Below are positions 1 to 64,000 of a stretch of DNA of 64,000 bases, piece by piece. The stretch is from contig JAFTVC010000012.1 of assembly GCA_017465925.1 (NCBI GenBank), positions 2,525 to 66,524 of the forward strand, read 5' to 3'. A model generated the notes under the pieces. That model did no database searches. It was not told the DNA's origin and worked only from the letters and a program-made list of their open reading frames with translations. Within the stretch, counting starts at the first letter, position 1; each line of letters opens with the position of its first letter. A program made the translations under genes and the position numbers. Origin of the DNA: Clostridia bacterium. GTDB lineage: Bacteria > Bacillota > Clostridia > Christensenellales > UBA1242.

Positions 1-2
1 CA

Positions 3-458
3 TTACTCATTAAACAACTCTTTTACAACTTTACTCAAAACACCATGTACAAATTTATAACTTTTTTCTTCCGAATATTTTTTTGCTAACTCAACTGCTT
101 CATTAATGACTATTTTATAATCATAATCAAAACTCATCATTTCAGCAATAGCAAGTTTTAATATTGCTAAATCACATTTATATACCCTTTTCACACTATA
201 ACCAGTTACATGCTTTTGCAATAAGTCATCTATTTTATTTTTATTATTTAAATAAGCATTTGTTAAGGCTAGGCAAAATTCTTTATCGCTATCTGCACTT
301 ATTTCATTTTCATCAAAAAGGATATTTAATGAATCCTCATTAAAAGTAATTTCATTATTTGACCTAATAAAGTTAATATCTAAATCCTCATTGGAATTTG
401 TAAACTCCATTGAAAATATTAATTTAAACGCTAAATCTCTCGCTTGTATTCTACTCAT
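3..458 (-). CDS. nusB: Transcription antitermination factor NusB
   Basis: 151 aa. N-terminus MSRIQARDLAFKLIF is typical of NusB. Sits downstream of an Asp23/YqhY-like gene as in Bacillus. Confidence 0.85.
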   Translation of the reverse strand: MSRIQARDLAFKLIFSMEFTNSNEDLDINFIRSNNEITFNEDSLNILFDENEISADSDKEFCLALTNAYLNNKNKIDDLLQKHVTGYSVKRVYKCDLAILKLAIAEMMSFDYDYKIVINEAVELAKKYSEEKSYKFVHGVLSKVVKELFNE

Positions 459-469
459 TTTTTATCCTT

Positions 470-847
470 TTATTGTTCTATAAAATCATCTTCATTCACA
501 ACGCCAACTACATGAACGTTAACATCCCCAACATCCTCAACCATTGTTTGCAAACTACTTTTGATATTTTGTTGTATTTTATAAGAAATCTCTGCCACAT
601 TGTAATTTTGATAAACTACAACATAAACATCTATTTCTAATTTCTTTTTCTTATTGTAAGAAACCTTTGCACCTTCAAAATAGTTAGAACAAAATTTATC
701 TTTCATTCTACTTCTTAATCTGTTATCCATTCTAGCAACTCCTGAAATTTCTTTTGTTGCTAAACTTATAATAGATAATAGAATATTTTTGTCAAGTGTA
801 GTACCAGTAGCAATTTCTGTATCTTTTCTTAAAATATTATTAGACAT
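470..847 (-). CDS. Asp23/Gls24-family alkaline shock protein (YqhY-like)
   Basis: Asp23-like sequence (LLSIISLATKEISGVARM). Start trimmed to ATG at 847 (MSNNIL), which is preceded by GGGAGGGAA. The longer track ORF begins at a GTG upstream of that SD and reads through it. Confidence 0.75.
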   Translation of the reverse strand: MSNNILRKDTEIATGTTLDKNILLSIISLATKEISGVARMDNRLRSRMKDKFCSNYFEGAKVSYNKKKKLEIDVYVVVYQNYNVAEISYKIQQNIKSSLQTMVEDVGDVNVHVVGVVNEDDFIEQ

Positions 848-1010
848 AACTTCCCTCCCAGATAATATCACACGTTAAAAGAAAACTAACGCAATTTTAT
901 TTTCTAATAACTTATAATATTTGAAACTATGATGCACTTCTTGTTATTATCATCATTTAGTAGTACAAAATTAAATTAAAATAAATTTAACATAACTTAA
1001 CTAATAACAA

Positions 1011-1047
1011 GCAAAACACTATGATAAGTTTAATTTACCATAGTGCT
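1011..1047 (-). terminator. Putative intrinsic terminator after spoIIIAH
   Basis: Minus strand reads AGCACTATGG-loop-CATAGTGTT, followed by TTGCTTGTT. Confidence 0.4.
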
Positions 1048-1122
1048 TCATATATAGTGCAAAATCAAACCATATTGATTATAACACATAATTTTAATAA
1101 TAACAACTAAAAGAGCAAAATT

Positions 1123-1602
1123 TTATTCAATAGGAATAATTTTTATATTGTCAATATCCTTTCCTGTTTGGTCCTTTACAACTGAAACTATTTGTGAAAC
1201 TTCACTAGTAGAAAGTTCTGTCCCCTTTACAATGATATTTACATTTGAAGTTGTATTTGTAACCACAACATCATCAAAGCCTTTTGCCTTTATAAGTCCC
1301 TCAATTACCAATTCAAGTTCCATAGTTTGAACAAGAGCAACCTTTTTAGTTTCTGCAAGTTCCTTCGCCTCCTCTGATGAAGCATCATTTGCTAAAATAG
1401 CATCTAAATAAGCAATTTCTTGATTTCTCGTATTTGTTCTATCTTGCCTATAAGTTTGGAAAAAGTTTCCGCTTGTTACCGTTGTTGTATTGCTAACTTG
1501 CTCTGTGATATTATTGTTTAATGTAATATTTAAATATCCTGTTGCAACTAATAAAACTGCCATAACTGATAAAATAATTATTTTTTTCTTTTTACTTAAC
1601 AT
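1123..1602 (-). CDS. spoIIIAH: Stage III sporulation protein AH
   Basis: Last gene of the eight-gene spoIIIA array. 159 aa with an N-terminal TM anchor (KKKKIIILSVMAVLLVATGYL). Confidence 0.75.
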   Translation of the reverse strand: MLSKKKKIIILSVMAVLLVATGYLNITLNNNITEQVSNTTTVTSGNFFQTYRQDRTNTRNQEIAYLDAILANDASSEEAKELAETKKVALVQTMELELVIEGLIKAKGFDDVVVTNTTSNVNIIVKGTELSTSEVSQIVSVVKDQTGKDIDNIKIIPIE

Positions 1603-1613
1603 TTCATATCTCC

Positions 1614-2168
1614 TTATTTACCTACAAAAATTTCAATTTGATTAGAATCAACATCTATTAACGCTTGTACCGCTCTCAAAAGTTCTAACCGTACAGCAAC
1701 ATCATTAGCACCTTGTGCAACTACAATAACACCCTTTATCTTTGGTAAAATTTCCATAAGTACTAATGGTTCTTTACCCACTATTACGGGCGACTCCACA
1801 ACAGTAACAGATTGAGTAGTGTTATTGGAACTTGAACTAGTATTAGTTCTTTCTTCTTTTGATGTTGCAACTATGATTTCAGTCCCACTTTCAAGTGTTA
1901 TCATTACATTAACATTACCTGCACCCTTAACATTTGAAAGCACCTTGCATAGTTTTTCTTCAATTTCAACTGCATAAGCACTAGATGTAAGTGATGACGC
2001 TGAACTATTCTCTTTTACATCAGTGCTTGAAGTTGAAAAATATATTAAAAATACTATCAAACAAGCAATAACTACTATAATCCACTCAATGCCTTTTATT
2101 TTCTTCAATTTCTCAATAAAGGGAAATTTTGATGCTAGATTAAACTTCTCCTTATCTTCTTTACTCAT
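1614..2168 (-). CDS. spoIIIAG: Stage III sporulation protein AG
   Basis: 184 aa with one N-terminal TM helix. C-terminal motif GVIVVAQGANDVAVRLELLRAVQALIDV is typical of SpoIIIAG. Operon position fits. Confidence 0.8.
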   Translation of the reverse strand: MSKEDKEKFNLASKFPFIEKLKKIKGIEWIIVVIACLIVFLIYFSTSSTDVKENSSASSLTSSAYAVEIEEKLCKVLSNVKGAGNVNVMITLESGTEIIVATSKEERTNTSSSSNNTTQSVTVVESPVIVGKEPLVLMEILPKIKGVIVVAQGANDVAVRLELLRAVQALIDVDSNQIEIFVGK

Positions 2169-2649
2169 AAAAGATTATATTCTCCTTGTCAATTTTTATA
2201 TAAGTTTTCACAATGTCGCATAGTATTTGATATTTATCTATATGCTCAATATCTTTATCTATAACTAAATCGTATAAGAAAATATTAACTTCATTTATTT
2301 TTAATTGAAAATTGTCAATATCCGACACAATATTAACATCAATATTTTTCAAACCATAGTCTTCTGCATCCCTTACAATATTAACATTTAACTGGTCAAG
2401 TATTTTTTGATTTAAGGAAAATATGTAATCTTCATCAAGTTGAATTTCGCTTTGATTTATCAAGTTTTCAAGAGAAACATCAACGCTATCAAGTTTAGTT
2501 AATGGCGATATAATTACAAGAATAATAACAAATGCAAAGACCGCTTTAATGTATTTATTAATGTTCCCTTCTGGTAAAATAACATCAATTAAAACTCCTA
2601 AAATTACAATTCCAACAACACTTAACAACCAAATAGAAAAACCACTCAT
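2161..2649 (-). CDS. spoIIIAF: Stage III sporulation protein AF
   Basis: 162 aa with two N-terminal TM helices. Position is between AE and AG, with an overlapping stop/start. Confidence 0.75.
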   Translation of the reverse strand: MSGFSIWLLSVVGIVILGVLIDVILPEGNINKYIKAVFAFVIILVIISPLTKLDSVDVSLENLINQSEIQLDEDYIFSLNQKILDQLNVNIVRDAEDYGLKNIDVNIVSDIDNFQLKINEVNIFLYDLVIDKDIEHIDKYQILCDIVKTYIKIDKENIIFYE

Positions 2650-2659
2650 TCCAACCTAC

Positions 2660-3847
2660 CTAAAACAAATTGCACGTACACATTAAAATGCCAACAGTCA
2701 ATAAGTACATAAATGCAACCCCAAGCAAACACGCAACTAGCATATTTAAGGCTTTACCCACAGAAAAAATAAATGATGAAATTCTACTATCTGTTATTGG
2801 CTCTAATATAGCAGAAGTTAATTTAAATCCAAATAGAAGAATAACAATTTTAATAATAGGCATAGCAATCGTGGCAAGTAACAAAATTAGTCCTGTTGCC
2901 CCTATTGCATTCTTTATCAACACACTACTAGACAAAATCAAATCAAAACCATCAGATAAATATCCACCCACAAAAGGCACATAACTTTTCATTGTAAATT
3001 TTGCAGTTCTAATTGAAATACTATCGTATGTATTAGCAACTATTCCATTGAGTGTTAAAAATGCAAAAAATACTGTAAAGATGCTTCCTATTATCCATTT
3101 AAACCCGCTTTGAAAGAAACTTGTAAACTTACTAAACTGTACATTTTTAGAAATATTTTGAGCAATTATAAAAACAATAGTAATAATGAAAATAGGAACA
3201 ATGATATTGTTGAATATTTCCATAATTCCACTAGAAAGTAGCACAATAGAAGGCTGAAAAACCGAAACGCTTACGCTACCACCGACAGATGCAATTAAAG
3301 TCAACAGAATAGGAAATATAACTTCCATTTGAGATTTTATAGACAAAAGCGTTTCAGTTGTTAATGAAACAACTTCTACTACAAGAGTTGAAACAATAGC
3401 AATAATTATTCCGTAACAAACAAAATGAATAATGTCATTTAATGACTTGCCACCAATGCTAGTCTGTAATTGCCCTATAAATCCACATAAAATAGCAATA
3501 GCAACTATAATGCAAAGTATAGGTAAAAACTCAAGTATATCTTCAAAAATCAATCCAAGACAAGCATTTATAAAATTAGCAGAATCATCTTTAAAATCTC
3601 CATCAATTAAACTTTTAATTTTACTTGCAAAGTCAGTATCACCAAAAATATTTTTAGAATCATCACTTAAAGTTTCAAGTATTTTATCTAAAATAGAATA
3701 ATCAAAATCATTAATAGTATCTTGAATTTGAGTTTCAAACTCTTCCTGTGTACTATCTTGTGCGTAAACCAAATTAATAGGCTGGTAAATTAAAGTCAAT
3801 AAAAGTGGCAAAGAAACAAGTAAAATTGTAAACTTTACTTTTAACAT
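2660..3847 (-). CDS. spoIIIAE: Stage III sporulation protein AE (polytopic membrane)
   Basis: 395 aa with a signal-like N-terminus and many TM helices. It is the largest membrane component of the operon. Confidence 0.8.
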   Translation of the reverse strand: MLKVKFTILLVSLPLLLTLIYQPINLVYAQDSTQEEFETQIQDTINDFDYSILDKILETLSDDSKNIFGDTDFASKIKSLIDGDFKDDSANFINACLGLIFEDILEFLPILCIIVAIAILCGFIGQLQTSIGGKSLNDIIHFVCYGIIIAIVSTLVVEVVSLTTETLLSIKSQMEVIFPILLTLIASVGGSVSVSVFQPSIVLLSSGIMEIFNNIIVPIFIITIVFIIAQNISKNVQFSKFTSFFQSGFKWIIGSIFTVFFAFLTLNGIVANTYDSISIRTAKFTMKSYVPFVGGYLSDGFDLILSSSVLIKNAIGATGLILLLATIAMPIIKIVILLFGFKLTSAILEPITDSRISSFIFSVGKALNMLVACLLGVAFMYLLTVGILMCTCNLF

Positions 3848-4248
3848 AAATTTAATAGACTAGTAATAATCTCAATTAATGTATTAATAATCGGTAATGC
3901 TACTATCAAAATTACAACCTTACCCCCTAACAGTACTTTATCTGCCACACTATTCATTCCACTATCACTACACAAATTTGCAGTAAATTCAGTAAGATAA
4001 CCAATACCAATTATTTTTAATACAATTTGAAAAATTTCTTGGTCAATGCCAGTCAGTTCAGTTAAATGCAAAAATGTTTCAACAACAGTTGTAAAAATGC
4101 CAACAATTTCAAATAATATTAAAATACTACCAGCCAATGTAATAAACATTGCAATTTCTGGTTTGATTTGCTTAACTATAAGCGTTGCAACAGTGGTAAT
4201 TAAACCTATTCCTATTATTTTTAAAAAAATCATATCAATATAAACCAA
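3841..4248 (-). CDS. spoIIIAD: Stage III sporulation protein AD
   Basis: About 130 aa, hydrophobic, with four TM helices. Position is after AC. The true start may be the internal MIFLKIIG at 4233. Confidence 0.75.
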   Translation of the reverse strand: MVYIDMIFLKIIGIGLITTVATLIVKQIKPEIAMFITLAGSILILFEIVGIFTTVVETFLHLTELTGIDQEIFQIVLKIIGIGYLTEFTANLCSDSGMNSVADKVLLGGKVVILIVALPIINTLIEIITSLLNLC

Positions 4249-4441
4249 ATAACGACTTTACTGTATCAAACAAATTTGAAACCATATCAAGCACCATAAT
4301 CAAAACAACAATAACGCCAGCAAGAGTAGTAAAGGTAGCAATTTCATCTTTACCAATATGCTTCAAAACTTGATTAACAACTGCAATCAAAATACCAATT
4401 CCAGCAATTTTTAAAATTAATTCAATTTCCATAAACCACAA
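4235..4441 (-). CDS. spoIIIAC: Stage III sporulation protein AC
   Basis: 65-68 aa two-TM protein (ILKIAGIGILIAVVNQVLKHIGKDE), characteristic of SpoIIIAC. Confidence 0.8.
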   Translation of the reverse strand: MWFMEIELILKIAGIGILIAVVNQVLKHIGKDEIATFTTLAGVIVVLIMVLDMVSNLFDTVKSLFGLY

Positions 4442-4476
4442 CCTATATTGTATTATTTATTTTTAATACATAATAT

Positions 4477-5016
4477 TTAGATTAAAAGCACTACTATAAA
4501 ACAACCAGTAATTAAACCTAGTTTAATACAAAGATTAGAATACTTATTTTTGTTTTCTTTTGCCAAATCTAAATTGTTTTTTACCCTATTCAAAAGTATT
4601 TCAATTTTTTCTTTTTCTTGAATCAAATCATATTTCCCTAAATCATTAAAGATTTCTTCTATTTCAATTTGCTCTTTTTCTTCCAATATGTAAATTCGTT
4701 CCTTAAAGTAGAACTTGTCCTTATCGTAAAAATCATTTCTCAAAAATTCCAAAAACTCTTCCAACTTTAAAATAGAAACCTTATTATTTTTTGCGTATTC
4801 TTCTAAAATCTGCCCTATTCTTTTTTGACTATAACCCACTTCCAATTTGTAGTAATTCAAAAAATCATAAAGTTGATTATAAATTCTGTACTTGTTTACA
4901 TAATTTCTAGAAAATGAATAGCCTATATATGTAGCCACAACTACAATTATTGCATAACCTACAACCACTTTAATCTCTATATAATAGTTTATAATTCTCA
5001 TCATAAAGCCCATCAA
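4477..5016 (-). CDS. spoIIIAB: Stage III sporulation protein AB
   Basis: About 175 aa with N- and C-terminal TM helices and a helical middle. Position is after the AA ATPase. The exact start is uncertain because the ORF overlaps the spoIIIAA 3' end. Confidence 0.7.
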   Translation of the reverse strand: MMGFMMRIINYYIEIKVVVGYAIIVVVATYIGYSFSRNYVNKYRIYNQLYDFLNYYKLEVGYSQKRIGQILEEYAKNNKVSILKLEEFLEFLRNDFYDKDKFYFKERIYILEEKEQIEIEEIFNDLGKYDLIQEKEKIEILLNRVKNNLDLAKENKNKYSNLCIKLGLITGCFIVVLLI

Positions 5017-5887
5017 TAGTACCGATGCCTTTATTCTTTGACAAAACTATAAACCTTTTAAAAGTTTTATTAGTAAGCAATTCAGTAAAGTTAGGCTTTT
5101 TTAATAGTTCATTCAAATTTCTAGAATGTGTAGTTGCGACAACACTTACCCCACTAGCCATAGCGTAGTCTATTGCTTTAATATCATCAAATGTAGCAAT
5201 TTCATCAGTAAAAATAACATCTGGATTCATACTCCTTATCCCCATTTCAAACCCGAATTGTTTTTTACAACCACTTATTATATCCGTAAATGCACCTAAA
5301 TTAAATTGAGCCTGTCCTTCACAAGAACCTGCTATTTCGTATCTCTCGTCTAAAATTAAACTATTCAAAGCATAATTATTTTTGTATATTTGATAAATTA
5401 TATCTCTTAAAATTGTTGTCTTGCCAAGTCCCGGCGAAGAAATTATCAATGTGTTTTTAAATGGCTTGTCTATTAAATAATGAAATATGCGAGCAGAACA
5501 ATTATCTACTTTATGAGGTAATCTTATGTTTAAATAAGTAATGTTTTTCAAAGTCATTACATTATCATTTTCATAAACAACTTCTCCTGCAACTCCTATT
5601 CTTATTCCATTTTTAACAGTAATGAACCCTTCCCTTAACTGATTATTTACAGCATAAACTGAATTTTCACAAGCAATATATATTATTTTAGCAATAAGTT
5701 CACGACTTGCGACAATACCGTCATTTATATTTTTTGTAATTCCTGCACTAGATAAAAATACTAGTTCATTTTTCACATTAAAGACTATTGCTTGATTTAA
5801 TCTTACTCTAATTTCATATAAATTTCCAATGCTAATATGTTTTAAAATTAATCTTGCAAACTCTGCTGGAAAAATCTTATCTACCAT
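4970..5887 (-). CDS. spoIIIAA: Stage III sporulation protein AA (AAA+/secretion-ATPase-like)
   Basis: 305 aa with Walker A SSPGLGKTTILRD and Walker B VIFTDEI. First gene of the operon. Confidence 0.85.
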   Translation of the reverse strand: MVDKIFPAEFARLILKHISIGNLYEIRVRLNQAIVFNVKNELVFLSSAGITKNINDGIVASRELIAKIIYIACENSVYAVNNQLREGFITVKNGIRIGVAGEVVYENDNVMTLKNITYLNIRLPHKVDNCSARIFHYLIDKPFKNTLIISSPGLGKTTILRDIIYQIYKNNYALNSLILDERYEIAGSCEGQAQFNLGAFTDIISGCKKQFGFEMGIRSMNPDVIFTDEIATFDDIKAIDYAMASGVSVVATTHSRNLNELLKKPNFTELLTNKTFKRFIVLSKNKGIGTIDGLYDENYKLLYRD

Positions 5888-6153
5888 TTTACATTCCTTT
5901 CATTTTAAAAGATATAATTTTTTAGCACAAAAGTTAATCTAGTGCATTATTAATATACTTTAACTAATGTAATTCTATGTCAAAATAAAATAGGAGATAA
6001 TGTACAATTTTGTTTGCTTGTATTTCTAAAAGTAATTATTTACATTATAGTTCTACTCCATTATAGTTTAAATTAATATTGCACACAAAAAAAAGAAATG
6101 CTCCACTATGCATTTCATTTATAAATTTTAAAATAATTAATCATTAGTAATGA

Positions 6154-6711
6154 TTACATTCTTTCCATATAAGTACCAGTTCTTGTATCAACCCTAATCG
6201 TATCTTCATTGTTTACAAATAATGGAACCATAACTGTTATACCTGTTTCAAGTTTTGCTGGTTTCATTGCACTTTTTGCTGTATCACCTGCAACTGCTGG
6301 TTCACATTCAACAATTTTTAATTCTACAAAGTTAGGTGGTTCAACTGAAAATGCTTGACCTTTATAGAATTGAATAAATGCCATCATATTTTCAACCATA
6401 TATTGAAGAGCATCTTCACAATCTGAATAGTTTAAAGGAATTTGGTCATAAGTTTCCATATCCATAAAATAACAAATGTCGCCTTCTCTATATAAATATT
6501 GCATGTCCTTTCTTTCTATCTTTGCAACTGGATATTTATCAGTTGGGTTGAAAGTTTTTTCTAATGTTTGACCTGTTACAATATTTTTTAATTTAGTTCT
6601 TACGAACGCAGAACCTTTACCAGGTTTAACGTGTTGGAAATCTACAATAGAATAAACTGTTCCATCCATATCAAATGTAGTGCCTTTTCTAAAATCTCCT
6701 GCTTGAATCAT
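6154..6711 (-). CDS. efp: Elongation factor P
   Basis: [13 protein letters not shown]...[16 protein letters not shown] is the canonical EF-P N-terminus. Start set at the ATG 5 nt after GGAGG. Confidence 0.95.
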
Positions 6712-6767
6712 ATAATCCTCCAAAGTATTTAATTTAATTACACTTGATTATACCATATTTTATGATA

Positions 6768-7619
6768 TTAATCAACTAAATCATCATATATTTTTTTAAG
6801 TTTTACAGCATCTTGTGCCATTATTTCACTAGATTCGCAAATAATAACAGGTTCTAACTTCAAATTCTTAATTGCTCTTGCAAGCGGTTGAAATTCAGGA
6901 CCATAAACAGAATCTTCTAATGTTAAATGTTTAACTTCGCCTTTACTTGTGTATTCTATTTTTGAAAAATGAATATGTACATTTTTTATTTTCTCAAATC
7001 CAAGATTATCTATTGCATAATTTAGTATTTTCTCAAAATCTGCCGTAGTCTTTAAGCCACCCTGCATAGTGCAATTAATATGACCAAAATCAAACGTAGG
7101 AATATAAATATTTCCTACTAAACATAAATCTATAATTTCTTCATAAATACCAATTTGACTATATTTGCCCATAGTTTCTAGACAAATCAAACAATCATTT
7201 AAATTTTGCTCAATTAATTTTTGTTCCAATACTTTTAATCTTTTTTTACAAAGTTGCAAAGCATCTTCTCTTTCAAGTTTACCATTAGTAGCAGTATGAA
7301 CTACAACTCTATTACCGCCTAATGCTTTCACTATTTTACAAGAATTAATTACATAATTATAAGATTTCTCCGCCATTTCATCATCAGGGTTTGCAAAATT
7401 TATAAAATATGGTGCATGAACACTTACTGATACACCATATTTAGCGAATTCTTCTCCCAGTACTTTTGCTTTTTCTTCGCTCAATTTAATGCCTCTACCA
7501 AATGAGTACTCATAGGCATTTAAACCCAATTCACTTACCCATTTACCAGCACCCAATGTTGTTTTATTTCCTTGTTCATAATATAATTTATCATTTCCAG
7601 ATGGACCAAATTTAATCAC
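6768..7619 (-). CDS. Endonuclease IV-like (AP endonuclease family 2) TIM-barrel protein
   Basis: 283 aa. The HAPYFINFANPD, ETMG, DFGH and HIHFS metal-ligand-like motifs resemble the Nfo/xylose-isomerase-like fold. Confidence 0.6.
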   Translation of the reverse strand: MIKFGPSGNDKLYYEQGNKTTLGAGKWVSELGLNAYEYSFGRGIKLSEEKAKVLGEEFAKYGVSVSVHAPYFINFANPDDEMAEKSYNYVINSCKIVKALGGNRVVVHTATNGKLEREDALQLCKKRLKVLEQKLIEQNLNDCLICLETMGKYSQIGIYEEIIDLCLVGNIYIPTFDFGHINCTMQGGLKTTADFEKILNYAIDNLGFEKIKNVHIHFSKIEYTSKGEVKHLTLEDSVYGPEFQPLARAIKNLKLEPVIICESSEIMAQDAVKLKKIYDDLVD

Positions 7620-8472
7620 CGAAATAAATCTCCATTTTAAGTAAATTATTTTCTATTTTTCCTAATGCAAAAAATTCGTTATTTTCATCAAATAATAAAT
7701 AAAGATTATCTGCTTTTATTTGATTAAGTTTTAAACCACTTTTAATTTTTTTAGTTTCTATCTCGTTTAAATGCAATCTTTCATAAGGTAAAATATCTTC
7801 TATATTAGTAATGTAAGGTGTTATATCTTCACTATTAGTTAATTCTATATGTGAAATTGAGTTTTCAATACTAAACAAGCCAGAGTTTGTTCTTATAATT
7901 AATGGCATATAAGCAACAGTACCAAGTAAATATGCTAAATCTCTACATAAACTTCTAATATAACAACCCGCACTACACTCAATTTCAAATAAAAATGTGT
8001 TTGTAGATAATTCTTCTATTGCTACAAATCTATAAACAGTTATATTTTTAGGTTTAAGTTCAAATTCAATATTGTTTCTTGCAAGTTCATAAGCCCTTAC
8101 TCCATTAATTGATTTTGCACTATATTTGGGTGGTAGTTGCTCTAATTCTCCAATTAAATTATGAATTACACTATTAATATTTTTTAATGTTATCGTTTTA
8201 TTTACCTCTTTTACAACAACTCCATCACTATCTAATGTATCTGTTTCTTTCCCAAAGCAAAAAATAGCCCTATAAACTTTTCTTTTATTTAAAAAGTAGT
8301 CAAATAGTTTTGTAGCCTTACCAACCGCAATAGGTAAAACCCCACAGCCTGCGGGGTCTAATGTTCCTAAATGTCCAACTCTTTTAATCCCAAGTTTTCT
8401 TTTAACCAGTGAAACAACTTGAAAAGAAGTAACAGCATCAGGCTTATTTATGTTAATAATTCCATTTATCAT
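7612..8472 (-). CDS. truB: tRNA pseudouridine(55) synthase
   Basis: GHLGTLDPAGCGVLPIAVGKATK catalytic Asp motif. Position is downstream of rbfA and nrnA. Confidence 0.9.
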   Translation of the reverse strand: MINGIININKPDAVTSFQVVSLVKRKLGIKRVGHLGTLDPAGCGVLPIAVGKATKLFDYFLNKRKVYRAIFCFGKETDTLDSDGVVVKEVNKTITLKNINSVIHNLIGELEQLPPKYSAKSINGVRAYELARNNIEFELKPKNITVYRFVAIEELSTNTFLFEIECSAGCYIRSLCRDLAYLLGTVAYMPLIIRTNSGLFSIENSISHIELTNSEDITPYITNIEDILPYERLHLNEIETKKIKSGLKLNQIKADNLYLLFDENNEFFALGKIENNLLKMEIYFGD

Positions 8473-9443
8473 AAATACTCACTTACTACTTTTACTAAAC
8501 TTTTAATTACATTATTTAGTTTGCCATAAATTCTACAACCTGATGCCATTTTATGCCCACCACCGCCAAATCTAACAGCAATTTTAGAAACATCAACATT
8601 TCCTTTTGTTCTTAATGAAATCTTAAATGAATTATCATTCATTTCAGTCATAGCAATACCTACTTCACTCTCTTCTAGGTTAGTAATCATATTTACAATG
8701 CCCACAAAGGCATTTTCATTTGCACCATACTTTTTTAAATTCTTTTGCGTTAAATAAGTAATTGCAATCTTCCTATCACAAAACAATTCTAAATTTTTTA
8801 ATGTTTCCGCAAGAAGCATTAATTCAACATAAGTTTTACGCCTAAATAAGTTGTAGTGGATAAAATCCAAATCTATTCCATAAGAAATTAATTTTCCCGC
8901 TACAATATGAGTTCTTTCATTTACAGAATTGTGCATAAAACAACCTGTATCAGTAGACAAACCAGAATATAATGCAGTTGCTATATTTTTATCTATTTCA
9001 TAATTATTGTACTCAAATATATCATAAATAACTTCGCAAGCACTAGAAATATCTGGTACTACACAGTTTACCTTTCCATATCCATTATTCGTTGAATGGT
9101 GGTCAATATTTATAGTGTTTGAATGTGCAACATAAAATTCTTCAAATTTACCTAATCTTTTTAAATCTCCACAATCAACACTAATAACTAAATCATAATC
9201 GTTGGCAATTAATTCTTGATTATAACAACCTTTTACTAAAAAATGATAATTTTCGTGAATTACATCATCACAGTATAAATCAATTTCTTTATTATGATTT
9301 TTAAAGAAATAATAAAGTGCCATACCAGAGCCAAGGCAATCACCATCAGGTGATTTATGGCTAATTACAGCAACTTTATTACATTCTAACATTTTATTAT
9401 AAATAACTTCAAAAACTTTCATTGTGTCCCTTTTATTCATCAT
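8469..9443 (-). CDS. nrnA: DHH/DHHA1 phosphoesterase (NrnA-like oligoribonuclease/pAp phosphatase)
   Basis: Motifs SHKSPDGDCLGS, DCGD, DHH and GGGH. Position is between rbfA and truB. Confidence 0.8.
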   Translation of the reverse strand: MMNKRDTMKVFEVIYNKMLECNKVAVISHKSPDGDCLGSGMALYYFFKNHNKEIDLYCDDVIHENYHFLVKGCYNQELIANDYDLVISVDCGDLKRLGKFEEFYVAHSNTINIDHHSTNNGYGKVNCVVPDISSACEVIYDIFEYNNYEIDKNIATALYSGLSTDTGCFMHNSVNERTHIVAGKLISYGIDLDFIHYNLFRRKTYVELMLLAETLKNLELFCDRKIAITYLTQKNLKKYGANENAFVGIVNMITNLEESEVGIAMTEMNDNSFKISLRTKGNVDVSKIAVRFGGGGHKMASGCRIYGKLNNVIKSLVKVVSEYL

Positions 9444-9789
9444 CTTTTGGTATATCTAATTTTTCTAATATACTATTGATACTTTCACTGTAATCAATAG
9501 TCTTGTCTAGTTTAAAATTTATTATAGGTACTGCTCTTAATTTTACTCTTTTTGAAAGCAATTTTCTAACAAACCCACTACTTTTTTGTAACGCTTCAAA
9601 AGTTGTCTTTTCATCATTTGAATTATATATTGAAATAAAAGTATTTGCCATATACAAATCATTGTCAGTTTCAACTCTTAAAACACTGATAATACCGCTA
9701 ATTCTAGGGTCTTTTAATTCATAATTAATAATATTTGCAATTTCAATTTGTAATTCTGCATTAATTTTTTCAATTCTACCAGATTTCAT
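9433..9789 (-). CDS. rbfA: Ribosome-binding factor A
   Basis: 118 aa. N-terminus RIEKINAELQIEIANII..LKDPR. Lies immediately downstream of infB. Confidence 0.9.
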   Translation of the reverse strand: MKSGRIEKINAELQIEIANIINYELKDPRISGIISVLRVETDNDLYMANTFISIYNSNDEKTTFEALQKSSGFVRKLLSKRVKLRAVPIINFKLDKTIDYSESINSILEKLDIPKDDE

Positions 9790-9790
9790 A

Positions 9791-12277
9791 TTACTCCTTT
9801 ATTTGCTCTTCAATAAACACTTCTAAAATATCATTTTCCTTAAATGATGTATCTGATAACTTAATACCACATTCAAAGCCTTCTGTAACTTCTTTTACAT
9901 CATCTTTATATTGCTTCACTGAATCAATGTTTGCAGTAGCAATTACTTCTTTACCTCTCAAAATCCTTGCTTTTGCATTACGTCTAACCGCACCGTCTTT
10001 AACATAAGAACCTGCAATAAGTCCAGCACCAGTAATTTTGTAAACCATTCTAACTTCTGCATGACCAATAACCACTTCTCTAAATTTAGGTTTTTGCATT
10101 CCTTTAATTGAGCCATTAATATCATCAATTATATCATAAATAATGCTATATGATTTAATTTCAATGCCTGATTTTTCAGCAAGTTTTGAAACCTTACCTT
10201 CTGTCTTAACATTAAAGGCAATAATAATTGCATTAGATGCTTGCGCAAGTAAAATGTCCGTTTCAGTAACATTACCAACACCTGAGTGAATAATGCTAAC
10301 TTTTGCTTCTTCGTTCTTAATAGGTAAAATAGATTGTTTAATTGCTTCAACAGAACCTTGAACATCTGCCTTTAAAATAACATTTAGCAATTTCATTTCT
10401 ACGTTACTATTCATAAATTCTTCTAGTGATGCACCACCAGATTTACTAATCATATTAATTTGTTCTTTTGCTTTTCTCTCTTGAATAATTTGTTTTGAAA
10501 GTTTTTCATCAACAACTTGAACAGTATCGCCAGCATTAGGTACTTCATCAAATCCAAGTACAGCAACTGCTATTGATGGGCCAACACTTACAACATTTTT
10601 TCCGTTGTCATCAATCATTGCCCTAATCTTACCAGTACAAGTACCGCATACAACAGTATTTCCAATCTTTAAAGTTCCATTCTGTACTAAAACAGTGGCA
10701 ACAGGACCTCTACCTCTATCAAGTTTTGCTTCAATAATAACGCCAGTTGCAGAACGATTTGGATTAGCCTTTAAATCTTCAATTTCTGCAACCAATAGCA
10801 TAGTTTCTAATAGTTTATCAATACCTTCGCCAGTTTTAGCAGAAACAGGAACTAAAATAGCATCACCGCCCCATTCTTCTGGCAATACATCATTTTCAGC
10901 AAGTTGTTGCTTAATTCTGTCAATTTGTGCAGTTTGCTTGTCAATCTTATTGATTGCAACAATCATAGGTACTTTTGCAGCCTTAATATGATTAATTGCT
11001 TCAACGGTTTGAGGCATAATACCATCATCAGCAGCCACAACCAAAACAGCAATATCCGTAGCCATTGCACCTCTTGCTCTCATTGCAGTAAAAGCAGCAT
11101 GTCCCGGAGTATCAATAAATGTTATTAACTTGCCATCTTTTTTAATTGTGTAAGCACCAATATGTTGTGTAATTCCGCCCGCTTCACCAGAAACAACATT
11201 AGTCTTTCTAATAGCATCTAATAGAGATGTTTTGCCGTGGTCAACGTGTCCCATTACTGTGATAATAGGTGGTCTTCTAACTAAATCTTTTTCATCATCT
11301 ACATTATGAACATAAGAATCAAATATTTCTTCTGCACTCTTTTCAGCTTTTAATTCTAATTCAACCCCTAAATCATTTGAAACAAGTTCTGCTGTATCAA
11401 AATCAATAGTACTATTTATAGTAGCCATATTGCCTAGAATAAACAATTTCTTGATAATATCAGCAACAGTCTTACCTATTTTTTCTGATAAATCTTTTAC
11501 TGTAATATGGTCGCTTGTAAGTACCGCCTTTGTTATAGGTGCTGATACAACAGTGGCAGTTGGTTTATCTTTCTTTGTCTTTAATTTTCTAATATATTGT
11601 CTATCTTCATCATAATCAGCATTGGCAGACATCATTTTCTTTCTATTAAATTGTTTGCCATCTTCATAATGCTTAACATTGCCATTTGATTTTGGTTTAT
11701 TTGCAAATCTATTGCTCTCTTTTTCAATGTTTACTTGCATTGGTGCATTTTGTGCTGATTTTTTAAAATCATTAACAGGCTTATTAAAAGGTTTCTTATT
11801 AAAATCTTGTTTATTGTTGTCTTGGAAATTTCTCTTACCATTACCAAATTCTCTTTTATTTTGTCCATTTTGAGAATAAGGAGCATTATTATTGTTTTTT
11901 CTAAATTCCCTATTATCATCATTTCTTCTATTTTGATTTCTAAAACCATTATTATTGTTATTATTGTTAAAGTTGTTATTTCTATTATATTGTTGTTGAG
12001 GTTTTCTTTCTTGTTCCTTTCTTTCTATCTTTGCAACTTCAACTTTTTTCTCTTTGTTTTCCTTTTGTTCAACGTTTAATGAAAAATCCTTTGAAGTTTC
12101 ATTTTTCTTTTCAACAACTTCAACCTTTTTAGCCTTATTAATTTTGTTTAGTCTTTCTCTTAAAGATTTAGTATTCTTTAAAAGTTCATCAACCTTTTTA
12201 TTGTCCATTAATGCTTTTATTTCTTTTAGATAAACCAAATTTTTATTAACTTGTGTATTTTTTTCGCTATTTGCCAA
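9791..12277 (-). CDS. infB: Translation initiation factor IF-2
   Basis: 828 aa with GTPase motifs [17 protein letters not shown] and NKID. The N-terminus is long and low-complexity. Confidence 0.97.
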
Positions 12278-12298
12278 CGGGCTTCACCTCTTACTTTT

Positions 12299-12601
12299 TT
12301 ATTCAACTATACTATATTCACTTTCACATTTTAATATTGCATCACTTAAACCTTTATTTTTTAGTGCTACAATTTTACAACCATCTAAACCAATAAATTT
12401 AGATAAATCTTCATTAAACTTAATTGCTTTTATATTGTATTCTTTTGCTTTACTCTTTGCAATTTTGTCTACATTTTCACTACTTTCAGCGGATAAAATT
12501 ATTAAATACATTTTTTTATGATAAGACTTAATATTATCACTGCCAATTATTAAGTAGTTTGCCTTTCTTGATAATCCCAAATAATTACCTAACTTACTCA
12601 A
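12299..12601 (-). CDS. ylxQ: L7Ae-family RNA-binding protein YlxQ
   Basis: 100 aa. Position is between ylxR and infB, as in Bacillus and Clostridia. Confidence 0.75.
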   Translation of the reverse strand: MSKLGNYLGLSRKANYLIIGSDNIKSYHKKMYLIILSAESSENVDKIAKSKAKEYNIKAIKFNEDLSKFIGLDGCKIVALKNKGLSDAILKCESEYSIVE

Positions 12602-12852
12602 TTTATATATTCCTTTATTTTATTATAAATATCTTCGCTTATATTACTTTTGAAAGACCGATTAAAACACTTCTTTTTTATACATAAATTTAAGCACTCA
12701 CTATTTTTACAAAGATAAGCACCTCTCCCTTCTTTTTTAGAATGCTCATCAATCTCAATAGTGCCATTTTTATTTTTAACTACTTTTAGTAATTGAGTTT
12801 TTTCTTTCATTTCTCTACAAGCAACGCACATTCTTAAAGGGTTGTTACTCAT
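12598..12852 (-). CDS. ylxR: YlxR/RnpM (DUF448) RNA-binding protein
   Basis: 84 aa. PLRMCVACREMKEK...GRGAYLC is the hallmark motif. Lies downstream of nusA. Confidence 0.85.
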   Translation of the reverse strand: MSNNPLRMCVACREMKEKTQLLKVVKNKNGTIEIDEHSKKEGRGAYLCKNSECLNLCIKKKCFNRSFKSNISEDIYNKIKEYIN

Positions 12853-13970
12853 TATTCTTCAATATCTCCAAACAAATCTTCATCAGGCATTTCAGTTGCC
12901 GTAGAACTATCTACTTGTGCTGAAACTCCTGCATATTGACTTTCACTCTTTACATCTATCTTCCAACCAGTAAGTTTAACTGCTAACCTTACATTTTGTC
13001 CATCTTTACCAATAGCAAGTGATAATTTATTGTCAGGTACAACAGCAACACAGTATTTGTTTTCATTGTCAATATCAAGTTTTACAACTTCCGCTGGACT
13101 TAACGCATTTGAAACAAATTGATTAATATCTTCACTATATGGAATAATATCTATTTTTTCACCATTAAGTTCTTTTATGATATTATTTATTCTCATTCCC
13201 CTATTACCAATACAAGCACCAACTGCATCAAAGTTAGGATTTATGCTTGAAACAGCAATTTTTGTTCTGTAACCAGCATCTCTTGAAATTGCTTTTATTT
13301 CAACTTCGCCAGTTTGCACTTCTGGAATTTCAAGTTCAAATAATTTAGATACAAATCCAGTATTTGTTCTTGTACATTGAATTTGACAACCCCTTGTGCT
13401 TTCAATAATTCTCTTAACAAAAACTTTAACTCTTGATTGAATTTCAAGTCTTTCGCCTGGAATACATTCCTTTTCAGCAATAACTCCTTCTGCTTCCATT
13501 CCGCCCATATTTAAGTAGTAATAACCATTTTCAAATCTTATAATTTGTGCAGTAATTATATCGCCTTCTTTTTGTGATAATTCAGCAAATTCCTTCGCCC
13601 TAACCGCTTCTTTTAACTTTTGCATAATAACGTGCCTTACTGTTTGTGATGGAATTCTACCAAAATTCTTTGAATTTTCTTCTTGCATAATTTCATCTCC
13701 AACCTTATAAGACTTTTTGATAAGTTTAGCATCAGCAAGTGAAATTTGCTTGTCTGGGTCTTCAACTTCATCAACTACGGTTTTGTAACTATAAATTTTT
13801 ATTGAATTCTTTTCAGGATTTAACTTAACTATTGCAGATTTCGCTTCACCATAAAGTTTTTTATATGCCGCAGTTAGCCCTGCTTCTAATGCTTCAATAA
13901 AATATTCTCTTTTAATTCCTTTTTCTTCTTCTAATATTCTTAACGCTTCAAAAAATTCTTTGCTTTGCAT
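12852..13970 (-). CDS. nusA: Transcription termination/antitermination factor NusA
   Basis: 372 aa with an S1 domain and two KH domains (GACIGNRGMRINNIIKELNGEKIDII, AIGKDGQNVRLAVKLTGWKIDV). Confidence 0.95.
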   Translation of the reverse strand: MQSKEFFEALRILEEEKGIKREYFIEALEAGLTAAYKKLYGEAKSAIVKLNPEKNSIKIYSYKTVVDEVEDPDKQISLADAKLIKKSYKVGDEIMQEENSKNFGRIPSQTVRHVIMQKLKEAVRAKEFAELSQKEGDIITAQIIRFENGYYYLNMGGMEAEGVIAEKECIPGERLEIQSRVKVFVKRIIESTRGCQIQCTRTNTGFVSKLFELEIPEVQTGEVEIKAISRDAGYRTKIAVSSINPNFDAVGACIGNRGMRINNIIKELNGEKIDIIPYSEDINQFVSNALSPAEVVKLDIDNENKYCVAVVPDNKLSLAIGKDGQNVRLAVKLTGWKIDVKSESQYAGVSAQVDSSTATEMPDEDLFGDIEE

Positions 13971-13986
13971 TTTATTTTACTCCTAA

Positions 13987-14448
13987 TTAAATTTCAACAA
14001 CAGGTAATACAGTTGCTATTAATTCTCTCTTTATCTCTATTATATTTTCTTTGTCATCTTTTACAACTAAATTTTGTTCATCAGCACTTTCAATAATGCC
14101 CTTATATAATTTAGAACCATTAAGTGGTGAATATAATTTAACTTCAACATTCTTTCCAATATTACGCAAATAATCACTTAACTTTTTTAATGGTCTATCA
14201 AGCCCACAAGATGAAACATTTAATGTGTACGGACTTCCATTAGTTGGGTCAAGTTCATCAAGCGGAGCATCAATTAATCTGTGTAATGCTTCACAATCGT
14301 CAATAGTTACTCCGTCTTTCTTATCAATAAATATTGTAAGATTATTTCCATTTACTTTTTTACCATATTCAACTTCTACAATTTCAAGCCCTAAACTTTC
14401 AGCATAAGGTTTTACTAAAACTTCTACACTTTCCGCAATTTTTGACAT
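13987..14448 (-). CDS. rimP: Ribosome maturation factor RimP
   Basis: 153 aa. Contains LGLEIVEVEY. Lies immediately upstream of nusA. Confidence 0.88.
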   Translation of the reverse strand: MSKIAESVEVLVKPYAESLGLEIVEVEYGKKVNGNNLTIFIDKKDGVTIDDCEALHRLIDAPLDELDPTNGSPYTLNVSSCGLDRPLKKLSDYLRNIGKNVEVKLYSPLNGSKLYKGIIESADEQNLVVKDDKENIIEIKRELIATVLPVVEI

Positions 14449-14688
14449 TACATTATTTCCTTTAAAATTAATTTAATTGTATTTAACATTTTCACTTTTT
14501 AGGCATATAATTAAAAAGCAATAAATTACATTATTTGACTTTTTAAAACTTGCCATTAACTAACACTAAATAAAATTTAAGAGCGGTCCAAAGCCCACTC
14601 TAAATTTTGTAGTATTAATCTTATACTGATATATTACCATAAATAAAATAAAAAAGCAATAGATTTATAAAAAATTTTATGAAAATAC

Positions 14689-14716
14689 TTGCAAATATTT
14701 TAAAATGTGCTATAAT
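14689..14716 (+). promoter_or_regulatory. SigA-type promoter of the SRP RNA
   Basis: TTGCAA-N16-TGcTATAAT (extended -10), ending about 5-8 nt before the first paired base of the RNA. Confidence 0.6.
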
Positions 14717-14720
14717 ATAA

Positions 14721-15000
14721 GTACTGTGATGGATGGAGAGGTAGCGGCACTCTGTAACTTGCAATCCGCTATAGCAAGGTTAAACGAATTTATGCGATAC
14801 CTATTTGTGGGTTTAAGTTGTCATTTTAAGTCGTGTTGAAAATAAGGCTTTATGCAATACGAGATTGTGAACCATGTGAGGACAGGAATGTAGCAACATT
14901 AAGCAATTCTTCTGTATGTGCCATAAATAACTTTATTGGAGCGAATAATTTGAACGACACTTGGAAGTAGCGTAGCCAGTAAATTCACTCACAGTTTTTT
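14721..15000 (+). ncRNA. ffs: Signal recognition particle RNA, long Bacillus-type (scRNA/ffs) with Alu domain
   Basis: Helix 8 core GAGG-ACA-GGAA-TGT-AGCA-AC: a GGAA tetraloop flanked by the AGG/AGCA symmetric loop. The 5' part GGAGAGGTAGCGGCACTCTGTAACTTGCAATCCGCTATAGCAAGG closely matches my recollection of the B. subtilis scRNA Alu domain. Terminal helix ACTGTGA (14723)/TCACAGT (14989) is followed by a U-run. There is no ORF. Confidence 0.85.
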
Positions 15001-15114
15001 TGTTGTCAAAATATGAAAAACGACATTTTATTTTTTGAAATAATTTACAATAAGCATAATATAAACAAATATTAATTTTTGTTTCATATTTACCTAAATG
15101 ATATTGATAAATAC

Positions 15115-15152
15115 AAAAAAGAACTTTCTAAAATTTATGAAAGTTCTTTTTT
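15115..15152. terminator. Bidirectional intrinsic terminator (ftsY 3' end / SRP RNA side)
   Basis: AAAAAA-GAACTTTC-loop-GAAAGTTC-TTTTTT. Confidence 0.7.
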
Positions 15153-15217
15153 AATAATAAAATTTTTTTAAGCATAAGATTTAAAACACTAAATTGTTTA
15201 AATCATATTCATTAAAT

Positions 15218-16114
15218 TTAGTCAATAATTGCATCTACAAAAGTTTCCGCATCAAACATTTCTATATCTTCAATGCCTTCGCCTAGCCCTACAAATAGTA
15301 TAGGTAATTCTAATTCATACGCTATACTTAATACAACACCGCCCTTTGCAGAACCATCTAGTTTAGTTAAAACAATAGCATCTATTCCAATACTATCTGA
15401 AAAGGCCTCCACTTGTGAAATAGCATTTTGTCCAGTAGTTGCATCTAATACAATAAGATTTAATTGATTAGCATCTGGCCATTCCTTTTCTTTTACCCTA
15501 TTAATTTTCTTTAATTCTTCCATTAGGTTAGTTTTATTATGAAGTCTGCCCGCAGTATCAATCAAAAGTACATCATTGCCTTTTGCCTTGGCACTACTAA
15601 TACCATCATAAACAACAGCACTTGGGTCAGCACCCTCGCCTTGTGAAATTACTCTTACTTTGCTTCTTTCACCCCACATTGAAAGTTGAGAAGATGCTGC
15701 CGCTCTAAATGTATCACCTGCTACAAGAGTAACACTCTTTTTATTTCTAATAAAATAATTTGCAAGTTTACCAATAGTAGTTGTTTTACCTACTCCGTTA
15801 ACGCCAACAAAAGTTAAAATCAAAGGATAATCAAGTTCAACTTCTTCAACACTTAAAATTTCAATCATAATTTCTTTAAGTACTTTTTTCGCTTCTTCGC
15901 TTTCCTTAATATGTGCCTTTTTAGTTCTTTCCTTTAATTCATCAATTATGTACATAGTTGTTTCTACGCCAACATCACTTGTAATTAATGTTTCTTCCAA
16001 ATCATCATAAAATTCATCATTTAATTCACTACGCTTAAAAACATTTGAAATCTTCGCACCGATTGTATCCTTTGTTTTTTTAAGCCCATTAAATAATTTG
16101 CTAAAAAATCCCAT
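15218..16114 (-). CDS. ftsY: SRP receptor FtsY
   Basis: 298 aa with NG-domain motifs GVNGVGKTTTIGKLA, DTAGR and TKLD. Confidence 0.95.
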   Translation of the reverse strand: MGFFSKLFNGLKKTKDTIGAKISNVFKRSELNDEFYDDLEETLITSDVGVETTMYIIDELKERTKKAHIKESEEAKKVLKEIMIEILSVEEVELDYPLILTFVGVNGVGKTTTIGKLANYFIRNKKSVTLVAGDTFRAAASSQLSMWGERSKVRVISQGEGADPSAVVYDGISSAKAKGNDVLLIDTAGRLHNKTNLMEELKKINRVKEKEWPDANQLNLIVLDATTGQNAISQVEAFSDSIGIDAIVLTKLDGSAKGGVVLSIAYELELPILFVGLGEGIEDIEMFDAETFVDAIID

Positions 16115-16116
16115 TA

Positions 16117-19100
16117 TTATCCATTACCTTCTATATTTTTTACTGCATCAGAAAGTTTAACAGAAACAATCTTTGAAACACCAGGTTCTTCCATTGTTAC
16201 ACCGAATAAACTATCTGCTAATTCCATTGTTGGTTTTCTGTGTGTAATCACAATAAATTGTGTATCCTGACTAAACCTCTTCAAATATTTAGCGAAACGT
16301 TCAACATTTGCATCATCTAGTGCTGCCTCTATTTCATCTAGCAAACAGAAAGGCATTGGTCTTAATTTTAATATTGCAAAAAGTATAGCAATAGCAGTTA
16401 AAGCCTTTTCTCCACCTGACATTAAAGTCATAGTTTGCAATTTCTTACCAGGCGGTTGTGCTAAAATATCAACACCTGCAAGTAGCGGGTCTTCATTATC
16501 CACTAATTCAAGTCTTGCACTACCACCACCAAACAATTCGCTAAATATCTTTGTAAAGTTACGATTAATCTTATCAAATTGGTCATTAAATCTAGTAACC
16601 ATTTCAGTTGATAAATCACGAATAATTTGAATAAGTTCTTCTTCTGCCTTTAAAGCATCATTTGTTTGTTCAGTCATATACTCATATCTTTCACAAACTG
16701 CTTTATAGTCATCAATAGCACTTATATTGATAGGTCCTATTTTGTTAATTTCCTTTCTAATTTCATTAATTTGTGCATAACCTTCATTAATGTTGTATTC
16801 AGTAGCCCTATAAGGCATACAAGTTTCATAAGTAAGTTTGTACTCTTCATAAATTCTGTCTTGCATATTTTGCAAATCAATATCAACTTTTTGTAGTTGC
16901 ATATCTTGACCCATTTTCTTCTTTTCAAGAGTACTAATATCATCGCCAACTTTTGTTCTTTGCTCATCAAGTTTTAAAATGTTTTCTTGTAAAATCTTTT
17001 TAGAACTTTCAAGTTCAGCCAATCTTTGCTTATTCTTATTTAGTTTTTCTTCTTGTTGCTTTATCTTTTCTACATCAACAGTATTATCTAGTGATAAAAC
17101 AATAGATTGAATAACTCCTTTATTCTTTTCAATAGATGCTTGTTCGTTTTCAATCCTTTCTTCTAAAACTTTATTTTCTATTTCCATTCTTTCAATAAAG
17201 TCCTGTACTGATAACATTTCTTGCTCTACTGACGCAATCTTAACCCTTACTTCATTTGCTTCTGCATTGTACTTGTCTTTTTGAACTTTCATATTGTCAT
17301 ACAAATCACTTCTTGCCTTTGTTGATTCACCAGCAGAAATTCTTGCATTATTAATTGTATTTTCAAGTTCATCAATGCTCGCAATTTCATTTTCAATAAA
17401 GTTGATTTTAATAATAGATTGCTTGTTTTGATTTTCAAGTTCTTCAAATTCTTCATTTAATCTTTGATTAAACTCTTCATATCTTGCTCTCTTTTCAAAA
17501 ACACTTGCAAAATCAATATTTAATTTGTTTAGTTTTTGAGTGCAATCATTTAAGTTTTCTCTATATTCAATAATTTTTGAAGATAAATGCTCTCTTTCCT
17601 TTTCTTTAACTATTATTTCACTATCTAAATTCTTAATTTCTTCTGTTAAAGTTTCTATTTCTCTATCTCTTGAAAGCAAGTTACTAACGCTTGCTTTTTT
17701 ACTACCACCAGTAAGCGAACCCGCTGGATTAATAATATCTCCGTCCAAAGTAACAATCTTAAATGCGTACCTTACTTTTTTAGCCAAATTAACAGCAATT
17801 TCCAAGTTTTCAGCAATTACTGTACCGCCTAACAAACTATACATAATTGGGTCTAAATCTCGGTTATACTCAATTAGTTCGCACGCAACACCTAAAACAC
17901 CTTGCATTTTCATTTCACTTTGGAAAGCCTTATCAATATATCTAGGCTTCATACTAGTAAGCGGTAAAAAAGTTGCCCTACCATATTTATTATCTTTTAA
18001 ATATGAAATAAGTGCTTTTGCATCATCTTCATTTTTAGTTATTACATTATTAATTGCATTACCTAGTGCCATTTCAATAGCAGTTTCAAGTTTTGCAGGC
18101 ACTTTAATTAATTGCCCTACAATACCAACTACCTTTTTATTTAATTCTGCATTAGTTGTGCTATCCTTTAACAGTCTTTGCACGCTTGAAACGTAACCTT
18201 CAAAATCTGCCTGCATAGTACTAATAAGGTTCTTTCTATCATGCTTTAACTTTCTATTAGTTTTTGCTTCATTTAAATCTTTTTCAAGTAACTTAATTTT
18301 TAAATCAGCATCACCATACAATTTTTGATAGTTTTCAATTTTTGTTTCTAAATCTTTCTTCTTTACATCAACCCCAGAATTAGTGCTATTTATTTCATCT
18401 ATAATTTGTTGATTTGCTTTAACTTTTTCATTAATTGCAGTAATCTTTTGCTTATTATCTTGAATTGATTTTGCCAAAACTTCCTTTTCAGTTGTAAGTT
18501 TAGAAAGATTTGCTTTTATTTCAGTAAGTTTTTCTAATGCCTCAATAACTTGATTATTTGCTTGTTTGTTCTCATCCTCACTTAAAGTCAAATCATTTAC
18601 AATTTGCAAATATTTATCAGTTACTTCTTTATACTCTTTATTTAATTTTTCAACCAAAAACTTTTGATTTTCAAGTTTTGAATTAGATTGAATTAATTCA
18701 TTATTATTCTTCTCTAATTCATTTTTGTATTCTTCAATACTTGCTTCGCTTCTTTTGATTTGGTCAGTAATAAAATTTACTCTTTCCTTGTAAAGAGCAT
18801 TATCACTATCTAATTTTTGCAAATTTAGTGATAAATGCAAAATTTCTTCATTAACCTTTTTAATAATTTCATCGGCACTATTGAATTTTTCCATACTAAC
18901 ATTATATTCGTTATTTAAAGTTTCAAGTTCATTTTGCCTAAGTGAAATTTCTTCTTCAATACCTGCAATAACATTTGATATTTTTTCTTTTATATCATTT
19001 GTATTTTCATATTGCACAATATATGTATTAATTTCGTGATGCTTTAAGTCTTGCTTTAACTCTAACGCTCTTTTTGCATCTTCACTTTGCCTTTTTAATG

Positions 19101-19710
19101 GTCCAATTTGCCTTTCAACTTCGCTCATAATATCGCTGTTTCTTTGCAGATTTTCCCTAACTCTTTCAAGTTTTCTTTCAGTTTCAACTTTTCTAGCCTT
19201 AAATTTTGCAATTCCTGCCGCTTCTTCAAAAATACCACGCCTATCCTCTGGCTTTGAGTTGATAATTTGCTCAACACGACCTTGTCCAATGATAGAATAA
19301 CCTTCCTTACCAATACCGCTATCGTGAAGCAAGTCAACAATATCTTTAAGTCTAACAGGATTTTTATTAATCAAATATTCACTTGTTCCAGACCTATACA
19401 ATTTACGAGTTAAAACGACTTCATCATAATTAATATTGAATGTTTTTTGCGTATTATCAAAATATAGCGAAACTTCACAATAAGAAAGACTCTTTCTTTT
19501 TTCAGTCCCCTTAAAAATAACATCTTGCATATTTTGACCACGCAACAATTTAGAACTTTGTTCGCCCAGCACCCAACGGATAGAATCCGCAACATTACTC
19601 TTACCACAACCGTTAGGACCTACAATCGCAGTTACACCGTTATCAAATGGTATTTCTCTATGGTCAGCAAATGATTTAAACCCTGCCATTTCAATTTTTT
19701 TAAATATCAT
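16117..19710 (-). CDS. smc: Chromosome partition protein Smc
   Basis: 1197 aa with Walker A GPNGCGKSN, long coiled coils, a hinge, signature LSGGEKALTAIA and Walker B LLDEIEAALD. Confidence 0.97.
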   Translation of the reverse strand: MIFKKIEMAGFKSFADHREIPFDNGVTAIVGPNGCGKSNVADSIRWVLGEQSSKLLRGQNMQDVIFKGTEKRKSLSYCEVSLYFDNTQKTFNINYDEVVLTRKLYRSGTSEYLINKNPVRLKDIVDLLHDSGIGKEGYSIIGQGRVEQIINSKPEDRRGIFEEAAGIAKFKARKVETERKLERVRENLQRNSDIMSEVERQIGPLKRQSEDAKRALELKQDLKHHEINTYIVQYENTNDIKEKISNVIAGIEEEISLRQNELETLNNEYNVSMEKFNSADEIIKKVNEEILHLSLNLQKLDSDNALYKERVNFITDQIKRSEASIEEYKNELEKNNNELIQSNSKLENQKFLVEKLNKEYKEVTDKYLQIVNDLTLSEDENKQANNQVIEALEKLTEIKANLSKLTTEKEVLAKSIQDNKQKITAINEKVKANQQIIDEINSTNSGVDVKKKDLETKIENYQKLYGDADLKIKLLEKDLNEAKTNRKLKHDRKNLISTMQADFEGYVSSVQRLLKDSTTNAELNKKVVGIVGQLIKVPAKLETAIEMALGNAINNVITKNEDDAKALISYLKDNKYGRATFLPLTSMKPRYIDKAFQSEMKMQGVLGVACELIEYNRDLDPIMYSLLGGTVIAENLEIAVNLAKKVRYAFKIVTLDGDIINPAGSLTGGSKKASVSNLLSRDREIETLTEEIKNLDSEIIVKEKEREHLSSKIIEYRENLNDCTQKLNKLNIDFASVFEKRARYEEFNQRLNEEFEELENQNKQSIIKINFIENEIASIDELENTINNARISAGESTKARSDLYDNMKVQKDKYNAEANEVRVKIASVEQEMLSVQDFIERMEIENKVLEERIENEQASIEKNKGVIQSIVLSLDNTVDVEKIKQQEEKLNKNKQRLAELESSKKILQENILKLDEQRTKVGDDISTLEKKKMGQDMQLQKVDIDLQNMQDRIYEEYKLTYETCMPYRATEYNINEGYAQINEIRKEINKIGPINISAIDDYKAVCERYEYMTEQTNDALKAEEELIQIIRDLSTEMVTRFNDQFDKINRNFTKIFSELFGGGSARLELVDNEDPLLAGVDILAQPPGKKLQTMTLMSGGEKALTAIAILFAILKLRPMPFCLLDEIEAALDDANVERFAKYLKRFSQDTQFIVITHRKPTMELADSLFGVTMEEPGVSKIVSVKLSDAVKNIEGNG

Positions 19711-19712
19711 TC

Positions 19713-20369
19713 TTATTCACCTAATTTAAATTTTTCTATCGCAACTTTTGCAGAATTTTGCTCTGCATCTTTTTTAGTTCTTCCTTGTCCTTTACCATAA
19801 GGCTGTCCCAAAATTAGTACAGTAGTTTCAAATAGAATATTGACATTATCGCCAACTTGTTTAGTGTCATATTCTATAACCCTTGAATCCTCACCTTTTC
19901 CTTGCACTAATTCTTGAAGCATTGATTTATAATCTTCTATTACTTTTAAATTCAAGTCCACAAATTTGAAAATAAATTTTCTAGCACTTTCAATAGCACC
20001 ACTATCCAAATAAATAGCGCCTATTATAGACTCGCACAAATCCGCACACATTGCCTTTGATGGTTCGCCTTTAAACGAATCTCCCACAATTAAATATTTT
20101 TGCAAGTTAAGTTTGTTAATTGCATTAAATAAATTGTTCTCACATACTATTTTTGCTCTATATTTGGATAAAACTCCTTCATCATAAGATGATTCATTAT
20201 ATAGATAATTAGAAACAATCACTTGAAGTACGCTATCTCCCAAAAACTCTAATCTTTCATTGCAAGATTTTGAAAAACTACTATGCGTAAATGCCCTTAA
20301 AAGCAAATCTTTATTTTCAAACTTATAACCTATTAAATTTTCTATTTCATCATAATTAATCATTATCAT
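19713..20369 (-). CDS. rnc: Ribonuclease III
   Basis: ERLEFLGDSVL signature and a C-terminal dsRBD (GQGRTKKDAEQNSAKVAI). Confidence 0.93.
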   Translation of the reverse strand: MIMINYDEIENLIGYKFENKDLLLRAFTHSSFSKSCNERLEFLGDSVLQVIVSNYLYNESSYDEGVLSKYRAKIVCENNLFNAINKLNLQKYLIVGDSFKGEPSKAMCADLCESIIGAIYLDSGAIESARKFIFKFVDLNLKVIEDYKSMLQELVQGKGEDSRVIEYDTKQVGDNVNILFETTVLILGQPYGKGQGRTKKDAEQNSAKVAIEKFKLGE

Positions 20370-21417
20370 CTTCTACCGCAATCGCTTTCTCAATATTTTC
20401 TATAAGTTTATTTTCTGTAAATGTAACAACTTGATTAATTGATGCATGAATTGATTTAGCCTTACTGCTTCCGTGAGATTTAATGATTAATTTTTTAGCA
20501 CCCAAGAACGGAGAACCCCCAAATGAATGATAATCAAGCATTGATTTCATATCCTTAATAGCACCTTTAAGTAATACAGCACCAACTTTTGTTTTTAAGT
20601 TTTTAAGGAAACCTTTTTTCATAACGCTCATTAAAAGTTGTGCAGTTCCTTCAACAGACTTAATAAGAACATTTCCAGCAAATCCATCACAAACAATAAC
20701 ATCATAATCGCCAGATAAAGCATCTCTCGCTTCCATATTCCCAACAAAATTTAAATTACTTTCTTTTAGTAATGCAAATACTTTCTTTGTTAATTCATTT
20801 CCCTTTGCATCTTCTACACCAACACTTAAAAGTGCAATTCTTGGATTCTCAACTCCTAAAACTATTTTCATATAGGCATTGCCCATTTGTGCAAATTGCA
20901 ATAAATTATATTCATCACAATCCATATTCGCACCACAATCAATAACTAAAACTTGTTTGCCATTAATAGTTGGTAAAGCCGGTGCTAGTGCAGGACGCTT
21001 AATACCTCTAATTCTTCCAAGCTTTAAAAACCCAGCAGTAAGGACCGCACCTGTACTTCCCGCAGAAACAAGTCCAACACTTTCTTCATCATTTTTTAAT
21101 TTATCAACCGCTTTAACTAAACTACTATCTTTTTTTGTCTTTACTGCAACAACTGGTGCTTCATCACAACTAATAACTTCTTTTGCATCAGATATTAAAA
21201 TCCTACTACATAATTCATCTCTATCAATTTTTTTATTACTGAAAAATTTATTAGATTTACTTTCTTCTATAACCTCAGCCAAAACTTTTTTAATAATATC
21301 TTCATCACCAAATAATTCTATTATTAAATCCTTATGCTCTTCAAGAGCCAATAAAGAACCTTTTATTATTTCCAATGGAGCATTATCTCCACCAAACGCA
21401 TCTACTAATACTTTCAT
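20356..21417 (-). CDS. plsX: Phosphate acyltransferase PlsX
   Basis: MKVLVDAFGGDNAP N-terminus. Start set at the ATG 5 nt after GGGAG. Confidence 0.93.
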   Translation of the reverse strand: MKVLVDAFGGDNAPLEIIKGSLLALEEHKDLIIELFGDEDIIKKVLAEVIEESKSNKFFSNKKIDRDELCSRILISDAKEVISCDEAPVVAVKTKKDSSLVKAVDKLKNDEESVGLVSAGSTGAVLTAGFLKLGRIRGIKRPALAPALPTINGKQVLVIDCGANMDCDEYNLLQFAQMGNAYMKIVLGVENPRIALLSVGVEDAKGNELTKKVFALLKESNLNFVGNMEARDALSGDYDVIVCDGFAGNVLIKSVEGTAQLLMSVMKKGFLKNLKTKVGAVLLKGAIKDMKSMLDYHSFGGSPFLGAKKLIIKSHGSSKAKSIHASINQVVTFTENKLIENIEKAIAVEDDND

Positions 21418-21602
21418 ATTTTCTCCCACATTGTATAATGATTCATTTAATTTTTTATTTTATGTTAACAAACTAACAACACAATTAAACTTATAATAAC
21501 ATTAAACCTATTTACTGCTTTTATAAATTTAATTATGACAAATAATTATATCATAAATATTTTGATTTAACAACGATTTAAGGCACTTTTATAAACTAAA
21601 CA

Positions 21603-21630
21603 ACAAAAAAATAACAGTATTAACTGTTAT
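21603..21630 (-). terminator. Intrinsic terminator after rpmF
   Basis: Minus strand reads ATAACAGT-TAAT-ACTGTTAT followed by TTTTTTGTTG. Confidence 0.7.
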
Positions 21631-21638
21631 TACTTGTC

Positions 21639-21821
21639 TTATTCACTTTTTGCCTTTACTGGTTTGCCATTAAAGTAACCGCAGTGAGAGCAAACTTTGT
21701 GAGATTCTTTCATTTCATGACAATGACTACATACAACAAGTGTAGGTGCAGTAGCAAAAGAATTAGCACTATGTCTTTTATTTCTTCTAGCTTTTGAAAC
21801 TTTCTTTTTAGGTTCTATCAT
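21639..21821 (-). CDS. rpmF: 50S ribosomal protein L32
   Basis: 60 aa. KKKVSKARRNKRHS plus CxxC...CxxC. Start at the ATG preceded by GGAGGA. The track ORF is extended upstream. Confidence 0.9.
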   Translation of the reverse strand: MIEPKKKVSKARRNKRHSANSFATAPTLVVCSHCHEMKESHKVCSHCGYFNGKPVKAKSE

Positions 21822-21961
21822 TTTTATTCCTCCGTATTTATTCACCAATTATTAGGTGTTATTTTTCAATATACCTATGCATTATAGTAAAAAGTTAATC
21901 AAAAGTCAAGTATTAAATCAAAATTTTTTAAAAATTATTAATTAAAAGTTGCAAACAAATT

Positions 21962-22759
21962 TTACTCGCAATCACAATTAATAAATTTGCAAATTAATTG
22001 CTCTTTATAAGATTTAGCCTGCTCATAGCCTTGTTCAAATGCTTTTTGTGCGTTTTCAAGATTAAAGTTTATCATAGAAACATCTTTCAAATGAAGTTGA
22101 ATTAAAAGGTCAGTTTTTATTTTTGTCTGCACTAGTTCTTTTTGAGAAAGGTTAATAGTATTAATAAGACAATGCAGTAAAGATTTTTGTTCTAGCATTA
22201 TCAAATCATAATCAATTAAATTTACCGCAATATTACTACTCTCTCCCATTTTAAAAGCCAATTCAGTCGGCACGTTATCCATAACTCCACCATCAATAAA
22301 TTTTTTATCATCTATTTCAAAAGGCTGAAAAATTGATGGCACTGATATACTTGCACGAACCGCTTGCCATAACAATCCAGAAGTAAACTCACATAACTCG
22401 CCTTTATTTAAATCAACAGCAACACAACCAAATTTAATAGGCAAGTCTTCTATTTTTATTTCCCCGAATAATTCTTTCAAATAATTATTTATTTTATCAC
22501 TTCTAAGTAATGATTCAGACATTATAGGAAAAATTTTAAAGTCTAAAATTTTGAAATTATTAAAATCTTTAATCAAATCAAATATTTCATCAATACTTTT
22601 CCCACTCGCATAAACGCCACCAATCAAAGCCCCTATTGAAGTACCACAAACAACATTAGGCTTTAATCCTAATTCTTCTAAATATTTAATAACTCCTAAA
22701 TGTGCAAATCCTAACCCAGCACCCCCACCTAAAACAAGGGCAAAACTTTTACAATTCAT
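21962..22759 (-). CDS. Patatin-like phospholipase
   Basis: Oxyanion GGGAGLG, nucleophile elbow GTSIGA and a DGG Asp dyad motif. Start chosen at MNCKSFALVLGGG. Confidence 0.85.
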   Translation of the reverse strand: MNCKSFALVLGGGAGLGFAHLGVIKYLEELGLKPNVVCGTSIGALIGGVYASGKSIDEIFDLIKDFNNFKILDFKIFPIMSESLLRSDKINNYLKELFGEIKIEDLPIKFGCVAVDLNKGELCEFTSGLLWQAVRASISVPSIFQPFEIDDKKFIDGGVMDNVPTELAFKMGESSNIAVNLIDYDLIMLEQKSLLHCLINTINLSQKELVQTKIKTDLLIQLHLKDVSMINFNLENAQKAFEQGYEQAKSYKEQLICKFINCDCE

Positions 22760-22807
22760 AATACCAAAATTCCTATCATATATAAATAAAATAAAGGACA
22801 AGCAGAA

Positions 22808-23776
22808 GTGAAAATGAAATCATTATCAAAAAAACAAACAAACACTAAAAATTTGATAAAAAAAATAGTTACATTTCAAAACATAGTTTGCATTGTAATT
22901 GTATATTTAATGATTGCTTTGGTCATATCCCCAGCACATTATATAAATTCAGCAAACGAAGGCATAATGCTATGGGCAAATAATTTATTACCTGCATTAT
23001 TTCCATTTTTCATACTTACAAAACTTTTGATGGAAATGGATATCCTAGAACCTGCGACAAGATTTCTATCTCCTGTAATGAAAAAGATATTTAACACAAG
23101 TAGCAATTCTAGTTATCTATTTGTCATATCAATTTTGAGTGGTTACCCAGTTGGTTCTAAAATAGTAGCAGACGCATATTTATCTGGCAAAATTAATTAT
23201 ACTGAACTACATAGGTTAGTAACCTTTACTTCTGTATCTGGCCCTTTATTTATTATTGGCACAGTAGGAATAAATATGCTTACAAATAGTTATTGCGGAT
23301 ATTTTATTTTAATATCACATATTTTATCAGCAATACTAAATGGAGTGTGTTATAAAAATTACACACCAAAGAGATTGTATGAAATAAAGATTGAAAACAG
23401 CAATAAAACAACAAAAAGCATTCTAACTTCATCAGTTAAAAACGCTATTGATTCAATCCTGCTTATAGGTGGATTAGTTTGTTTATTTTATGTTGGAATG
23501 GATGCTATTTCACAAATTATTACCCTACCGCCAATCTTCCAAGGTATTATAGAAATCACAAAGGGTTGCTATGAAATAAGCATATGTAATTTAAGTTTAG
23601 ACTTAAAAACTATTTTATGCACTGGCATTATAACTTTTGGCGGATTTTGCATCCACGCACAAGCAATGTACTTTTTAAAAGAATGTAATGTATCTTATAA
23701 ATTTTTCTTAATCCAAAAATTAACACAAACCTTGTTTTCAGTTTTGATATGCTCAATTTTAGTTTTAATTTTTTAG
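22808..23776 (+). CDS. YlbJ-like sporulation integral membrane protein (nucleoside-recognition/Gate domain)
   Basis: 322 aa polytopic protein. N-terminal GIMLWANNLLPALFPFFILTKLL resembles YlbJ. The GTG versus ATG (22814) start is unresolved. Confidence 0.5.
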   Translation: MKMKSLSKKQTNTKNLIKKIVTFQNIVCIVIVYLMIALVISPAHYINSANEGIMLWANNLLPALFPFFILTKLLMEMDILEPATRFLSPVMKKIFNTSSNSSYLFVISILSGYPVGSKIVADAYLSGKINYTELHRLVTFTSVSGPLFIIGTVGINMLTNSYCGYFILISHILSAILNGVCYKNYTPKRLYEIKIENSNKTTKSILTSSVKNAIDSILLIGGLVCLFYVGMDAISQIITLPPIFQGIIEITKGCYEISICNLSLDLKTILCTGIITFGGFCIHAQAMYFLKECNVSYKFFLIQKLTQTLFSVLICSILVLIF

Positions 23777-23990
23777 TATTTATGCAACTTGTTATCAACC
23801 ATTTTTGTAACAAGCCATTATAAACCAAATCAAGATTTTCAAACTTAAATAAATGAATTTTGATAAAAATATGCCTTAAATTTACCCTATTTCCGTTCAC
23901 TAATTAAATCTTTAAATTTAAATTATTAACAATAAACAACCATAATATTTGATATAATAAACATTTGTACGCAAACAAAAATATTATAAC

Positions 23991-24016
23991 GCAAAAAGGA
24001 CTAACATTATTAGTCC
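23991..24016 (-). terminator. Intrinsic terminator downstream of yloV
   Basis: Minus strand reads GGACTAA-TAATG-TTAGTCC followed by TTTTTGCG. It lies beyond repeat modules X1/W1. Confidence 0.6.
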
Positions 24017-24040
24017 ATTTTCGCATTTTATGCTTAATAT

Positions 24041-24192
24041 ATAATTATGTGTCGTAGAAATTTTAGAAACTAAAATTTCTTATAAAATCCAAGATTTTAT
24101 CCTAAAACAGCCGTTTTAGCGACACAATTTGAATTATGTTTGTCGGCCAAATGAGAAAGTAAACTTTCTCGCTATCCCAACTTCACATAATA
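24041..24192 (+). repeat. Modular hairpin repeat, locus A: module X1 (24049-24125) + linker AATTTGAATTA + module W1 (24137-24192)
   Basis: X1 is about 85% identical to 28599-28676. W1 resembles 28435-28496. X folds as a GTGTCG/CGACAC closing stem around three hairpins. Confidence 0.8.
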
Positions 24193-24198
24193 TTAATT

Positions 24199-25839
24199 TT
24201 ATTCAACAGAAACTAAATAGTAATAAATTGGTTGTCCACCATTTATTATATTTACATCACATAGCGGATACTTGCTTTCAAGTTTTTCTTTGACGCTTTC
24301 TGCTTCACTTTCTTCTATTTTATCACCATAGAATAAAGTTATATTAATTGATTCATCATCAACTAATTTATCTACTAATTGTATTGTAGCATCTTCAATA
24401 TCTTTTGATTTTGCTACAATCTTTTTATTATTCAAACCAATAATTTCCCCTGCTTCCAACTCAAAGCCATCAATTTCAATATTTTTAACAGCATAAGTTA
24501 CAGAACCGCTTTTAACTTTTTCAAAAGATGCTTTTAATGCAAATAAATTATCTTCAAGTGTAGCATCTGGGTTAAATGCTAAACATGACGCAATACCTTC
24601 TGGAATACTTCTTGTTGGTATAACGTGTATTACTCTATTTTTTACTAAATCTTGTGCTTGTTCTGCTGCTAAAATTATATTTTTATTATTTGGGAAAATA
24701 AATATATCTTTTGCATCAACACTCATTACTGCTTTTGCAATATCATTAGCGCTAGGATTCATAGTTTGTCCACCACGAATAATATAGTCGCATTGAAGTT
24801 CATCAAACACTTCTGAAATACCATCACCAGGAGATACTGCAACCATACCAAATGGTTTTAATTGTTTTTGTGTTATAGTTGATTTGTTTCTTACAACACG
24901 GTTTTGTTCAACCATATTTTCAATTTTCAAATCATAAAGTTCTCCCATTTCAAGAGCATAACCCAAAGCCTTATTAGGTTCATTTGTATGAACGTGGACT
25001 TTAACCATAGTTAAATCCCCTACACAAATAACACAATCTCCTAATTGTAGCAATTTTTCTCTTAACTTATCAATATCGCTTTCAGTTGTCTTTGGTTTCA
25101 TTTGAATAACCTTAAATTCTGTACAATATGCAAATTCAATTTCTTCCATAACATCTAAACTTGCGTGGAATGCTTCATTTGCATCCATACCCACATTGTC
25201 ATCAAAAGAATATTCAAAAGTTGTATCGTCTGACAGAGCCTTCCAACAACCAGTAAAGAATACAATTAAACCTCTACCACCAGCATCAATAACTCCTGCC
25301 TTTTTAAGTACTGGCAACATTTCTGGCGTCTTTTGTAATACTTCTTCACCATCTTTCAAGATTAACTCAAAAAACTCATCAAAATCACTTACTTTCTTTG
25401 AAATGCTTTGCGCACTTTCTGCAAGTGCTCTAATAATTGTAAGCATTGTTCCTTCTTGTGGTTTAGTAACTGCCTTATAAGCAATTTCACTACCTTCTTT
25501 TAACGCTTTGGCAAAAACCTTAGTTGTAACATTTTCTGTTTGTCCTACAACTGTTGAAATACCTTTTAAAACTTGCGATAAGATAACTCCGCTATTACCT
25601 CTTGCTCCTTTTAAAGCACCTCTTGCTATTGCTTGACTAACATCTTCTAAACTATTAGTAGCACAATTATTAACTTCTGTCGCTGTTGACTTTAATGTTA
25701 AGAACATATTAGTACCTGTGTCAGCGTCCATTACCGGATAAACATTTAATATATCAATCGCTTGTTTGCTCTCCTCTACAAAACTAGCACCAGCAATAAT
25801 CATTTTTTTTAGGGTCGCCCCATTTATATTTTTAAGCAT
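24199..25839 (-). CDS. yloV: DAK2 domain fusion protein YloV
   Basis: N-terminal DhaL-like VYPVMDADTGTNM plus a C-terminal DegV-like part. Start chosen at MLKNINGATL, in line with Bacillus YloV. An Asp23 gene lies upstream as in Bacillus yloU-yloV. Confidence 0.85.
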   Translation of the reverse strand: MLKNINGATLKKMIIAGASFVEESKQAIDILNVYPVMDADTGTNMFLTLKSTATEVNNCATNSLEDVSQAIARGALKGARGNSGVILSQVLKGISTVVGQTENVTTKVFAKALKEGSEIAYKAVTKPQEGTMLTIIRALAESAQSISKKVSDFDEFFELILKDGEEVLQKTPEMLPVLKKAGVIDAGGRGLIVFFTGCWKALSDDTTFEYSFDDNVGMDANEAFHASLDVMEEIEFAYCTEFKVIQMKPKTTESDIDKLREKLLQLGDCVICVGDLTMVKVHVHTNEPNKALGYALEMGELYDLKIENMVEQNRVVRNKSTITQKQLKPFGMVAVSPGDGISEVFDELQCDYIIRGGQTMNPSANDIAKAVMSVDAKDIFIFPNNKNIILAAEQAQDLVKNRVIHVIPTRSIPEGIASCLAFNPDATLEDNLFALKASFEKVKSGSVTYAVKNIEIDGFELEAGEIIGLNNKKIVAKSKDIEDATIQLVDKLVDDESINITLFYGDKIEESEAESVKEKLESKYPLCDVNIINGGQPIYYYLVSVE

Positions 25840-25999
25840 AAAATGCAATTCCTCCAACTTAAATTAATATGCTAAATTATTTTGCTATATGGTTGCATAT
25901 TAATAATATTACTTCACACTCTATTTATTTTTTACTTTTAATTTTTCACTTTATTTAAAAACGCAAAAAGCACCAGTAATCTATTACTGCTTTAATTTG

Positions 26000-26353
26000 C
26001 TATATACGAATGTCCTTTATATGAACATCTACATTATCTACAATCATTCCTGTAAAATCTTCCACATTGTATTTAATGCTATCTTTTAAGTTTTTAGCAA
26101 CAGCAGAAATAGACACCCCGTACTTCAAGATTACATAAACCTTGATTTCTATCCTATTGTTGTGTGCTTTAACTTTAACCCCTTTATGCTTTCTGTAAGA
26201 CTTACAAAATAATTCTCTTATAGTCTCAAAAAAACCAGTAGAACCAACATCTACTACTCCGTAGCACTCTTTTGTACAGTTATAAACAACATGCGCTATT
26301 GATTTTTCAGTTATGGTAATTTTGCCATAAGCATTAGTAGTCTTACTTAACAT
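26000..26353 (-). CDS. Asp23/Gls24-family protein (YloU-like)
   Basis: 117 aa. Lies upstream of yloV and divergent from rpmB, the conserved Firmicute arrangement. Confidence 0.8.
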   Translation of the reverse strand: MLSKTTNAYGKITITEKSIAHVVYNCTKECYGVVDVGSTGFFETIRELFCKSYRKHKGVKVKAHNNRIEIKVYVILKYGVSISAVAKNLKDSIKYNVEDFTGMIVDNVDVHIKDIRI

Positions 26354-26454
26354 TCAGCATTCTCCTAAGATAGATTTTACTATTATATATTACTACAAAT
26401 ATTTCAATAATGCAAGTGTTATATAAAAAATTTATAAAATAATCACAAAAACTA

Positions 26455-26483
26455 TTGCAATAATTGTATTTTTTTGATAAGAT
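26455..26483 (+). promoter_or_regulatory. Candidate SigA promoter of rpmB
   Basis: TTGCAA-N17-TAAGAT, about 40 nt upstream of the AGGAG-ATG of rpmB. Confidence 0.35.
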
Positions 26484-26522
26484 ATAGTAGTTGAAATGTA
26501 AAATTAATAAAGGAGATATATA

Positions 26523-26708
26523 ATGAGTAGAGTTTGTAGTATTTGCGGTAAAGGCAAAATGAAAGGTAATCAAGTTAGTAATAGTAATATTAAGACTTTA
26601 ACACCAAGAAGTGCAAATCTTCAAAAGAAAACTATTGTTTTAGATGGTAAAGAAGTAAATGCTTATGTTTGTACTAAATGTATGAAGACTGCTAAAAAGA
26701 ATGGTTAA
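26523..26708 (+). CDS. rpmB: 50S ribosomal protein L28
   Basis: 61 aa, MSRVCSICGKGKMKGNQVSNSN. Confidence 0.93.
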   Translation: MSRVCSICGKGKMKGNQVSNSNIKTLTPRSANLQKKTIVLDGKEVNAYVCTKCMKTAKKNG

Positions 26709-26714
26709 TAAATT

Positions 26715-26738
26715 TCTAGCATTATGCTAGATTTTTTT
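26715..26738 (+). terminator. Intrinsic terminator after rpmB
   Basis: TCTAGCA-TTA-TGCTAGA followed by TTTTTTT. Confidence 0.75.
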
Positions 26739-26902
26739 ATTACATTACCATATTGAAACATTTTAGAATAATATAATTAAGATAAGTTTCTACTTTTAAT
26801 TCTTTTTCTTATTATTCGTTTGACAATACTTTAAATAAATTATATCATTAAATTATGGCTTTTATTAACGCAATAATAATAAAACCAAAAAGGAGCAGTT
26901 AA

Positions 26903-28198
26903 ATGAATATTCTTGAAATAATTGATAAAAAAAGAATTAATCAACCTTTAACAAAAGAAGAAATAACATATTTTATTGAAAATTATGTAAACGGAAATAT
27001 AAAAGATTATCAAGCAAGTGCCTTGCTTATGGCAATTTGCATTAACGGAATGAATGAAGAAGAAACATTCAACTTATGTGATGCAATGCTTAAATCTGGT
27101 GAAATTGTAGATTTAAGTTATGTAAACGGCATTACAGTAGACAAACATTCAAGTGGAGGTGTAAGTGATACAACATCAATAGCACTTATCCCTATTCTTG
27201 CCTGTGCCGGTCTTTGCTCTGTTAAAATGAGCGGTGCAGGACTAGGATTTACAGGTGGCACAACTGATAAACTTGCTTCATTTCAAGGCATAGATTTGCA
27301 AATAAGCCAAGATAAAATTAAAGAAATTATAGGAAAATGCGGTTGTATAATAGTTTCCCAATCACAAAATCTTGTCCCTGCTGATAAGAAACTTTATGCT
27401 TTGCGAGATACATCTTCAACAATTCAAAGCATTCCACTTATAGCGACTTCAATTATGAGTAAAAAAATTGCATCTGGTAATGATATAATATTTTTAGATG
27501 TTAAAACTGGAAAAGGTGCATTTATGGAAAATGCACAAGATGCAAAGGTACTTGCGGAAACTTTGATTAAAATTGGCTCTAAATACAATAAAAAGGTGGC
27601 TACCCTTATTTCTGATATGAACGAACCATTAGGCAATGGAATCGGCTGTTATTTAGAGATTTTAGATGCTATTGATGTGCTTAATGGCAAACCTAGTAGA
27701 CTTTATGATTTAGTTAAGTTTATGGCAGTGAAAATTATGGTTTTGTCAGAACAATATAGTGAAGAAAGTGCTACACAAAAATTTGATGAAATTATAGAAA
27801 GCAGACAAGGCTATCAACGTTTATTATCTATGGTAGAACTTTTAAACGGAAATATTGAAAGCATCAAAACAATGCAATCTTTAACCCCTACTACAACTAT
27901 TTATGCTAAATATAATGGCTATGTAGAATCAATAAATGCAAAAGAATTAGGACTTCTTGTTTGTGATATGGGTGGTGGAAGAAAAGAACTTGACGACAAA
28001 ATTGACCATTCAGTTGGCGTTAAAATATTAAAGCACATAGGAGATAAGGTGCAAAAAAATGAACCTATTGCACTAATCTATAATACAAATCAAAAGTTAA
28101 GTGAAAATTTAGTTTGCGATAGACTTGAATCTGCCATAACAATAACTACAAAGAAAGTAGAACCAACTTTACTTATAAAAGAATATAAACACAATTAA
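26903..28198 (+). CDS. pdp: Pyrimidine-nucleoside (thymidine) phosphorylase
   Basis: 431 aa. Motifs VDKHSSGGVSDTTS and SIMSKKIA are family hallmarks. Confidence 0.92.
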   Translation: MNILEIIDKKRINQPLTKEEITYFIENYVNGNIKDYQASALLMAICINGMNEEETFNLCDAMLKSGEIVDLSYVNGITVDKHSSGGVSDTTSIALIPILACAGLCSVKMSGAGLGFTGGTTDKLASFQGIDLQISQDKIKEIIGKCGCIIVSQSQNLVPADKKLYALRDTSSTIQSIPLIATSIMSKKIASGNDIIFLDVKTGKGAFMENAQDAKVLAETLIKIGSKYNKKVATLISDMNEPLGNGIGCYLEILDAIDVLNGKPSRLYDLVKFMAVKIMVLSEQYSEESATQKFDEIIESRQGYQRLLSMVELLNGNIESIKTMQSLTPTTTIYAKYNGYVESINAKELGLLVCDMGGGRKELDDKIDHSVGVKILKHIGDKVQKNEPIALIYNTNQKLSENLVCDRLESAITITTKKVEPTLLIKEYKHN

Positions 28199-28231
28199 AA
28201 CTGATACAAAAAAACTAGTATCAGTTTTTTA
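28197..28231 (+). terminator. Intrinsic terminator after pdp
   Basis: ACTGATAC-loop-GTATCAGT followed by TTTTT. Confidence 0.75.
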
Positions 28232-28343
28232 TGTGTTAAATATTATGTCTTACTATTTTTCAACCACAACATCTATTATTTATTAAATATCAACAAAAAA
28301 CTTTAAACAGAGTCATTTAATCAATAAAAGGTGCATATATAAA

Positions 28344-28426
28344 CTATAAGAAGTAAATATTTTAACAAGTAAAATATTTGTTGCTTTTCGCAACTGCTAC
28401 TGCTTTCGCATTACCACTTCTTATAG
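28344..28426 (+). repeat. Modular hairpin repeat, module V1 (intact)
   Basis: Terminal inverted repeat CTATAAGAAGT/ACTTCTTATAG encloses hairpins AAATATTTTA-ACAAG-TAAAATATTT and GTTGC-TTTTC-GCAAC. Confidence 0.8.
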
Positions 28427-28434
28427 TTTGAAAC

Positions 28435-28496
28435 TTCGTCAGTCGGTCAAATGTGAATCCAAGCATTCCCGCTCTCCCGACTTCCTCGTTATAAAC
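28435..28496 (+). repeat. Modular hairpin repeat, module W2
   Basis: GTCGGTCAAATGTGAA...CCCGACTTC is related to W1 at 24137-24192. It is preceded by the linker TTTGAAAC. Confidence 0.6.
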
Positions 28497-28533
28497 TTTG
28501 TTCTAAACAACTAAATGTTTTTTTAGTAGAATT

Positions 28534-28768
28534 AGAAGTAAATATTTTAACAACTAAAATATTTGTTGCTTTTCGCAACTGCTACTGCTTTAAATTATGT
28601 GTCGTAGAAATTTTAAGAAATTAAATTTTCTTATAAAATACAAGATTTTATTCTAAAACTGCCGTTCTAGCGACACAATTTGAATTAGGCGTCGTTTATA
28701 TCAAATACAAATACAAGTTTTTGTGCTTGCATAAACTTCCTATAATACCGCACTACCACTTCTTATAG
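28534..28768 (+). repeat. Module V2 split by insertion of X2 (28599-28676) + linker + Y1 (28688-28747)
   Basis: 28534-28591 matches V1 up to GCTACTGCTTT. 28749-28768 (CGCACTACCACTTCTTATAG) matches the V1 continuation CGCATTACCACTTCTTATAG. The 157 nt between are X and Y modules that are also found elsewhere. Confidence 0.85.
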
Positions 28769-28797
28769 TTTAAAATATAATCAGTTATTAGAAAATT

Positions 28798-28953
28798 ATG
28801 GACCATATTGAATTAAGTATTCTAGCACTAACAATGGCAAAAGAGATATATTCAACATCATGCAAAGAAGATATTTGCGAAATGATAAAATTTCTCAACC
28901 TACTTATAAATAACTTACAATTTATGTTATGTGATAAGGACAAGAAGAATTAA
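28798..28953 (+). CDS. Small hypothetical ORF (51 aa, helical)
   Basis: ATG to TAA, MDHIELSILALTMAKEIYSTSCKEDICEMIKFLNLLINNLQFMLCDKDKKN. Below the ORF-track cutoff. No clear SD. Function unknown. Confidence 0.25.
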   Translation: MDHIELSILALTMAKEIYSTSCKEDICEMIKFLNLLINNLQFMLCDKDKKN

Positions 28954-28962
28954 TTGAAAGTA

Positions 28963-28990
28963 ACAAAGGTAAATGTTTTATCATACTATA
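28963..28990 (+). promoter_or_regulatory. Candidate mother-cell (SigK/SigE-like) promoter upstream of the 214-aa gene
   Basis: AC-N17-CATACTATA fits the SigK pattern AC-N16-17-CATAnnnTA. It lies about 150 nt upstream of the ATG. Confidence 0.2.
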
Positions 28991-29139
28991 TAATGTAAGA
29001 AATTTGATTTATTGTCTTAACAAAATAGACAGCAGTTAACATTTATCTTGGCTACTCTATTACATTTCTTACAACAAAAAATCAATGAAAAAATATATCA
29101 TTGTAGTGTTATTAATTATAATACGAAAGGAGAAATTTA

Positions 29140-29784
29140 ATGTCTTTTTACACAAATAACAGCAATTCAGTTTGTTGTCCCGGACCTATTAATGGCAACC
29201 CATTAAATGGACTATGTGAAAGAGTTTGCATAAGAACTACAAAAGTATTTGATTCAGCAATGAAACAATTATCTTTACAAAATGTGCAACACCCAGTTGA
29301 TTTTGAGAATGGCGAACCTCCATTACCTATTACATATATAGGCGCTCAAAGCGACCCTAACAATCCAAGTTTTATAACTAATCTTATAGTAGATAGATTA
29401 GTAGATAGACCAAATTATGCAAGAGTAAGCGGAATAGTTAATATTCCTATTATAATCAGTTTTACTGATGGAAACAACAACACAGGAAGTGCCACAAGTA
29501 CAACTACTGTACCATTTGATGTTGTATTATTCGTACCACAACCATCTATTATTCCATACAGAGTTGAAGGTTTTGGAGCACTTACAAGTAACATAGGAAC
29601 TTATAGCGGAAATAGTATTTTCACTATTGACGAATGCGTTACAATTATAATAAGAGTTGTTGTAGATGCAGAGTTATGTGTTCCATCTTATGGCTATTGT
29701 CAAATACCACCTGCTATTGAATTTTCACAAGACCAATGTGCCGGAGTTTTTGAATTACCATTATTCCCAACAGCAACACAATAG
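29140..29784 (+). CDS. Hypothetical Cys-containing, beta-rich protein without a signal peptide (possible spore-surface protein)
   Basis: 214 aa with a strong SD (AAAGGAGA), an N-terminal CC...C...C cluster (SVCCPGP..GLCERVCIRTTKVFD) and a C-terminal C..C..C. It has its own terminator. Confidence 0.6.
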   Translation: MSFYTNNSNSVCCPGPINGNPLNGLCERVCIRTTKVFDSAMKQLSLQNVQHPVDFENGEPPLPITYIGAQSDPNNPSFITNLIVDRLVDRPNYARVSGIVNIPIIISFTDGNNNTGSATSTTTVPFDVVLFVPQPSIIPYRVEGFGALTSNIGTYSGNSIFTIDECVTIIIRVVVDAELCVPSYGYCQIPPAIEFSQDQCAGVFELPLFPTATQ

Positions 29785-29804
29785 GCATCAAAAAATAATA
29801 AAAA

Positions 29805-29835
29805 AACACTGACATTATATAGTCAGTGTTTTATT
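29805..29835 (+). terminator. Intrinsic terminator after the 214-aa gene
   Basis: AACACTGAC-loop-GTCAGTGTT followed by TTATT. Confidence 0.65.
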
Positions 29836-29916
29836 ATACTTATAATTTACAAGTAAATTTTGATATTTATAAAAAGCAGAAACAATGTATTTTGTTTGTC
29901 TTAATATTAGATTACC

Positions 29917-31182
29917 TTACATATTGTGTATTATGTAGTCTTTAAACTCAACCATTTCATCAGTTAAAGTAAGCCCATTATGCTCATAGTACAGTATCAG
30001 CAACATATTAGTACAATAATGCTCATCTTCTAATAAATCTTCTCTATTACTAGCATAAACCGAGTCTACAAACTTAATAAAAACATCATTTAAATTTATA
30101 GTTTTAAATCCATTTTTTATTAAATATTCAACGACATTTAATACGCTATCACTCAATACTAATTTTACACGCTTTAAATCTTTATATGAAAAATGTGCTA
30201 CTTTTACAATTACATCATTATAAGTAAACGCATAGTCTTCCCCATAACACATACCTTGCCTAATAGTTTCTAAAAACAACTGCAACTTTTTATCTTCATG
30301 ACCAACTGAAAATAAGGCATTGTTTATATGATAATTTATTCTAGAATTTTTTAATTCAATCAAGCATTTAAAAATAGCCAGACATAAATCTATTTCACAA
30401 TAGTTTAATATGAAATTGATTAAACTATCATTATCTTCTCTTTTAATTATTTCCTTTAAATCATTTTTAACAAAACAAGTATAAAATAAAGAATTAATTC
30501 TTGTCTTTATAGCCTCTACTGGTATTTTATCAATTTCTGCTACATCACAATTTTCCTTGTAATTAAAGTACCAATAACTTATATATGGGTCAGTATTATC
30601 AAGTTGCCAAAGATTATCTATTGTTGCCCTTGCCTCTTTAAAATTATTTGCCAATGCTAATTTACAAAATATTTTTTTAGAAAATATAATATTATGCCTA
30701 TCTACTTCAAAATTGCTCATTTCTTTTTTTATGCCATTGGCAAGTTCTGCATATTGCACTAGCGGAAGTTCAGCATTTTGGAATATTAAATTTTTAAAAA
30801 ACAAAGAAGCATTCTGCTTATTATCTAAATCCAACATACACGTTAAAAACAAAACTAACGGCGTAGGAAACCTGCGAGATTGTGCAATCGTTTTATAAAA
30901 GTGCAACTTAGCCAAATCATAGTTTTTTGCATTAAAATGGACTATTCCTATTAAACTCGTTTCAACATTACTTTTACTATTTATAAATAATATTTCCAAA
31001 GCCTTATTCATATCAAGTAATGCACCAAAATCATTTTTTTTATTAAGTTTTATTGCTGAATTCTCAATCAAATTTAGCACATAATGTTTATCAAAAGAAA
31101 GAATAGTACACTTTTTACTACTATTCTCTTCCTTCTTCTCGCTCATTTTTCTATATTTAGATAATTCAATAATTTCAGCCAT
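29917..31182 (-). CDS. Hypothetical all-helical (TPR-like?) protein
   Basis: 421 aa ORF with no recognisable catalytic motif. It is co-oriented with the flanking hslO: its start (31182) lies 39 nt downstream of the hslO stop (31222). Confidence 0.55.
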   Translation of the reverse strand: MAEIIELSKYRKMSEKKEENSSKKCTILSFDKHYVLNLIENSAIKLNKKNDFGALLDMNKALEILFINSKSNVETSLIGIVHFNAKNYDLAKLHFYKTIAQSRRFPTPLVLFLTCMLDLDNKQNASLFFKNLIFQNAELPLVQYAELANGIKKEMSNFEVDRHNIIFSKKIFCKLALANNFKEARATIDNLWQLDNTDPYISYWYFNYKENCDVAEIDKIPVEAIKTRINSLFYTCFVKNDLKEIIKREDNDSLINFILNYCEIDLCLAIFKCLIELKNSRINYHINNALFSVGHEDKKLQLFLETIRQGMCYGEDYAFTYNDVIVKVAHFSYKDLKRVKLVLSDSVLNVVEYLIKNGFKTINLNDVFIKFVDSVYASNREDLLEDEHYCTNMLLILYYEHNGLTLTDEMVEFKDYIIHNM

Positions 31183-31221
31183 AGTTAATTATATGCTTAA
31201 AGCAATATCCTTTGTACTTAT

Positions 31222-32088
31222 TTACTTTTTAAACTTTAACTCACTTTTTTGAAATTCTCTTTTTGCGCCACAAAAATCACAACAAATTTCAAGTTTGCCA
31301 ACTTCCTTTAATATTTCATCTACTTCACTTTCGCCTAAATTATTTAAAACCTTTTTCATACGTGATTTTGAGCAATCACATTTAAACTTTGGTTCCATAG
31401 TTTCATATTCAACAGGACTTAATTCCGCAAAATATTGTGCTACAAACTCTTCAATACTCATTTCCTTTAAAATTTTGCTTATATCAGCAAAATCATTTAT
31501 CTTTGTTTCCAATATTTTAATATCATCTTCTAACGCATCTGGTAAAACTTCAATAAGTAATCCACCAGCACTCTCACATTTGCAATTTTTGCCTACTAAA
31601 ACCCCTAATGCAATAGCACAAGGTTGTTGTAAACTTGTTGCATAATAACTAGTAAAATCTTCTGCAATTTCACCAGAAACCAAATCTACTTCACCAACAT
31701 AAGGATTGCCAAAACCATAATCCGCAATTACTCTTAACTTACCCTTACCAACTGCACCAGCTACATCTAATTTATTTTTACTATTAGGCATTAAGTCAAC
31801 AGTAGGATTATCCAAATAACCTTTTACTAATGCTCCATATCTTGCAACAGAAACAACCCTTCCAACAGGTCCATCACCCATAACGATAGCACTTACACTA
31901 CTATCTTCATTTTTTAATTTTGAACTAGAAATTGCACTCATAGTAAGCACTCTACCTAATACAGCCATAGTTGTAGGCGTTAAGTTGTGCAGTTTGCCCG
32001 CCTTATTTACAATATCCGTTGACTTTATAACTGTCAATAAAACTCTATTATCACATAAATAGTATTTCTTTAAATAGTCTTTTTGCAT
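31222..32088 (-). CDS. hslO: Hsp33 redox-regulated chaperonin
   Basis: 288 aa with the C-terminal zinc centre CDCS...CCDFCG. Confidence 0.9.
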   Translation of the reverse strand: MQKDYLKKYYLCDNRVLLTVIKSTDIVNKAGKLHNLTPTTMAVLGRVLTMSAISSSKLKNEDSSVSAIVMGDGPVGRVVSVARYGALVKGYLDNPTVDLMPNSKNKLDVAGAVGKGKLRVIADYGFGNPYVGEVDLVSGEIAEDFTSYYATSLQQPCAIALGVLVGKNCKCESAGGLLIEVLPDALEDDIKILETKINDFADISKILKEMSIEEFVAQYFAELSPVEYETMEPKFKCDCSKSRMKKVLNNLGESEVDEILKEVGKLEICCDFCGAKREFQKSELKFKK

Positions 32089-32090
32089 TT

Positions 32091-32780
32091 TTATTCCCTA
32101 TCAATTATTATTCTTCTGCAATGCTCACAAACTAAGGTTTTATCTTGCTTTAATTTGTTTAATTCATTTGTTGCTAGTTCTTGCATACAGCCACCACAGG
32201 CATTATTTTGTGTAAGCATAACATATACAGGTAAAATGTTATCAGCTTTACAATCCTTATACTTCTTTAATAGTGCCTTATCTAAATTCTTTTCCATTGC
32301 TTCCATTTCTTGCTTTAAAGCATTTATTTTAGCCTCAGACTCGCCCATTATCTCATCTTGTTTTGCTTTTGCTTGCTTGTGTTTATTTTTTGCCTCAAAA
32401 ACCTTATGCTTCGCATCTTCAAACATTTTATTTATTTTATCAATATTAGCCTTCAAAATAGTAATATTACTTTGAATTCTATTTAGTTGATTAGAATAGT
32501 CTTTGACTTTCTTTTCAATTTCTTCACTCGGTATATCAAGTTCTTGTTCTAACTTTTCAATTTCGTTTTGTATTGATTCTAATGATGCAGTTAATTTATT
32601 AAAGTTTTCAATTTGTTTTTCTGCATCTTGTCCTAACTTTTCAGTCTTTTCTTGCAAAACCTTAACAGCAGAAATAGCATCTGCCATTACTTTTGTATAA
32701 GGAGTTTCCTTATTTTCTTTTTTTAATTTTAAGATTTGTAAATCTAATTTTTGATAATTAAACATTTCTTTATACATCAT
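32091..32780 (-). CDS. COG1579/DUF164 coiled-coil zinc-ribbon protein
   Basis: 229 aa with a long coiled coil and C-terminal CGGC...CEHC. Confidence 0.75.
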   Translation of the reverse strand: MMYKEMFNYQKLDLQILKLKKENKETPYTKVMADAISAVKVLQEKTEKLGQDAEKQIENFNKLTASLESIQNEIEKLEQELDIPSEEIEKKVKDYSNQLNRIQSNITILKANIDKINKMFEDAKHKVFEAKNKHKQAKAKQDEIMGESEAKINALKQEMEAMEKNLDKALLKKYKDCKADNILPVYVMLTQNNACGGCMQELATNELNKLKQDKTLVCEHCRRIIIDRE

Positions 32781-33480
32781 TATCTCCTTTTAAACGACTT
32801 GCAATTAGTTTAAATTTTTTATGATAAATTTTAATTTTATCACTGTCAATATTATATTTTAACACATTTCCATCAGTTTTTGCAAGCACCTTGCGTATAT
32901 TTGCAAACTCTTTCTTTAAAAAGTTTAAATATTCGCTATCATTTCTTCCAATATTGTCCTTTCCAAACAGTAATTCCTCATCATTTAAATGATTAGGACT
33001 TTTATTTTTCTTAATATGAATAAAATTATAATACTTACTACCATCATAAAATAAATAATCCTTTAAAATGGTAAAATTTGAATCATTTAAATATTTTCTT
33101 AATTCATAAACTGACGTCGTTGGTTGCAAATAAAACTCTTGAATCTTTTGATTTTTGCTCAAAATATCAACTATTGTTTCTCCGCCCAAACCAAATATAA
33201 GTCCAACATCTGTGTTTTTTGCTTCTTTTGGAACTCCATCACAATTAATAAAATCAATTCTTTCACTACAAATTTTATTATCTTTGCAAAGTTTTCTTGC
33301 TTTTTCTAAACTAGATGCTGAAATATCACAAAAAACCACTTTTAAAGTGGAATTTGCTTTTAATAATTCAAAACCAATAATACCATGGTCGCAACCAATA
33401 TCACAAAAAGTAGTCTTATTTGTAAAATGAATTTCATTTAATAAAAATTTAATTCTGTTAGATAACTTCATTAGTCGCAA
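32770..33480 (-). CDS. trmK: tRNA (adenine22-N1)-methyltransferase TrmK
   Basis: SAM motif [12 protein letters not shown]. Lies downstream of sigA, as with Bacillus yqfN. Confidence 0.85.
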
Positions 33481-34802
33481 TCAACATCTTTTAATTTCTT
33501 TATTCTGCTTGGTTGTCTTAACTTCCTTAATGCTTTTGCTTCAATCTGTCTTATTCTTTCTCTTGTAACATTAAATTCACGCCCCACTTCTTCAAGCGTT
33601 CTTGGATGCCCATCTTCAAGTCCATACCTTAAAATAATAACTTGTTGCTCTCTTGGCATAAGTTCAGAAATAACGTCCATTAGTTGTTGTTTAAGCATAC
33701 TCTTCATTGTTACTTCAAACGGTGTTTTAGCATTTTCATCTTCAATGAAATCACCTACTCTGCTATCATCTTCTTCACCAAATGTTGCATCAAGTGATGT
33801 AGGGTCTTCTGCAATCTTTTTAGTATCTGTAACCTTTCTTTCGTCAACTCCCATAACCTTTGCAATTTCTGCATCTGTTGGGTCCCTACCAAATTCTTGT
33901 GATAATTGCCTACTTACTCTTGCAATCTTATGCAAAGTTTCAACCATGTGAACTGGCAATCTAATTGTTCTACCTTGGTCAGCAATCGCTCTTGTAATAG
34001 ATTGTCTTATCCAACATACAGCGTATGTTGAGAACTTAAACCCCTTTGTATAGTCAAACTTTTCAACCGCTTTCATAAGCCCCATATTGCCTTCTTGAAT
34101 TAAATCAAGAAATTGCATATTTGGCCTTGACGCATATCTTTTAGCAACGCTTACAACTAGTTTTAAGTTTGATTCAATTAGTTTTCTTCTTGCAGTTTCA
34201 TCTCCATCACTAATACGTTTAGCAAGTTCCACTTCTTCTTCTTTTGATAGTAGCGGTACTTTACCTATATCTTTAAGATACATTTTGACTGGGTCATCAA
34301 CATTAGATTGATTTAAGAAATGCTCAATGTCATCATTAATATCTTTCGCACTTTCGTTAACTTTAATTTCCTTTCTTAAATCAGATAAAATTAATTCAGC
34401 TTGCTTTGCTGTAACATCCGCTGTAACAAGTTTTAGTAAAACATCTTCTTCTGATACATAACCCTTGCTTTTAGCAATTTCTTTGATTTTTCTAATTGCC
34501 TCAACCACAATAGGTTTTTCCAAAAAATCTCTGCTTATTTCTTGTGCTTCAATAGTTGTATCTACGCAAAATGATGATTCTTTGCTATCTTTCACATCTT
34601 CTTCAAACACTACTTCTTCTGGCACTTCATTAACTTGTTCTTCTACTACTTCTTCTACCTTCTTACTTTTTGCTGTAACATTACTTTTTGCAGTAGTTTT
34701 CTTTGTAACTGCTTCACTAGTTTTTGTTTCAACTTTTTTAGTAGAACTCTTTTTTGCTCTATCTAATAATTGTTGTAATTTTTCCTTCTCAATTTTAGGC
34801 AT
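33471..34802 (-). CDS. sigA: RNA polymerase primary sigma factor
   Basis: 443 aa with regions 2-4 ([39 protein letters not shown]). Forms a dnaG-sigA operon. Confidence 0.96.
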
Positions 34803-36594
34803 CTATATCCTCCGCTTTTGTTTTCTTTTTCTTAATAATTTCATTTATTTTAACTAAATATTCCATTTGCTTAATCGTATCTTTTTCTTCATTTAGTTTG
34901 CGTTTAAGCGTGTCCAACTCAATTTCATATTGCATATTTATTATTTTATTAACACAAATTTTAAAGTGCTTGCCTGCATCATCTCCATAAGAATCCATAT
35001 CTAAATACATTATATCACTAATTTGACCTTGTACTTCTTCCTCATCAAACATATCAAAAACTATTGTACTATTAATCTTTTCATTATTTGCTCTTTTCTC
35101 TTTGATAAAATTATATAATTTGATTAATGAAGGGTCTTTTAAGCAAAGGTCAAAATCATCATCAAGTTTAGCATATTCCTTATTATAAATTAAACTTGCA
35201 AGTATAAATTGCTGTGATTTTATCAAAGCATCATATTTATATGTAAGGTTTGTATCTTGTATAGCATCATTAGTAACTACATCATCTGTTGATGTTTGAT
35301 TTAAATCCGCACGCAGTACTGAAATAGAAATTTTGCTCAAATCAGATATTATAGGAATATAAACTTCTTTTTCGCTCAAAGTCCTAAATATACTTAAAAT
35401 TTTAAATGCACCGCTTATAAATTTAGTTCTATCAGCAATATCATTCAAATTATATTTTCTGGCAAGTTCTCTTATTTCAAACTCAACTGAATCCATTGCA
35501 CTATTTATTATTTGTTGCATTTTTTCTTTGCCACAAACTTTAATGACTTCATCAGGGTCTTTGCCCCCTTCTATTCTAGCCACTTTAACTTCTAAACTTT
35601 GTGCTCTTAAAATAGGCAATGCCTTTAATGTTGCATTAATTCCCGCATTATCTCCATCTAAACAAAGAACAACTTTCTTTGATACCCTTGAAATCTCTTT
35701 TGCGTGAATTTCTGTAAGTGCCGTTCCTAAACAAGCCATTGCTGTATTAAATCCAGCCTTGTGCATTGCTATGACATCAATTTGCCCCTCACACAAAATT
35801 ACATATTCAATATTTTGAGTAGTTGCAAGTTTTTTTACCTTATTAAATGCAAATATAGTACTACTCTTATCAAAGACTATACTTTGTGTACTATTCTTGT
35901 ACTTTGCAGGAGATGTACCATCTAAATCTCTTCCACTAAAACCTACACAATCTCCAAATTTATTGAAAAGTGGGAACATTAATCTAAAAGCATAAAAGTC
36001 AAATAATTTTCCATTATCGCCTCTTCTTGCTATTCCAATTTCTAACAATTCATTTTCTGTATAGCCTTTTGACAGTAGATAGTCTATAACATCTATCCAA
36101 CCACTGCTGTAACCTATCTCAAATTCTCTTATTTCATTGTCAGTAAGTTCTCGCTTTGCAATATAATCTAACGCTTTTTGTGATTTAACTAGATTAGACT
36201 TATAATGCTCATTTGCATCTTTTAGAAGTGATAAAAATCTATCCTTTTTCCTTTTCTTTTCTACAATGTCAAAATCCCCCTTAAATTCAGGCATAGGAAT
36301 GCCACTTTTATTTGCAAGAATTTCAACAGAATCAAGAAAGTCCAAATTTTCAATTTTCATTATAAAAGAGAAAATATCACCACTAACACCACAACCAAAA
36401 CAATGAAAAGATTGCTCTTCATCATAAATGCAAAATGATGGTGTTTTCTCGTGATGAAAAGGACAGCACCCCCAATAATTTCTTCCTTTTCTTGATATTT
36501 GCATATAACAAGAAATAAGTGGGACAATATCAACTCTATCTCTTAATTGTTGCAAAAACTCGGGTGGGACACCCCCTCTTCTATTTGTTGACAT
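34795..36594 (-). CDS. dnaG: DNA primase
   Basis: Zinc finger [15 protein letters not shown] and a TOPRIM domain (EGQIDV, DGDNAG). Confidence 0.95.
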
Positions 36595-36818
36595 TCATTC
36601 TCCTTAAAATTTGCCATTAAAATTTAATTAATAAAAAAAGTTAGATAAAAATATTTTTGCCAAAATAAATTTTCTTACACTTAATTATTCTATGCAAATT
36701 GCATTTCTCCTTAAAAAATATAAGAATTTTTCAAATATTTTTTAAATTGTATTAAAATGCAAATATTTTTTTGCTAAAAACAAACTTTTAAAAATTTTTG
36801 AAAAAGTTTCTAAATAAA

Positions 36819-36847
36819 TTTTACTTTTAACATATTTATGCTATAAT
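36819..36847 (+). promoter_or_regulatory. Candidate promoter placing the TSS at the rlmD-like start codon
   Basis: TTTTAC-N17-TGcTATAAT. The -10 ends 7 nt before the ATG at 36855 and no SD intervenes. Confidence 0.35.
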
Positions 36848-36854
36848 ATATTTT

Positions 36855-38183
36855 ATGAAGAAAAATGAGATTTACGAAATTGAAATAATTGACATAGGAA
36901 ACAATGGCGAAGGAATTGGCAAGGTTGATGATTTTGTAGTTTTTATCCCTTACACACTTAAAGGCGAAATAATAAAAACTTTAATCTTGAAAGTTAATAA
37001 AAATTTTGCTTATGGTAAAATTCTAAATATAGTTAAGCAGAGTGAATTTAGAGTTGAACCGCCCTGCCCTTACTTTTACAAATGTGGCGGTTGTAACTTG
37101 CAACACTTGCAATACGCAAAGCAACTAGTAGTAAAAAAGAATATTGTTGAAACTACACTTAAAAAACAATTAGGAGAAGTTGAAGTAAAGGATTGTGTTG
37201 CAAGTAATTTACAATATGCGTATAGAAACAAAATGCAATTACCCGCTACAATAAATGGAATTGGAATGTTTAGAGAAAATTCACACGATATTGTAGAAAT
37301 AGAAAATTGCCTACTTTGTGATAATTGGATACAAACTTTCATCAAGAACATTAAGTTATTCATACAAGCAACCAACTTGACTTTATATGATGAAGAAAAT
37401 CATAAAGGAGTTTTAAGGCATATTTTAGCGAGAAAGGTTGATAATAATTATTCATTTACTCTTGTAATCAACGCAGAGAAATTACCAAAAGAAGATAAAC
37501 TTATTGAAATTTTAAGCAATGATTTTGAATCTTTTAGTTTGTTTTATTGTGTAAATAAAATAAAGAATAATACAATTTTGACAAATAATATTGTATGCCT
37601 TTATGGTAATGCTACGCAAAATACAGTAGATTTTGAAATTGAATACTTTATTTCGCCAAATAGTTTTTTACAGGTTAACAGATACATACAAAATTGCATC
37701 TATCAAAAGATTCAAAGTCTTTTAAATAGTAACCAAATTGTTATTGATGCTTATAGCGGTGCAGGACTTTTAAGTGCAATCTTATCTAAAAAAGCAAAAC
37801 AAGTTTATGGTATTGAAATTGTAAAATCAGCAACTGAAAACGCCGAAGCACTGATGAAACATAACAAAATTGCCAATGTCAAAAACATAAATGGAGATTG
37901 TGCTTTAATCTTGCCTACGCTTGTTGAAGATTTAAGTAAAAGCGAAGATAATATATCACTTGTACTAGACCCACCAAGAAAAGGTTGCGATGAAAAAGTA
38001 CTAGAAGCAATTACTCTTGCAAAACCAAATGAAATATTCTATATTAGCTGTAACCCCTCTACTCTTGCAAGAGATTTAAAAAAACTTACAACTAGTTATG
38101 ACATAGAATTTATAGAACCTTATGATATGTTTCCACAAACCAAACATATAGAAACATTAGTAAGGTTGAAATTAAAAAAATGA
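36855..38183 (+). CDS. 23S rRNA (uracil-5-)-methyltransferase, RlmD/RumA family
   Basis: TRAM N-terminus, Fe-S Cys cluster CPYFYKCGGCNLQH, SAM fold (DAYSGAGL) and catalytic ISCNP. Confidence 0.88.
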   Translation: MKKNEIYEIEIIDIGNNGEGIGKVDDFVVFIPYTLKGEIIKTLILKVNKNFAYGKILNIVKQSEFRVEPPCPYFYKCGGCNLQHLQYAKQLVVKKNIVETTLKKQLGEVEVKDCVASNLQYAYRNKMQLPATINGIGMFRENSHDIVEIENCLLCDNWIQTFIKNIKLFIQATNLTLYDEENHKGVLRHILARKVDNNYSFTLVINAEKLPKEDKLIEILSNDFESFSLFYCVNKIKNNTILTNNIVCLYGNATQNTVDFEIEYFISPNSFLQVNRYIQNCIYQKIQSLLNSNQIVIDAYSGAGLLSAILSKKAKQVYGIEIVKSATENAEALMKHNKIANVKNINGDCALILPTLVEDLSKSEDNISLVLDPPRKGCDEKVLEAITLAKPNEIFYISCNPSTLARDLKKLTTSYDIEFIEPYDMFPQTKHIETLVRLKLKK

Positions 38184-38227
38184 TAATAAAAAATTAAATA
38201 ATTTTAATTATAAAGGAGATACTAAAA

Positions 38228-38662
38228 ATGGCTAAATGTAAAATTTGTGGAGCAAATGTAAACAGTAAATTTTGTGAGTATTGTGGAGCAAAAAACGAAG
38301 AACATATTGATGAAGTTGATATGAATTCTTTGATAAATGAAAATGCGAAAGACACATTGGGGGCAGACTATATAAAATGTATGGAAAACATTTGCAATTT
38401 AGTTAATTACGATAAAATTGCAAAGGAAACTGGCTCTTACCCTAGCGAATTTTATGAAAAGATGCCAGAAATGATGGCAAACACTATGAATATGTGGGGA
38501 AATCTCAATAAAGAAATGGAAGAAACAAGCGAAAAATATAAAAAAGCAAGAGCAGATATTGCAAAGAAAATATGTCCTTCATGTGGTGCTAAATTCAAAA
38601 AAGGCGAAGACTTTTGCGAAAAATGCGGTGCAAGTCTACTAATAGAAGAATATCATTTATAA
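38228..38662 (+). CDS. Double zinc-ribbon protein
   Basis: 144 aa. CKICGA..CEYCGA at the N-terminus and CPSCGA..CEKCGA at the C-terminus. Has an SD (AAAGGAGA). Confidence 0.6.
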   Translation: MAKCKICGANVNSKFCEYCGAKNEEHIDEVDMNSLINENAKDTLGADYIKCMENICNLVNYDKIAKETGSYPSEFYEKMPEMMANTMNMWGNLNKEMEETSEKYKKARADIAKKICPSCGAKFKKGEDFCEKCGASLLIEEYHL

Positions 38663-38811
38663 AAACATAGTAGATAACTTAATTTTTATTATATAGGGAT
38701 TACGAAAAAGTAACCTTACCCATTTAACAAGCAAGATAATATTAAATTACTATGGTTTAAACATTTAAAATATTTGTAAATGAAAAATATTTGAAATAAA
38801 AAAGGATAATT

Positions 38812-41370
38812 ATGTATTACAACTCTATCCAAGAAACAGAAAAAGACTTTAAAACAAATATAGATACCGGCTTAACTTTGGAAGAAGTTAATGCTAGGCT
38901 TAATATTCATGGTGAAAACAAAATAGAAAGTGCTAAAAAGAAAAGTTTTATGAAAAAACTACTGCATCAATTTTTAGATGTTATGATAATAGTGCTTATT
39001 ATAGCAGGAGTAGTTTCTTTTATCATAAACATATTAGCAAAAGAATCACTTATTGAACCCATTATTATCAGTGTAATAGTTATAGCAAATGCCCTACTTG
39101 GTGCTATACAAGAAGCAAGAGCAGAAAAATCTTTAAACGCTCTTAAAAAACTAACAAGTAAAACGGCAAGGGTTTTAAGAGATGGCAACATTATTGAAAT
39201 TAAAGCAACTGAACTTGTTAATGGCGATATTTGCATTTTACAAGATGGCGACATTATTCCAGCAGATTTAAGAATAATACAATGCAGTAATTTGAAAGTA
39301 GATGAATCAACTTTAACTGGCGAATCAGTACCACTTGAAAAAACAAATGAAACACTTCCAAAGGACACTCCACTATCAAGCAGAACTAATATGCTTTACA
39401 ATGGCTGTACAATTACAAGTGGTAATGGAACTGCAATAGTTGTAGCAACTGGAATGAATACAGAATTGGGAAAAATAGCAGGACTATTAAACAATGAAAA
39501 GCACAAAAAAACACCACTGCAACAACAATTTGCAAAATTAAGTTTAGTATTAAGTTTAATAGCATTAGTTGTATCACTTATTGTATTTGTAGTTGGACTT
39601 GCTGTTGGTTTAGAAACCAAAGAAATGTTTATGAATGCCCTTTCCCTTGCAATCGCAACAATTCCGGAATCACTTCCAGCGATTATAACGGTAATATTAG
39701 CATTGGGCGTTGAAAGATTAGTAGACCACAAAGCGATTGTTAAGAACTTACCAGCGATTGAAACTCTTGGTTCTGCAAGTATTATATGCTCTGATAAAAC
39801 TGGAACACTTACACAAAACAAGATGAGCGTAGTTCAAGTTTATGATTATAAAGCAAATATACTTTATGAAGATTTACAAAATCCAGACGTCAAAAACATA
39901 TTAGCATTAGCATCATTATGTTGTAATGGGACAAAAGATATAGGCGACCCAACTGAAAAAGCAATTTTACAAACAGAAAATAATTCACTTCTAGAAAAAT
40001 ATGAGCGAATTCACGAACTTCCTTTTGACTCTATAAGAAAATTAATGACTACAATTTATAAAAAAGATGACCAGAAATATTTAGTAGTTACAAAAGGTGC
40101 ATTTGAAGCAATAGAAAAAATAAGTAATGATGACTTGAAAAATCCAAGATTCTTAAATAACGATTTAGCAGAAAATGCTATAAGAGTTTTAGGTTTAGCA
40201 ATTAAAGAACTAGACTCACTTCCAAGTGATTTAGATAATTTCAATGAAATAGAAAATAATTTAAATTTTGTTGGACTTATTGGAATGATTGACCCGCCAA
40301 AACTAGAAGTTAAAGAAGCAATTCAAGTTTGTTATAGTGCAGGTATTCGCCCTATTATGATTACAGGTGATAATCCTGTAACAGCGATGGCAATAGGAAG
40401 AACACTTGGAATCTTTAAAGAAAATGACAAGGTTTTAACAGGTGAAGATTTAAAAACTCTGTCTAATGAAAAACTACTAAAAATCTTGCCTGATGTTTCA
40501 ATATATGCAAGAGTTACCCCAGAAGACAAGATTACCATTGTAAAAGCTTGGCAAAAATTAGGACATATTGTAGCAATGACTGGCGTTGGTGTAAATGATG
40601 CCCCTGCCCTAAAATCAGCCGATATTGGTTGTGTTGTGGGAATTCAAGGTAGCGATGTAGCAAAATCAAGTGGCGATTTAATATTAACCGACGACAACTT
40701 TAATACAATAGTGTCAGCAGTTAAAGAAGGTCGTGGCATATTTAATAATATTAAGAGAGTTACAGTTTTACTTCTTGGAACTAACTACTGTGAAGCATTA
40801 ACAATCATTTTAAGTTTAATATTTTTCAATGTTTGTCCTATTGTTTCAATACAGTTATTATGGATTAATTTAGTAAGTGATTCTTTCCCAGCAATAGCAT
40901 TGGGTCTTGAAAAATATGAAGACGATATTATGAATGAAAAACCTGTAAAGCGAAACAAAAAATCTATCATAAATAAAAATATGATAATTCAACTTGTTGT
41001 AGTAGGCGTTGCTCTTATTACACTTTCACTTGTGGGTTTTAATCTTGCAATGAATATGACTGATGGCAACATTGATGTAGCAAGAACTGTTGTATTTGCT
41101 ATTTTAGGTTTAGGTGAAATAATGCACGCATTCAATTTAAGAACAAACAAATCTGTTTTTAAATCATCAATAAGAGAAAACAAATTATTTTATTTGTTAA
41201 ACTGCTCTGGAATATTATTGATGCTATTAATCCTACTTGTTCCACCATTAACAAGCCTATTTATGTTAGCACCTTTAACTCCTATTTTATGGTTATATGT
41301 GGGAATATCTGCATTAACTCCAATAATACTTATGGAGATATTAAAACTATTTAAATTAGGTAAAATTTAA
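38812..41370 (+). CDS. P-type ATPase, Ca2+-transporting (P2A-like)
   Basis: 852 aa with TGES, phosphorylation site DKTGTLT, TGDN and GVGVNDAPAL (variant of GDGxNDxP), plus 10 TM helices. Confidence 0.9.
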   Translation: MYYNSIQETEKDFKTNIDTGLTLEEVNARLNIHGENKIESAKKKSFMKKLLHQFLDVMIIVLIIAGVVSFIINILAKESLIEPIIISVIVIANALLGAIQEARAEKSLNALKKLTSKTARVLRDGNIIEIKATELVNGDICILQDGDIIPADLRIIQCSNLKVDESTLTGESVPLEKTNETLPKDTPLSSRTNMLYNGCTITSGNGTAIVVATGMNTELGKIAGLLNNEKHKKTPLQQQFAKLSLVLSLIALVVSLIVFVVGLAVGLETKEMFMNALSLAIATIPESLPAIITVILALGVERLVDHKAIVKNLPAIETLGSASIICSDKTGTLTQNKMSVVQVYDYKANILYEDLQNPDVKNILALASLCCNGTKDIGDPTEKAILQTENNSLLEKYERIHELPFDSIRKLMTTIYKKDDQKYLVVTKGAFEAIEKISNDDLKNPRFLNNDLAENAIRVLGLAIKELDSLPSDLDNFNEIENNLNFVGLIGMIDPPKLEVKEAIQVCYSAGIRPIMITGDNPVTAMAIGRTLGIFKENDKVLTGEDLKTLSNEKLLKILPDVSIYARVTPEDKITIVKAWQKLGHIVAMTGVGVNDAPALKSADIGCVVGIQGSDVAKSSGDLILTDDNFNTIVSAVKEGRGIFNNIKRVTVLLLGTNYCEALTIILSLIFFNVCPIVSIQLLWINLVSDSFPAIALGLEKYEDDIMNEKPVKRNKKSIINKNMIIQLVVVGVALITLSLVGFNLAMNMTDGNIDVARTVVFAILGLGEIMHAFNLRTNKSVFKSSIRENKLFYLLNCSGILLMLLILLVPPLTSLFMLAPLTPILWLYVGISALTPIILMEILKLFKLGKI

Positions 41371-41420
41371 GCATAAGTTAAGATGAAACAAATAGAATTT
41401 ATTAGCATTGTATTAATTTA

Positions 41421-41446
41421 AAAAGGAACTATCTAGTTCCTTTTTT
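41421..41446 (+). terminator. Intrinsic terminator after the ATPase
   Basis: AAAA-GGAACT-ATCT-AGTTCC-TTTTTT. Confidence 0.75.
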
Positions 41447-41502
41447 ATCAACAAAATTAATATGCAACAAAAAATTTAAATAATCAAAATAATAACCAAA
41501 TT

Positions 41503-41655
41503 AAATAGAAACTATGTGATGATAAATTTAAATAAAATTTAATTTTGTGTTGCGTAACGCAACCGCCACAACAAGTTGTGCATCACAGTTTGAATTAGGC
41601 GTCGTTTATATAAAATACAAAAACAAGTTTTTGTGCTTGCATAAACTTGCTATAA
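41503..41655 (+). repeat. Modular hairpin repeat, locus C: 5' arm + module Z (41546-41587) + linker TTTGAATTA + module Y (41597-41655)
   Basis: The Z-Y core (~105 nt, 41546-41650) is about 96% identical (4 mismatches) to the reverse complement of 63327-63431. The 5' arm matches more loosely. Y also matches 28688-28747. Confidence 0.85.
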
Positions 41656-41661
41656 TTTTAT

Positions 41662-42060
41662 TTACTTTTTAATGCTTACGCAAATAATACCACAAATTGC
41701 CCCCAAAATAGTCCCAAATAAAGAATCATATACAAGAGTTAGATCAATTACAAAACTAGAACTCAATAATGAAAAAACCACAAAAGCAAATAGCGTATAA
41801 ACTAAACCTAATAACGCCCCTTTAATTAGCCCTTTACCTTCACAATTTTTTAAAAATGATTTAACGCCAAAAAAGATGCTTAAAACTTTAATAACCTGAT
41901 TTATAGGCATTATCCAACTATCATTAATATCAACAAACTTTAAAAATAAGGCAAAAATCAAAATGCCAACCAAAGAAATAAGCAATGCAATAAAAGAACC
42001 TTTAAGCAATGCTGTAATCATATTTTTATTATTGCCTGAAAGCGTAGATGAATTAGTCAT
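41662..42060 (-). CDS. Small four-TM membrane protein (YrzE/TIGR04086-like)
   Basis: 132 aa, hydrophobic. Lies next to yajC-tgt, as is often seen in Clostridia. Confidence 0.5.
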   Translation of the reverse strand: MTNSSTLSGNNKNMITALLKGSFIALLISLVGILIFALFLKFVDINDSWIMPINQVIKVLSIFFGVKSFLKNCEGKGLIKGALLGLVYTLFAFVVFSLLSSSFVIDLTLVYDSLFGTILGAICGIICVSIKK

Positions 42061-42171
42061 TGTACCCTCCTAATCTAATCATATTCTTTGAGTTTTTATG
42101 ATATGCAAGTAACCCATAACTAGACAAAATATTACATAAATAAGATTACACACATCTTTAAAGTAAATAAA

Positions 42172-42199
42172 CAAAAAAAGGCATATTAATTATGCCTTT
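42172..42199 (-). terminator. Intrinsic terminator after yajC
   Basis: Minus strand reads AAAGGCATA-ATTAA-TATGCCTTT followed by TTTTGTT. Confidence 0.7.
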
Positions 42200-42208
42200 A
42201 CTTTCACA

Positions 42209-42622
42209 TTAAATTGTTTCATCTTTTTTGCTATCAGCAACAGTTACATTTGCATCATCGCTAACGCTAGTTTCATTTATTTTTTCTTCCATAAATAATT
42301 CAGCATTATCTTTTTCATCAATAGCATAAACAGAAGCTAAATCAATGCTAATATAACTTTCTTTACCATTTTCGCCACTCTTAATTAAAGCAACCTTTGA
42401 GCCATCTAACGCATCTCTTATTTCAACAATTTCGCCATAAATACCAGCAAAAGTTTTTACTTTTACTCCTACATTTAACTTTTCTAACATACTTTGAGTT
42501 TCAGCATTATACTTGTTCCTTCTCATAAAACTCATAACCAAAGAACCAACAATTAAAACAAGTAAAACTACTAAAATAATCATCGTTCCTAAACCATCAT
42601 TTGCAAATAATAAACTACCCAT
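42209..42622 (-). CDS. yajC: Preprotein translocase subunit YajC
   Basis: One TM helix, then the YajC motif (MLEKLNVGVKVKTFAGIYGEIVEI). Lies downstream of tgt. Confidence 0.8.
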   Translation of the reverse strand: MGSLLFANDGLGTMIILVVLLVLIVGSLVMSFMRRNKYNAETQSMLEKLNVGVKVKTFAGIYGEIVEIRDALDGSKVALIKSGENGKESYISIDLASVYAIDEKDNAELFMEEKINETSVSDDANVTVADSKKDETI

Positions 42623-42806
42623 AAAAACTCCTTTAAAAAAATATAATATTTCTATTAATTCACTTAATAGTATAATCTTTTATTGAAATTTTGTCAAAAG
42701 AAATTTATGTATTTTTTTAACATTTACAAAAAATAACAATAAATTTTACAAAACATAAAAGCACAATGCTAAAATTTTAAAATTTTGTTATAAATTTTCC
42801 TACATA

Positions 42807-43928
<1,122 letters not shown>

Positions 43929-44015
43929 TCACCTTTTTTATTTTTATTATATTGGTACAAAACTACCAAATCTTATCTTTTTTTAATTGTAAAATTATTT
44001 TTACCTTTGCAAATT

Positions 44016-45056
44016 TTAATGAATAAACATTGCATCTCCAAAACTGAAAAATCTATATTTATCCTTAACTGCTAAATTATATATTTTCATCGTATTCTCT
44101 ATTCCACACAAAGCACTTACAAGCATAATCAAAGTGCTTTCTGGTAAGTGAAAGTTAGTTATAAGAGCATCTACAACTTTAAATTTATAACTAGGATAAA
44201 TAAAAATATTAGTAAATCCGCTTCCAGCAATCAACTTACCATCTTGTGTACTTGCACTTTCTAACACTCTAACACTAGTAGTTCCAACTGCAATTATTCT
44301 TTGATTGTTTTCCTTTGCTTTATTCAATATTTTACATTCTTCTTCGCCAATTTGATAATATTCACTATGCATTGTATGCTCTAAAATATTATCAGTTTTC
44401 ACAGGTCTAAATGTCCCAACTCCTACATGAAGCAAAACCTCAACAATTTGAATACCTTTATTTTTTATTTTTTCAATCAATTCATTTGTAAAATGAAGTC
44501 CAGCAGTTGGCGCAGCAGATGAACCTTCATCTTTTGCATAAACAGTTTGATATCTTTCAAGTTTAGTTTCATTATTCTTTATATAATGTGGCAAAGGCAT
44601 TGTGCCTACCCTATATAAAATATCTTCAAAAACACCATTAAATATAAACTCTATTACTCTTGCACCATAATCGCCTTCTTCTATTACCTTACAAGAAAGT
44701 TCATCACTTATTTTGATGATTGTTCCCACCTTTGCTCTTTTTGCAGGCTTAACCAAAACATCCCAGTGCTTTAAATCTATTCGCTTTTGAAGCAATATTT
44801 CAATCTTGGCATTTGTATCTACCTTTTCTCCAAATAACCTAGCAGGCAATACTTTGGTTTTATTAACTACTAATATATCATTTGGCTTTAAGTAATCAAT
44901 AATGTCATAAAAATGCTTATGCTCTACTTCATCATTTTGCCTATCATAAACTAAAAGCCTAGAAGAATCTCTCGGTTCAACTGGCTTTTGTGCTATTAAT
45001 TCTTCTGGCAATTCATAAAAATAATTATGCTTATTAAATATATCCTTGTCCATCAT
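44016..45056 (-). CDS. queA: S-adenosylmethionine:tRNA ribosyltransferase-isomerase
   Basis: FNYELPEELIAQ-like N-terminus, GSSAAPTAGLHFT and FFSFGDAMFI. Confidence 0.95.
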   Translation of the reverse strand: MMDKDIFNKHNYFYELPEELIAQKPVEPRDSSRLLVYDRQNDEVEHKHFYDIIDYLKPNDILVVNKTKVLPARLFGEKVDTNAKIEILLQKRIDLKHWDVLVKPAKRAKVGTIIKISDELSCKVIEEGDYGARVIEFIFNGVFEDILYRVGTMPLPHYIKNNETKLERYQTVYAKDEGSSAAPTAGLHFTNELIEKIKNKGIQIVEVLLHVGVGTFRPVKTDNILEHTMHSEYYQIGEEECKILNKAKENNQRIIAVGTTSVRVLESASTQDGKLIAGSGFTNIFIYPSYKFKVVDALITNFHLPESTLIMLVSALCGIENTMKIYNLAVKDKYRFFSFGDAMFIH

Positions 45057-45058
45057 TA

Positions 45059-46102
45059 TTATTCTTCAACCTTTAACTCTATTAATTCTTGTTCTTTTTC
45101 TTTTGACAATGATTTACCTAAATGCTTGTACGCACTAGGCAAAGCAACTCTACCCCTTGGAGTTCTTGCTATAAATCCTAATTGCAATAAATAAGGTTCG
45201 TATACATCTTCTATTGTAACAGCATCTTCACCAGAAGAAGCAGACAAAGTATCAACCCCAACAGGTCCACCATCAAATTTATCAATCATTATGCTTAAAA
45301 TTCTTCTATCCACAAAATCAAGACCTAATTCATCTATGTCCATTCTATCTAGTGCTTCATCAGTTAAAGTTTTGTCTACAATGCCACTACCTTTAACATC
45401 AGCATAATCTCTTATTCTTTTTAAGAACCTATTTGCAATACGAGGAGTGCCACGACTCCTTTTTGCAAGTTCCAAACTCGCTTCTTTACTTATTTCAACT
45501 TTTAAAATTTTAGCACTTCTTTCAATGATTGTTGCTAAATCTTCTGCACTATATAATTCAAGACGCTCTATTATTCCAAATCTATCTCTTAACGGTGATG
45601 TCAACATTCCAGCCCTTGTAGTTGCACCAATAAGGGTAAATGGTTTTAATTTTAGTCGCATACTTCTTGCAGATGGTCCTTTACCAACAACAAAATCTAG
45701 TGCAAAATCTTCCATTGCTGGATATAAAATTTCTTCTACATTTCTATTAAGTCTATGGATTTCATCTATAAACAAAACGTCATTCGCATTTAAATTACTT
45801 AATATTGCTGCAAGGTCCGCTGCATGCTCTACTGCAGGTCCACTAGTAATTTTTATTTGCGTACCAAGTTCATTTGCAATTATATGCGATAAAGTAGTTT
45901 TACCAAGCCCTGGCGGACCATAAAGTAATACGTGGTCTAATGCTTCACCTCTTTTTTTAGCAGCCTTAATATAAATATCTAAATTTTCTCTTACCTTCCT
46001 TTGCCCAACATATTCTAGCATATTTGCAGGTCTTAAAGAAAGTTCTATTTCAGCATCACTTGCATTTTTGTTACCTGTTACAAATCTGTTGCTTTCTATC
46101 AT
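45059..46102 (-). CDS. ruvB: Holliday junction helicase RuvB
   Basis: Walker [11 protein letters not shown] and LFIDEIHRL. Confidence 0.96.
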
Positions 46103-46701
46103 TAATTACCAATACTCCTTAAACAATTTTGTACTAGTTCTTCTATTGTGTTTCCATCTTTATAGCAAGATTTAACTATCTTTAATGCTTCACCCTTGTT
46201 TAGACCAAGTGAAACTAAAATATTAAATGCCTCATCAATAAGACCTTCATCATATTGTGTAGTTGCTAATGGTAAATCACAATCCATTGCATAACCAAAT
46301 GCATCAATTTTATCTTTCAGTTCTACAATAATTCTTTCAGCAGTCTTTTTGCCACAACCCTTTATTTTGCTCAATAAAGTAATATCACCACTTATTATTG
46401 CTACTCCTATGTCATTTAGTTTAGCACCACTCAAAATTTGTAGAGCCATTTTAGGACCAACACCGCTAACCGAAATTAAATCCAAAAACATTCTCTTTTC
46501 TTCCATAGTTATAAATCCATATAGACTTACTCCATCTTCCCTTACTTGAAAATAAGTGAAAACTTTAATCTCTTCACCTTCATTTGGTAATGCACAAAGA
46601 GTATTATTTGAAATCCCTATTTCATAACCGATTCCATTATTTTCTACAACTATGTAATTTTCTTTTTTTAATTCTAAACTACCTTTAATATAATTAAACA
46701 T
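46102..46701 (-). CDS. ruvA: Holliday junction DNA-binding protein RuvA
   Basis: 199 aa. [10 protein letters not shown]-terminus and HhH motifs ([10 protein letters not shown]). Confidence 0.93.
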
Positions 46702-46702
46702 T

Positions 46703-47197
46703 TTAAATCCTATTATCTTTTATTAAGTTATTCGTTTGCGTATGACATATTGCAACTGCTAACGCATCTGCTGCATCATCTGGTCTTGGTAATTTTTCAA
46801 GTCCCAAAATTGCTTGCACCATTAATTGCATTTGTTTCTTTTCAGCCCTTCCATTTCCAGTTATTGCTTGCTTTATTTGTAGCGGAGTATATTCATATAA
46901 ATCATCAAGTTTTTGCTTGCAGGCAAGAAGTATAACCCCCCTTGCTTGTGCAACATTTATTGCCGTTGTTGTATTTGTGTTAAAAAACAACTCTTCTATT
47001 GCAACGCAATCTGGTTTATATGCGTCTATTAATTGAATAATTGATTCATAAATTTCACTTAATCTTTCAGTTATACTATTCTCTTTTGGAGTTGTTATTA
47101 CTCCATAATCTACTACTGTATAACAACCATAAGATGTACTTTCAATTACTCCAAAACCAACTATTCCATAACCTGGGTCAATACCTAAAACAATCAT
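46703..47197 (-). CDS. ruvC: Holliday junction resolvase RuvC
   Basis: 164 aa. MIVLGIDPGYG and the catalytic C-terminal DAADALAVAICH. Confidence 0.92.
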   Translation of the reverse strand: MIVLGIDPGYGIVGFGVIESTSYGCYTVVDYGVITTPKENSITERLSEIYESIIQLIDAYKPDCVAIEELFFNTNTTTAINVAQARGVILLACKQKLDDLYEYTPLQIKQAITGNGRAEKKQMQLMVQAILGLEKLPRPDDAADALAVAICHTQTNNLIKDNRI

Positions 47198-47511
47198 AGT
47201 TAATAGTATAAACTAAATTTTAAATATAGTCAAGCAAATCTAATTTCAGTTTTAAAATAAATGTTTAATATTTAAATAAAAATTATTTATTGAGCATATT
47301 CTCTTGCTATCTTAAAGAAAGATGATAAAACCAGTTTCATAAAGTTTATTAATGCCTGATGTAAAATAATTTTAAAAATGACGTCTAATCCATTTCACAC
47401 AAAAAAAAGACAAAGATTAATCTCTGTCAATTTTTAAATATTTTGCAACTTCTTTTTAGGTTTTTTATAAAACAATTTTAAATCCTTTACTTCATCATTT
47501 TTAAAATTTGC

Positions 47512-47630
47512 CTACTTATGAATATTTAAAACTATACCTATTGATGCAAAGAAAACAATTAAACTACTACTTCACGCACTAATAAGCGGTAGTTGTACTT
47601 CCATAGGCGGAATTGAACCCCGCACCACAA
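47512..47630 (-). pseudogene. Decayed 3' fragment of an FtsW/RodA/SpoVE-family gene
   Basis: Minus-strand translation is LVVRGSIPPMEVQLPLISA*SSSLIVFFASIGIVLNIHK*. It aligns with the C-terminus of the intact gene (VVTGSIPPTGVPLPFISAGSTSLVVFMSAIGVILNV) at 48416-49552. An in-frame TGA replaces the conserved Gly, and there is no 5' part. Confidence 0.7.
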
Positions 47631-47640
47631 GTTAATTGCA

Positions 47641-48336
47641 CTATAAACTTTCTAATGTATATTTTATTGATTTTGTTAAAATTTCTCTGCCAACTTTTCT
47701 TATTTCTTCTGGTTTTGTTTTTAGCAATTCCATATAATTTTTAGCCAAATTATTTTCAAATATATACTTCCCAACCACTAAAAACATATCATATCCATTA
47801 TACTCTCTTGTTTTAACTTTATTTATATCATTTAAAACATTTAAATCAAATTTTCCAGCGTGTTTTAATTGTTCACATATAATTCTTAATTGCTCTCTTG
47901 TTCTATTTTTTATATGTCCATCAATATAGGAAGCATAACTTTCGTCAAACCATCTTATTCTATCAATACCATATTTTTCATAAACAAGTTTTTGAATATA
48001 CAAATGAGCCATTTCGTGAATTAACGTATGAACTTGATATTTTATATCTTCTTCATCGTTAACATTCAACAGGGTTTGAATTTCCCCATTATAAAAACAA
48101 CCCGTTGCCCATTCTGGTGGGGTATCTCCACCAGAAATCGATTTTATATATTCAACAAATTCTTTCCTTTCAGTAAAAAATGAAGCTTTTAATTGTTCAA
48201 CACAGCACATTTCTTCCGAAAATAGCATTTGCAACATAGGCATTTGAACCTCAACTATATTTAAAGATTTTTCAATAAAATCTTCTAATCCTTCTTGAAA
48301 ATTAATTTCAAATCTATTTGTAATAATTTTTTTCAC
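47641..48336 (-). CDS. HExxH metallopeptidase-like protein
   Basis: About 231 aa with LIHEMAHLY. Start set to the GTG 7 nt after AGGAG. Family not identifiable by eye. Confidence 0.6.
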   Translation of the reverse strand: MKKIITNRFEINFQEGLEDFIEKSLNIVEVQMPMLQMLFSEEMCCVEQLKASFFTERKEFVEYIKSISGGDTPPEWATGCFYNGEIQTLLNVNDEEDIKYQVHTLIHEMAHLYIQKLVYEKYGIDRIRWFDESYASYIDGHIKNRTREQLRIICEQLKHAGKFDLNVLNDINKVKTREYNGYDMFLVVGKYIFENNLAKNYMELLKTKPEEIRKVGREILTKSIKYTLESL

Positions 48337-48415
48337 AACCAAACTCCTATTTGGTTTATTATAACACACAAACAAAAAAATGCATACTAAATTGTATACA
48401 TTTTTAATAAAAATT

Positions 48416-49552
48416 TTAAATTTTACTTTTCCTACTCTGCCTATCTACATTGAGAATAACCCCTATCGCGCTCATGAAAACAACCAAACTTGTTGAGCCA
48501 GCGGAAATAAATGGAAGAGGAACGCCGGTGGGCGGAATTGAGCCTGTAACAACTGCTAAATTTATTAGTATTTGAACTCCAATTACCGATGCAACCCCAA
48601 CTGAAAGTAAGCAACCAAATCTGTCTTTTGCCCTTAACGCAACTTTTATTATTAAATAAATAAGAGCAATAAAAACTAGAATTAAAAGCAAACAACCGAT
48701 AAATCCAAATTCTTCTCCTATTATTGAAAAGATGAAATCACTTTCAGAAAATGGCAAGAATTGATATTTTTGTCTTGAATTAAACAATCCTACTCCAAAC
48801 CAGCCACCACTACCAAGTGAATAAAGTGATTGAATTAATTGAAAGCCCTCGCCTTGCGGAGATGCCCAAGGGTCAATAAATGCAAATAATCTTTTTAATC
48901 TATAAGGCTCTAAAATTATAAGCAACGGTACAACAGCAACTGCTGGAACTGCAAGCATTGTTAGTTGTTTCAACTTCATACCGCCCACAAAAAGCATAAT
49001 AAGCATAACAATTCCAACGCACATTGTAATACTCATATTAGGTTCTAACATAATTAAAATGCACATTAGAACTCCCACAATCAAAATTGGCAAATATGAT
49101 TTAAATTTTAATGCTTCAAATTTTTTACCACATAAAACACAAACACAAAAAATAATGAAACCAAACTTTGCTATTTCACTTCCTTGTATCGTGAAACCCG
49201 GTAATCCTATCCATCTATTAGCACCATAATTTGAAACCCCAATCCCTGGAACAAAAACCAATATTAAGAATACAAAAGAAATAATGCAAGCAACCCATTT
49301 AAATTTATAATAAATATGATAATCAATTTTATATGTAATAATTAAAGCAATAATTCCCAGCACCACGCCAATTATTTGCTTTATTAAAAAATGATATTCA
49401 TTATTATAATTGTTAAGTGCTGAATAAGAACTTGCACTGTAAACCATAATGCAACCAAAAATAGCAAGTGATAAAACAATTATAAAAATCTTTAAACTTA
49501 ATTTACTTGACGACTTTGGCAACAAATTAGGATATGTTTTATATTTTAGCAT
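48416..49552 (-). CDS. SEDS-family peptidoglycan glycosyltransferase (SpoVE/FtsW)
   Basis: 378 aa with 10 TM helices and a conserved PPTGVPLPFISAGSTS end. Lies downstream of murD, as with Bacillus spoVE. Confidence 0.9.
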   Translation of the reverse strand: MLKYKTYPNLLPKSSSKLSLKIFIIVLSLAIFGCIMVYSASSYSALNNYNNEYHFLIKQIIGVVLGIIALIITYKIDYHIYYKFKWVACIISFVFLILVFVPGIGVSNYGANRWIGLPGFTIQGSEIAKFGFIIFCVCVLCGKKFEALKFKSYLPILIVGVLMCILIMLEPNMSITMCVGIVMLIMLFVGGMKLKQLTMLAVPAVAVVPLLIILEPYRLKRLFAFIDPWASPQGEGFQLIQSLYSLGSGGWFGVGLFNSRQKYQFLPFSESDFIFSIIGEEFGFIGCLLLILVFIALIYLIIKVALRAKDRFGCLLSVGVASVIGVQILINLAVVTGSIPPTGVPLPFISAGSTSLVVFMSAIGVILNVDRQSRKSKI

Positions 49553-50880
49553 TTATTTACCCATTCTTTAAAATACTTTCCACGCTCTTCATAATTACTA
49601 AACTCATCAAAACTGGCACAGGCAGGACTTAATAAAACAATTTCACTTGCCTTTGCATTGTCCTTTGCATCATTTAATGCATCACACAAATTATTGAGTA
49701 CAACAAAATTAGAATAACCAACATTTATTGCTGACCATTTCATTTTTTCTCTTGTTTCACCGAAAATATAGCACTTAACATTATTACTTAATGATTTAAA
49801 AAAGTTTTCAAATTCTTCACCCTTATCACTCCCACCTAAAAGTAAATGAACTCTTTTATTTTTATAAGCGGTTAAAGCATTAATGGTAGCATCTATGTTA
49901 GTTGCCTTACTATCATTTACATATTCAACACCATCAACGTTTTTTACAAACTCTTGTCTGTGTTCAAGTGCATTAAAATTTTCAATTACATTCCTTACAT
50001 TATCAATGTCTACATTTTCAATAATGCCAACCAAAACAGTTGCTAAAATATTTAAGTAGTTATGCTCCCCTTTTAACTTTAAATTTTCCAAATAAGATAT
50101 AAGTTGCTCATTTTTTCCTATATTTAAAATAATAGACTTGTCCCTTATAAAACCATCAACGTTGTAGTTACATTTACTGAAATATATTTTTTTTGCTTTA
50201 CAGTGAATTGCTTTTACTAATTTATTTATATTTTCATCATCTTTATTTAAAATGCAAATATCTTTTCTTTTTTGATTTTTATAAATATTTAATTTTGATT
50301 TATAGTAATCATTTAAATCATCATATCTATCTAAATGGTCTGGCTTTAAATTTAAAATGACAGAAATTTTTGGTCTAAACTTTTTTATTGTTTCTAGTTG
50401 AAAACTACTCATTTCTAATACGACATAATCCTGCATTTCAATACTATCCACTACTGAAATAAAAGGAATTCCTATATTGCCACATTTATGGACTTTATAT
50501 TTTTGACTTAATACTTGACTTATTAGTTCAGTAGTCGTTGTCTTACCATTAGTACCTGTTATCGCAATAATTTTTTTAGATTTACAAAAATTAAAAGCAA
50601 ACTCTACTTCCCCAATCACATTAATTTTATTTAACTTTGCCATTTTAAGTAATTTAGTTTCAAGCGAAACCCCAGGGCTTACTATAATTAAGTCTAAAAG
50701 TGAAGCATCAATTAAAAACTCACTAAACGGCAAAATTATTTTATTATCTATATATTTACTTACATCTTGATTGTCATCATATAAATAAATTATTGCTTGT
50801 CTTTTCTTTAAAAATTCAAGCAATGCTAATCCTGTTCTTGACATACCATATATCAAAATTCGTTTGCCTGTTACTTTCAT
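49546..50880 (-). CDS. murD: UDP-N-acetylmuramoylalanine--D-glutamate ligase
   Basis: GITGTNGKTTTT P-loop. Position is between mraY and the SEDS gene. Confidence 0.93.
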   Translation of the reverse strand: MKVTGKRILIYGMSRTGLALLEFLKKRQAIIYLYDDNQDVSKYIDNKIILPFSEFLIDASLLDLIIVSPGVSLETKLLKMAKLNKINVIGEVEFAFNFCKSKKIIAITGTNGKTTTTELISQVLSQKYKVHKCGNIGIPFISVVDSIEMQDYVVLEMSSFQLETIKKFRPKISVILNLKPDHLDRYDDLNDYYKSKLNIYKNQKRKDICILNKDDENINKLVKAIHCKAKKIYFSKCNYNVDGFIRDKSIILNIGKNEQLISYLENLKLKGEHNYLNILATVLVGIIENVDIDNVRNVIENFNALEHRQEFVKNVDGVEYVNDSKATNIDATINALTAYKNKRVHLLLGGSDKGEEFENFFKSLSNNVKCYIFGETREKMKWSAINVGYSNFVVLNNLCDALNDAKDNAKASEIVLLSPACASFDEFSNYEERGKYFKEWVNKC

Positions 50881-50916
50881 ATTACACCCCTACATATGCA
50901 ATTTTAGTTATTAAAG

Positions 50917-51915
50917 TTATATAGTAAAATATATGCAAACCACACTTATTAATATGCTAATAATAGAATAACAAACTACAATCTTATTTTCAGTTACTCC
51001 TTTTTTTTCAAAGTGATGATGCAAAGGTGCCATAAGGAATAATCTTTTTTTAGTTTTCTTATAATAGAAAACTTGTAATATGACTGAAATAGTAGTAATT
51101 ACAAACATAAGACAGATAAAAGGCAAATATAAATACAAGCCACTAAAAACTGCTACTGAATTAATGAAACCACCTATTGCAAGTGAGCCTACATCACCCA
51201 TAAATATTTTTGCTTTATTAGTGTTAAACATCAAGAACGCTAGCAAACATCCAACAAAGGCAAAAGAAATCAATACAAGTGAATTTAATTCGCCTATTAT
51301 AACACTACCAGCACCATAATTATATAACCAACTTGAATATAAGAAAATTAATATGCCAAATGATAAAATAGCAATAGCACTTACAGAACTAGCTAGTCCA
51401 TCTAAACCATCAGTTAAATTTACTGCATTAGATACCGCTAAATACAAGAAAAATACAATAGGAATTATCCACGCACCAATTTCAATTTCATAAAAACTAA
51501 AAGGCACAATAATTGCATTTGGAACAAGTGGCGAATTATAGCAAAATAATGCAACAATTAAAGCAAGTCCACCTTGACCTATTATTTTTTGAATTGGAGT
51601 TAAGCCTAAATTTCTATTGAATTTAAGTTTGATAAAATCATCTAAAAAACCTATCAAACCATAGCCAAGAGTAACAAGCAATGTCATAAACATTAAAAAT
51701 GAATTATCGTTATAAAAAATTATTGCAACAATACTTAATCCAAGCAGAAAGATAAGCCCACCCATTGTAGGTGTACCTTGCTTACTATTGTGAAAATCAA
51801 CATATTCTAAAATGTTTTGCCCTAACTTCTTTTTCCGTAAATATCTTATTATTGGAATTGCCAAACAAAATGTTACTATAAAAGCCAAAAGTAATGCAAC
51901 TAGTGCTATTTTCAT
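50917..51915 (-). CDS. mraY: Phospho-N-acetylmuramoyl-pentapeptide transferase
   Basis: 332 aa polytopic protein with NLTDGLDGLA and APLHHHFE. Confidence 0.96.
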   Translation of the reverse strand: MKIALVALLLAFIVTFCLAIPIIRYLRKKKLGQNILEYVDFHNSKQGTPTMGGLIFLLGLSIVAIIFYNDNSFLMFMTLLVTLGYGLIGFLDDFIKLKFNRNLGLTPIQKIIGQGGLALIVALFCYNSPLVPNAIIVPFSFYEIEIGAWIIPIVFFLYLAVSNAVNLTDGLDGLASSVSAIAILSFGILIFLYSSWLYNYGAGSVIIGELNSLVLISFAFVGCLLAFLMFNTNKAKIFMGDVGSLAIGGFINSVAVFSGLYLYLPFICLMFVITTISVILQVFYYKKTKKRLFLMAPLHHHFEKKGVTENKIVVCYSIISILISVVCIYFTI

Positions 51916-51925
51916 TTTTTCACCA

Positions 51926-53344
51926 TCACTTAAATTTTTCTACTTCTTCATAATCACTATATGAAACATTTACTGCTTTTAAATCTTGATAATCCTCCAC
52001 GCCCTTGCCACAAATTAATATAATGCTATCTTTATTTGCAATTTCATTAGCGAATTTTATTGCTTTTGCTCTATCTTTCTCAACTGTATAAGGTTTACTT
52101 ATATTTTTAGCCAAATCAACAAAAATATCGCTTTCATTTTCATATCTTGGATTGTCCGAAGTTAATATTATATAGTCAGCAAATTTACTTACAATTATTC
52201 CCATATCGGCTCGTTTTAAACTATCCCTATTACCACTACTACCAAACACAACAATTAAATCATTTGTATATGGCTTGATAGTTGACAAAACATTAAGTAG
52301 TGCATCTGGTGTATGCGCATAGTCTATGCATACAATATAGTCCTTTACACTAATAAAGTCTAACCTACCTTTAATTTGAGGAGTAGTTGCAATAATCTTT
52401 TGAATTTTCTTCAAAGAATAACCAAATCCAAGCAAAACTAATGTTGATGCTAATATATTATAAACATTATGCAAACCGCAATTATCAAAATTAAAATTAA
52501 CAACTTCATCATTAAAGACAACATCAAAATTCATAGAAAACAACTCTTGCTGAAAATTTTTTGAATACAAATCTGATTTTTTTATAGTTGAATAAGTTTT
52601 ACAATTTTTCGTTATCTTATAATTTGCTCCATAATTATCATCTACATTAATTATGACTTGTTCGCAATCGTTTTGCAAAAATTTAAACTTTGTATTTGCA
52701 TATTCATCCATTGTTTTAAAATAATCTAAATGGTCTTGCGTAAGGTTAGTAAAAATCCCATATTTAAATTTTAAACCATAAATTTTATTTAAATAAATAG
52801 AATGTGCAGATACTTCCATAACAACAATTTCTACCCCACTTTTATACATTTGATATAAAATTTTATGTAAATCTAAACTATCAGGAGTTGTTAAAGTAGT
52901 ATCATATTTTTTATTGCCTATATAGTAACCTGTCGTTCCTATTATTCCAACTTTTTGTTTCAATTTTTCAAAAGCATTTTTTAGAATAAATGTTATTGAT
53001 GTTTTACCATTAGTTCCAGTAACTCCAATTAATTGCATTTTAGTATGGCAGTTTTCATAAAAGTTTGAAATTAGAACGCACATTTCTTTTCTAACATTGT
53101 CAACTTTAATTTGAATAATATCTTTTATTTCTTTATTTATTTTTTCAACTAAAAACACTTGGCAACCTTGCTTTGCTAATTCAGGAATAAACGAATGGGC
53201 ATCTATCTTTTCCCCTACAACACAACAAAAAATTGTACTTTCTTTAATTTGATTTGAATTATCGGTAATATTTAAAATTTCAATATCATTAAAATTTATG
53301 CTTTCAATAATTTTTACGCCCTTTAATAGTTTTGATAATTTCAT
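51926..53344 (-). CDS. murE: UDP-MurNAc-L-Ala-D-Glu--diamino acid ligase
   Basis: GVTGTNGKTS P-loop. 472 aa. Fits the dcw position. Substrate (mDAP versus Lys) was not determined. Confidence 0.9.
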   Translation of the reverse strand: MKLSKLLKGVKIIESINFNDIEILNITDNSNQIKESTIFCCVVGEKIDAHSFIPELAKQGCQVFLVEKINKEIKDIIQIKVDNVRKEMCVLISNFYENCHTKMQLIGVTGTNGKTSITFILKNAFEKLKQKVGIIGTTGYYIGNKKYDTTLTTPDSLDLHKILYQMYKSGVEIVVMEVSAHSIYLNKIYGLKFKYGIFTNLTQDHLDYFKTMDEYANTKFKFLQNDCEQVIINVDDNYGANYKITKNCKTYSTIKKSDLYSKNFQQELFSMNFDVVFNDEVVNFNFDNCGLHNVYNILASTLVLLGFGYSLKKIQKIIATTPQIKGRLDFISVKDYIVCIDYAHTPDALLNVLSTIKPYTNDLIVVFGSSGNRDSLKRADMGIIVSKFADYIILTSDNPRYENESDIFVDLAKNISKPYTVEKDRAKAIKFANEIANKDSIILICGKGVEDYQDLKAVNVSYSDYEEVEKFK

Positions 53345-53354
53345 ATTTACTCCT

Positions 53355-55328
53355 TTATGTGTTTAGTTGAACAACTTGCCCTGCATTTAATTCTGTTCCA
53401 GCATTTGGAAATTGACTTATAACAAAATCACCCTCTCCTACTAATTCGTATGAAAGTCCTAGTTTAATAAGTTCTTGGCTTGCCTTTGCTAAACTTTGCC
53501 CAACTAAATTAGGCATTATTATATTTTCAATTTCACCAATATCAGCAACTGGTTTATAACCTTTGTATTCAATAATTCCTTCAATCACTTCTTTCGCATA
53601 AGGCGAAGCGGCAATACTTCCATAATATGAACCCGCAGTTGGCTCATCTACAATAAACAAAATTACATAGTCTGGTTTATCACAAGGAAAAGCGCCAAAG
53701 AAAGATGCTATATAAGTGCCAGAAATTGCACCATTTACATATTTTTGAGTAGTACCAGTTTTGCCCCCAACACAATAATTCTCAATAAATGTGTACTTGC
53801 CTAACGGTCTTGAAACTGCTTCTTCCAAGAACATTCTAATTGTTGCACTCACTTCTTCACTTATTACATCTCGCACTTTCTTTTCGCTCGCCATATAAAC
53901 TACATTACCTTCACTGTCCACAATGTTTTTTGCTAAATAAGGAGCCATTAATTTCCCTCCATTAACTGTTGCAGATAATGCAGTTATTAATTGTATTGGA
54001 GTAACTGCAATCGCTTGCCCAAAACCCATTCTCGCAAGGTCAACTGTTTTAGCACTTTGTTTATCCATCATTATTCCAGAACTTTCGCCATAAAAATCAA
54101 TGTCAGTTTTTTGTCCTATGCCAAATTTTTCTAACATTTCATAGAAATTATCTATTCCCATTCTTAATGCTAAATCAATAAATACGCTATTGCAAGAATT
54201 ACAAAATCCATCAGTAAAATTTTGTTGTCCGTGTCCTATATGTTTCCAGCATTTTATCTTATCACCATCAACAAGTCTATAACCAGGGTCATAAAAACTA
54301 TCATTAACTGTAACAACCCCTTCACTTAATGCACAAGCACTTGTTATAATTTTAAATGTAGAACCCGGCTCATAAATATCCACAACCGCCATATTCTTTG
54401 CCATTGCCATTAACTCACTAACATTATCTCTTGGAATTTCATTAAGGTCAAAACTTGGTTTACTTCCCATTGCTAAAATCTCGCCAGTATTTGGATTCAT
54501 AACTATTCCTGTAACCTTGCTAGCCTTTTGTTCTTGTAATGCCTTAATCATTGCCTTTTCTAGCAGTAGTTGAATTTGTGCATCAAGTGTTGTAGTAATG
54601 TTAAGTCCGGGAGTAGAAGGTAGATAATAATCTAATGAATTTTCAATTTCAATTCCTTGCACATCTGCTTGTGTAAGCAACATACCATTTATACCAGTAA
54701 GCATTTCATTGTAATATGCTTCAAGTCCTGATTGGCCAATCCCATCAATAGTAGTAAAACCTAGTACTTGCGTGAATAAATCTCCATAAGGATAACTCCT
54801 TACATTGTTTTGACTAAAAACTACTCCATTTAAATTAGCATTTTTAATTTCTTGCATAGCACTTTCATCTACTTGCATCTTTATTAAAGTTTCGGACACC
54901 GTTCTATCTACTACTTTCGCATAAACTTTTTCAAATTCTAGGTCTAATATCGTGCTTAATTTTTGACTTAAAGCAACAGCGTCATCTACATTCCTTGCTC
55001 TAACATAAACATCATAACTAGGCGAACTGATAGCAATAGCATTTCCGTTCCTATCAAATACTGTTCCACGTTTCGCTTTTAATGGCACATCTCTTGTCCA
55101 TTGGTCAACTGCTTTTGCTTGCAACCATTCCCCATTTATTAGTTGAATAACGCCAAGCCTACAAATAATTATTGCGAATAAAAAAGTTATTAGCATAATT
55201 AATACTAATAACCTCTTTTGTAAAAACGAAATAGAATAGCCACTATTTTTCAACTGCCTAACCCCCAAATAAAGAAGAAATATACTCGCATAAATCATTA
55301 AACCAGTTAGTTTGAGGTTTACTTTCAT
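53355..55328 (-). CDS. Class B penicillin-binding protein (PBP2B/SpoVD-like) with C-terminal PASTA
   Basis: Motifs STFK, SCN (variant of SxN) and KTGT, followed by one PASTA-like domain. The start is uncertain because the ORF overlaps the ftsL-like 3' end. Confidence 0.9.
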   Translation of the reverse strand: MKVNLKLTGLMIYASIFLLYLGVRQLKNSGYSISFLQKRLLVLIMLITFLFAIIICRLGVIQLINGEWLQAKAVDQWTRDVPLKAKRGTVFDRNGNAIAISSPSYDVYVRARNVDDAVALSQKLSTILDLEFEKVYAKVVDRTVSETLIKMQVDESAMQEIKNANLNGVVFSQNNVRSYPYGDLFTQVLGFTTIDGIGQSGLEAYYNEMLTGINGMLLTQADVQGIEIENSLDYYLPSTPGLNITTTLDAQIQLLLEKAMIKALQEQKASKVTGIVMNPNTGEILAMGSKPSFDLNEIPRDNVSELMAMAKNMAVVDIYEPGSTFKIITSACALSEGVVTVNDSFYDPGYRLVDGDKIKCWKHIGHGQQNFTDGFCNSCNSVFIDLALRMGIDNFYEMLEKFGIGQKTDIDFYGESSGIMMDKQSAKTVDLARMGFGQAIAVTPIQLITALSATVNGGKLMAPYLAKNIVDSEGNVVYMASEKKVRDVISEEVSATIRMFLEEAVSRPLGKYTFIENYCVGGKTGTTQKYVNGAISGTYIASFFGAFPCDKPDYVILFIVDEPTAGSYYGSIAASPYAKEVIEGIIEYKGYKPVADIGEIENIIMPNLVGQSLAKASQELIKLGLSYELVGEGDFVISQFPNAGTELNAGQVVQLNT

Positions 55329-55758
55329 TTACTGCGACCTTTGGAACATTAACAATTAAAATATCATCACTAACAGGATTGTCCGCACTATAACCAGCAC
55401 TATTTACTCTATCTAAAATAGCACTTTCACTAGAAAGACTATTTATTTGAGTTTTTAAATTATCTATGTATGCTTGTTCAGTTGCTATTGTTTTTTCCAT
55501 TCCAGCAATGTTTGCATTTAAGTTTGCCATTGCAACAAAATTATAAATGAATAAGAATAGTAACAAACTTACAATAGCAAAGAAACAAGCAATTCTTACC
55601 TTTCCTAGTGTGTTAGTCCTAGATACTTTATTTGTGCTTTTGTGTGCTACATTTTGCCTAGTATTGTAAAACGTGGATGAATGTGTAGGATTATAAACTT
55701 CTGTTGTAGTAGAATAAGTATTGATATTCGTTCCAATAACATTTTTCATATGTTCCAT
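55258..55758 (-). CDS. ftsL: FtsL-like cell division protein
   Basis: 166 aa with a single TM helix followed by a coiled coil. Position is between rsmH and the PBP gene. Confidence 0.7.
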   Translation of the reverse strand: MEHMKNVIGTNINTYSTTTEVYNPTHSSTFYNTRQNVAHKSTNKVSRTNTLGKVRIACFFAIVSLLLFLFIYNFVAMANLNANIAGMEKTIATEQAYIDNLKTQINSLSSESAILDRVNSAGYSADNPVSDDILIVNVPKVAVNESKPQTNWFNDLCEYISSLFGG

Positions 55759-55806
55759 ATAATATATTCCTCCCTATTCGCTTTTAGTACCTTTATTTTG
55801 ATTAAA

Positions 55807-56739
55807 TTAAAGTTTTTCAATTATTCTTAATTTCGCACTATGACTTCTTTTGTTTTCTTCTATTTCCTTATCTGATGGATTAGTTGCCTTTCTTGTAATA
55901 AGTTTCACTTTTGCTGGATGATTACAAACGCAGACTATTGCATTCGGCGGACAAATACAGTCAACACTCATATCTTTAAATGCGTGCTTAACTATTTTGT
56001 CTTCTAATGAATGGAAAGTGATTACACAAATTCTACCCCCAATATTTAATCTATCAACCATTTCATATAAAACTTCTTTTAACCTGTTTAACTCTCCATT
56101 AACCTCAATTCTAATTGCTTGAAAAGTTTTCTTTGCAACACTTCCACCTTTATTTTTAATTTTAGATGGATAAACTTCTTCTATAATACTAACAAGTTCT
56201 TTGGTCGTAGTTATAGGTGCCTTTTCACGATGTCTTATAATATTACTTGCAATTTTACGTGAAAATCTTTCATCTCCATATTCCCAAATTATCCTTGATA
56301 ACTCTTCATAGGAATATTCATTTACTACATTAAAAGCAGAAAATTCTTGTTCTTTATTCATTCTCATATCTAGGTTTCCATCACTAATATAAGAAAATCC
56401 CCTTTCAGCATTATCTAATTGATAAGAAGAAACTCCTAAATCCAATAAAATTCCATCAACTTTATCTATTTGCAAATCATTCAAAACACTTGTGAAATTT
56501 TTGAAATCACTATGCACTATGGTAAAATTATTTGAAATTTTATTTAATTTATCTCTACTACTATTAATTGCATCTAAATCTTTATCTATTGCAATTAATT
56601 TGCCACTTTTTAATTTCTTTAAAATCTCACTACTATGCCCAGCACCGCCAAGCGTTCCATCTACATAAATTCCATCTTCTTTAATATTTAAACCTTCTAT
56701 ACACTCTGAAAGCATAACGGGATAATGATTAAATTCCAT
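55807..56739 (-). CDS. rsmH: 16S rRNA m4C1402 methyltransferase
   Basis: HYPVMLSE, DGTLGGAGHS and FHSLEDKIVK. Confidence 0.96.
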   Translation of the reverse strand: MEFNHYPVMLSECIEGLNIKEDGIYVDGTLGGAGHSSEILKKLKSGKLIAIDKDLDAINSSRDKLNKISNNFTIVHSDFKNFTSVLNDLQIDKVDGILLDLGVSSYQLDNAERGFSYISDGNLDMRMNKEQEFSAFNVVNEYSYEELSRIIWEYGDERFSRKIASNIIRHREKAPITTTKELVSIIEEVYPSKIKNKGGSVAKKTFQAIRIEVNGELNRLKEVLYEMVDRLNIGGRICVITFHSLEDKIVKHAFKDMSVDCICPPNAIVCVCNHPAKVKLITRKATNPSDKEIEENKRSHSAKLRIIEKL

Positions 56740-57157
56740 ATTGACTTAAATCTCCTAAAATTGTATCAAAATCATCATTCGTATTATATTCTTGCCACTT
56801 TTCTTCGTCCCATAACTCTATCCTATTACCAACACCAATGCTAACTACATTTTTCTTTATACTTGCAAATTCTCTTAAATTTTGTGGCAAAATAAATCTT
56901 CCTTGTGCATCTTCATCAACTTCAAAACCTGACGAAAATAACATTCTAATAGATTTTTGTGCTTTTACATCACTAAGCGGAACTGCTTTTAATTTCTCAT
57001 TCATCAAATTTTGCATTTCTTCACCTGAATAGACAAACAAGCAATTATTTGAACCTTTCATAATTATATAATTGCTACCAAGTTTAGTACGCAACTTGGC
57101 AGGTATTCTTAATCTATTTTTTTCATCTAACTGATGATGATATTCACCAAGAAGCAT
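56729..57157 (-). CDS. mraZ: Transcriptional regulator MraZ
   Basis: MLLGEYHHQLDEKNRLRIP and a second DxxGR repeat (DAQGRFILP). Start at the ATG after GGAGG. Confidence 0.93.
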   Translation of the reverse strand: MLLGEYHHQLDEKNRLRIPAKLRTKLGSNYIIMKGSNNCLFVYSGEEMQNLMNEKLKAVPLSDVKAQKSIRMLFSSGFEVDEDAQGRFILPQNLREFASIKKNVVSIGVGNRIELWDEEKWQEYNTNDDFDTILGDLSQYGI

Positions 57158-57207
57158 ACTTCCTCCTTTTATGGACATATTCCCAACTATTCATATTAAC
57201 TACAAAC

Positions 57208-57236
57208 ATTATAAAACAAAAATTAACCACTTTCAA
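57208..57236 (-). promoter_or_regulatory. Pmra-like SigA promoter
   Basis: Minus strand reads TTGAAA-N17-TATAAT, about 50 nt upstream of the mraZ ATG. Confidence 0.55.
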
Positions 57237-57254
57237 CCACTTTCAACCACTTTT
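57225..57254 (-). promoter_or_regulatory. Putative MraZ operator: three 10-bp direct repeats
   Basis: Minus strand reads AAAGTGGTTG x3 (plus strand AACCACTTTC AACCACTTTC AACCACTTTT). The proximal repeat overlaps the -35 TTGAAA. Confidence 0.6.
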
Positions 57255-57487
57255 TTAAATTAAAACAAATGCTCTAATTTTTCCAGAACACTTAATTTAT
57301 CTAGCATTTAGCAAATAATAATTAGAATTAAGAAAAATTTTTTATAAAAAAATAAATATTTAGAGTAATTTTCTAAATATTTATATGTAAAATATTAATT
57401 AATACTTGCAAAATAATTTTCTATTGTTAAACTTCAATAACAATAGTATTAAATAAATAAAATCATATCGCATAAATCCCTAATTGC

Positions 57488-58150
57488 TTAAATTTGCCAA
57501 TCAATAACCTGCTTGCCTTGACTTAACAAAATATCATTAGCCTTTTTAAAATGTCCACAACCTTCAAAACCATATTTTACAGAAAAGGGACTAGGATGTG
57601 TTGTCTTTAATATAAAATGTTTACTACTATCTATGTACTTCTCATATTCTTGTGCGTGCCTACCCCAAAGCAAAAATACAATTCCAGACAATTTACTATT
57701 TACTAATTTAACTACTTCACTAGTAAAAATTTCCCAGCCATATCCTTTATGACTTGCTGGCATCCCTTCATTAACTGTAAGTGATGAATTTAAAAGTAGC
57801 ACCCCTTGTTTTGCCCACTTTGTTAAATCTCCACTATTAGACATCTTATAGCCAAACTCACTTTCAATTTCCTTGTATATATTTTTCAAACTAGGTGGCA
57901 ACTTAACCCCATCTCTAACTGAAAACGCTAAACCATGTGCTTGTCCTATTTCGTGATAAGGGTCTTGCCCAATAATAACTACCTTAATATCACTAATAGG
58001 CGTAAGCTTAAAGGCATTATATATTTCATTTGTAGGCGGAAAAACTTTATGCGTTATACTATCTTGCATAACAAGTTGCTTTAATTTTATATAATAGTCT
58101 TTATTCCTTTCTTCATCTAAAAATGTTTTCCAATTTAATTCTTCTTGCAT
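57488..58150 (-). CDS. ung: Uracil-DNA glycosylase
   Basis: VVIIGQDPYH, GVLLLN and HPSP motifs. Confidence 0.95.
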   Translation of the reverse strand: MQEELNWKTFLDEERNKDYYIKLKQLVMQDSITHKVFPPTNEIYNAFKLTPISDIKVVIIGQDPYHEIGQAHGLAFSVRDGVKLPPSLKNIYKEIESEFGYKMSNSGDLTKWAKQGVLLLNSSLTVNEGMPASHKGYGWEIFTSEVVKLVNSKLSGIVFLLWGRHAQEYEKYIDSSKHFILKTTHPSPFSVKYGFEGCGHFKKANDILLSQGKQVIDWQI

Positions 58151-58764
58151 TTGTACTCCTTACATATCCCTTTTAAAGAACAACTCTCACAACTAGGATT
58201 TTTTGACTTACAATTATATCTCCCAAATAATACTAAAAGTTGATGCATTTTAGACCATAATTCTTTTGGAAGGTTTTCCATTAACTGTTTTTCACATTCT
58301 TCTGGCGTTTTTGCATTAGCAAGTCCTAGTCTATTTGAAACCCTAAACACATGAGTATCAACCGCTATCGCTGGCACATTAAATATTGTTGACAACACTA
58401 CATTTGCTGTTTTCCTGCCAACTCCTCGCAATTCAACTAATTCTTCCAAAGTATTAGGTACTTCGCCATTATGTTTAGCAATAATATCCTTTGAACATTC
58501 AATAATACTCTTTGCTTTATTTCTATAAAAACCGCAAGAGTGTATTATTCTTTCAATATCTGCTTGTTCTGCATTTGCCATTGCATAAACATTTGGATAA
58601 CTTGCAAAAAGCGTTGGCGTTACTAAATTAACTCTTTTATCTGTACATTGTGCTGATAGAATTACTGCCACAAGTAATGTATATGGGTCTTTGTAATCTA
58701 ATTCACATTTAGCATCTACGAATATTTTTTGCAACTCACTAGTTACTATCTCATACCTTTCCAT
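58135..58764 (-). CDS. nth: Endonuclease III
   Basis: HhH-GPD (LRGVGRKTANVVL), catalytic DTHV and the C-terminal 4Fe-4S cluster CKSKNPSCESCSLKGIC. Confidence 0.95.
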   Translation of the reverse strand: MERYEIVTSELQKIFVDAKCELDYKDPYTLLVAVILSAQCTDKRVNLVTPTLFASYPNVYAMANAEQADIERIIHSCGFYRNKAKSIIECSKDIIAKHNGEVPNTLEELVELRGVGRKTANVVLSTIFNVPAIAVDTHVFRVSNRLGLANAKTPEECEKQLMENLPKELWSKMHQLLVLFGRYNCKSKNPSCESCSLKGICKEYKCKKN

Positions 58765-58967
58765 AATTATATTATAACAAAAAATAATAAATTAAGCAAA
58801 TATCTAAAATAAAAATATTTAAAGGAACCACCTTTATTTTAAAGTAACTAAAACACAAAACAAATAATATTTGAAAAGCAAATCCATTATTTTAAATTAA
58901 AAATTTGAAGAGGAATTTATTTTATTTAAATCAACTTTTTATTTCATTCATTAAGCTTAATTATATT

Positions 58968-59996
58968 TTACTCTACAATATTAAGCACCATTCTATCTGC
59001 TTTAAAACTTGTTAGAATTTCATAAGGAATTGTACCTACTATTTTAGCCCAATAATCTGCATCTTCAAACACAATTACTTGGTCATCTACTTTTACAGTG
59101 TCATCTACTAAAACCATAAACATATCCATACAAATATTCCCAATAATTGCATATTGCTTATTATTAATTTTAACAAAAGCATTATTGCTTAATTTTCTAT
59201 TAATGCCATCATAATAACCCAAAAAGACTGTTGCCACAAAACAATCATTTTCAGCCCTGTAACCCTGTTCATAACCGACAACTTCGCCTTTTTTAACTTT
59301 TCTTAAACTTACAACTTTGGATTTTATTTTAAGAACCTTCTTTAATTTTGATTCACCATAACCATACAAGGATAAGCCAATCCTGACCATATCATATTGC
59401 AACGAGTTATATCTGCTTGCAAGAGAATTCGCACAATGTGCAATAATATTTTGCGGACATAATTTTAGATATTCATCAAACAACTTCTTTTGCCTAATGT
59501 AGTTATTCTCATTTCCTTCGTTAAAATGTGAAAACAAACCTTTTAACTTTATATTACTTCTTCCATTAATTAATTTCAACGCACTTTTAAAATCTTTAAT
59601 ATTATCAATGCCTAACCTGTGCATACCAGTATCAACTTTTATATGCACGTTTATGTCATAATCCATATTGCAAATTTGATTTAATTGCTCCAAACTTTCA
59701 ACTGTAATATCAATATTATAAATTGATGCATTTTTAATTTCGCAAACATCACATTTACCAACACATAAGATAGAATTTTCAATTCCACATTTATTTCTCA
59801 AATAAATACCTTCATCAATAGTTGCGACACCAAAATAATCAACATAATCTTTAATAATGTTAGAAATAACTTTTAAATTATGCCCATAAGCATTACCTTT
59901 GACCATTGCACAAAACTTTACACCATCTTGCAACCTTGCTTTTATTCTCTTTACATTAAATATTAAGTTGCTTTTATTAATTTGAAAATAAACCAT
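58968..59996 (-). CDS. alr: Alanine racemase
   Basis: PLP-lysine motif AMVKGNAYGHN. 342 aa, somewhat short for the family. Confidence 0.85.
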   Translation of the reverse strand: MVYFQINKSNLIFNVKRIKARLQDGVKFCAMVKGNAYGHNLKVISNIIKDYVDYFGVATIDEGIYLRNKCGIENSILCVGKCDVCEIKNASIYNIDITVESLEQLNQICNMDYDINVHIKVDTGMHRLGIDNIKDFKSALKLINGRSNIKLKGLFSHFNEGNENNYIRQKKLFDEYLKLCPQNIIAHCANSLASRYNSLQYDMVRIGLSLYGYGESKLKKVLKIKSKVVSLRKVKKGEVVGYEQGYRAENDCFVATVFLGYYDGINRKLSNNAFVKINNKQYAIIGNICMDMFMVLVDDTVKVDDQVIVFEDADYWAKIVGTIPYEILTSFKADRMVLNIVE

Positions 59997-60189
59997 AATA
60001 ATTTATATGATATTTATTAAACATTGTTACAACAATGAAAAAGACATTTACTAATGCCTTTAAATTTTCTTTAAATACAATCTAGCCTTTTTCTCACATT
60101 AAGATACTTAATTGCACTTTATTTCATTTAATTTTGTAAAAGAAACTACTTACAATCTTAATAACTTACAAGTTAACTTGAAATAACTT

Positions 60190-60531
60190 TTAAAGGAACA
60201 TAGATTCATCTAAAAGCGGAATTATGTCCATCCCAGGTTCTTCATAAGGGTGAACTTCTCTTAACTTTTTAATAACTTGCCCAACATTTTCAATATCGCA
60301 AATAACTTCAAATTGAGCCCCTTCAACATAAACCAATTTATCATTTTCGCCAATAAACGGATTAGCATTTTCGTTAGGTTTAAAAGTCCCAGCACTTTTA
60401 ACCCAAGTAGTGCAATAGGAATAGTTCCCTACTTTACCAGCCCCTTCTTCACATAGCGCTTGTACCAAAACTTGTACATATTCTGTTGGTACAGCAACAA
60501 CAATTTTCACTCTTTTAATATCTACTTGCAT
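60190..60531 (-). CDS. Stand-alone Nif3/YqfO PII-like insert-domain protein (COG3323-like)
   Basis: 113 aa. The pattern VVAVP..GAGKVGNYSYC..GTFKPNENANPFIGE..HPYEEPGMDIIPL matches the insert domain of Bacillus YqfO as I recall it. Confidence 0.65.
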   Translation of the reverse strand: MQVDIKRVKIVVAVPTEYVQVLVQALCEEGAGKVGNYSYCTTWVKSAGTFKPNENANPFIGENDKLVYVEGAQFEVICDIENVGQVIKKLREVHPYEEPGMDIIPLLDESMFL

Positions 60532-60617
60532 AACATCTCCTTAAATTATATAGATTTCATTATAACACATAATTTGATTTAGTAAATACTTTTTATTATG
60601 ATTTTTTTATTAAAAGT

Positions 60618-60646
60618 AAAAAGTAATTAGAAACTAATTACTTTTT
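60618..60646 (-). terminator. Hairpin overlapping the csm6 stop codon
   Basis: Minus strand reads AAAAAGTAATTAG-TTT-CTAATTACTTTTT, then ACTTTTAATAAAAAAAT. The U-tract is not ideal. Confidence 0.4.
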
Positions 60647-61977
60647 AACATTAATTTAAGTTCATTTATAATTTCTATATTCAACCTTTCAAAGAATATA
60701 TAATCTTCATCTTTTGTATTGTTTGGGTACGCATGTAAAATTAATTCTCTCAATTTATGTAAAACTTCTAACGGTGTTGTATTAGTTAGTGTTTTATAAT
60801 CAGACTTGCTTACATAAGTAATTTCATGTGCAACCTTATTTCTTATACTATCTTCTACACTTCTTAAAAGTTTTAAAGTGTTTAGAACCTTTTCATTACA
60901 ACCAAAATGTTCATATAAATCTATTAAATGTTTTGTTGCTAAAAAAGTATCATATTTAACTTCATTTAAAACATCACTAACATCATTATCTTTAATCTTA
61001 TCTAGAATTAGCCTTAAACCATTATTTGTTTTTATAGTAATTTTACTTAAATCAAATACATCACTTACAAGCTTTTTAGACAACAAATATAAAATTGGAG
61101 TTAGCCTAACAGTAAAATCAGTTATTAAGTTTTTCTTTTCTTTTATTTGCATTACATTATAAGAATTTAAAATATTTCTTAAATCAGTATCAGAAGTACT
61201 ATTACAATAAAAATTTGCAATTTTGCATTTAGTTTTTACATTCTCAAAATCGCTATTTTGATATTTATTACCTATCCCACATAAATCAATTAACTTTGCA
61301 TCTATTTCAAATGTTTCTTTTTCTAACTCATTTAAAGCATAAAAATAATTATAATCTTCCACAAAAGATTTTACTTTTAAATAGCAAGAAGACTTCCTAA
61401 AAGTTCTTAACTCCACTTCTCTACATCTATTTGTATAAGTATCTACATAACTATCAAAAACATTTATTAACGCATTCTCTTCAACACCGCTTGAATGTGG
61501 AACATTTGCATTAGACTTCTTTTCAGGTGTTGTAACCTGTATTGCCTTCATCTTTCTATTATTTACTACTAAATCAAGACATAAAGTTGATATAATTTGT
61601 GGAGTACCAGATGTTATATTTACATAATATTCACAATCTCCATTTTCGCCAACTATACCATCTATAATATTAGTAAACACTTTAAATGCTTCAAAGTTTG
61701 ATGCATCTTCAACATATAATCTTTTAGGTATTAATTCAAATTCTTTATGATGTCCTTCATAAAGTCCTTTTTCATTTGCAGATATGCCTTTGTATAACTG
61801 ATTTAAGCAATTTAAGTATCTATTATCTTCAAGATGCCTTTTGTACATTTCTTCTGTTAATAAAAGATATATTTTATCAGGCTTATATTGTCTAGAAATA
61901 TGCAAAAGTGGACCATCATATCCGTTTCTAATTGGGTCAGTATCACCAATAGGTGAAATTAAAATTATTTTTTTCAT
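60634..61977 (-). CDS. csm6: Csm6-family CARF-HEPN ribonuclease (type III CRISPR ancillary, cOA-activated)
   Basis: 447 aa from MKKIILISPIGDTDPIRNGYDGPLLHISRQYKPDK, very close to my recollection of the streptococcal Csm6 N-terminus. CARF motif NITSGTPQ and C-terminal HEPN RNKVAHE (Rx4H). Start at 61977 is preceded by AAAGGA. The track ORF is extended into the degenerate repeat. Confidence 0.85.
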   Translation of the reverse strand: MKKIILISPIGDTDPIRNGYDGPLLHISRQYKPDKIYLLLTEEMYKRHLEDNRYLNCLNQLYKGISANEKGLYEGHHKEFELIPKRLYVEDASNFEAFKVFTNIIDGIVGENGDCEYYVNITSGTPQIISTLCLDLVVNNRKMKAIQVTTPEKKSNANVPHSSGVEENALINVFDSYVDTYTNRCREVELRTFRKSSCYLKVKSFVEDYNYFYALNELEKETFEIDAKLIDLCGIGNKYQNSDFENVKTKCKIANFYCNSTSDTDLRNILNSYNVMQIKEKKNLITDFTVRLTPILYLLSKKLVSDVFDLSKITIKTNNGLRLILDKIKDNDVSDVLNEVKYDTFLATKHLIDLYEHFGCNEKVLNTLKLLRSVEDSIRNKVAHEITYVSKSDYKTLTNTTPLEVLHKLRELILHAYPNNTKDEDYIFFERLNIEIINELKLMLKSN

Positions 61978-62015
61978 ATTTATTCCTTTATAATTAGATA
62001 TTTTTAAAATAAATT

Positions 62016-63287
62016 TCACATTTCCAATATGGTTGGATTAATATAAACTTCTAGTGTGAAGTAATGAACTATTTAGTATTCATCCAATATGGTTTGATTA
62101 GTATTGAAATGAAGTTCCATTATGATGCTAATGGAGCAAAGTATTCATCCAATATGGTTGGATTAGTATGCAAGAATGTTTAACGATGCTTACAAAAGAA
62201 ACCATAGTATTCATCCAATATGGTTGGATTAGTATGATAGTGGCGATAGGGGTTGTTGGGCAAGCAATAAACGTATTCATCCAATATGGTTGGATTAGTA
62301 TTTATTGATTTTTTACTCATTATCTACCTCTCTTTCTTTGTATTCATCCAATATGGTTGGATTAGTATGCTGTTAAGTAGTCCCTACCAATAGAGCCTGT
62401 TTTAAGTATTCATCCAATATGGTTGGATTAGTATAAAATAATGAAGTACTACAAAATTCAAATTGTAGACAGTATTCATCCAATATGGTTGGATTAGTAT
62501 AAAATAATGAAGTACTACAAAATTCAAATTGTAGACAGTATTCATCCAATATGGTTGGATTAGTATTAAGAGAGGCGTTGGTGTGTATTATGAGGGCACA
62601 AGAGTATTCATCCAATATGGTTGGATTAGTATGTAAGAAAAACAGAAAAAGTAAACGAGAAATCATAGTCGTATTCATCCAATATGGTTGGATTAGTATC
62701 AACAGAGAAGATGCTAAGTACAAACTTTATTTGTGTATTCATCCAATATGGTTGGATTAGTATGTAATAAATAACAAAAAAATCCACATTGATTATAGAC
62801 CGTATTCATCCAATATGGTTGGATTAGTATTTAAGTCAAGCCTACTAATAGCTAATTGCTCAGTGAGTATTCATCCAATATGGTTGGATTAGTATCATGG
62901 AAGGCATTGATTATTTCTTCTGTGTCAGTCATGTATTCATCCAATATGGTTGGATTAGTATAGAGAAGTATTTGACCAAAATGACATTGAATATTAGTAT
63001 TCATCCAATATGGTTGGATTAGTATAGTAATTTTCTAAATGAAGAAATGAAAGGTTATTCTGTATTCATCCAATATGGTTGGATTAGTATTCAAAGTGCT
63101 GGGGGTTAAAAATTACAAAAATTAATGTATTCATCCAATATGGTTGGATTAGTATGAAGAAGACTTTTCACTAACAAGTGGCAGTGTTATGGGTATTCAT
63201 CCAATATGGTTGGATTAGTATTGATGTAACGGATGTGATTGATAACTATGCAGTTTTAGTATTCATCCAATATGGTTGGATTAGTAT
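62016..63287 (-). CRISPR. CRISPR array: 19 canonical and 1 degenerate 29-nt repeats, 19 spacers (18 of 35-38 nt, plus a terminal 31-nt one)
   Basis: Plus-strand repeat is GTATTCATCCAATATGGTTGGATTAGTAT with internal stem ATCCAA/TTGGAT. Repeat starts: 62016 (degenerate), 62076 (1 mismatch), 62141, 62207, 62273, 62340, 62406, 62472, 62538, 62604, 62671, 62735, 62802, 62867, 62933, 62997, 63062, 63127, 63193, 63259. Minus-strand transcription is inferred from three things: decay at the 62016 end, cas1-cas2 and the AT-rich leader at the 63288 side, and a minus-strand repeat ending ...GGATGAATAC. Confidence 0.97.
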
Positions 63288-63313
63288 AGGAAAAAATGAA
63301 ACATTTTCCTTTA

Positions 63314-63341
63314 ATTTTAATATTTTAGGAAGTTTATGCAA
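63314..63341 (-). promoter_or_regulatory. Candidate leader promoter for the array
   Basis: Minus strand reads TTGCAT-N16-TAAAAT, ending about 26 nt before the first repeat. The -35 lies inside repeat module Y. Confidence 0.3.
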
Positions 63342-63474
63342 GCACAAAAACTTGTTTTTGTATTTGATATAAACGACGCCTAATTCAAACTGTGATGCAC
63401 AACTTGTTGTGGTGGTTGCGGTACGCAACACAAAATTAAACTTTTTTAATTTTATCATCACATAGTTTCTATTT
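63322..63474 (-). repeat. Modular hairpin repeat, locus D (inverted copy of locus C: arm + Z + linker + Y)
   Basis: The reverse complement of 63327-63431 matches the Z-Y core 41546-41650 with 4 mismatches. The arm aligns more loosely, with an indel. One Z-core mismatch falls in the loop of the GTTGCG/CGCAAC hairpin. Confidence 0.85.
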
Positions 63475-63568
63475 GTGAATACTTTCTTAAAAAAAACTAT
63501 CACTTCCACTTTAAATCATCTGTCTATCCCCTACTATTATACCATATTTATTGATAGACTGCAAATAT

Positions 63569-63847
63569 TTAAATAATATTTATTTTTGAATATTCATCAT
63601 TTTGTGTTAAACTTTTACGGACAATATTTTTCACATTTTTAACACATAAAATATCACACTTATCTTTTTTTCGCAAAATCATTTTTAAATTAGTTGCCAA
63701 TTCTTCAATAATAGGCTTTGATAATTCCCCAATAAAAATAGATTTTTGCAACTTGTACAAGTATCTTTTACATATTTTATGGACTTCGGTTAAAATTTTA
63801 CTCCCCTTTTCATCCATTACAATATCATACGCTACTATAACCAACAT
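63569..63847 (-). CDS. cas2: CRISPR-associated endoribonuclease Cas2
   Basis: 92 aa. MLVIVAYDI N-terminus. Position is between cas1 and the array. Confidence 0.88.
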   Translation of the reverse strand: MLVIVAYDIVMDEKGSKILTEVHKICKRYLYKLQKSIFIGELSKPIIEELATNLKMILRKKDKCDILCVKNVKNIVRKSLTQNDEYSKINII

Positions 63848-63850
63848 AAA

Positions 63851-64000
63851 TCACCACCACATAACAAAACCTTTATAAGCACATTCACCTTTTACATATC
63901 TAACCAACTTATACAATTCTTCTCGTATAAGGTATCTGTAACTAATATTTCTTTTTAATTTTCTATGGTAAATGGTTTCATTTATTTTATTATCCCAATG
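63851..64000 (-). CDS. cas1: CRISPR-associated endonuclease Cas1 (C-terminal 49 codons; continues beyond the window)
   Basis: Hand translation gives ...HWDNKINETIYHRKLKRNISYRYLIREELYKLVRYVKGECAYKGFVMWW*. This resembles a Cas1 C-terminus (SY..LIR.E.YKL...L.GE..Y..F...W). The stop lies 3 nt before the cas2 ATG. Confidence 0.75.
   Translation of the reverse strand, partial: HWDNKINETIYHRKLKRNISYRYLIREELYKLVRYVKGECAYKGFVMWW

Follow-up and report, generated by a model that had tools for sequence, protein, structure and literature searches.

A probably mobile, mosaic family of small cloverleaf-forming repeats in an uncultured clostridial lineage

Short hairpin-forming modules fill the spacer downstream of the pdp gene in the genome fragment considered here, and one of these modules is interrupted by others. 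This arrangement raises the question of whether the modules are parts of a mobile family, and of how such a family would relate to the small repeats known from other bacteria. The window, which is the whole stretch of 64,000 nucleotides that was analysed, has a G+C content of 29% and a GC skew that is negative throughout; it appears to lie within one replichore, the direction of replication being inferred. It carries the SpoIIIA operon, housekeeping genes, an SRP RNA and a type III-A CRISPR-Cas locus. The MAGs in which homologues of one neighbouring protein occur bear the labels Clostridiales, Christensenellales or Firmicutes, and the host is an uncultured, low-GC, spore-forming Firmicute. A first-pass annotation, made from the letters alone, had named five modules (V, W, X, Y and Z) in different combinations at four loci and had read them as mobile. 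The evidence described below makes it probable that they belong to a lineage-specific family of small, non-autonomous DNA repeats, mosaic in build and mobilised in trans. The description of the family is based on about 20 module copies at about 10 loci.

The nested element and the module inventory

The intact copy of V, V1, is a cloverleaf (AAACTATAAGAAGT...ACTTCTTATAGTTT) at 28341-28429 on the plus strand and served as the reference for the second copy, V2. In a BLAST search against the window, V1 positions 6-63 matched 28534-28591 at 98% and positions 64-83 matched 28749-28768 at 95%. Since the two halves of V1 match on either side, V2 is V1 interrupted by exactly 157 nt (28592-28748), its 5' part, V2a, lying at 28531-28591 (repeat family D6) and its 3' part, V2b, at 28749-28771, both on the plus strand. 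The left part of the insert is 92% identical to the X module at 24043-24129, and the right part, Y, is 95% identical to 41591-41656 and 97% identical to the reverse complement of 63321-63387. These module matches have E values of 1e-26 to 1e-32 within 64 kb. The boundaries of the insert are exact, GCTTT/157 nt/CGCA, with no target-site duplication, and the insertion point coincides with the predicted loop of the third hairpin of V. On the plus strand, the insert comprises X_B (28592-28681), which scores 94 bits with the covariance model R1, and the tail Y_B (AATTAGGCGTCG...CCTATAATAC; 28683-28748), which is 95-97% identical to the Y copies at loci C and D and 84-93% identical to Y in the contigs L010, L011 and L055 from other organisms. 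The nested insertion noted in the first-pass annotation is thus borne out, as is the idea that units containing X and Y insert into other units. The part of that idea which treated a single X or Y as the moving unit is not supported; the recurrent unit is a two-domain composite.

The remainder of this spacer, locus B, which lies between pdp and a small ORF, is filled with further modules on the plus strand. V1 is followed by a tail, W_B (28431-28496), identified by its alignment to the W copy at locus A and by its own fold; the two W copies are only about 65% identical, with conserved blocks. A spacer at 28497-28530, unique in the window, separates this V1-W element from V2 and its tail, and may be what had been called Z. 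That module is dropped from the inventory, since 28497-28535 has no second copy in the window; V, W, X and Y are kept. V2 is followed by a short tail, T (AAATATAATCAGTTATTAGAAAAT), at 28773-28796, which has an inverted match of 91% to 899-930 (pair I4), abuts the start codon of a 51-aa ORF and is kept in the strain represented by contig L076.

The downstream genes can be described briefly. The 51-aa ORF (MDHIELSILALTMAKEIY...; 28798-28953) has no Pfam match and is probably a real small gene, because both strain L076 and the nearest species (L058 9753-9920) have it conserved upstream of the next gene. This next gene (29140-29784) encodes a 214-aa protein with more than 800 homologues in clostridial MAGs and no Pfam domain. 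It adjoins the gene of a 421-aa protein (29917-31182), also with no Pfam domain, and the synteny of the two is kept across relatives.

BLAST of the modules against the window placed X, Y and W at three other loci, so the claimed recurrence in different combinations stands. Locus A, the spacer between the Gate and FakA genes, carries on its plus strand the cloverleaf X_A (AATTATGTGTCG...CGACACAATTT; 24043-24130), 92% identical to X_B, and the tail W_A (AATTATGTTTGTCGG...CTTCACATAATAT; 24132-24193), which ends 5 nt from the fakA stop codon. Locus C, between a P-type ATPase gene and a convergent DUF3792 gene, carries on the plus strand another cloverleaf, U_C (41503-41590), 94% identical to its copy at locus D and found also in strain contig L077, followed by the tail Y_C (41592-41658), which ends 3 nt from the DUF3792 stop codon. 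At locus D, inside the leader of the CRISPR array, a U_D-Y_D element occupies 63318-63474 on the minus strand (U_D being 63474-63388) and forms with locus C an inverted repeat of 130 nt at 94% (I1). The four loci of the first-pass annotation are to be supplemented by a fifth, and the cloverleaf U and the tail T had been missed. Locus E (899-960, minus strand), between the spoIIIAH terminator and asp23, consists of a closing-stem hairpin (ATGATG...CATCAT), TTTCAAAT and a T tail, and it is linked through pair I4 to 28765-28796.

A repeat finder independently returned the same families (D3, D4, D6, I1 and I2). The degenerate motif of the X/Y 5' end occurs five times in the window against 0.11 expected, and searches of the window with terminus and linker motifs gave no further loci. 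Independent assemblies of other samples (L053, L054 and L056) contain the same sequences at 100% identity, and the modules are thus not assembly artefacts. All modules are intergenic, in spacers between housekeeping genes. They are co-oriented within each of loci A, B, C and D, and at loci A, B, C and E they lie 3' of the intrinsic terminator of the upstream gene in the same orientation as that gene, a regularity which does not hold in the MAG contig L010.

Shared termini, unit architecture and folds

All modules share the termini 5'-AA(T/AC)TA...TA(A/GT)TT-3' (AAACTATG...CATAGTTT). The linker TTTGAATTA/TTTGAAAC, which the first-pass annotation had taken as a conserved piece joining the modules, equals the 3' terminus of one module, a single G and the 5' terminus of the next. 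Its sequence is conserved as stated; because all modules have the same termini, it is better read as two abutting ends than as a separate part. The junction between modules is accordingly an invariant ...TTT-G-AA.... Individual modules have 55-95 nt, 21-32% G+C and 2-4 helices, and each is closed by its own terminal stem of 7-14 bp. The left modules X, X' (a variant of X found in other organisms), U and V are four-way-junction cloverleaves, and the right modules Y, W and T are simpler tails. The mobile unit is probably one left cloverleaf plus one right tail, from terminus to terminus. Such units measure 147-160 nt and contain no ORF. Seven combinations were seen, namely X-W, X-Y, X'-Y, U-Y, V-W, V-T and short-hairpin-T, and no unit at the loci examined has a repeated middle module.

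The predicted folds of X, U and V consist of a closing stem and three hairpins, with z-scores of -3.8/-4.8 for X, -2.6 for U and -5.2 for V (V1, -22.3 kcal/mol). RNAalifold applied to X_A, X_B and three X' copies gave a four-way junction of 29 pairs, six of which show compensatory changes on both sides between X and X'. In this alignment, 94.5% of the cells of the cloverleaf are paired, against at most 53% when the partners are slid by 1-3 columns, and the observed covariation score was reached by none of 500 shuffles; the independent covariation events are few, because the sequences represent essentially two lineages, X and X'. A covariance model built from X and X' only recovers U at 52 bits (U_C, E = 9e-9) and 46 bits. 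V was missed by the same model, which yielded no additional copies either in the window or in the relatives. V and U have in common hairpin 2 (GTTGC...GCAAC), and the inner hairpin of W has two compensatory pairs between W_A and W_B. Folding of whole composites indicated that W and Y are also self-closing, with z-scores down to -7.5. The hairpins proposed by the first-pass annotation are thus supported by substitutions that preserve the fold of X.

Composites containing W are predicted to be 7-13 kcal/mol more stable on the reverse strand, through G-U pairs (-47.1 vs -40.3 and -49.2 vs -36.3 kcal/mol). Three single changes, in the W_A stem, in hairpin 3 of X_B and in the closing stem of U in L077 (a T-to-C change), would be A-C mismatches if the annotated strand is the acting one but G-U pairs if it is the opposite strand, and there is one counter-example. 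These changes are no more than suggestive as to the strand of action.

Presence and absence in strains and species

A separate line of evidence for mobility comes from a strain with 96-97% identity to the window (contig L079; Logan assembly of SRR24653862), which has a precise empty site at locus A. This site reads GCTTAATATAT/TAATTTTATTC (GCTTAATATAT/TAATTTT), and in the window 151 nt (24043-24193) are inserted at this point. ATAT stands on both sides of the insert, but it was rejected as a 4-nt target-site duplication: the ATAATAT at the right end of the insert is the conserved right end of Y-tailed units elsewhere, where it occurs as CCTATAATAT/CACATAATAT next to unrelated left flanks. Because ATAATAT belongs to the conserved end of the element, the insertion at locus A is one without duplication. 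A further candidate, the 8-nt direct repeat TATAAACT around V1-W_B, was discarded as a duplication as it would cut the closing stem of V1.

Other loci in the same close strain (L079, L077 and L076) show different states. At locus C, U-Y is kept apart from a precise deletion of 8 nt (GTTTGAAT), which coincides with the U/Y junction (L077 2539-2545; 41587-41594 of the window). At locus B, contig L076 has a V-type module that is uninterrupted at the GCTTT/CGCA position. This module is present as its 3' two-thirds, to which the first 20 nt of Y are joined directly on the left (L076 1-90), and its third hairpin forms a cleaner palindrome (GCTAATGCATTAGC). The fusion could stem from recombination between modules or from another insertion, and recombination alone could explain the rearrangement.

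The nearest species, with 84% identity in the 214-aa protein, has a spacer of about 90 nt between pdp and the small ORF, which reads CATATATAATAAATATAATTATG; in the window, 425 nt of modules lie between CATATATAAAC and the same small ORF. X-W is absent from the Gate-FakA spacer of this species, and modules are absent at the syntenic sites of four relatives of about 80-84% identity (L058, L062, L063 and L078). One other MAG (L010 and L011) and the metagenome contig L055 contain X'-Y units at three unrelated housekeeping loci, next to HU, tRNA and membrane-protein genes. In these units, Y is 84-93% identical and X about 70%. The copies in related genomes predicted by a mobile family thus exist outside the window, and together with the empty site at locus A and the absence in the nearest species they uphold the reading of a mobile modular family.

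The wider searches gave little more. Scanning of genome contigs with the degenerate X/Y 5' motif returned 50 chance matches and the one related MAG (L010, L011); apparently, the window's own species is missing from the scanned genome contigs, or its repeats are unassembled there. The Y core found a single contig, L055, in the metagenome scan. On the 5' side of X'-Y, at 60-230, this contig has an alternating purine/pyrimidine stretch (CGCGCGCACGCGCACCCGCATACACGCG) and tandem GGTTAGGTTATT-like repeats. BLAST searches of plasmid and phage records returned no match, and scans of viral contigs gave nothing, or 17-nt chance matches only. Five contig ends from independent assemblies fall within modules; contig L057 ends at the U/Y junction, and a third-strain contig, L080, ends inside Y_C. 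These breaks are weak evidence for multiple copies, because some Logan contig ends fall outside repeats.

Known repeat families, rival explanations and a possible mechanism

The first-pass annotation had found the modules reminiscent of pneumococcal BOX elements or of hairpin elements derived from IS200/IS605. BOX elements are small, gene-less, modular repeats of Streptococcus pneumoniae with the architecture boxA-boxB(n)-boxC, thought to be mobilised in trans and restricted to a lineage (PMC3184786). The likeness holds insofar as both are gene-less intergenic repeats of Firmicutes, confined to one lineage, in which few module types are variably combined and form stable multi-hairpin folds. 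It fails for the architecture, which here is one left plus one right module instead of A-B(n)-C; moreover, every module has the same inverted termini, the left modules form four-way junctions and the host belongs to another bacterial class. This comparison was made by description only. REPs and their BIME clusters are mosaic and palindromic, with short junction motifs, lie between convergent genes or in 3' UTRs, and lack target-site duplications, the single REPs being G+C-rich stem-loops of 20-40 nt that alternate in orientation within a BIME (PMC3184786, PMC2817692). The clusters in the window are likewise mosaic, palindromic and duplication-free, with junction motifs and similar sites, but they consist of A+T-rich, multi-hairpin modules of 55-95 nt that are co-oriented within each cluster, and no RAYT was seen in about 74 kb.

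Among the alternatives to the proposed family, the one that survives best, although we regard it as unlikely, takes the units as genuine PATEs derived from IS200/IS605, or as REP-like units, moved by a Y1 HUH enzyme (TnpA or RAYT) and set at a fixed tetranucleotide at their left end. The absence of target-site duplications, the precise empty and filled sites and the near-end hairpins of conserved structure are all shared with PATEs; the insertion point in a hairpin loop of the V1 RNA fold also fits, and the invariant TTT-G-AA junction could be a cleavage or target site. However, the left flanks of the independent insertions all differ (ATAT, CTTT, ATAG, TTAT and AGAT), so the fixed target site postulated by the first-pass annotation is not found. 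Orientation is also mixed: of the five loci of the window, a small sample, three are on the plus and two on the minus strand, within what is apparently a single replichore, whereas IS200/IS605 elements have a strict lagging-strand bias. The modules are co-oriented within clusters, unlike the alternating REPs of BIMEs, and neither TnpA nor TnpB nor RAYT was found in the roughly 74 kb examined around the copies. Variable flanks and mixed orientation are not what canonical IS200/IS605 elements would show, and a specific tie to them is not supported.

Classical MITEs, a still less likely explanation, would be deletion derivatives of DDE-type insertion sequences, with the stems as terminal inverted repeats and with duplications that are very short or eroded. 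IS3/IS481-type elements end in TG...CA, and the cloverleaf ends TGTG...CACA resemble these. Inverted termini are present on every module and composite, for instance ATTATGTG...CACATAAT (8/8 positions) in X-W, and ATAT flanks the insert at locus A on both sides. RUP, Correia and bcr1 elements share with the present units a length below 200 bp, inverted termini, long stem-loops, intergenic sites, the lack of a transposase gene and presence/absence polymorphism between strains. What speaks against MITEs is that the right-hand ATAT is part of the conserved element end found at other loci with different left flanks, and that the nested insertion (GCTTT/CGCA) has no duplication at all, so that neither of the two checkable insertions shows one. 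MITEs also differ in that the present units are modular, and terminal inverted repeats alone leave unexplained why the internal hairpins are kept by compensatory change.

Functional structured RNAs, either small RNA genes or cis-acting 3'-UTR and leader elements spread by duplication or recombination for the use of the host, are an improbable source of the modules. Besides the compensatory changes and the much better folding of W on one strand through G-U pairs, their location could be taken in favour of such a role. Loci A and C lie between a stop codon and a shared bidirectional terminator, so the reverse strand of the modules would be the 3' UTR of fakA and DUF3792, respectively. The locus D unit lies between a strong promoter-like site (TTTGCA-18-TGnTATAAT; 63565-63536, minus strand) and the first CRISPR repeat, and would therefore form part of the pre-crRNA leader transcript. 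The strand expected in transcripts is, however, inconsistent, antisense at A and C and sense at D. The modules are dispensable at locus A in a strain of 96-97% identity and missing in sister species that have the same genes, and one unit interrupts another. In searches with Rfam 15, only the SRP RNA passes its gathering score in the window (bacterial large SRP RNA, 14724-14994, 128.5 bits); the best hit in 28200-28900 has E of about 6, and the modules have no relevant match even at E up to 10. ARAGORN made no tRNA or tmRNA call. No convincing terminator was predicted in any module, and promoter scans found no consistent or convincing promoter in them. Y, which ends in TATAAT, was considered as an outward promoter and rejected, for want of an acceptable -35 box and because the scan gave nothing at this position. 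No host function of the modules is required by the data.

The suggestion that U-Y is a CRISPR leader sequence, with its other copies left over from arrays that were lost or duplicated, is hardly credible: a U-Y copy does stand next to the leader-proximal repeat of a type III-A array, but the locus C copy has no repeat nearby, Y occurs also with X in V2 and with X' beside HU, tRNA and membrane-protein genes, a genomic context that speaks against relics, and the promoter-like site upstream of the element fits insertion into a pre-existing leader.

At locus D, U-Y makes up 157 of the approximately 280 nt of this leader and stops about 29 nt from the first repeat (63288), with cas1-cas2 upstream on the minus strand. 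The type III-A system itself, transcribed from the minus strand, comprises cas10/csm1-5, cas6, cas1, cas2 (63569-63847), the array (62076-63308) and csm6 (60634-62019), and corresponds to L056 2716-9997. The array has 19 repeats of GTATTCATCCAATATGGTTGGATTAGTAT, the distal one at 62076 being degenerate, and two neighbouring spacers, those that follow the repeats at 62406 and 62472, have the same sequence. Just outside the window, at L056 570-1046, at least four tRNA-like genes lie between a Met gamma-lyase gene and cas10.

The reading that we favour remains that of a lineage-specific family of small, trans-mobilised DNA repeats. No transposase gene was reported for the window by the first-pass annotation, and none was found among the scanned or tabulated ORFs, a set which covers ORFs of at least 90 aa apart from the three at 49546-53344, nor in 10 kb beyond the window or beside the copies in L010 and L011. 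An enzyme encoded elsewhere and acting in trans would recognise the conserved termini or the folded structure. The absence of duplications would favour a single-strand or site-specific type of enzyme over a DDE transposase, and an HUH/Y1-like single-strand transposase appears the likelier because the insertions are precise and duplication-free and it is the fold rather than the sequence that is conserved. The units insert into AT-rich intergenic DNA and at times into one another, V2 being an example. Left and right domains may be re-assorted by recombination at the shared TTT-G-AA junction or by the use of alternative ends of adjacent units, which would give rise to the mosaic of seven combinations. 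Structures in 3' UTRs and a longer CRISPR leader transcript would then be side effects on the host, and not the reason for the family to exist.

A more far-reaching interpretation, which we hold to be doubtful, sees in the units a new class of mobile DNA defined by structure, in which cloverleaves with universal termini would be moved without duplication by a structure-recognising enzyme, would be prone to nesting and would swap domains. If such an enzyme preferred the loops and termini of other copies, the nesting would be accounted for, as would the invariant junctions from terminus to terminus, and the swap of left and right domains would be part of its mechanism.

In either case, these small, non-autonomous, mosaic intergenic repeats, whose closest functional counterparts are BOX, REP/BIME and MITE elements, are members of no named family. 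The family is previously undescribed; it belongs to a known type of selfish repeat in bacteria and does not amount to a new biological system. An uncultured and poorly known lineage of clostridia thereby gains a repeat family with clear limits, and an exact pair of empty and filled sites is available for it, which is rare for short repeats derived from metagenomes. Assemblies from short reads are broken by the elements at positions that can be foreseen; the elements also change the shape of 3' UTRs and of a CRISPR leader, and they could be used to mark strains. Should the mobilising enzyme be identified, cloverleaves that move without duplication and freely re-assort their domains could reveal an unusual transposition chemistry; otherwise, they would represent one more lineage-specific family of selfish repeats.

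Follow-up and report, generated by a model that had tools for sequence, protein, structure and literature searches.

The CRISPR-Cas genes at the end of the DNA stretch analyzed here (64,000 nt, hereafter the window) belong, with a probability of about 0.88, to a single type III-A (Csm) locus, complete in itself, on the minus strand, in which a III-A effector is joined to a processing and adaptation cassette of I-B type. The order on that strand is cas10-csm2-csm3-csm4-csm5-cas6-cas1-cas2-leader-array-csm6. The part inside the window runs from the 3′ end of cas1 through cas2, a leader of 281 nt and an array of 20 repeats and 19 spacers to csm6 (447 aa), and the initial annotation had located all of these correctly. 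The annotation had also reported that effector genes are missing from the window, which is true, but only since the window stops 150 nt into cas1; the contig runs on for a further 9 kb. Past that edge, where the annotation had expected any Cas10/Csm and Cas6 genes to lie, cas6, csm5, csm4, csm3, csm2 and cas10 follow directly upstream of cas1, all intact and with catalytic motifs present. csm6 seemed to be without an effector because the end of the window cuts the locus inside cas1. None of the ten cas reading frames is interrupted, catalytic residues are in place, and every Cas family in the locus scored above its curated cut-off in profile searches. The features are as follows (window coordinate = L001 coordinate + 59475):

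60634-61977, minus strand: csm6, 447 aa from ATG; TIGR02672 311 bits against a cut-off of 150; PF22208, PF09659
61978-62015, minus strand: junction from the terminal degenerate repeat to the csm6 ATG, 38 nt; Shine-Dalgarno AAAGGA
62016-63287, minus strand: CRISPR array, 20 repeats of 29 nt, 19 spacers; cas-strand repeat ATACTAATCCAACCATATTGGATGAATAC
63288-63568, minus strand: leader, 281 nt, between cas2 and the array
63569-63847, minus strand: cas2, 92 aa; PF09827 57 bits, TIGR01573 39 bits
63851-64000, minus strand: part of cas1 inside the window (last 49 codons); full gene L001 4376-5368, 330 aa
L001 5352-6077, minus strand of the window: cas6, 90 bits, above cut-off
L001 6074-7183, minus strand of the window: csm5, TIGR01899, 71 bits, above cut-off
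L001 7188-8192, minus strand of the window: csm4, TIGR01903, 240 bits, above cut-off
L001 8149-8823, minus strand of the window: csm3, TIGR02582, 197 bits, above cut-off
L001 8836-9294, minus strand of the window: csm2, TIGR01870, 57 bits, above cut-off
L001 9297-11657, minus strand of the window: cas10, TIGR02578, 645 bits against a cut-off of 170

The subtype classification rests on the effector module, and a non-classical repeat does not decide III-A membership. Cas10/Csm1 has the HD nuclease motif (at 14-15) and the GGDD cyclase motif (at 604-607) that characterize the subtype, as well as a CxxC...CxxC pair, and aligns over its full length with solved Csm1 chains. Csm2 and the RAMP subunits Csm3, Csm4 and Csm5 are encoded in one operon, as in type III-A, and Asp30 of Csm3 (in MVDSP) is aligned with the catalytic Asp of solved Csm3. 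For both Cas10 and Csm3, alignments with the solved complexes 7UZW, 6XN3, 6IFN and 8WFX extend from end to end. Judged by their sequences, the effector module and csm6 belong to the firmicute III-A lineage.

The csm6 product combines an N-terminal CARF and a C-terminal HEPN domain (Pfam), and its family, TIGR02672, is Crf1_Csm6 in the 2025 classification. The HEPN domain contains the R-N-x-x-A-H motif as R379-N-K-V-A-H384, of which R379, N380, A383 and H384 are invariant in an alignment of 18 Csm6 homologues. The closest homologues are P0002 (49% identity) and P0003 (35%), and, among solved structures, 6TUG (EiCsm6) and 8PCW (StCsm6′) are nearest. CARF residues T13, T125, Q127 and R184 correspond in the sequence alignment to T11, T114, Q116 and R173 of EiCsm6, and the position of EiCsm6 N10 is occupied by Asp12; these five EiCsm6 residues are functionally tested cA6-binding/ring-nuclease residues. 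The protein is predicted to be a CARF-HEPN ancillary RNase of a family whose solved members bind cA6. Having a complete III-A operon immediately upstream of cas1, csm6 is not orphaned, as the initial annotation had thought possible. Downstream of csm6 lie a 113-aa ORF without a family match and then alr. The ORF was considered as a part of the CRISPR system and rejected, as it is linked to csm6 in no related locus.

The position of csm6 on the far side of the array had been regarded as unusual. This view is not supported: among 82 related loci, retrieved with a 5-sequence Csm6 alignment, an array separates the csm genes from csm6 in 28, and it is directly upstream of csm6 and co-directional with it in at least 16, with gaps of ≤45 nt in three. 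csm6 beyond the array is a common layout. The annotation itself had conceded that a full III-A operon immediately upstream, together with csm6 likewise placed in relatives, would make the architecture an ordinary one, and both were found.

Eighteen of the repeats are identical, one has a single change and the csm6-proximal one has seven; 18 of the 19 spacers measure 35-38 nt and the terminal one 31 nt, and there is a duplication of one repeat-spacer unit. As RNA, the repeat folds into a hairpin of a 6-bp stem and a 5-nt loop. It does not match the classical III-A repeat (~36 nt, CCCC/GGGG stem, ACGRRAAC 3′ end), being 29 nt long and ending in GGATGAATAC, and has the 12-mer TCCAATATGGTT in common with that of the I-B locus L118. 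The array probably runs along the minus strand, as is suggested by the degenerate repeats at its csm6 end, a promoter-like site after cas2, the co-directional arrays upstream of csm6 in relatives and one spacer with a match to the sense strand of a gene that belongs to a resident inovirus-like element. In contigs from two DNA runs the array is present, in fragments and in identical form, in two separate samples, and no spacer variants that could confirm its polarity were seen in them. Protospacer searches of the whole array against phages gave at best 85% over 40 nt with E = 0.03, which is at chance level; plasmids gave no match, nor did IMG/VR when searched with two leader-proximal spacer cores.

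In the leader, the promoter-like site just after cas2 reads TTTGCA-18-TG-TATAAT (63565-63536; 10/12 positions matched in the promoter scan, extended -10). The leader is also interrupted, at about 63320-63474, by an inserted multicopy hairpin element, and read depth in the two DNA runs rises to 1022-1736 at 63336-63449 vs 20-30 in the flanks. This element could interfere with transcription or spacer integration. A scan of the minus strand of the 38-nt junction before csm6 revealed neither promoter-like nor terminator-like sites.

Cas1 scored 339 bits against the I-B Cas1b model TIGR03641 (cut-off 304), vs 139-178 bits, below the cut-off, for Cas1 of four III-A relatives. In a Cas1 tree it groups with seven I-B sequences, a 100/100 branch away from 36 III-A-linked ones; since it sits on a long branch (1.05) and the I-B comparison set was picked by Cas6 similarity to this locus, the tree shows affinity and not the donor. 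Identity to I-B loci is 37-42% for Cas1, 35-46% for Cas2 and 25-33% for Cas6. Among Csm6 relatives, the Cas1 of genome-derived loci (L008-L087) is ~25% identical, and tblastn found no counterparts of Cas6 and Cas2 in these loci except in L065; the 'IB_cas1' label on Cas1 matches in relatives only denotes the higher-scoring of two queries and is not evidence of I-B type. The best Cas6 homologues are encoded in cas6-cas8b-cas7-cas5-cas3-cas4-cas1-cas2-array loci, whose 30-nt repeats with a period of 66 contain the same 12-mer, and the combination of an I-B Cas1 with a 29-30-nt repeat and a ~66-nt period found here is that of type I-B. All arrays beside 156 Csm6 relatives, apart from L140, L141 and L065, have repeats of the CCCC..GGGGACGRRAAC type, 32-37 nt long, and Cas10 relatives likewise have 32-37-nt GGGGACGRRAAC-type repeats. 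cas6 overlaps cas1, which leaves no room for another gene between the two; cas4 is absent from the adaptation module, and tblastn with I-B Cas4 found nothing in the genome. By sequence affinity, then, the cassette formed by cas6, cas1, cas2, leader and repeat is of the clostridial type I-B lineage, without cas4, and the earlier impression that the repeat is more I-B-like than classical III-A extends to the three proteins; in an otherwise ordinary III-A locus, this is the one unusual trait. With an effector and csm6 of III-A lineage, the locus is probably the product of module exchange. According to two reviews (PMC6452270, PMC3973734), effector modules from other subtypes or types are exchanged around an adaptation module, cognate array and cas6 that remain linked, and such exchange is frequent.

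The I-B type of the repeat, Cas6, Cas1 and Cas2 would also be expected if a type I-B effector elsewhere in the genome shared the array, Cas6 and Cas1-Cas2 with the Csm complex, a hybrid that the initial annotation had proposed. However, neither a Cas3 helicase-nuclease nor the Cas8b-Cas7-Cas5 Cascade genes that define type I-B were found: no cas3_core match exceeded the cut-off, the search for the Cas7b family gave no match, and the full I-B protein set from L118, used in tblastn, matched only cas6, cas1 and cas2 of the locus itself. As the assembly is 92% complete, in 37 contigs, cas3, cas8b, cas7b, cas5b and cas4 can be called only 'not found' in it. The repeat, moreover, is confined to one array in the whole assembly. 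We regard such sharing as highly improbable. The assembly also contains a separate type II (cas9) locus.

Several features would fit instead a decaying remnant, an inactive locus in which csm6 and/or the array is functionally unlinked from the effector. The leader carries the hairpin element, the terminal repeats are decayed and one unit is duplicated, and public phage, plasmid and viral collections yielded no protospacers. Csm6 was found in none of 36 same-family genomes and in 1 of 24 same-order genomes searched, so the locus is sporadic in this lineage. Yet the cas frames and their catalytic residues are all preserved, 18 repeats have stayed identical, the array is unchanged between the two samples and one spacer resembles the inovirus-like element, and we find decay very unlikely as an explanation. 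A complete III-A system remains our preferred reading.

Known family biology suggests how this III-A system may work. The promoter just after cas2 would drive the array along the minus strand, and Cas6 would cut each 29-nt repeat at the hairpin, leaving a predicted 8-nt 5′ tag, AUGAAUAC. The Csm complex would bind complementary invader transcripts, with Csm3 cleaving the RNA and Cas10 using its HD nuclease and GGDD cyclase, the latter making cyclic hexa-adenylate (cA6). Through the CARF domain, cA6 would turn on the HEPN RNase of Csm6, and the same domain would degrade cA6. Located 38 nt behind the last decayed repeat, csm6 most likely owes at least part of its expression to read-through from the array, on a presumed common transcript. 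A stronger version, which we put forward only tentatively and consider rather doubtful, is that no dedicated promoter serves csm6 and that its message arises solely as the 3′ tail of the pre-crRNA, from which Cas6 would free it by cutting the last repeats; this might be a recurrent design and not an accident, because at least 16 related loci have arrays directly upstream of, and co-directional with, csm6. If true, it would tie the dose of collateral RNase to array transcription and processing.

The value of these results is mainly corrective: because of a window edge, a complete immune system had been taken for a stranded accessory gene. The common array-between-csm-and-csm6 layout raises a testable question, namely whether csm6 is co-expressed with the crRNA precursor. 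The locus also offers a clean bacterial example of a III-A effector that would work from an I-B-type repeat, Cas6 and Cas1-Cas2 without Cas4, which makes it useful in studying Cas6/repeat compatibility and PAM-free adaptation.

The III-A systems of Staphylococcus epidermidis, Streptococcus thermophilus, Lactococcus lactis and Enterococcus italicus have the same effector set, i.e., Cas10 (HD, GGDD), Csm2-5, Cas6 and Csm6 (TIGR02672), and the Csm6 CARF described here matches both EiCsm6 and StCsm6′, for which cA6-bound structures have been solved. Those systems have, however, a 36-nt repeat ending in GGGGACGAGAAC, whereas the present one is 29 nt long and AT-rich with a CCAA/TTGG-type stem; Cas6, Cas1 and Cas2 are here of I-B lineage, csm6 follows the array and not csm5, and protein identities are only 25-46%. 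In Clostridia and Negativicutes III-A loci, the array, with or without cas1-cas2, parts csm6 from cas10-csm5 as it does here. Examples are Butyribacter intestini (L014), Jingyaoa shaoxingensis (L034), Syntrophomonas palmitatica (L060), Anaerovibrio spp. (L084/L085), Ca. Limiplasma (L079) and a metagenome contig (L197), the order being cas10..csm5-cas6-array-csm6 in L079 and L084 and cas10..csm5-cas1-array-csm6 in L197. Arrays in these loci are co-directional with csm6, but their repeats are of the classical 35-37-nt GGGGACGRAAAC type, the four Cas1 proteins scored all fall below the I-B model cut-off, and the commonest order is array-cas1-cas2-csm6 instead of cas1-cas2-array-csm6. Clostridial I-B (Cst/Tneap) loci such as L118 and L120-L123 share with ours the cas6 ... 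cas1-cas2-leader-array layout and have 30-nt repeats with a 66-nt period and the TCCAATATGGTT core; in contrast to them, our locus lacks cas8b-cas7-cas5-cas3-cas4, and a III-A effector module and csm6 flank the cassette. It is no different in kind from the in situ effector-module exchange already described (Koonin and Makarova, 2019, PMC6452270; Vestergaard et al., 2014, PMC3973734), and is a known kind of system: one more case of module exchange, in an uncultured small-genome gut Bacillota lineage.

The minus-strand elements that the initial annotation placed at 60634-64000 (csm6, array, cas2 and the end of cas1) are present as described. The contig that carries the window (C5:2525-66524, in an assembly of 1.31 Mb, 37 contigs and 92% completeness) runs 9 kb past the window end, and the effector genes lie there, directly upstream of cas1, tightly packed and on the same strand, where the annotation had predicted them to be. 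Features are listed below; for the stretch beyond the window (L001), 59475 has to be added to obtain window coordinates.

Features of the CRISPR locus
60634-61977, minus strand: csm6, 447 aa (TIGR02672, 311 bits, cut-off 150; Pfam Csm6 CARF and HEPN)
62016-63287, minus strand: CRISPR array, 20 repeats of 29 nt, 19 spacers
63569-63847, minus strand: cas2
63851-64000, minus strand: cas1 3' end, last 49 codons
L001 4376-5368, same strand as csm6: full-length cas1
L001 5352-6077, same strand as csm6: cas6
L001 6074-7183, same strand as csm6: csm5
L001 7188-8192, same strand as csm6: csm4 (240 bits)
L001 8149-8823, same strand as csm6: csm3
L001 8836-9294, same strand as csm6: csm2
L001 9297-11657, same strand as csm6: cas10/csm1 (645 bits)

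All seven genes from cas1 to cas10 exceed the curated NCBIfam cut-offs. The motifs of Cas10 are intact (HD at 14-15, GGDD at 604-607, paired CxxC of a zinc finger), as is the HEPN motif of Csm6 (R379-N-K-V-A-H384), and Asp30 of Csm3, within MVDSP, aligns to the catalytic Asp in Csm3 structures. With the full gene set above cut-offs and its catalytic motifs intact, the type III-A system is complete and reads cas10-csm2-3-4-5-cas6-cas1-cas2-leader-array-csm6; the effector had seemed to be missing because the window ends within cas1. Upstream of cas10, L001 11660-13220 comprises about 1.5 kb without any ORF of at least 50 aa, in which a ~30-nt element with the hairpin TGTCGGCATAGTTCCGACC occurs three times, spaced 129-134 nt; two tRNA genes follow at L001 13224-13387.

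Two explanations had been offered for a csm6 without effector genes. That of an orphaned csm6 is unsupported in this incomplete assembly: a full III-A operon stands directly upstream of cas1. The other, a hybrid locus whose array is shared with an I-B effector, would require I-B effector genes; queries from a bona fide I-B locus (Cas8b, Cas7, Cas5, Cas3 and Cas4) found no matches in the 92% complete assembly, in which neither a cas3 above cut-off nor an I-B Cas7 was detected, and this reading is likewise left without support. No further copy of the array repeat was found anywhere in the assembly. The genome does hold a separate type II locus, with cas9, cas1 and an array of GTTTGAGAGTTATGTT-type repeats (C6:79265-86549 and C9:1020-1438), the array being split by the contig break. 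Its cas9 (C6:79265-83401; TIGR01865, 774 bits) is open over 1414 codons, and its cas1 may contain a frameshift, as the match falls in two pieces (C6 83446-83898 and 84294-84470).

Within the III-A array, 18 of the 20 repeats are identical; the second-last differs by a single change and the one nearest csm6 by seven. Of the spacers, 18 of the 19 measure 35-38 nt, the terminal one 31 nt. An adjacent pair of identical spacers (62435-62537) indicates tandem duplication of one repeat-spacer unit. The decayed repeats at the csm6 end, together with a promoter-like site just after cas2 (TTTGCA-18-TG-TATAAT, 63565-63536), would locate the leader at the cas2 end of the array, with transcription along the minus strand. 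The same array is present in DNA contigs from two samples. Part of the leader (63336-63449) is a multicopy element, since its depth in contigs from two DNA runs on gut metagenomes is 1022-1736, versus 20-30 in the flanks. The minus-strand repeat folds into a hairpin (6-bp stem, 5-nt loop) and ends in GGATGAATAC, which, once cut by Cas6, would leave a predicted 8-nt tag, AUGAAUAC.

Protospacer searches outside the own genome found no external targets of the array. Inside it, spacer 62831-62866 matches (31/36 nt) the gene for a 693-aa protein on C6 that has no family match and adjoins a G2P/ORF2-type replication protein gene (PF23343); C6:67500-73000 (L205 3531-8939) probably represents a resident inovirus-like element. 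The spacer matches the sense strand of the gene, which, as a single data point, fits what RNA targeting by a minus-strand crRNA requires. Spacer 62170-62206 matches two inverted copies ~100 nt apart (25/27 and 23/26 nt; C20:28575-28727, L206 4576-4728), intergenic and adjoining genes for a Cro/CI-type HTH protein and a DUF2726 protein; the site is a hairpin repeat or else the regulatory region of a mobile element.

The CARF domain of Csm6 aligns with those of EiCsm6 and StCsm6', both of which bind cA6 in their solved structures. Residues T11, T114, Q116 and R173 tested in EiCsm6 are kept as T13, T125, Q127 and R184, and N10 is replaced by Asp. From this alignment and these residues, Csm6 is predicted to be an RNase that cA6 activates and that limits its own activity; sensor, effector and ring nuclease are combined in this family according to the 2025 classification. 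As a sequence scan found no promoter-like or terminator-like site between array and csm6, putative expression of csm6 by read-through from the array is plausible.

The position of csm6 beyond the array had been considered unusual. We compared 80 genomic and 76 metagenomic loci of Csm6 relatives (24-35% identity), annotated by tblastn with the own locus proteins and a simple array finder. Csm genes precede csm6 on its own strand in 82 loci, and in 28 of these an array intervenes, counts that are not independent, the loci being related to one another; the layout is plainly common. Most often the order is then cas10-csm2-5-array-cas1-cas2-csm6, as in Catonella morbi, Butyribacter intestini, Jingyaoa shaoxingensis, Syntrophomonas palmitatica and Fusicatenibacter. 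Sixteen loci have the array <700 nt upstream of csm6, and three (L140, L169, L172) have a gap of ≤45 nt, similar to the 38 nt here. L079 and L084 show cas10..csm5-cas6-array-csm6, with cas6 confirmed, and L197 shares the order csm5-cas1-array-csm6 with our locus. These arrays are co-directional with csm6 wherever the repeat 3' end is recognisable. In the own lineage the system is sporadic: Csm6 was found in 0/36 same-family genomes.

The I-B-like character noted for the repeat was borne out: its 12-mer TCCAATATGGTT is common to the repeat of L118, a confirmed clostridial I-B locus (cas6-cas8b1-cas7-cas5-cas3-cas4-cas1-cas2), whereas arrays adjoining Csm6 relatives have CCCC..GGGGACGRRAAC-type repeats of 32-37 nt, except in L140, L141 and L065. 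In the genome-derived relatives (L008-L087), tblastn found no counterpart of Cas6 or Cas2 except in L065, and Cas1 is ~25% identical to the Cas1 of those relatives. Among 400 genomes sampled from the phylum, the closest matches to Cas6 (25-33% identity) sit in loci with cas6, ~6 kb, then cas1-cas2-array, with 30-nt repeats at a 66-nt period. Identity to the proteins of these I-B loci is 37-42% for Cas1 and 35-46% for Cas2; with the I-B model TIGR03641 (cut-off 304), Cas1 reaches 339 bits and the Cas1 of four III-A relatives 139-178 bits. In a maximum-likelihood tree, with a long branch for the own Cas1 and an I-B set picked through Cas6 similarity, a 100/100 branch parts 36 III-A-linked Cas1 from our Cas1 and seven I-B Cas1. 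Judged by these comparisons of repeat, Cas6, Cas1 and Cas2, the cas6-cas1-cas2-leader-repeat cassette is of I-B descent, without cas4, and this I-B-type cassette is coupled to csm6 and an effector module of the III-A kind.

In L140, a further 30-nt array of I-B-like character, truncated upstream by an IS1634, ends in a decayed repeat immediately ahead of a csm6. In L141 (metagenome contig Ga0172382_10007332; 3-2332 and 12762-13314) a III-A locus lies between two different arrays: one has I-B-like repeats of 30 nt with ATTGAAAC at their end and an IS21 element between array and cas10, and the other, after cas1, is of the classical GGGGACGGA type. Module exchange of the sort seen in our locus is already known: adaptation module, cognate array and cas6 are kept as a unit and the effector module is exchanged for one of another type, and reviews describe such exchange as frequent, in type III above all (PMC6452270, PMC3973734).
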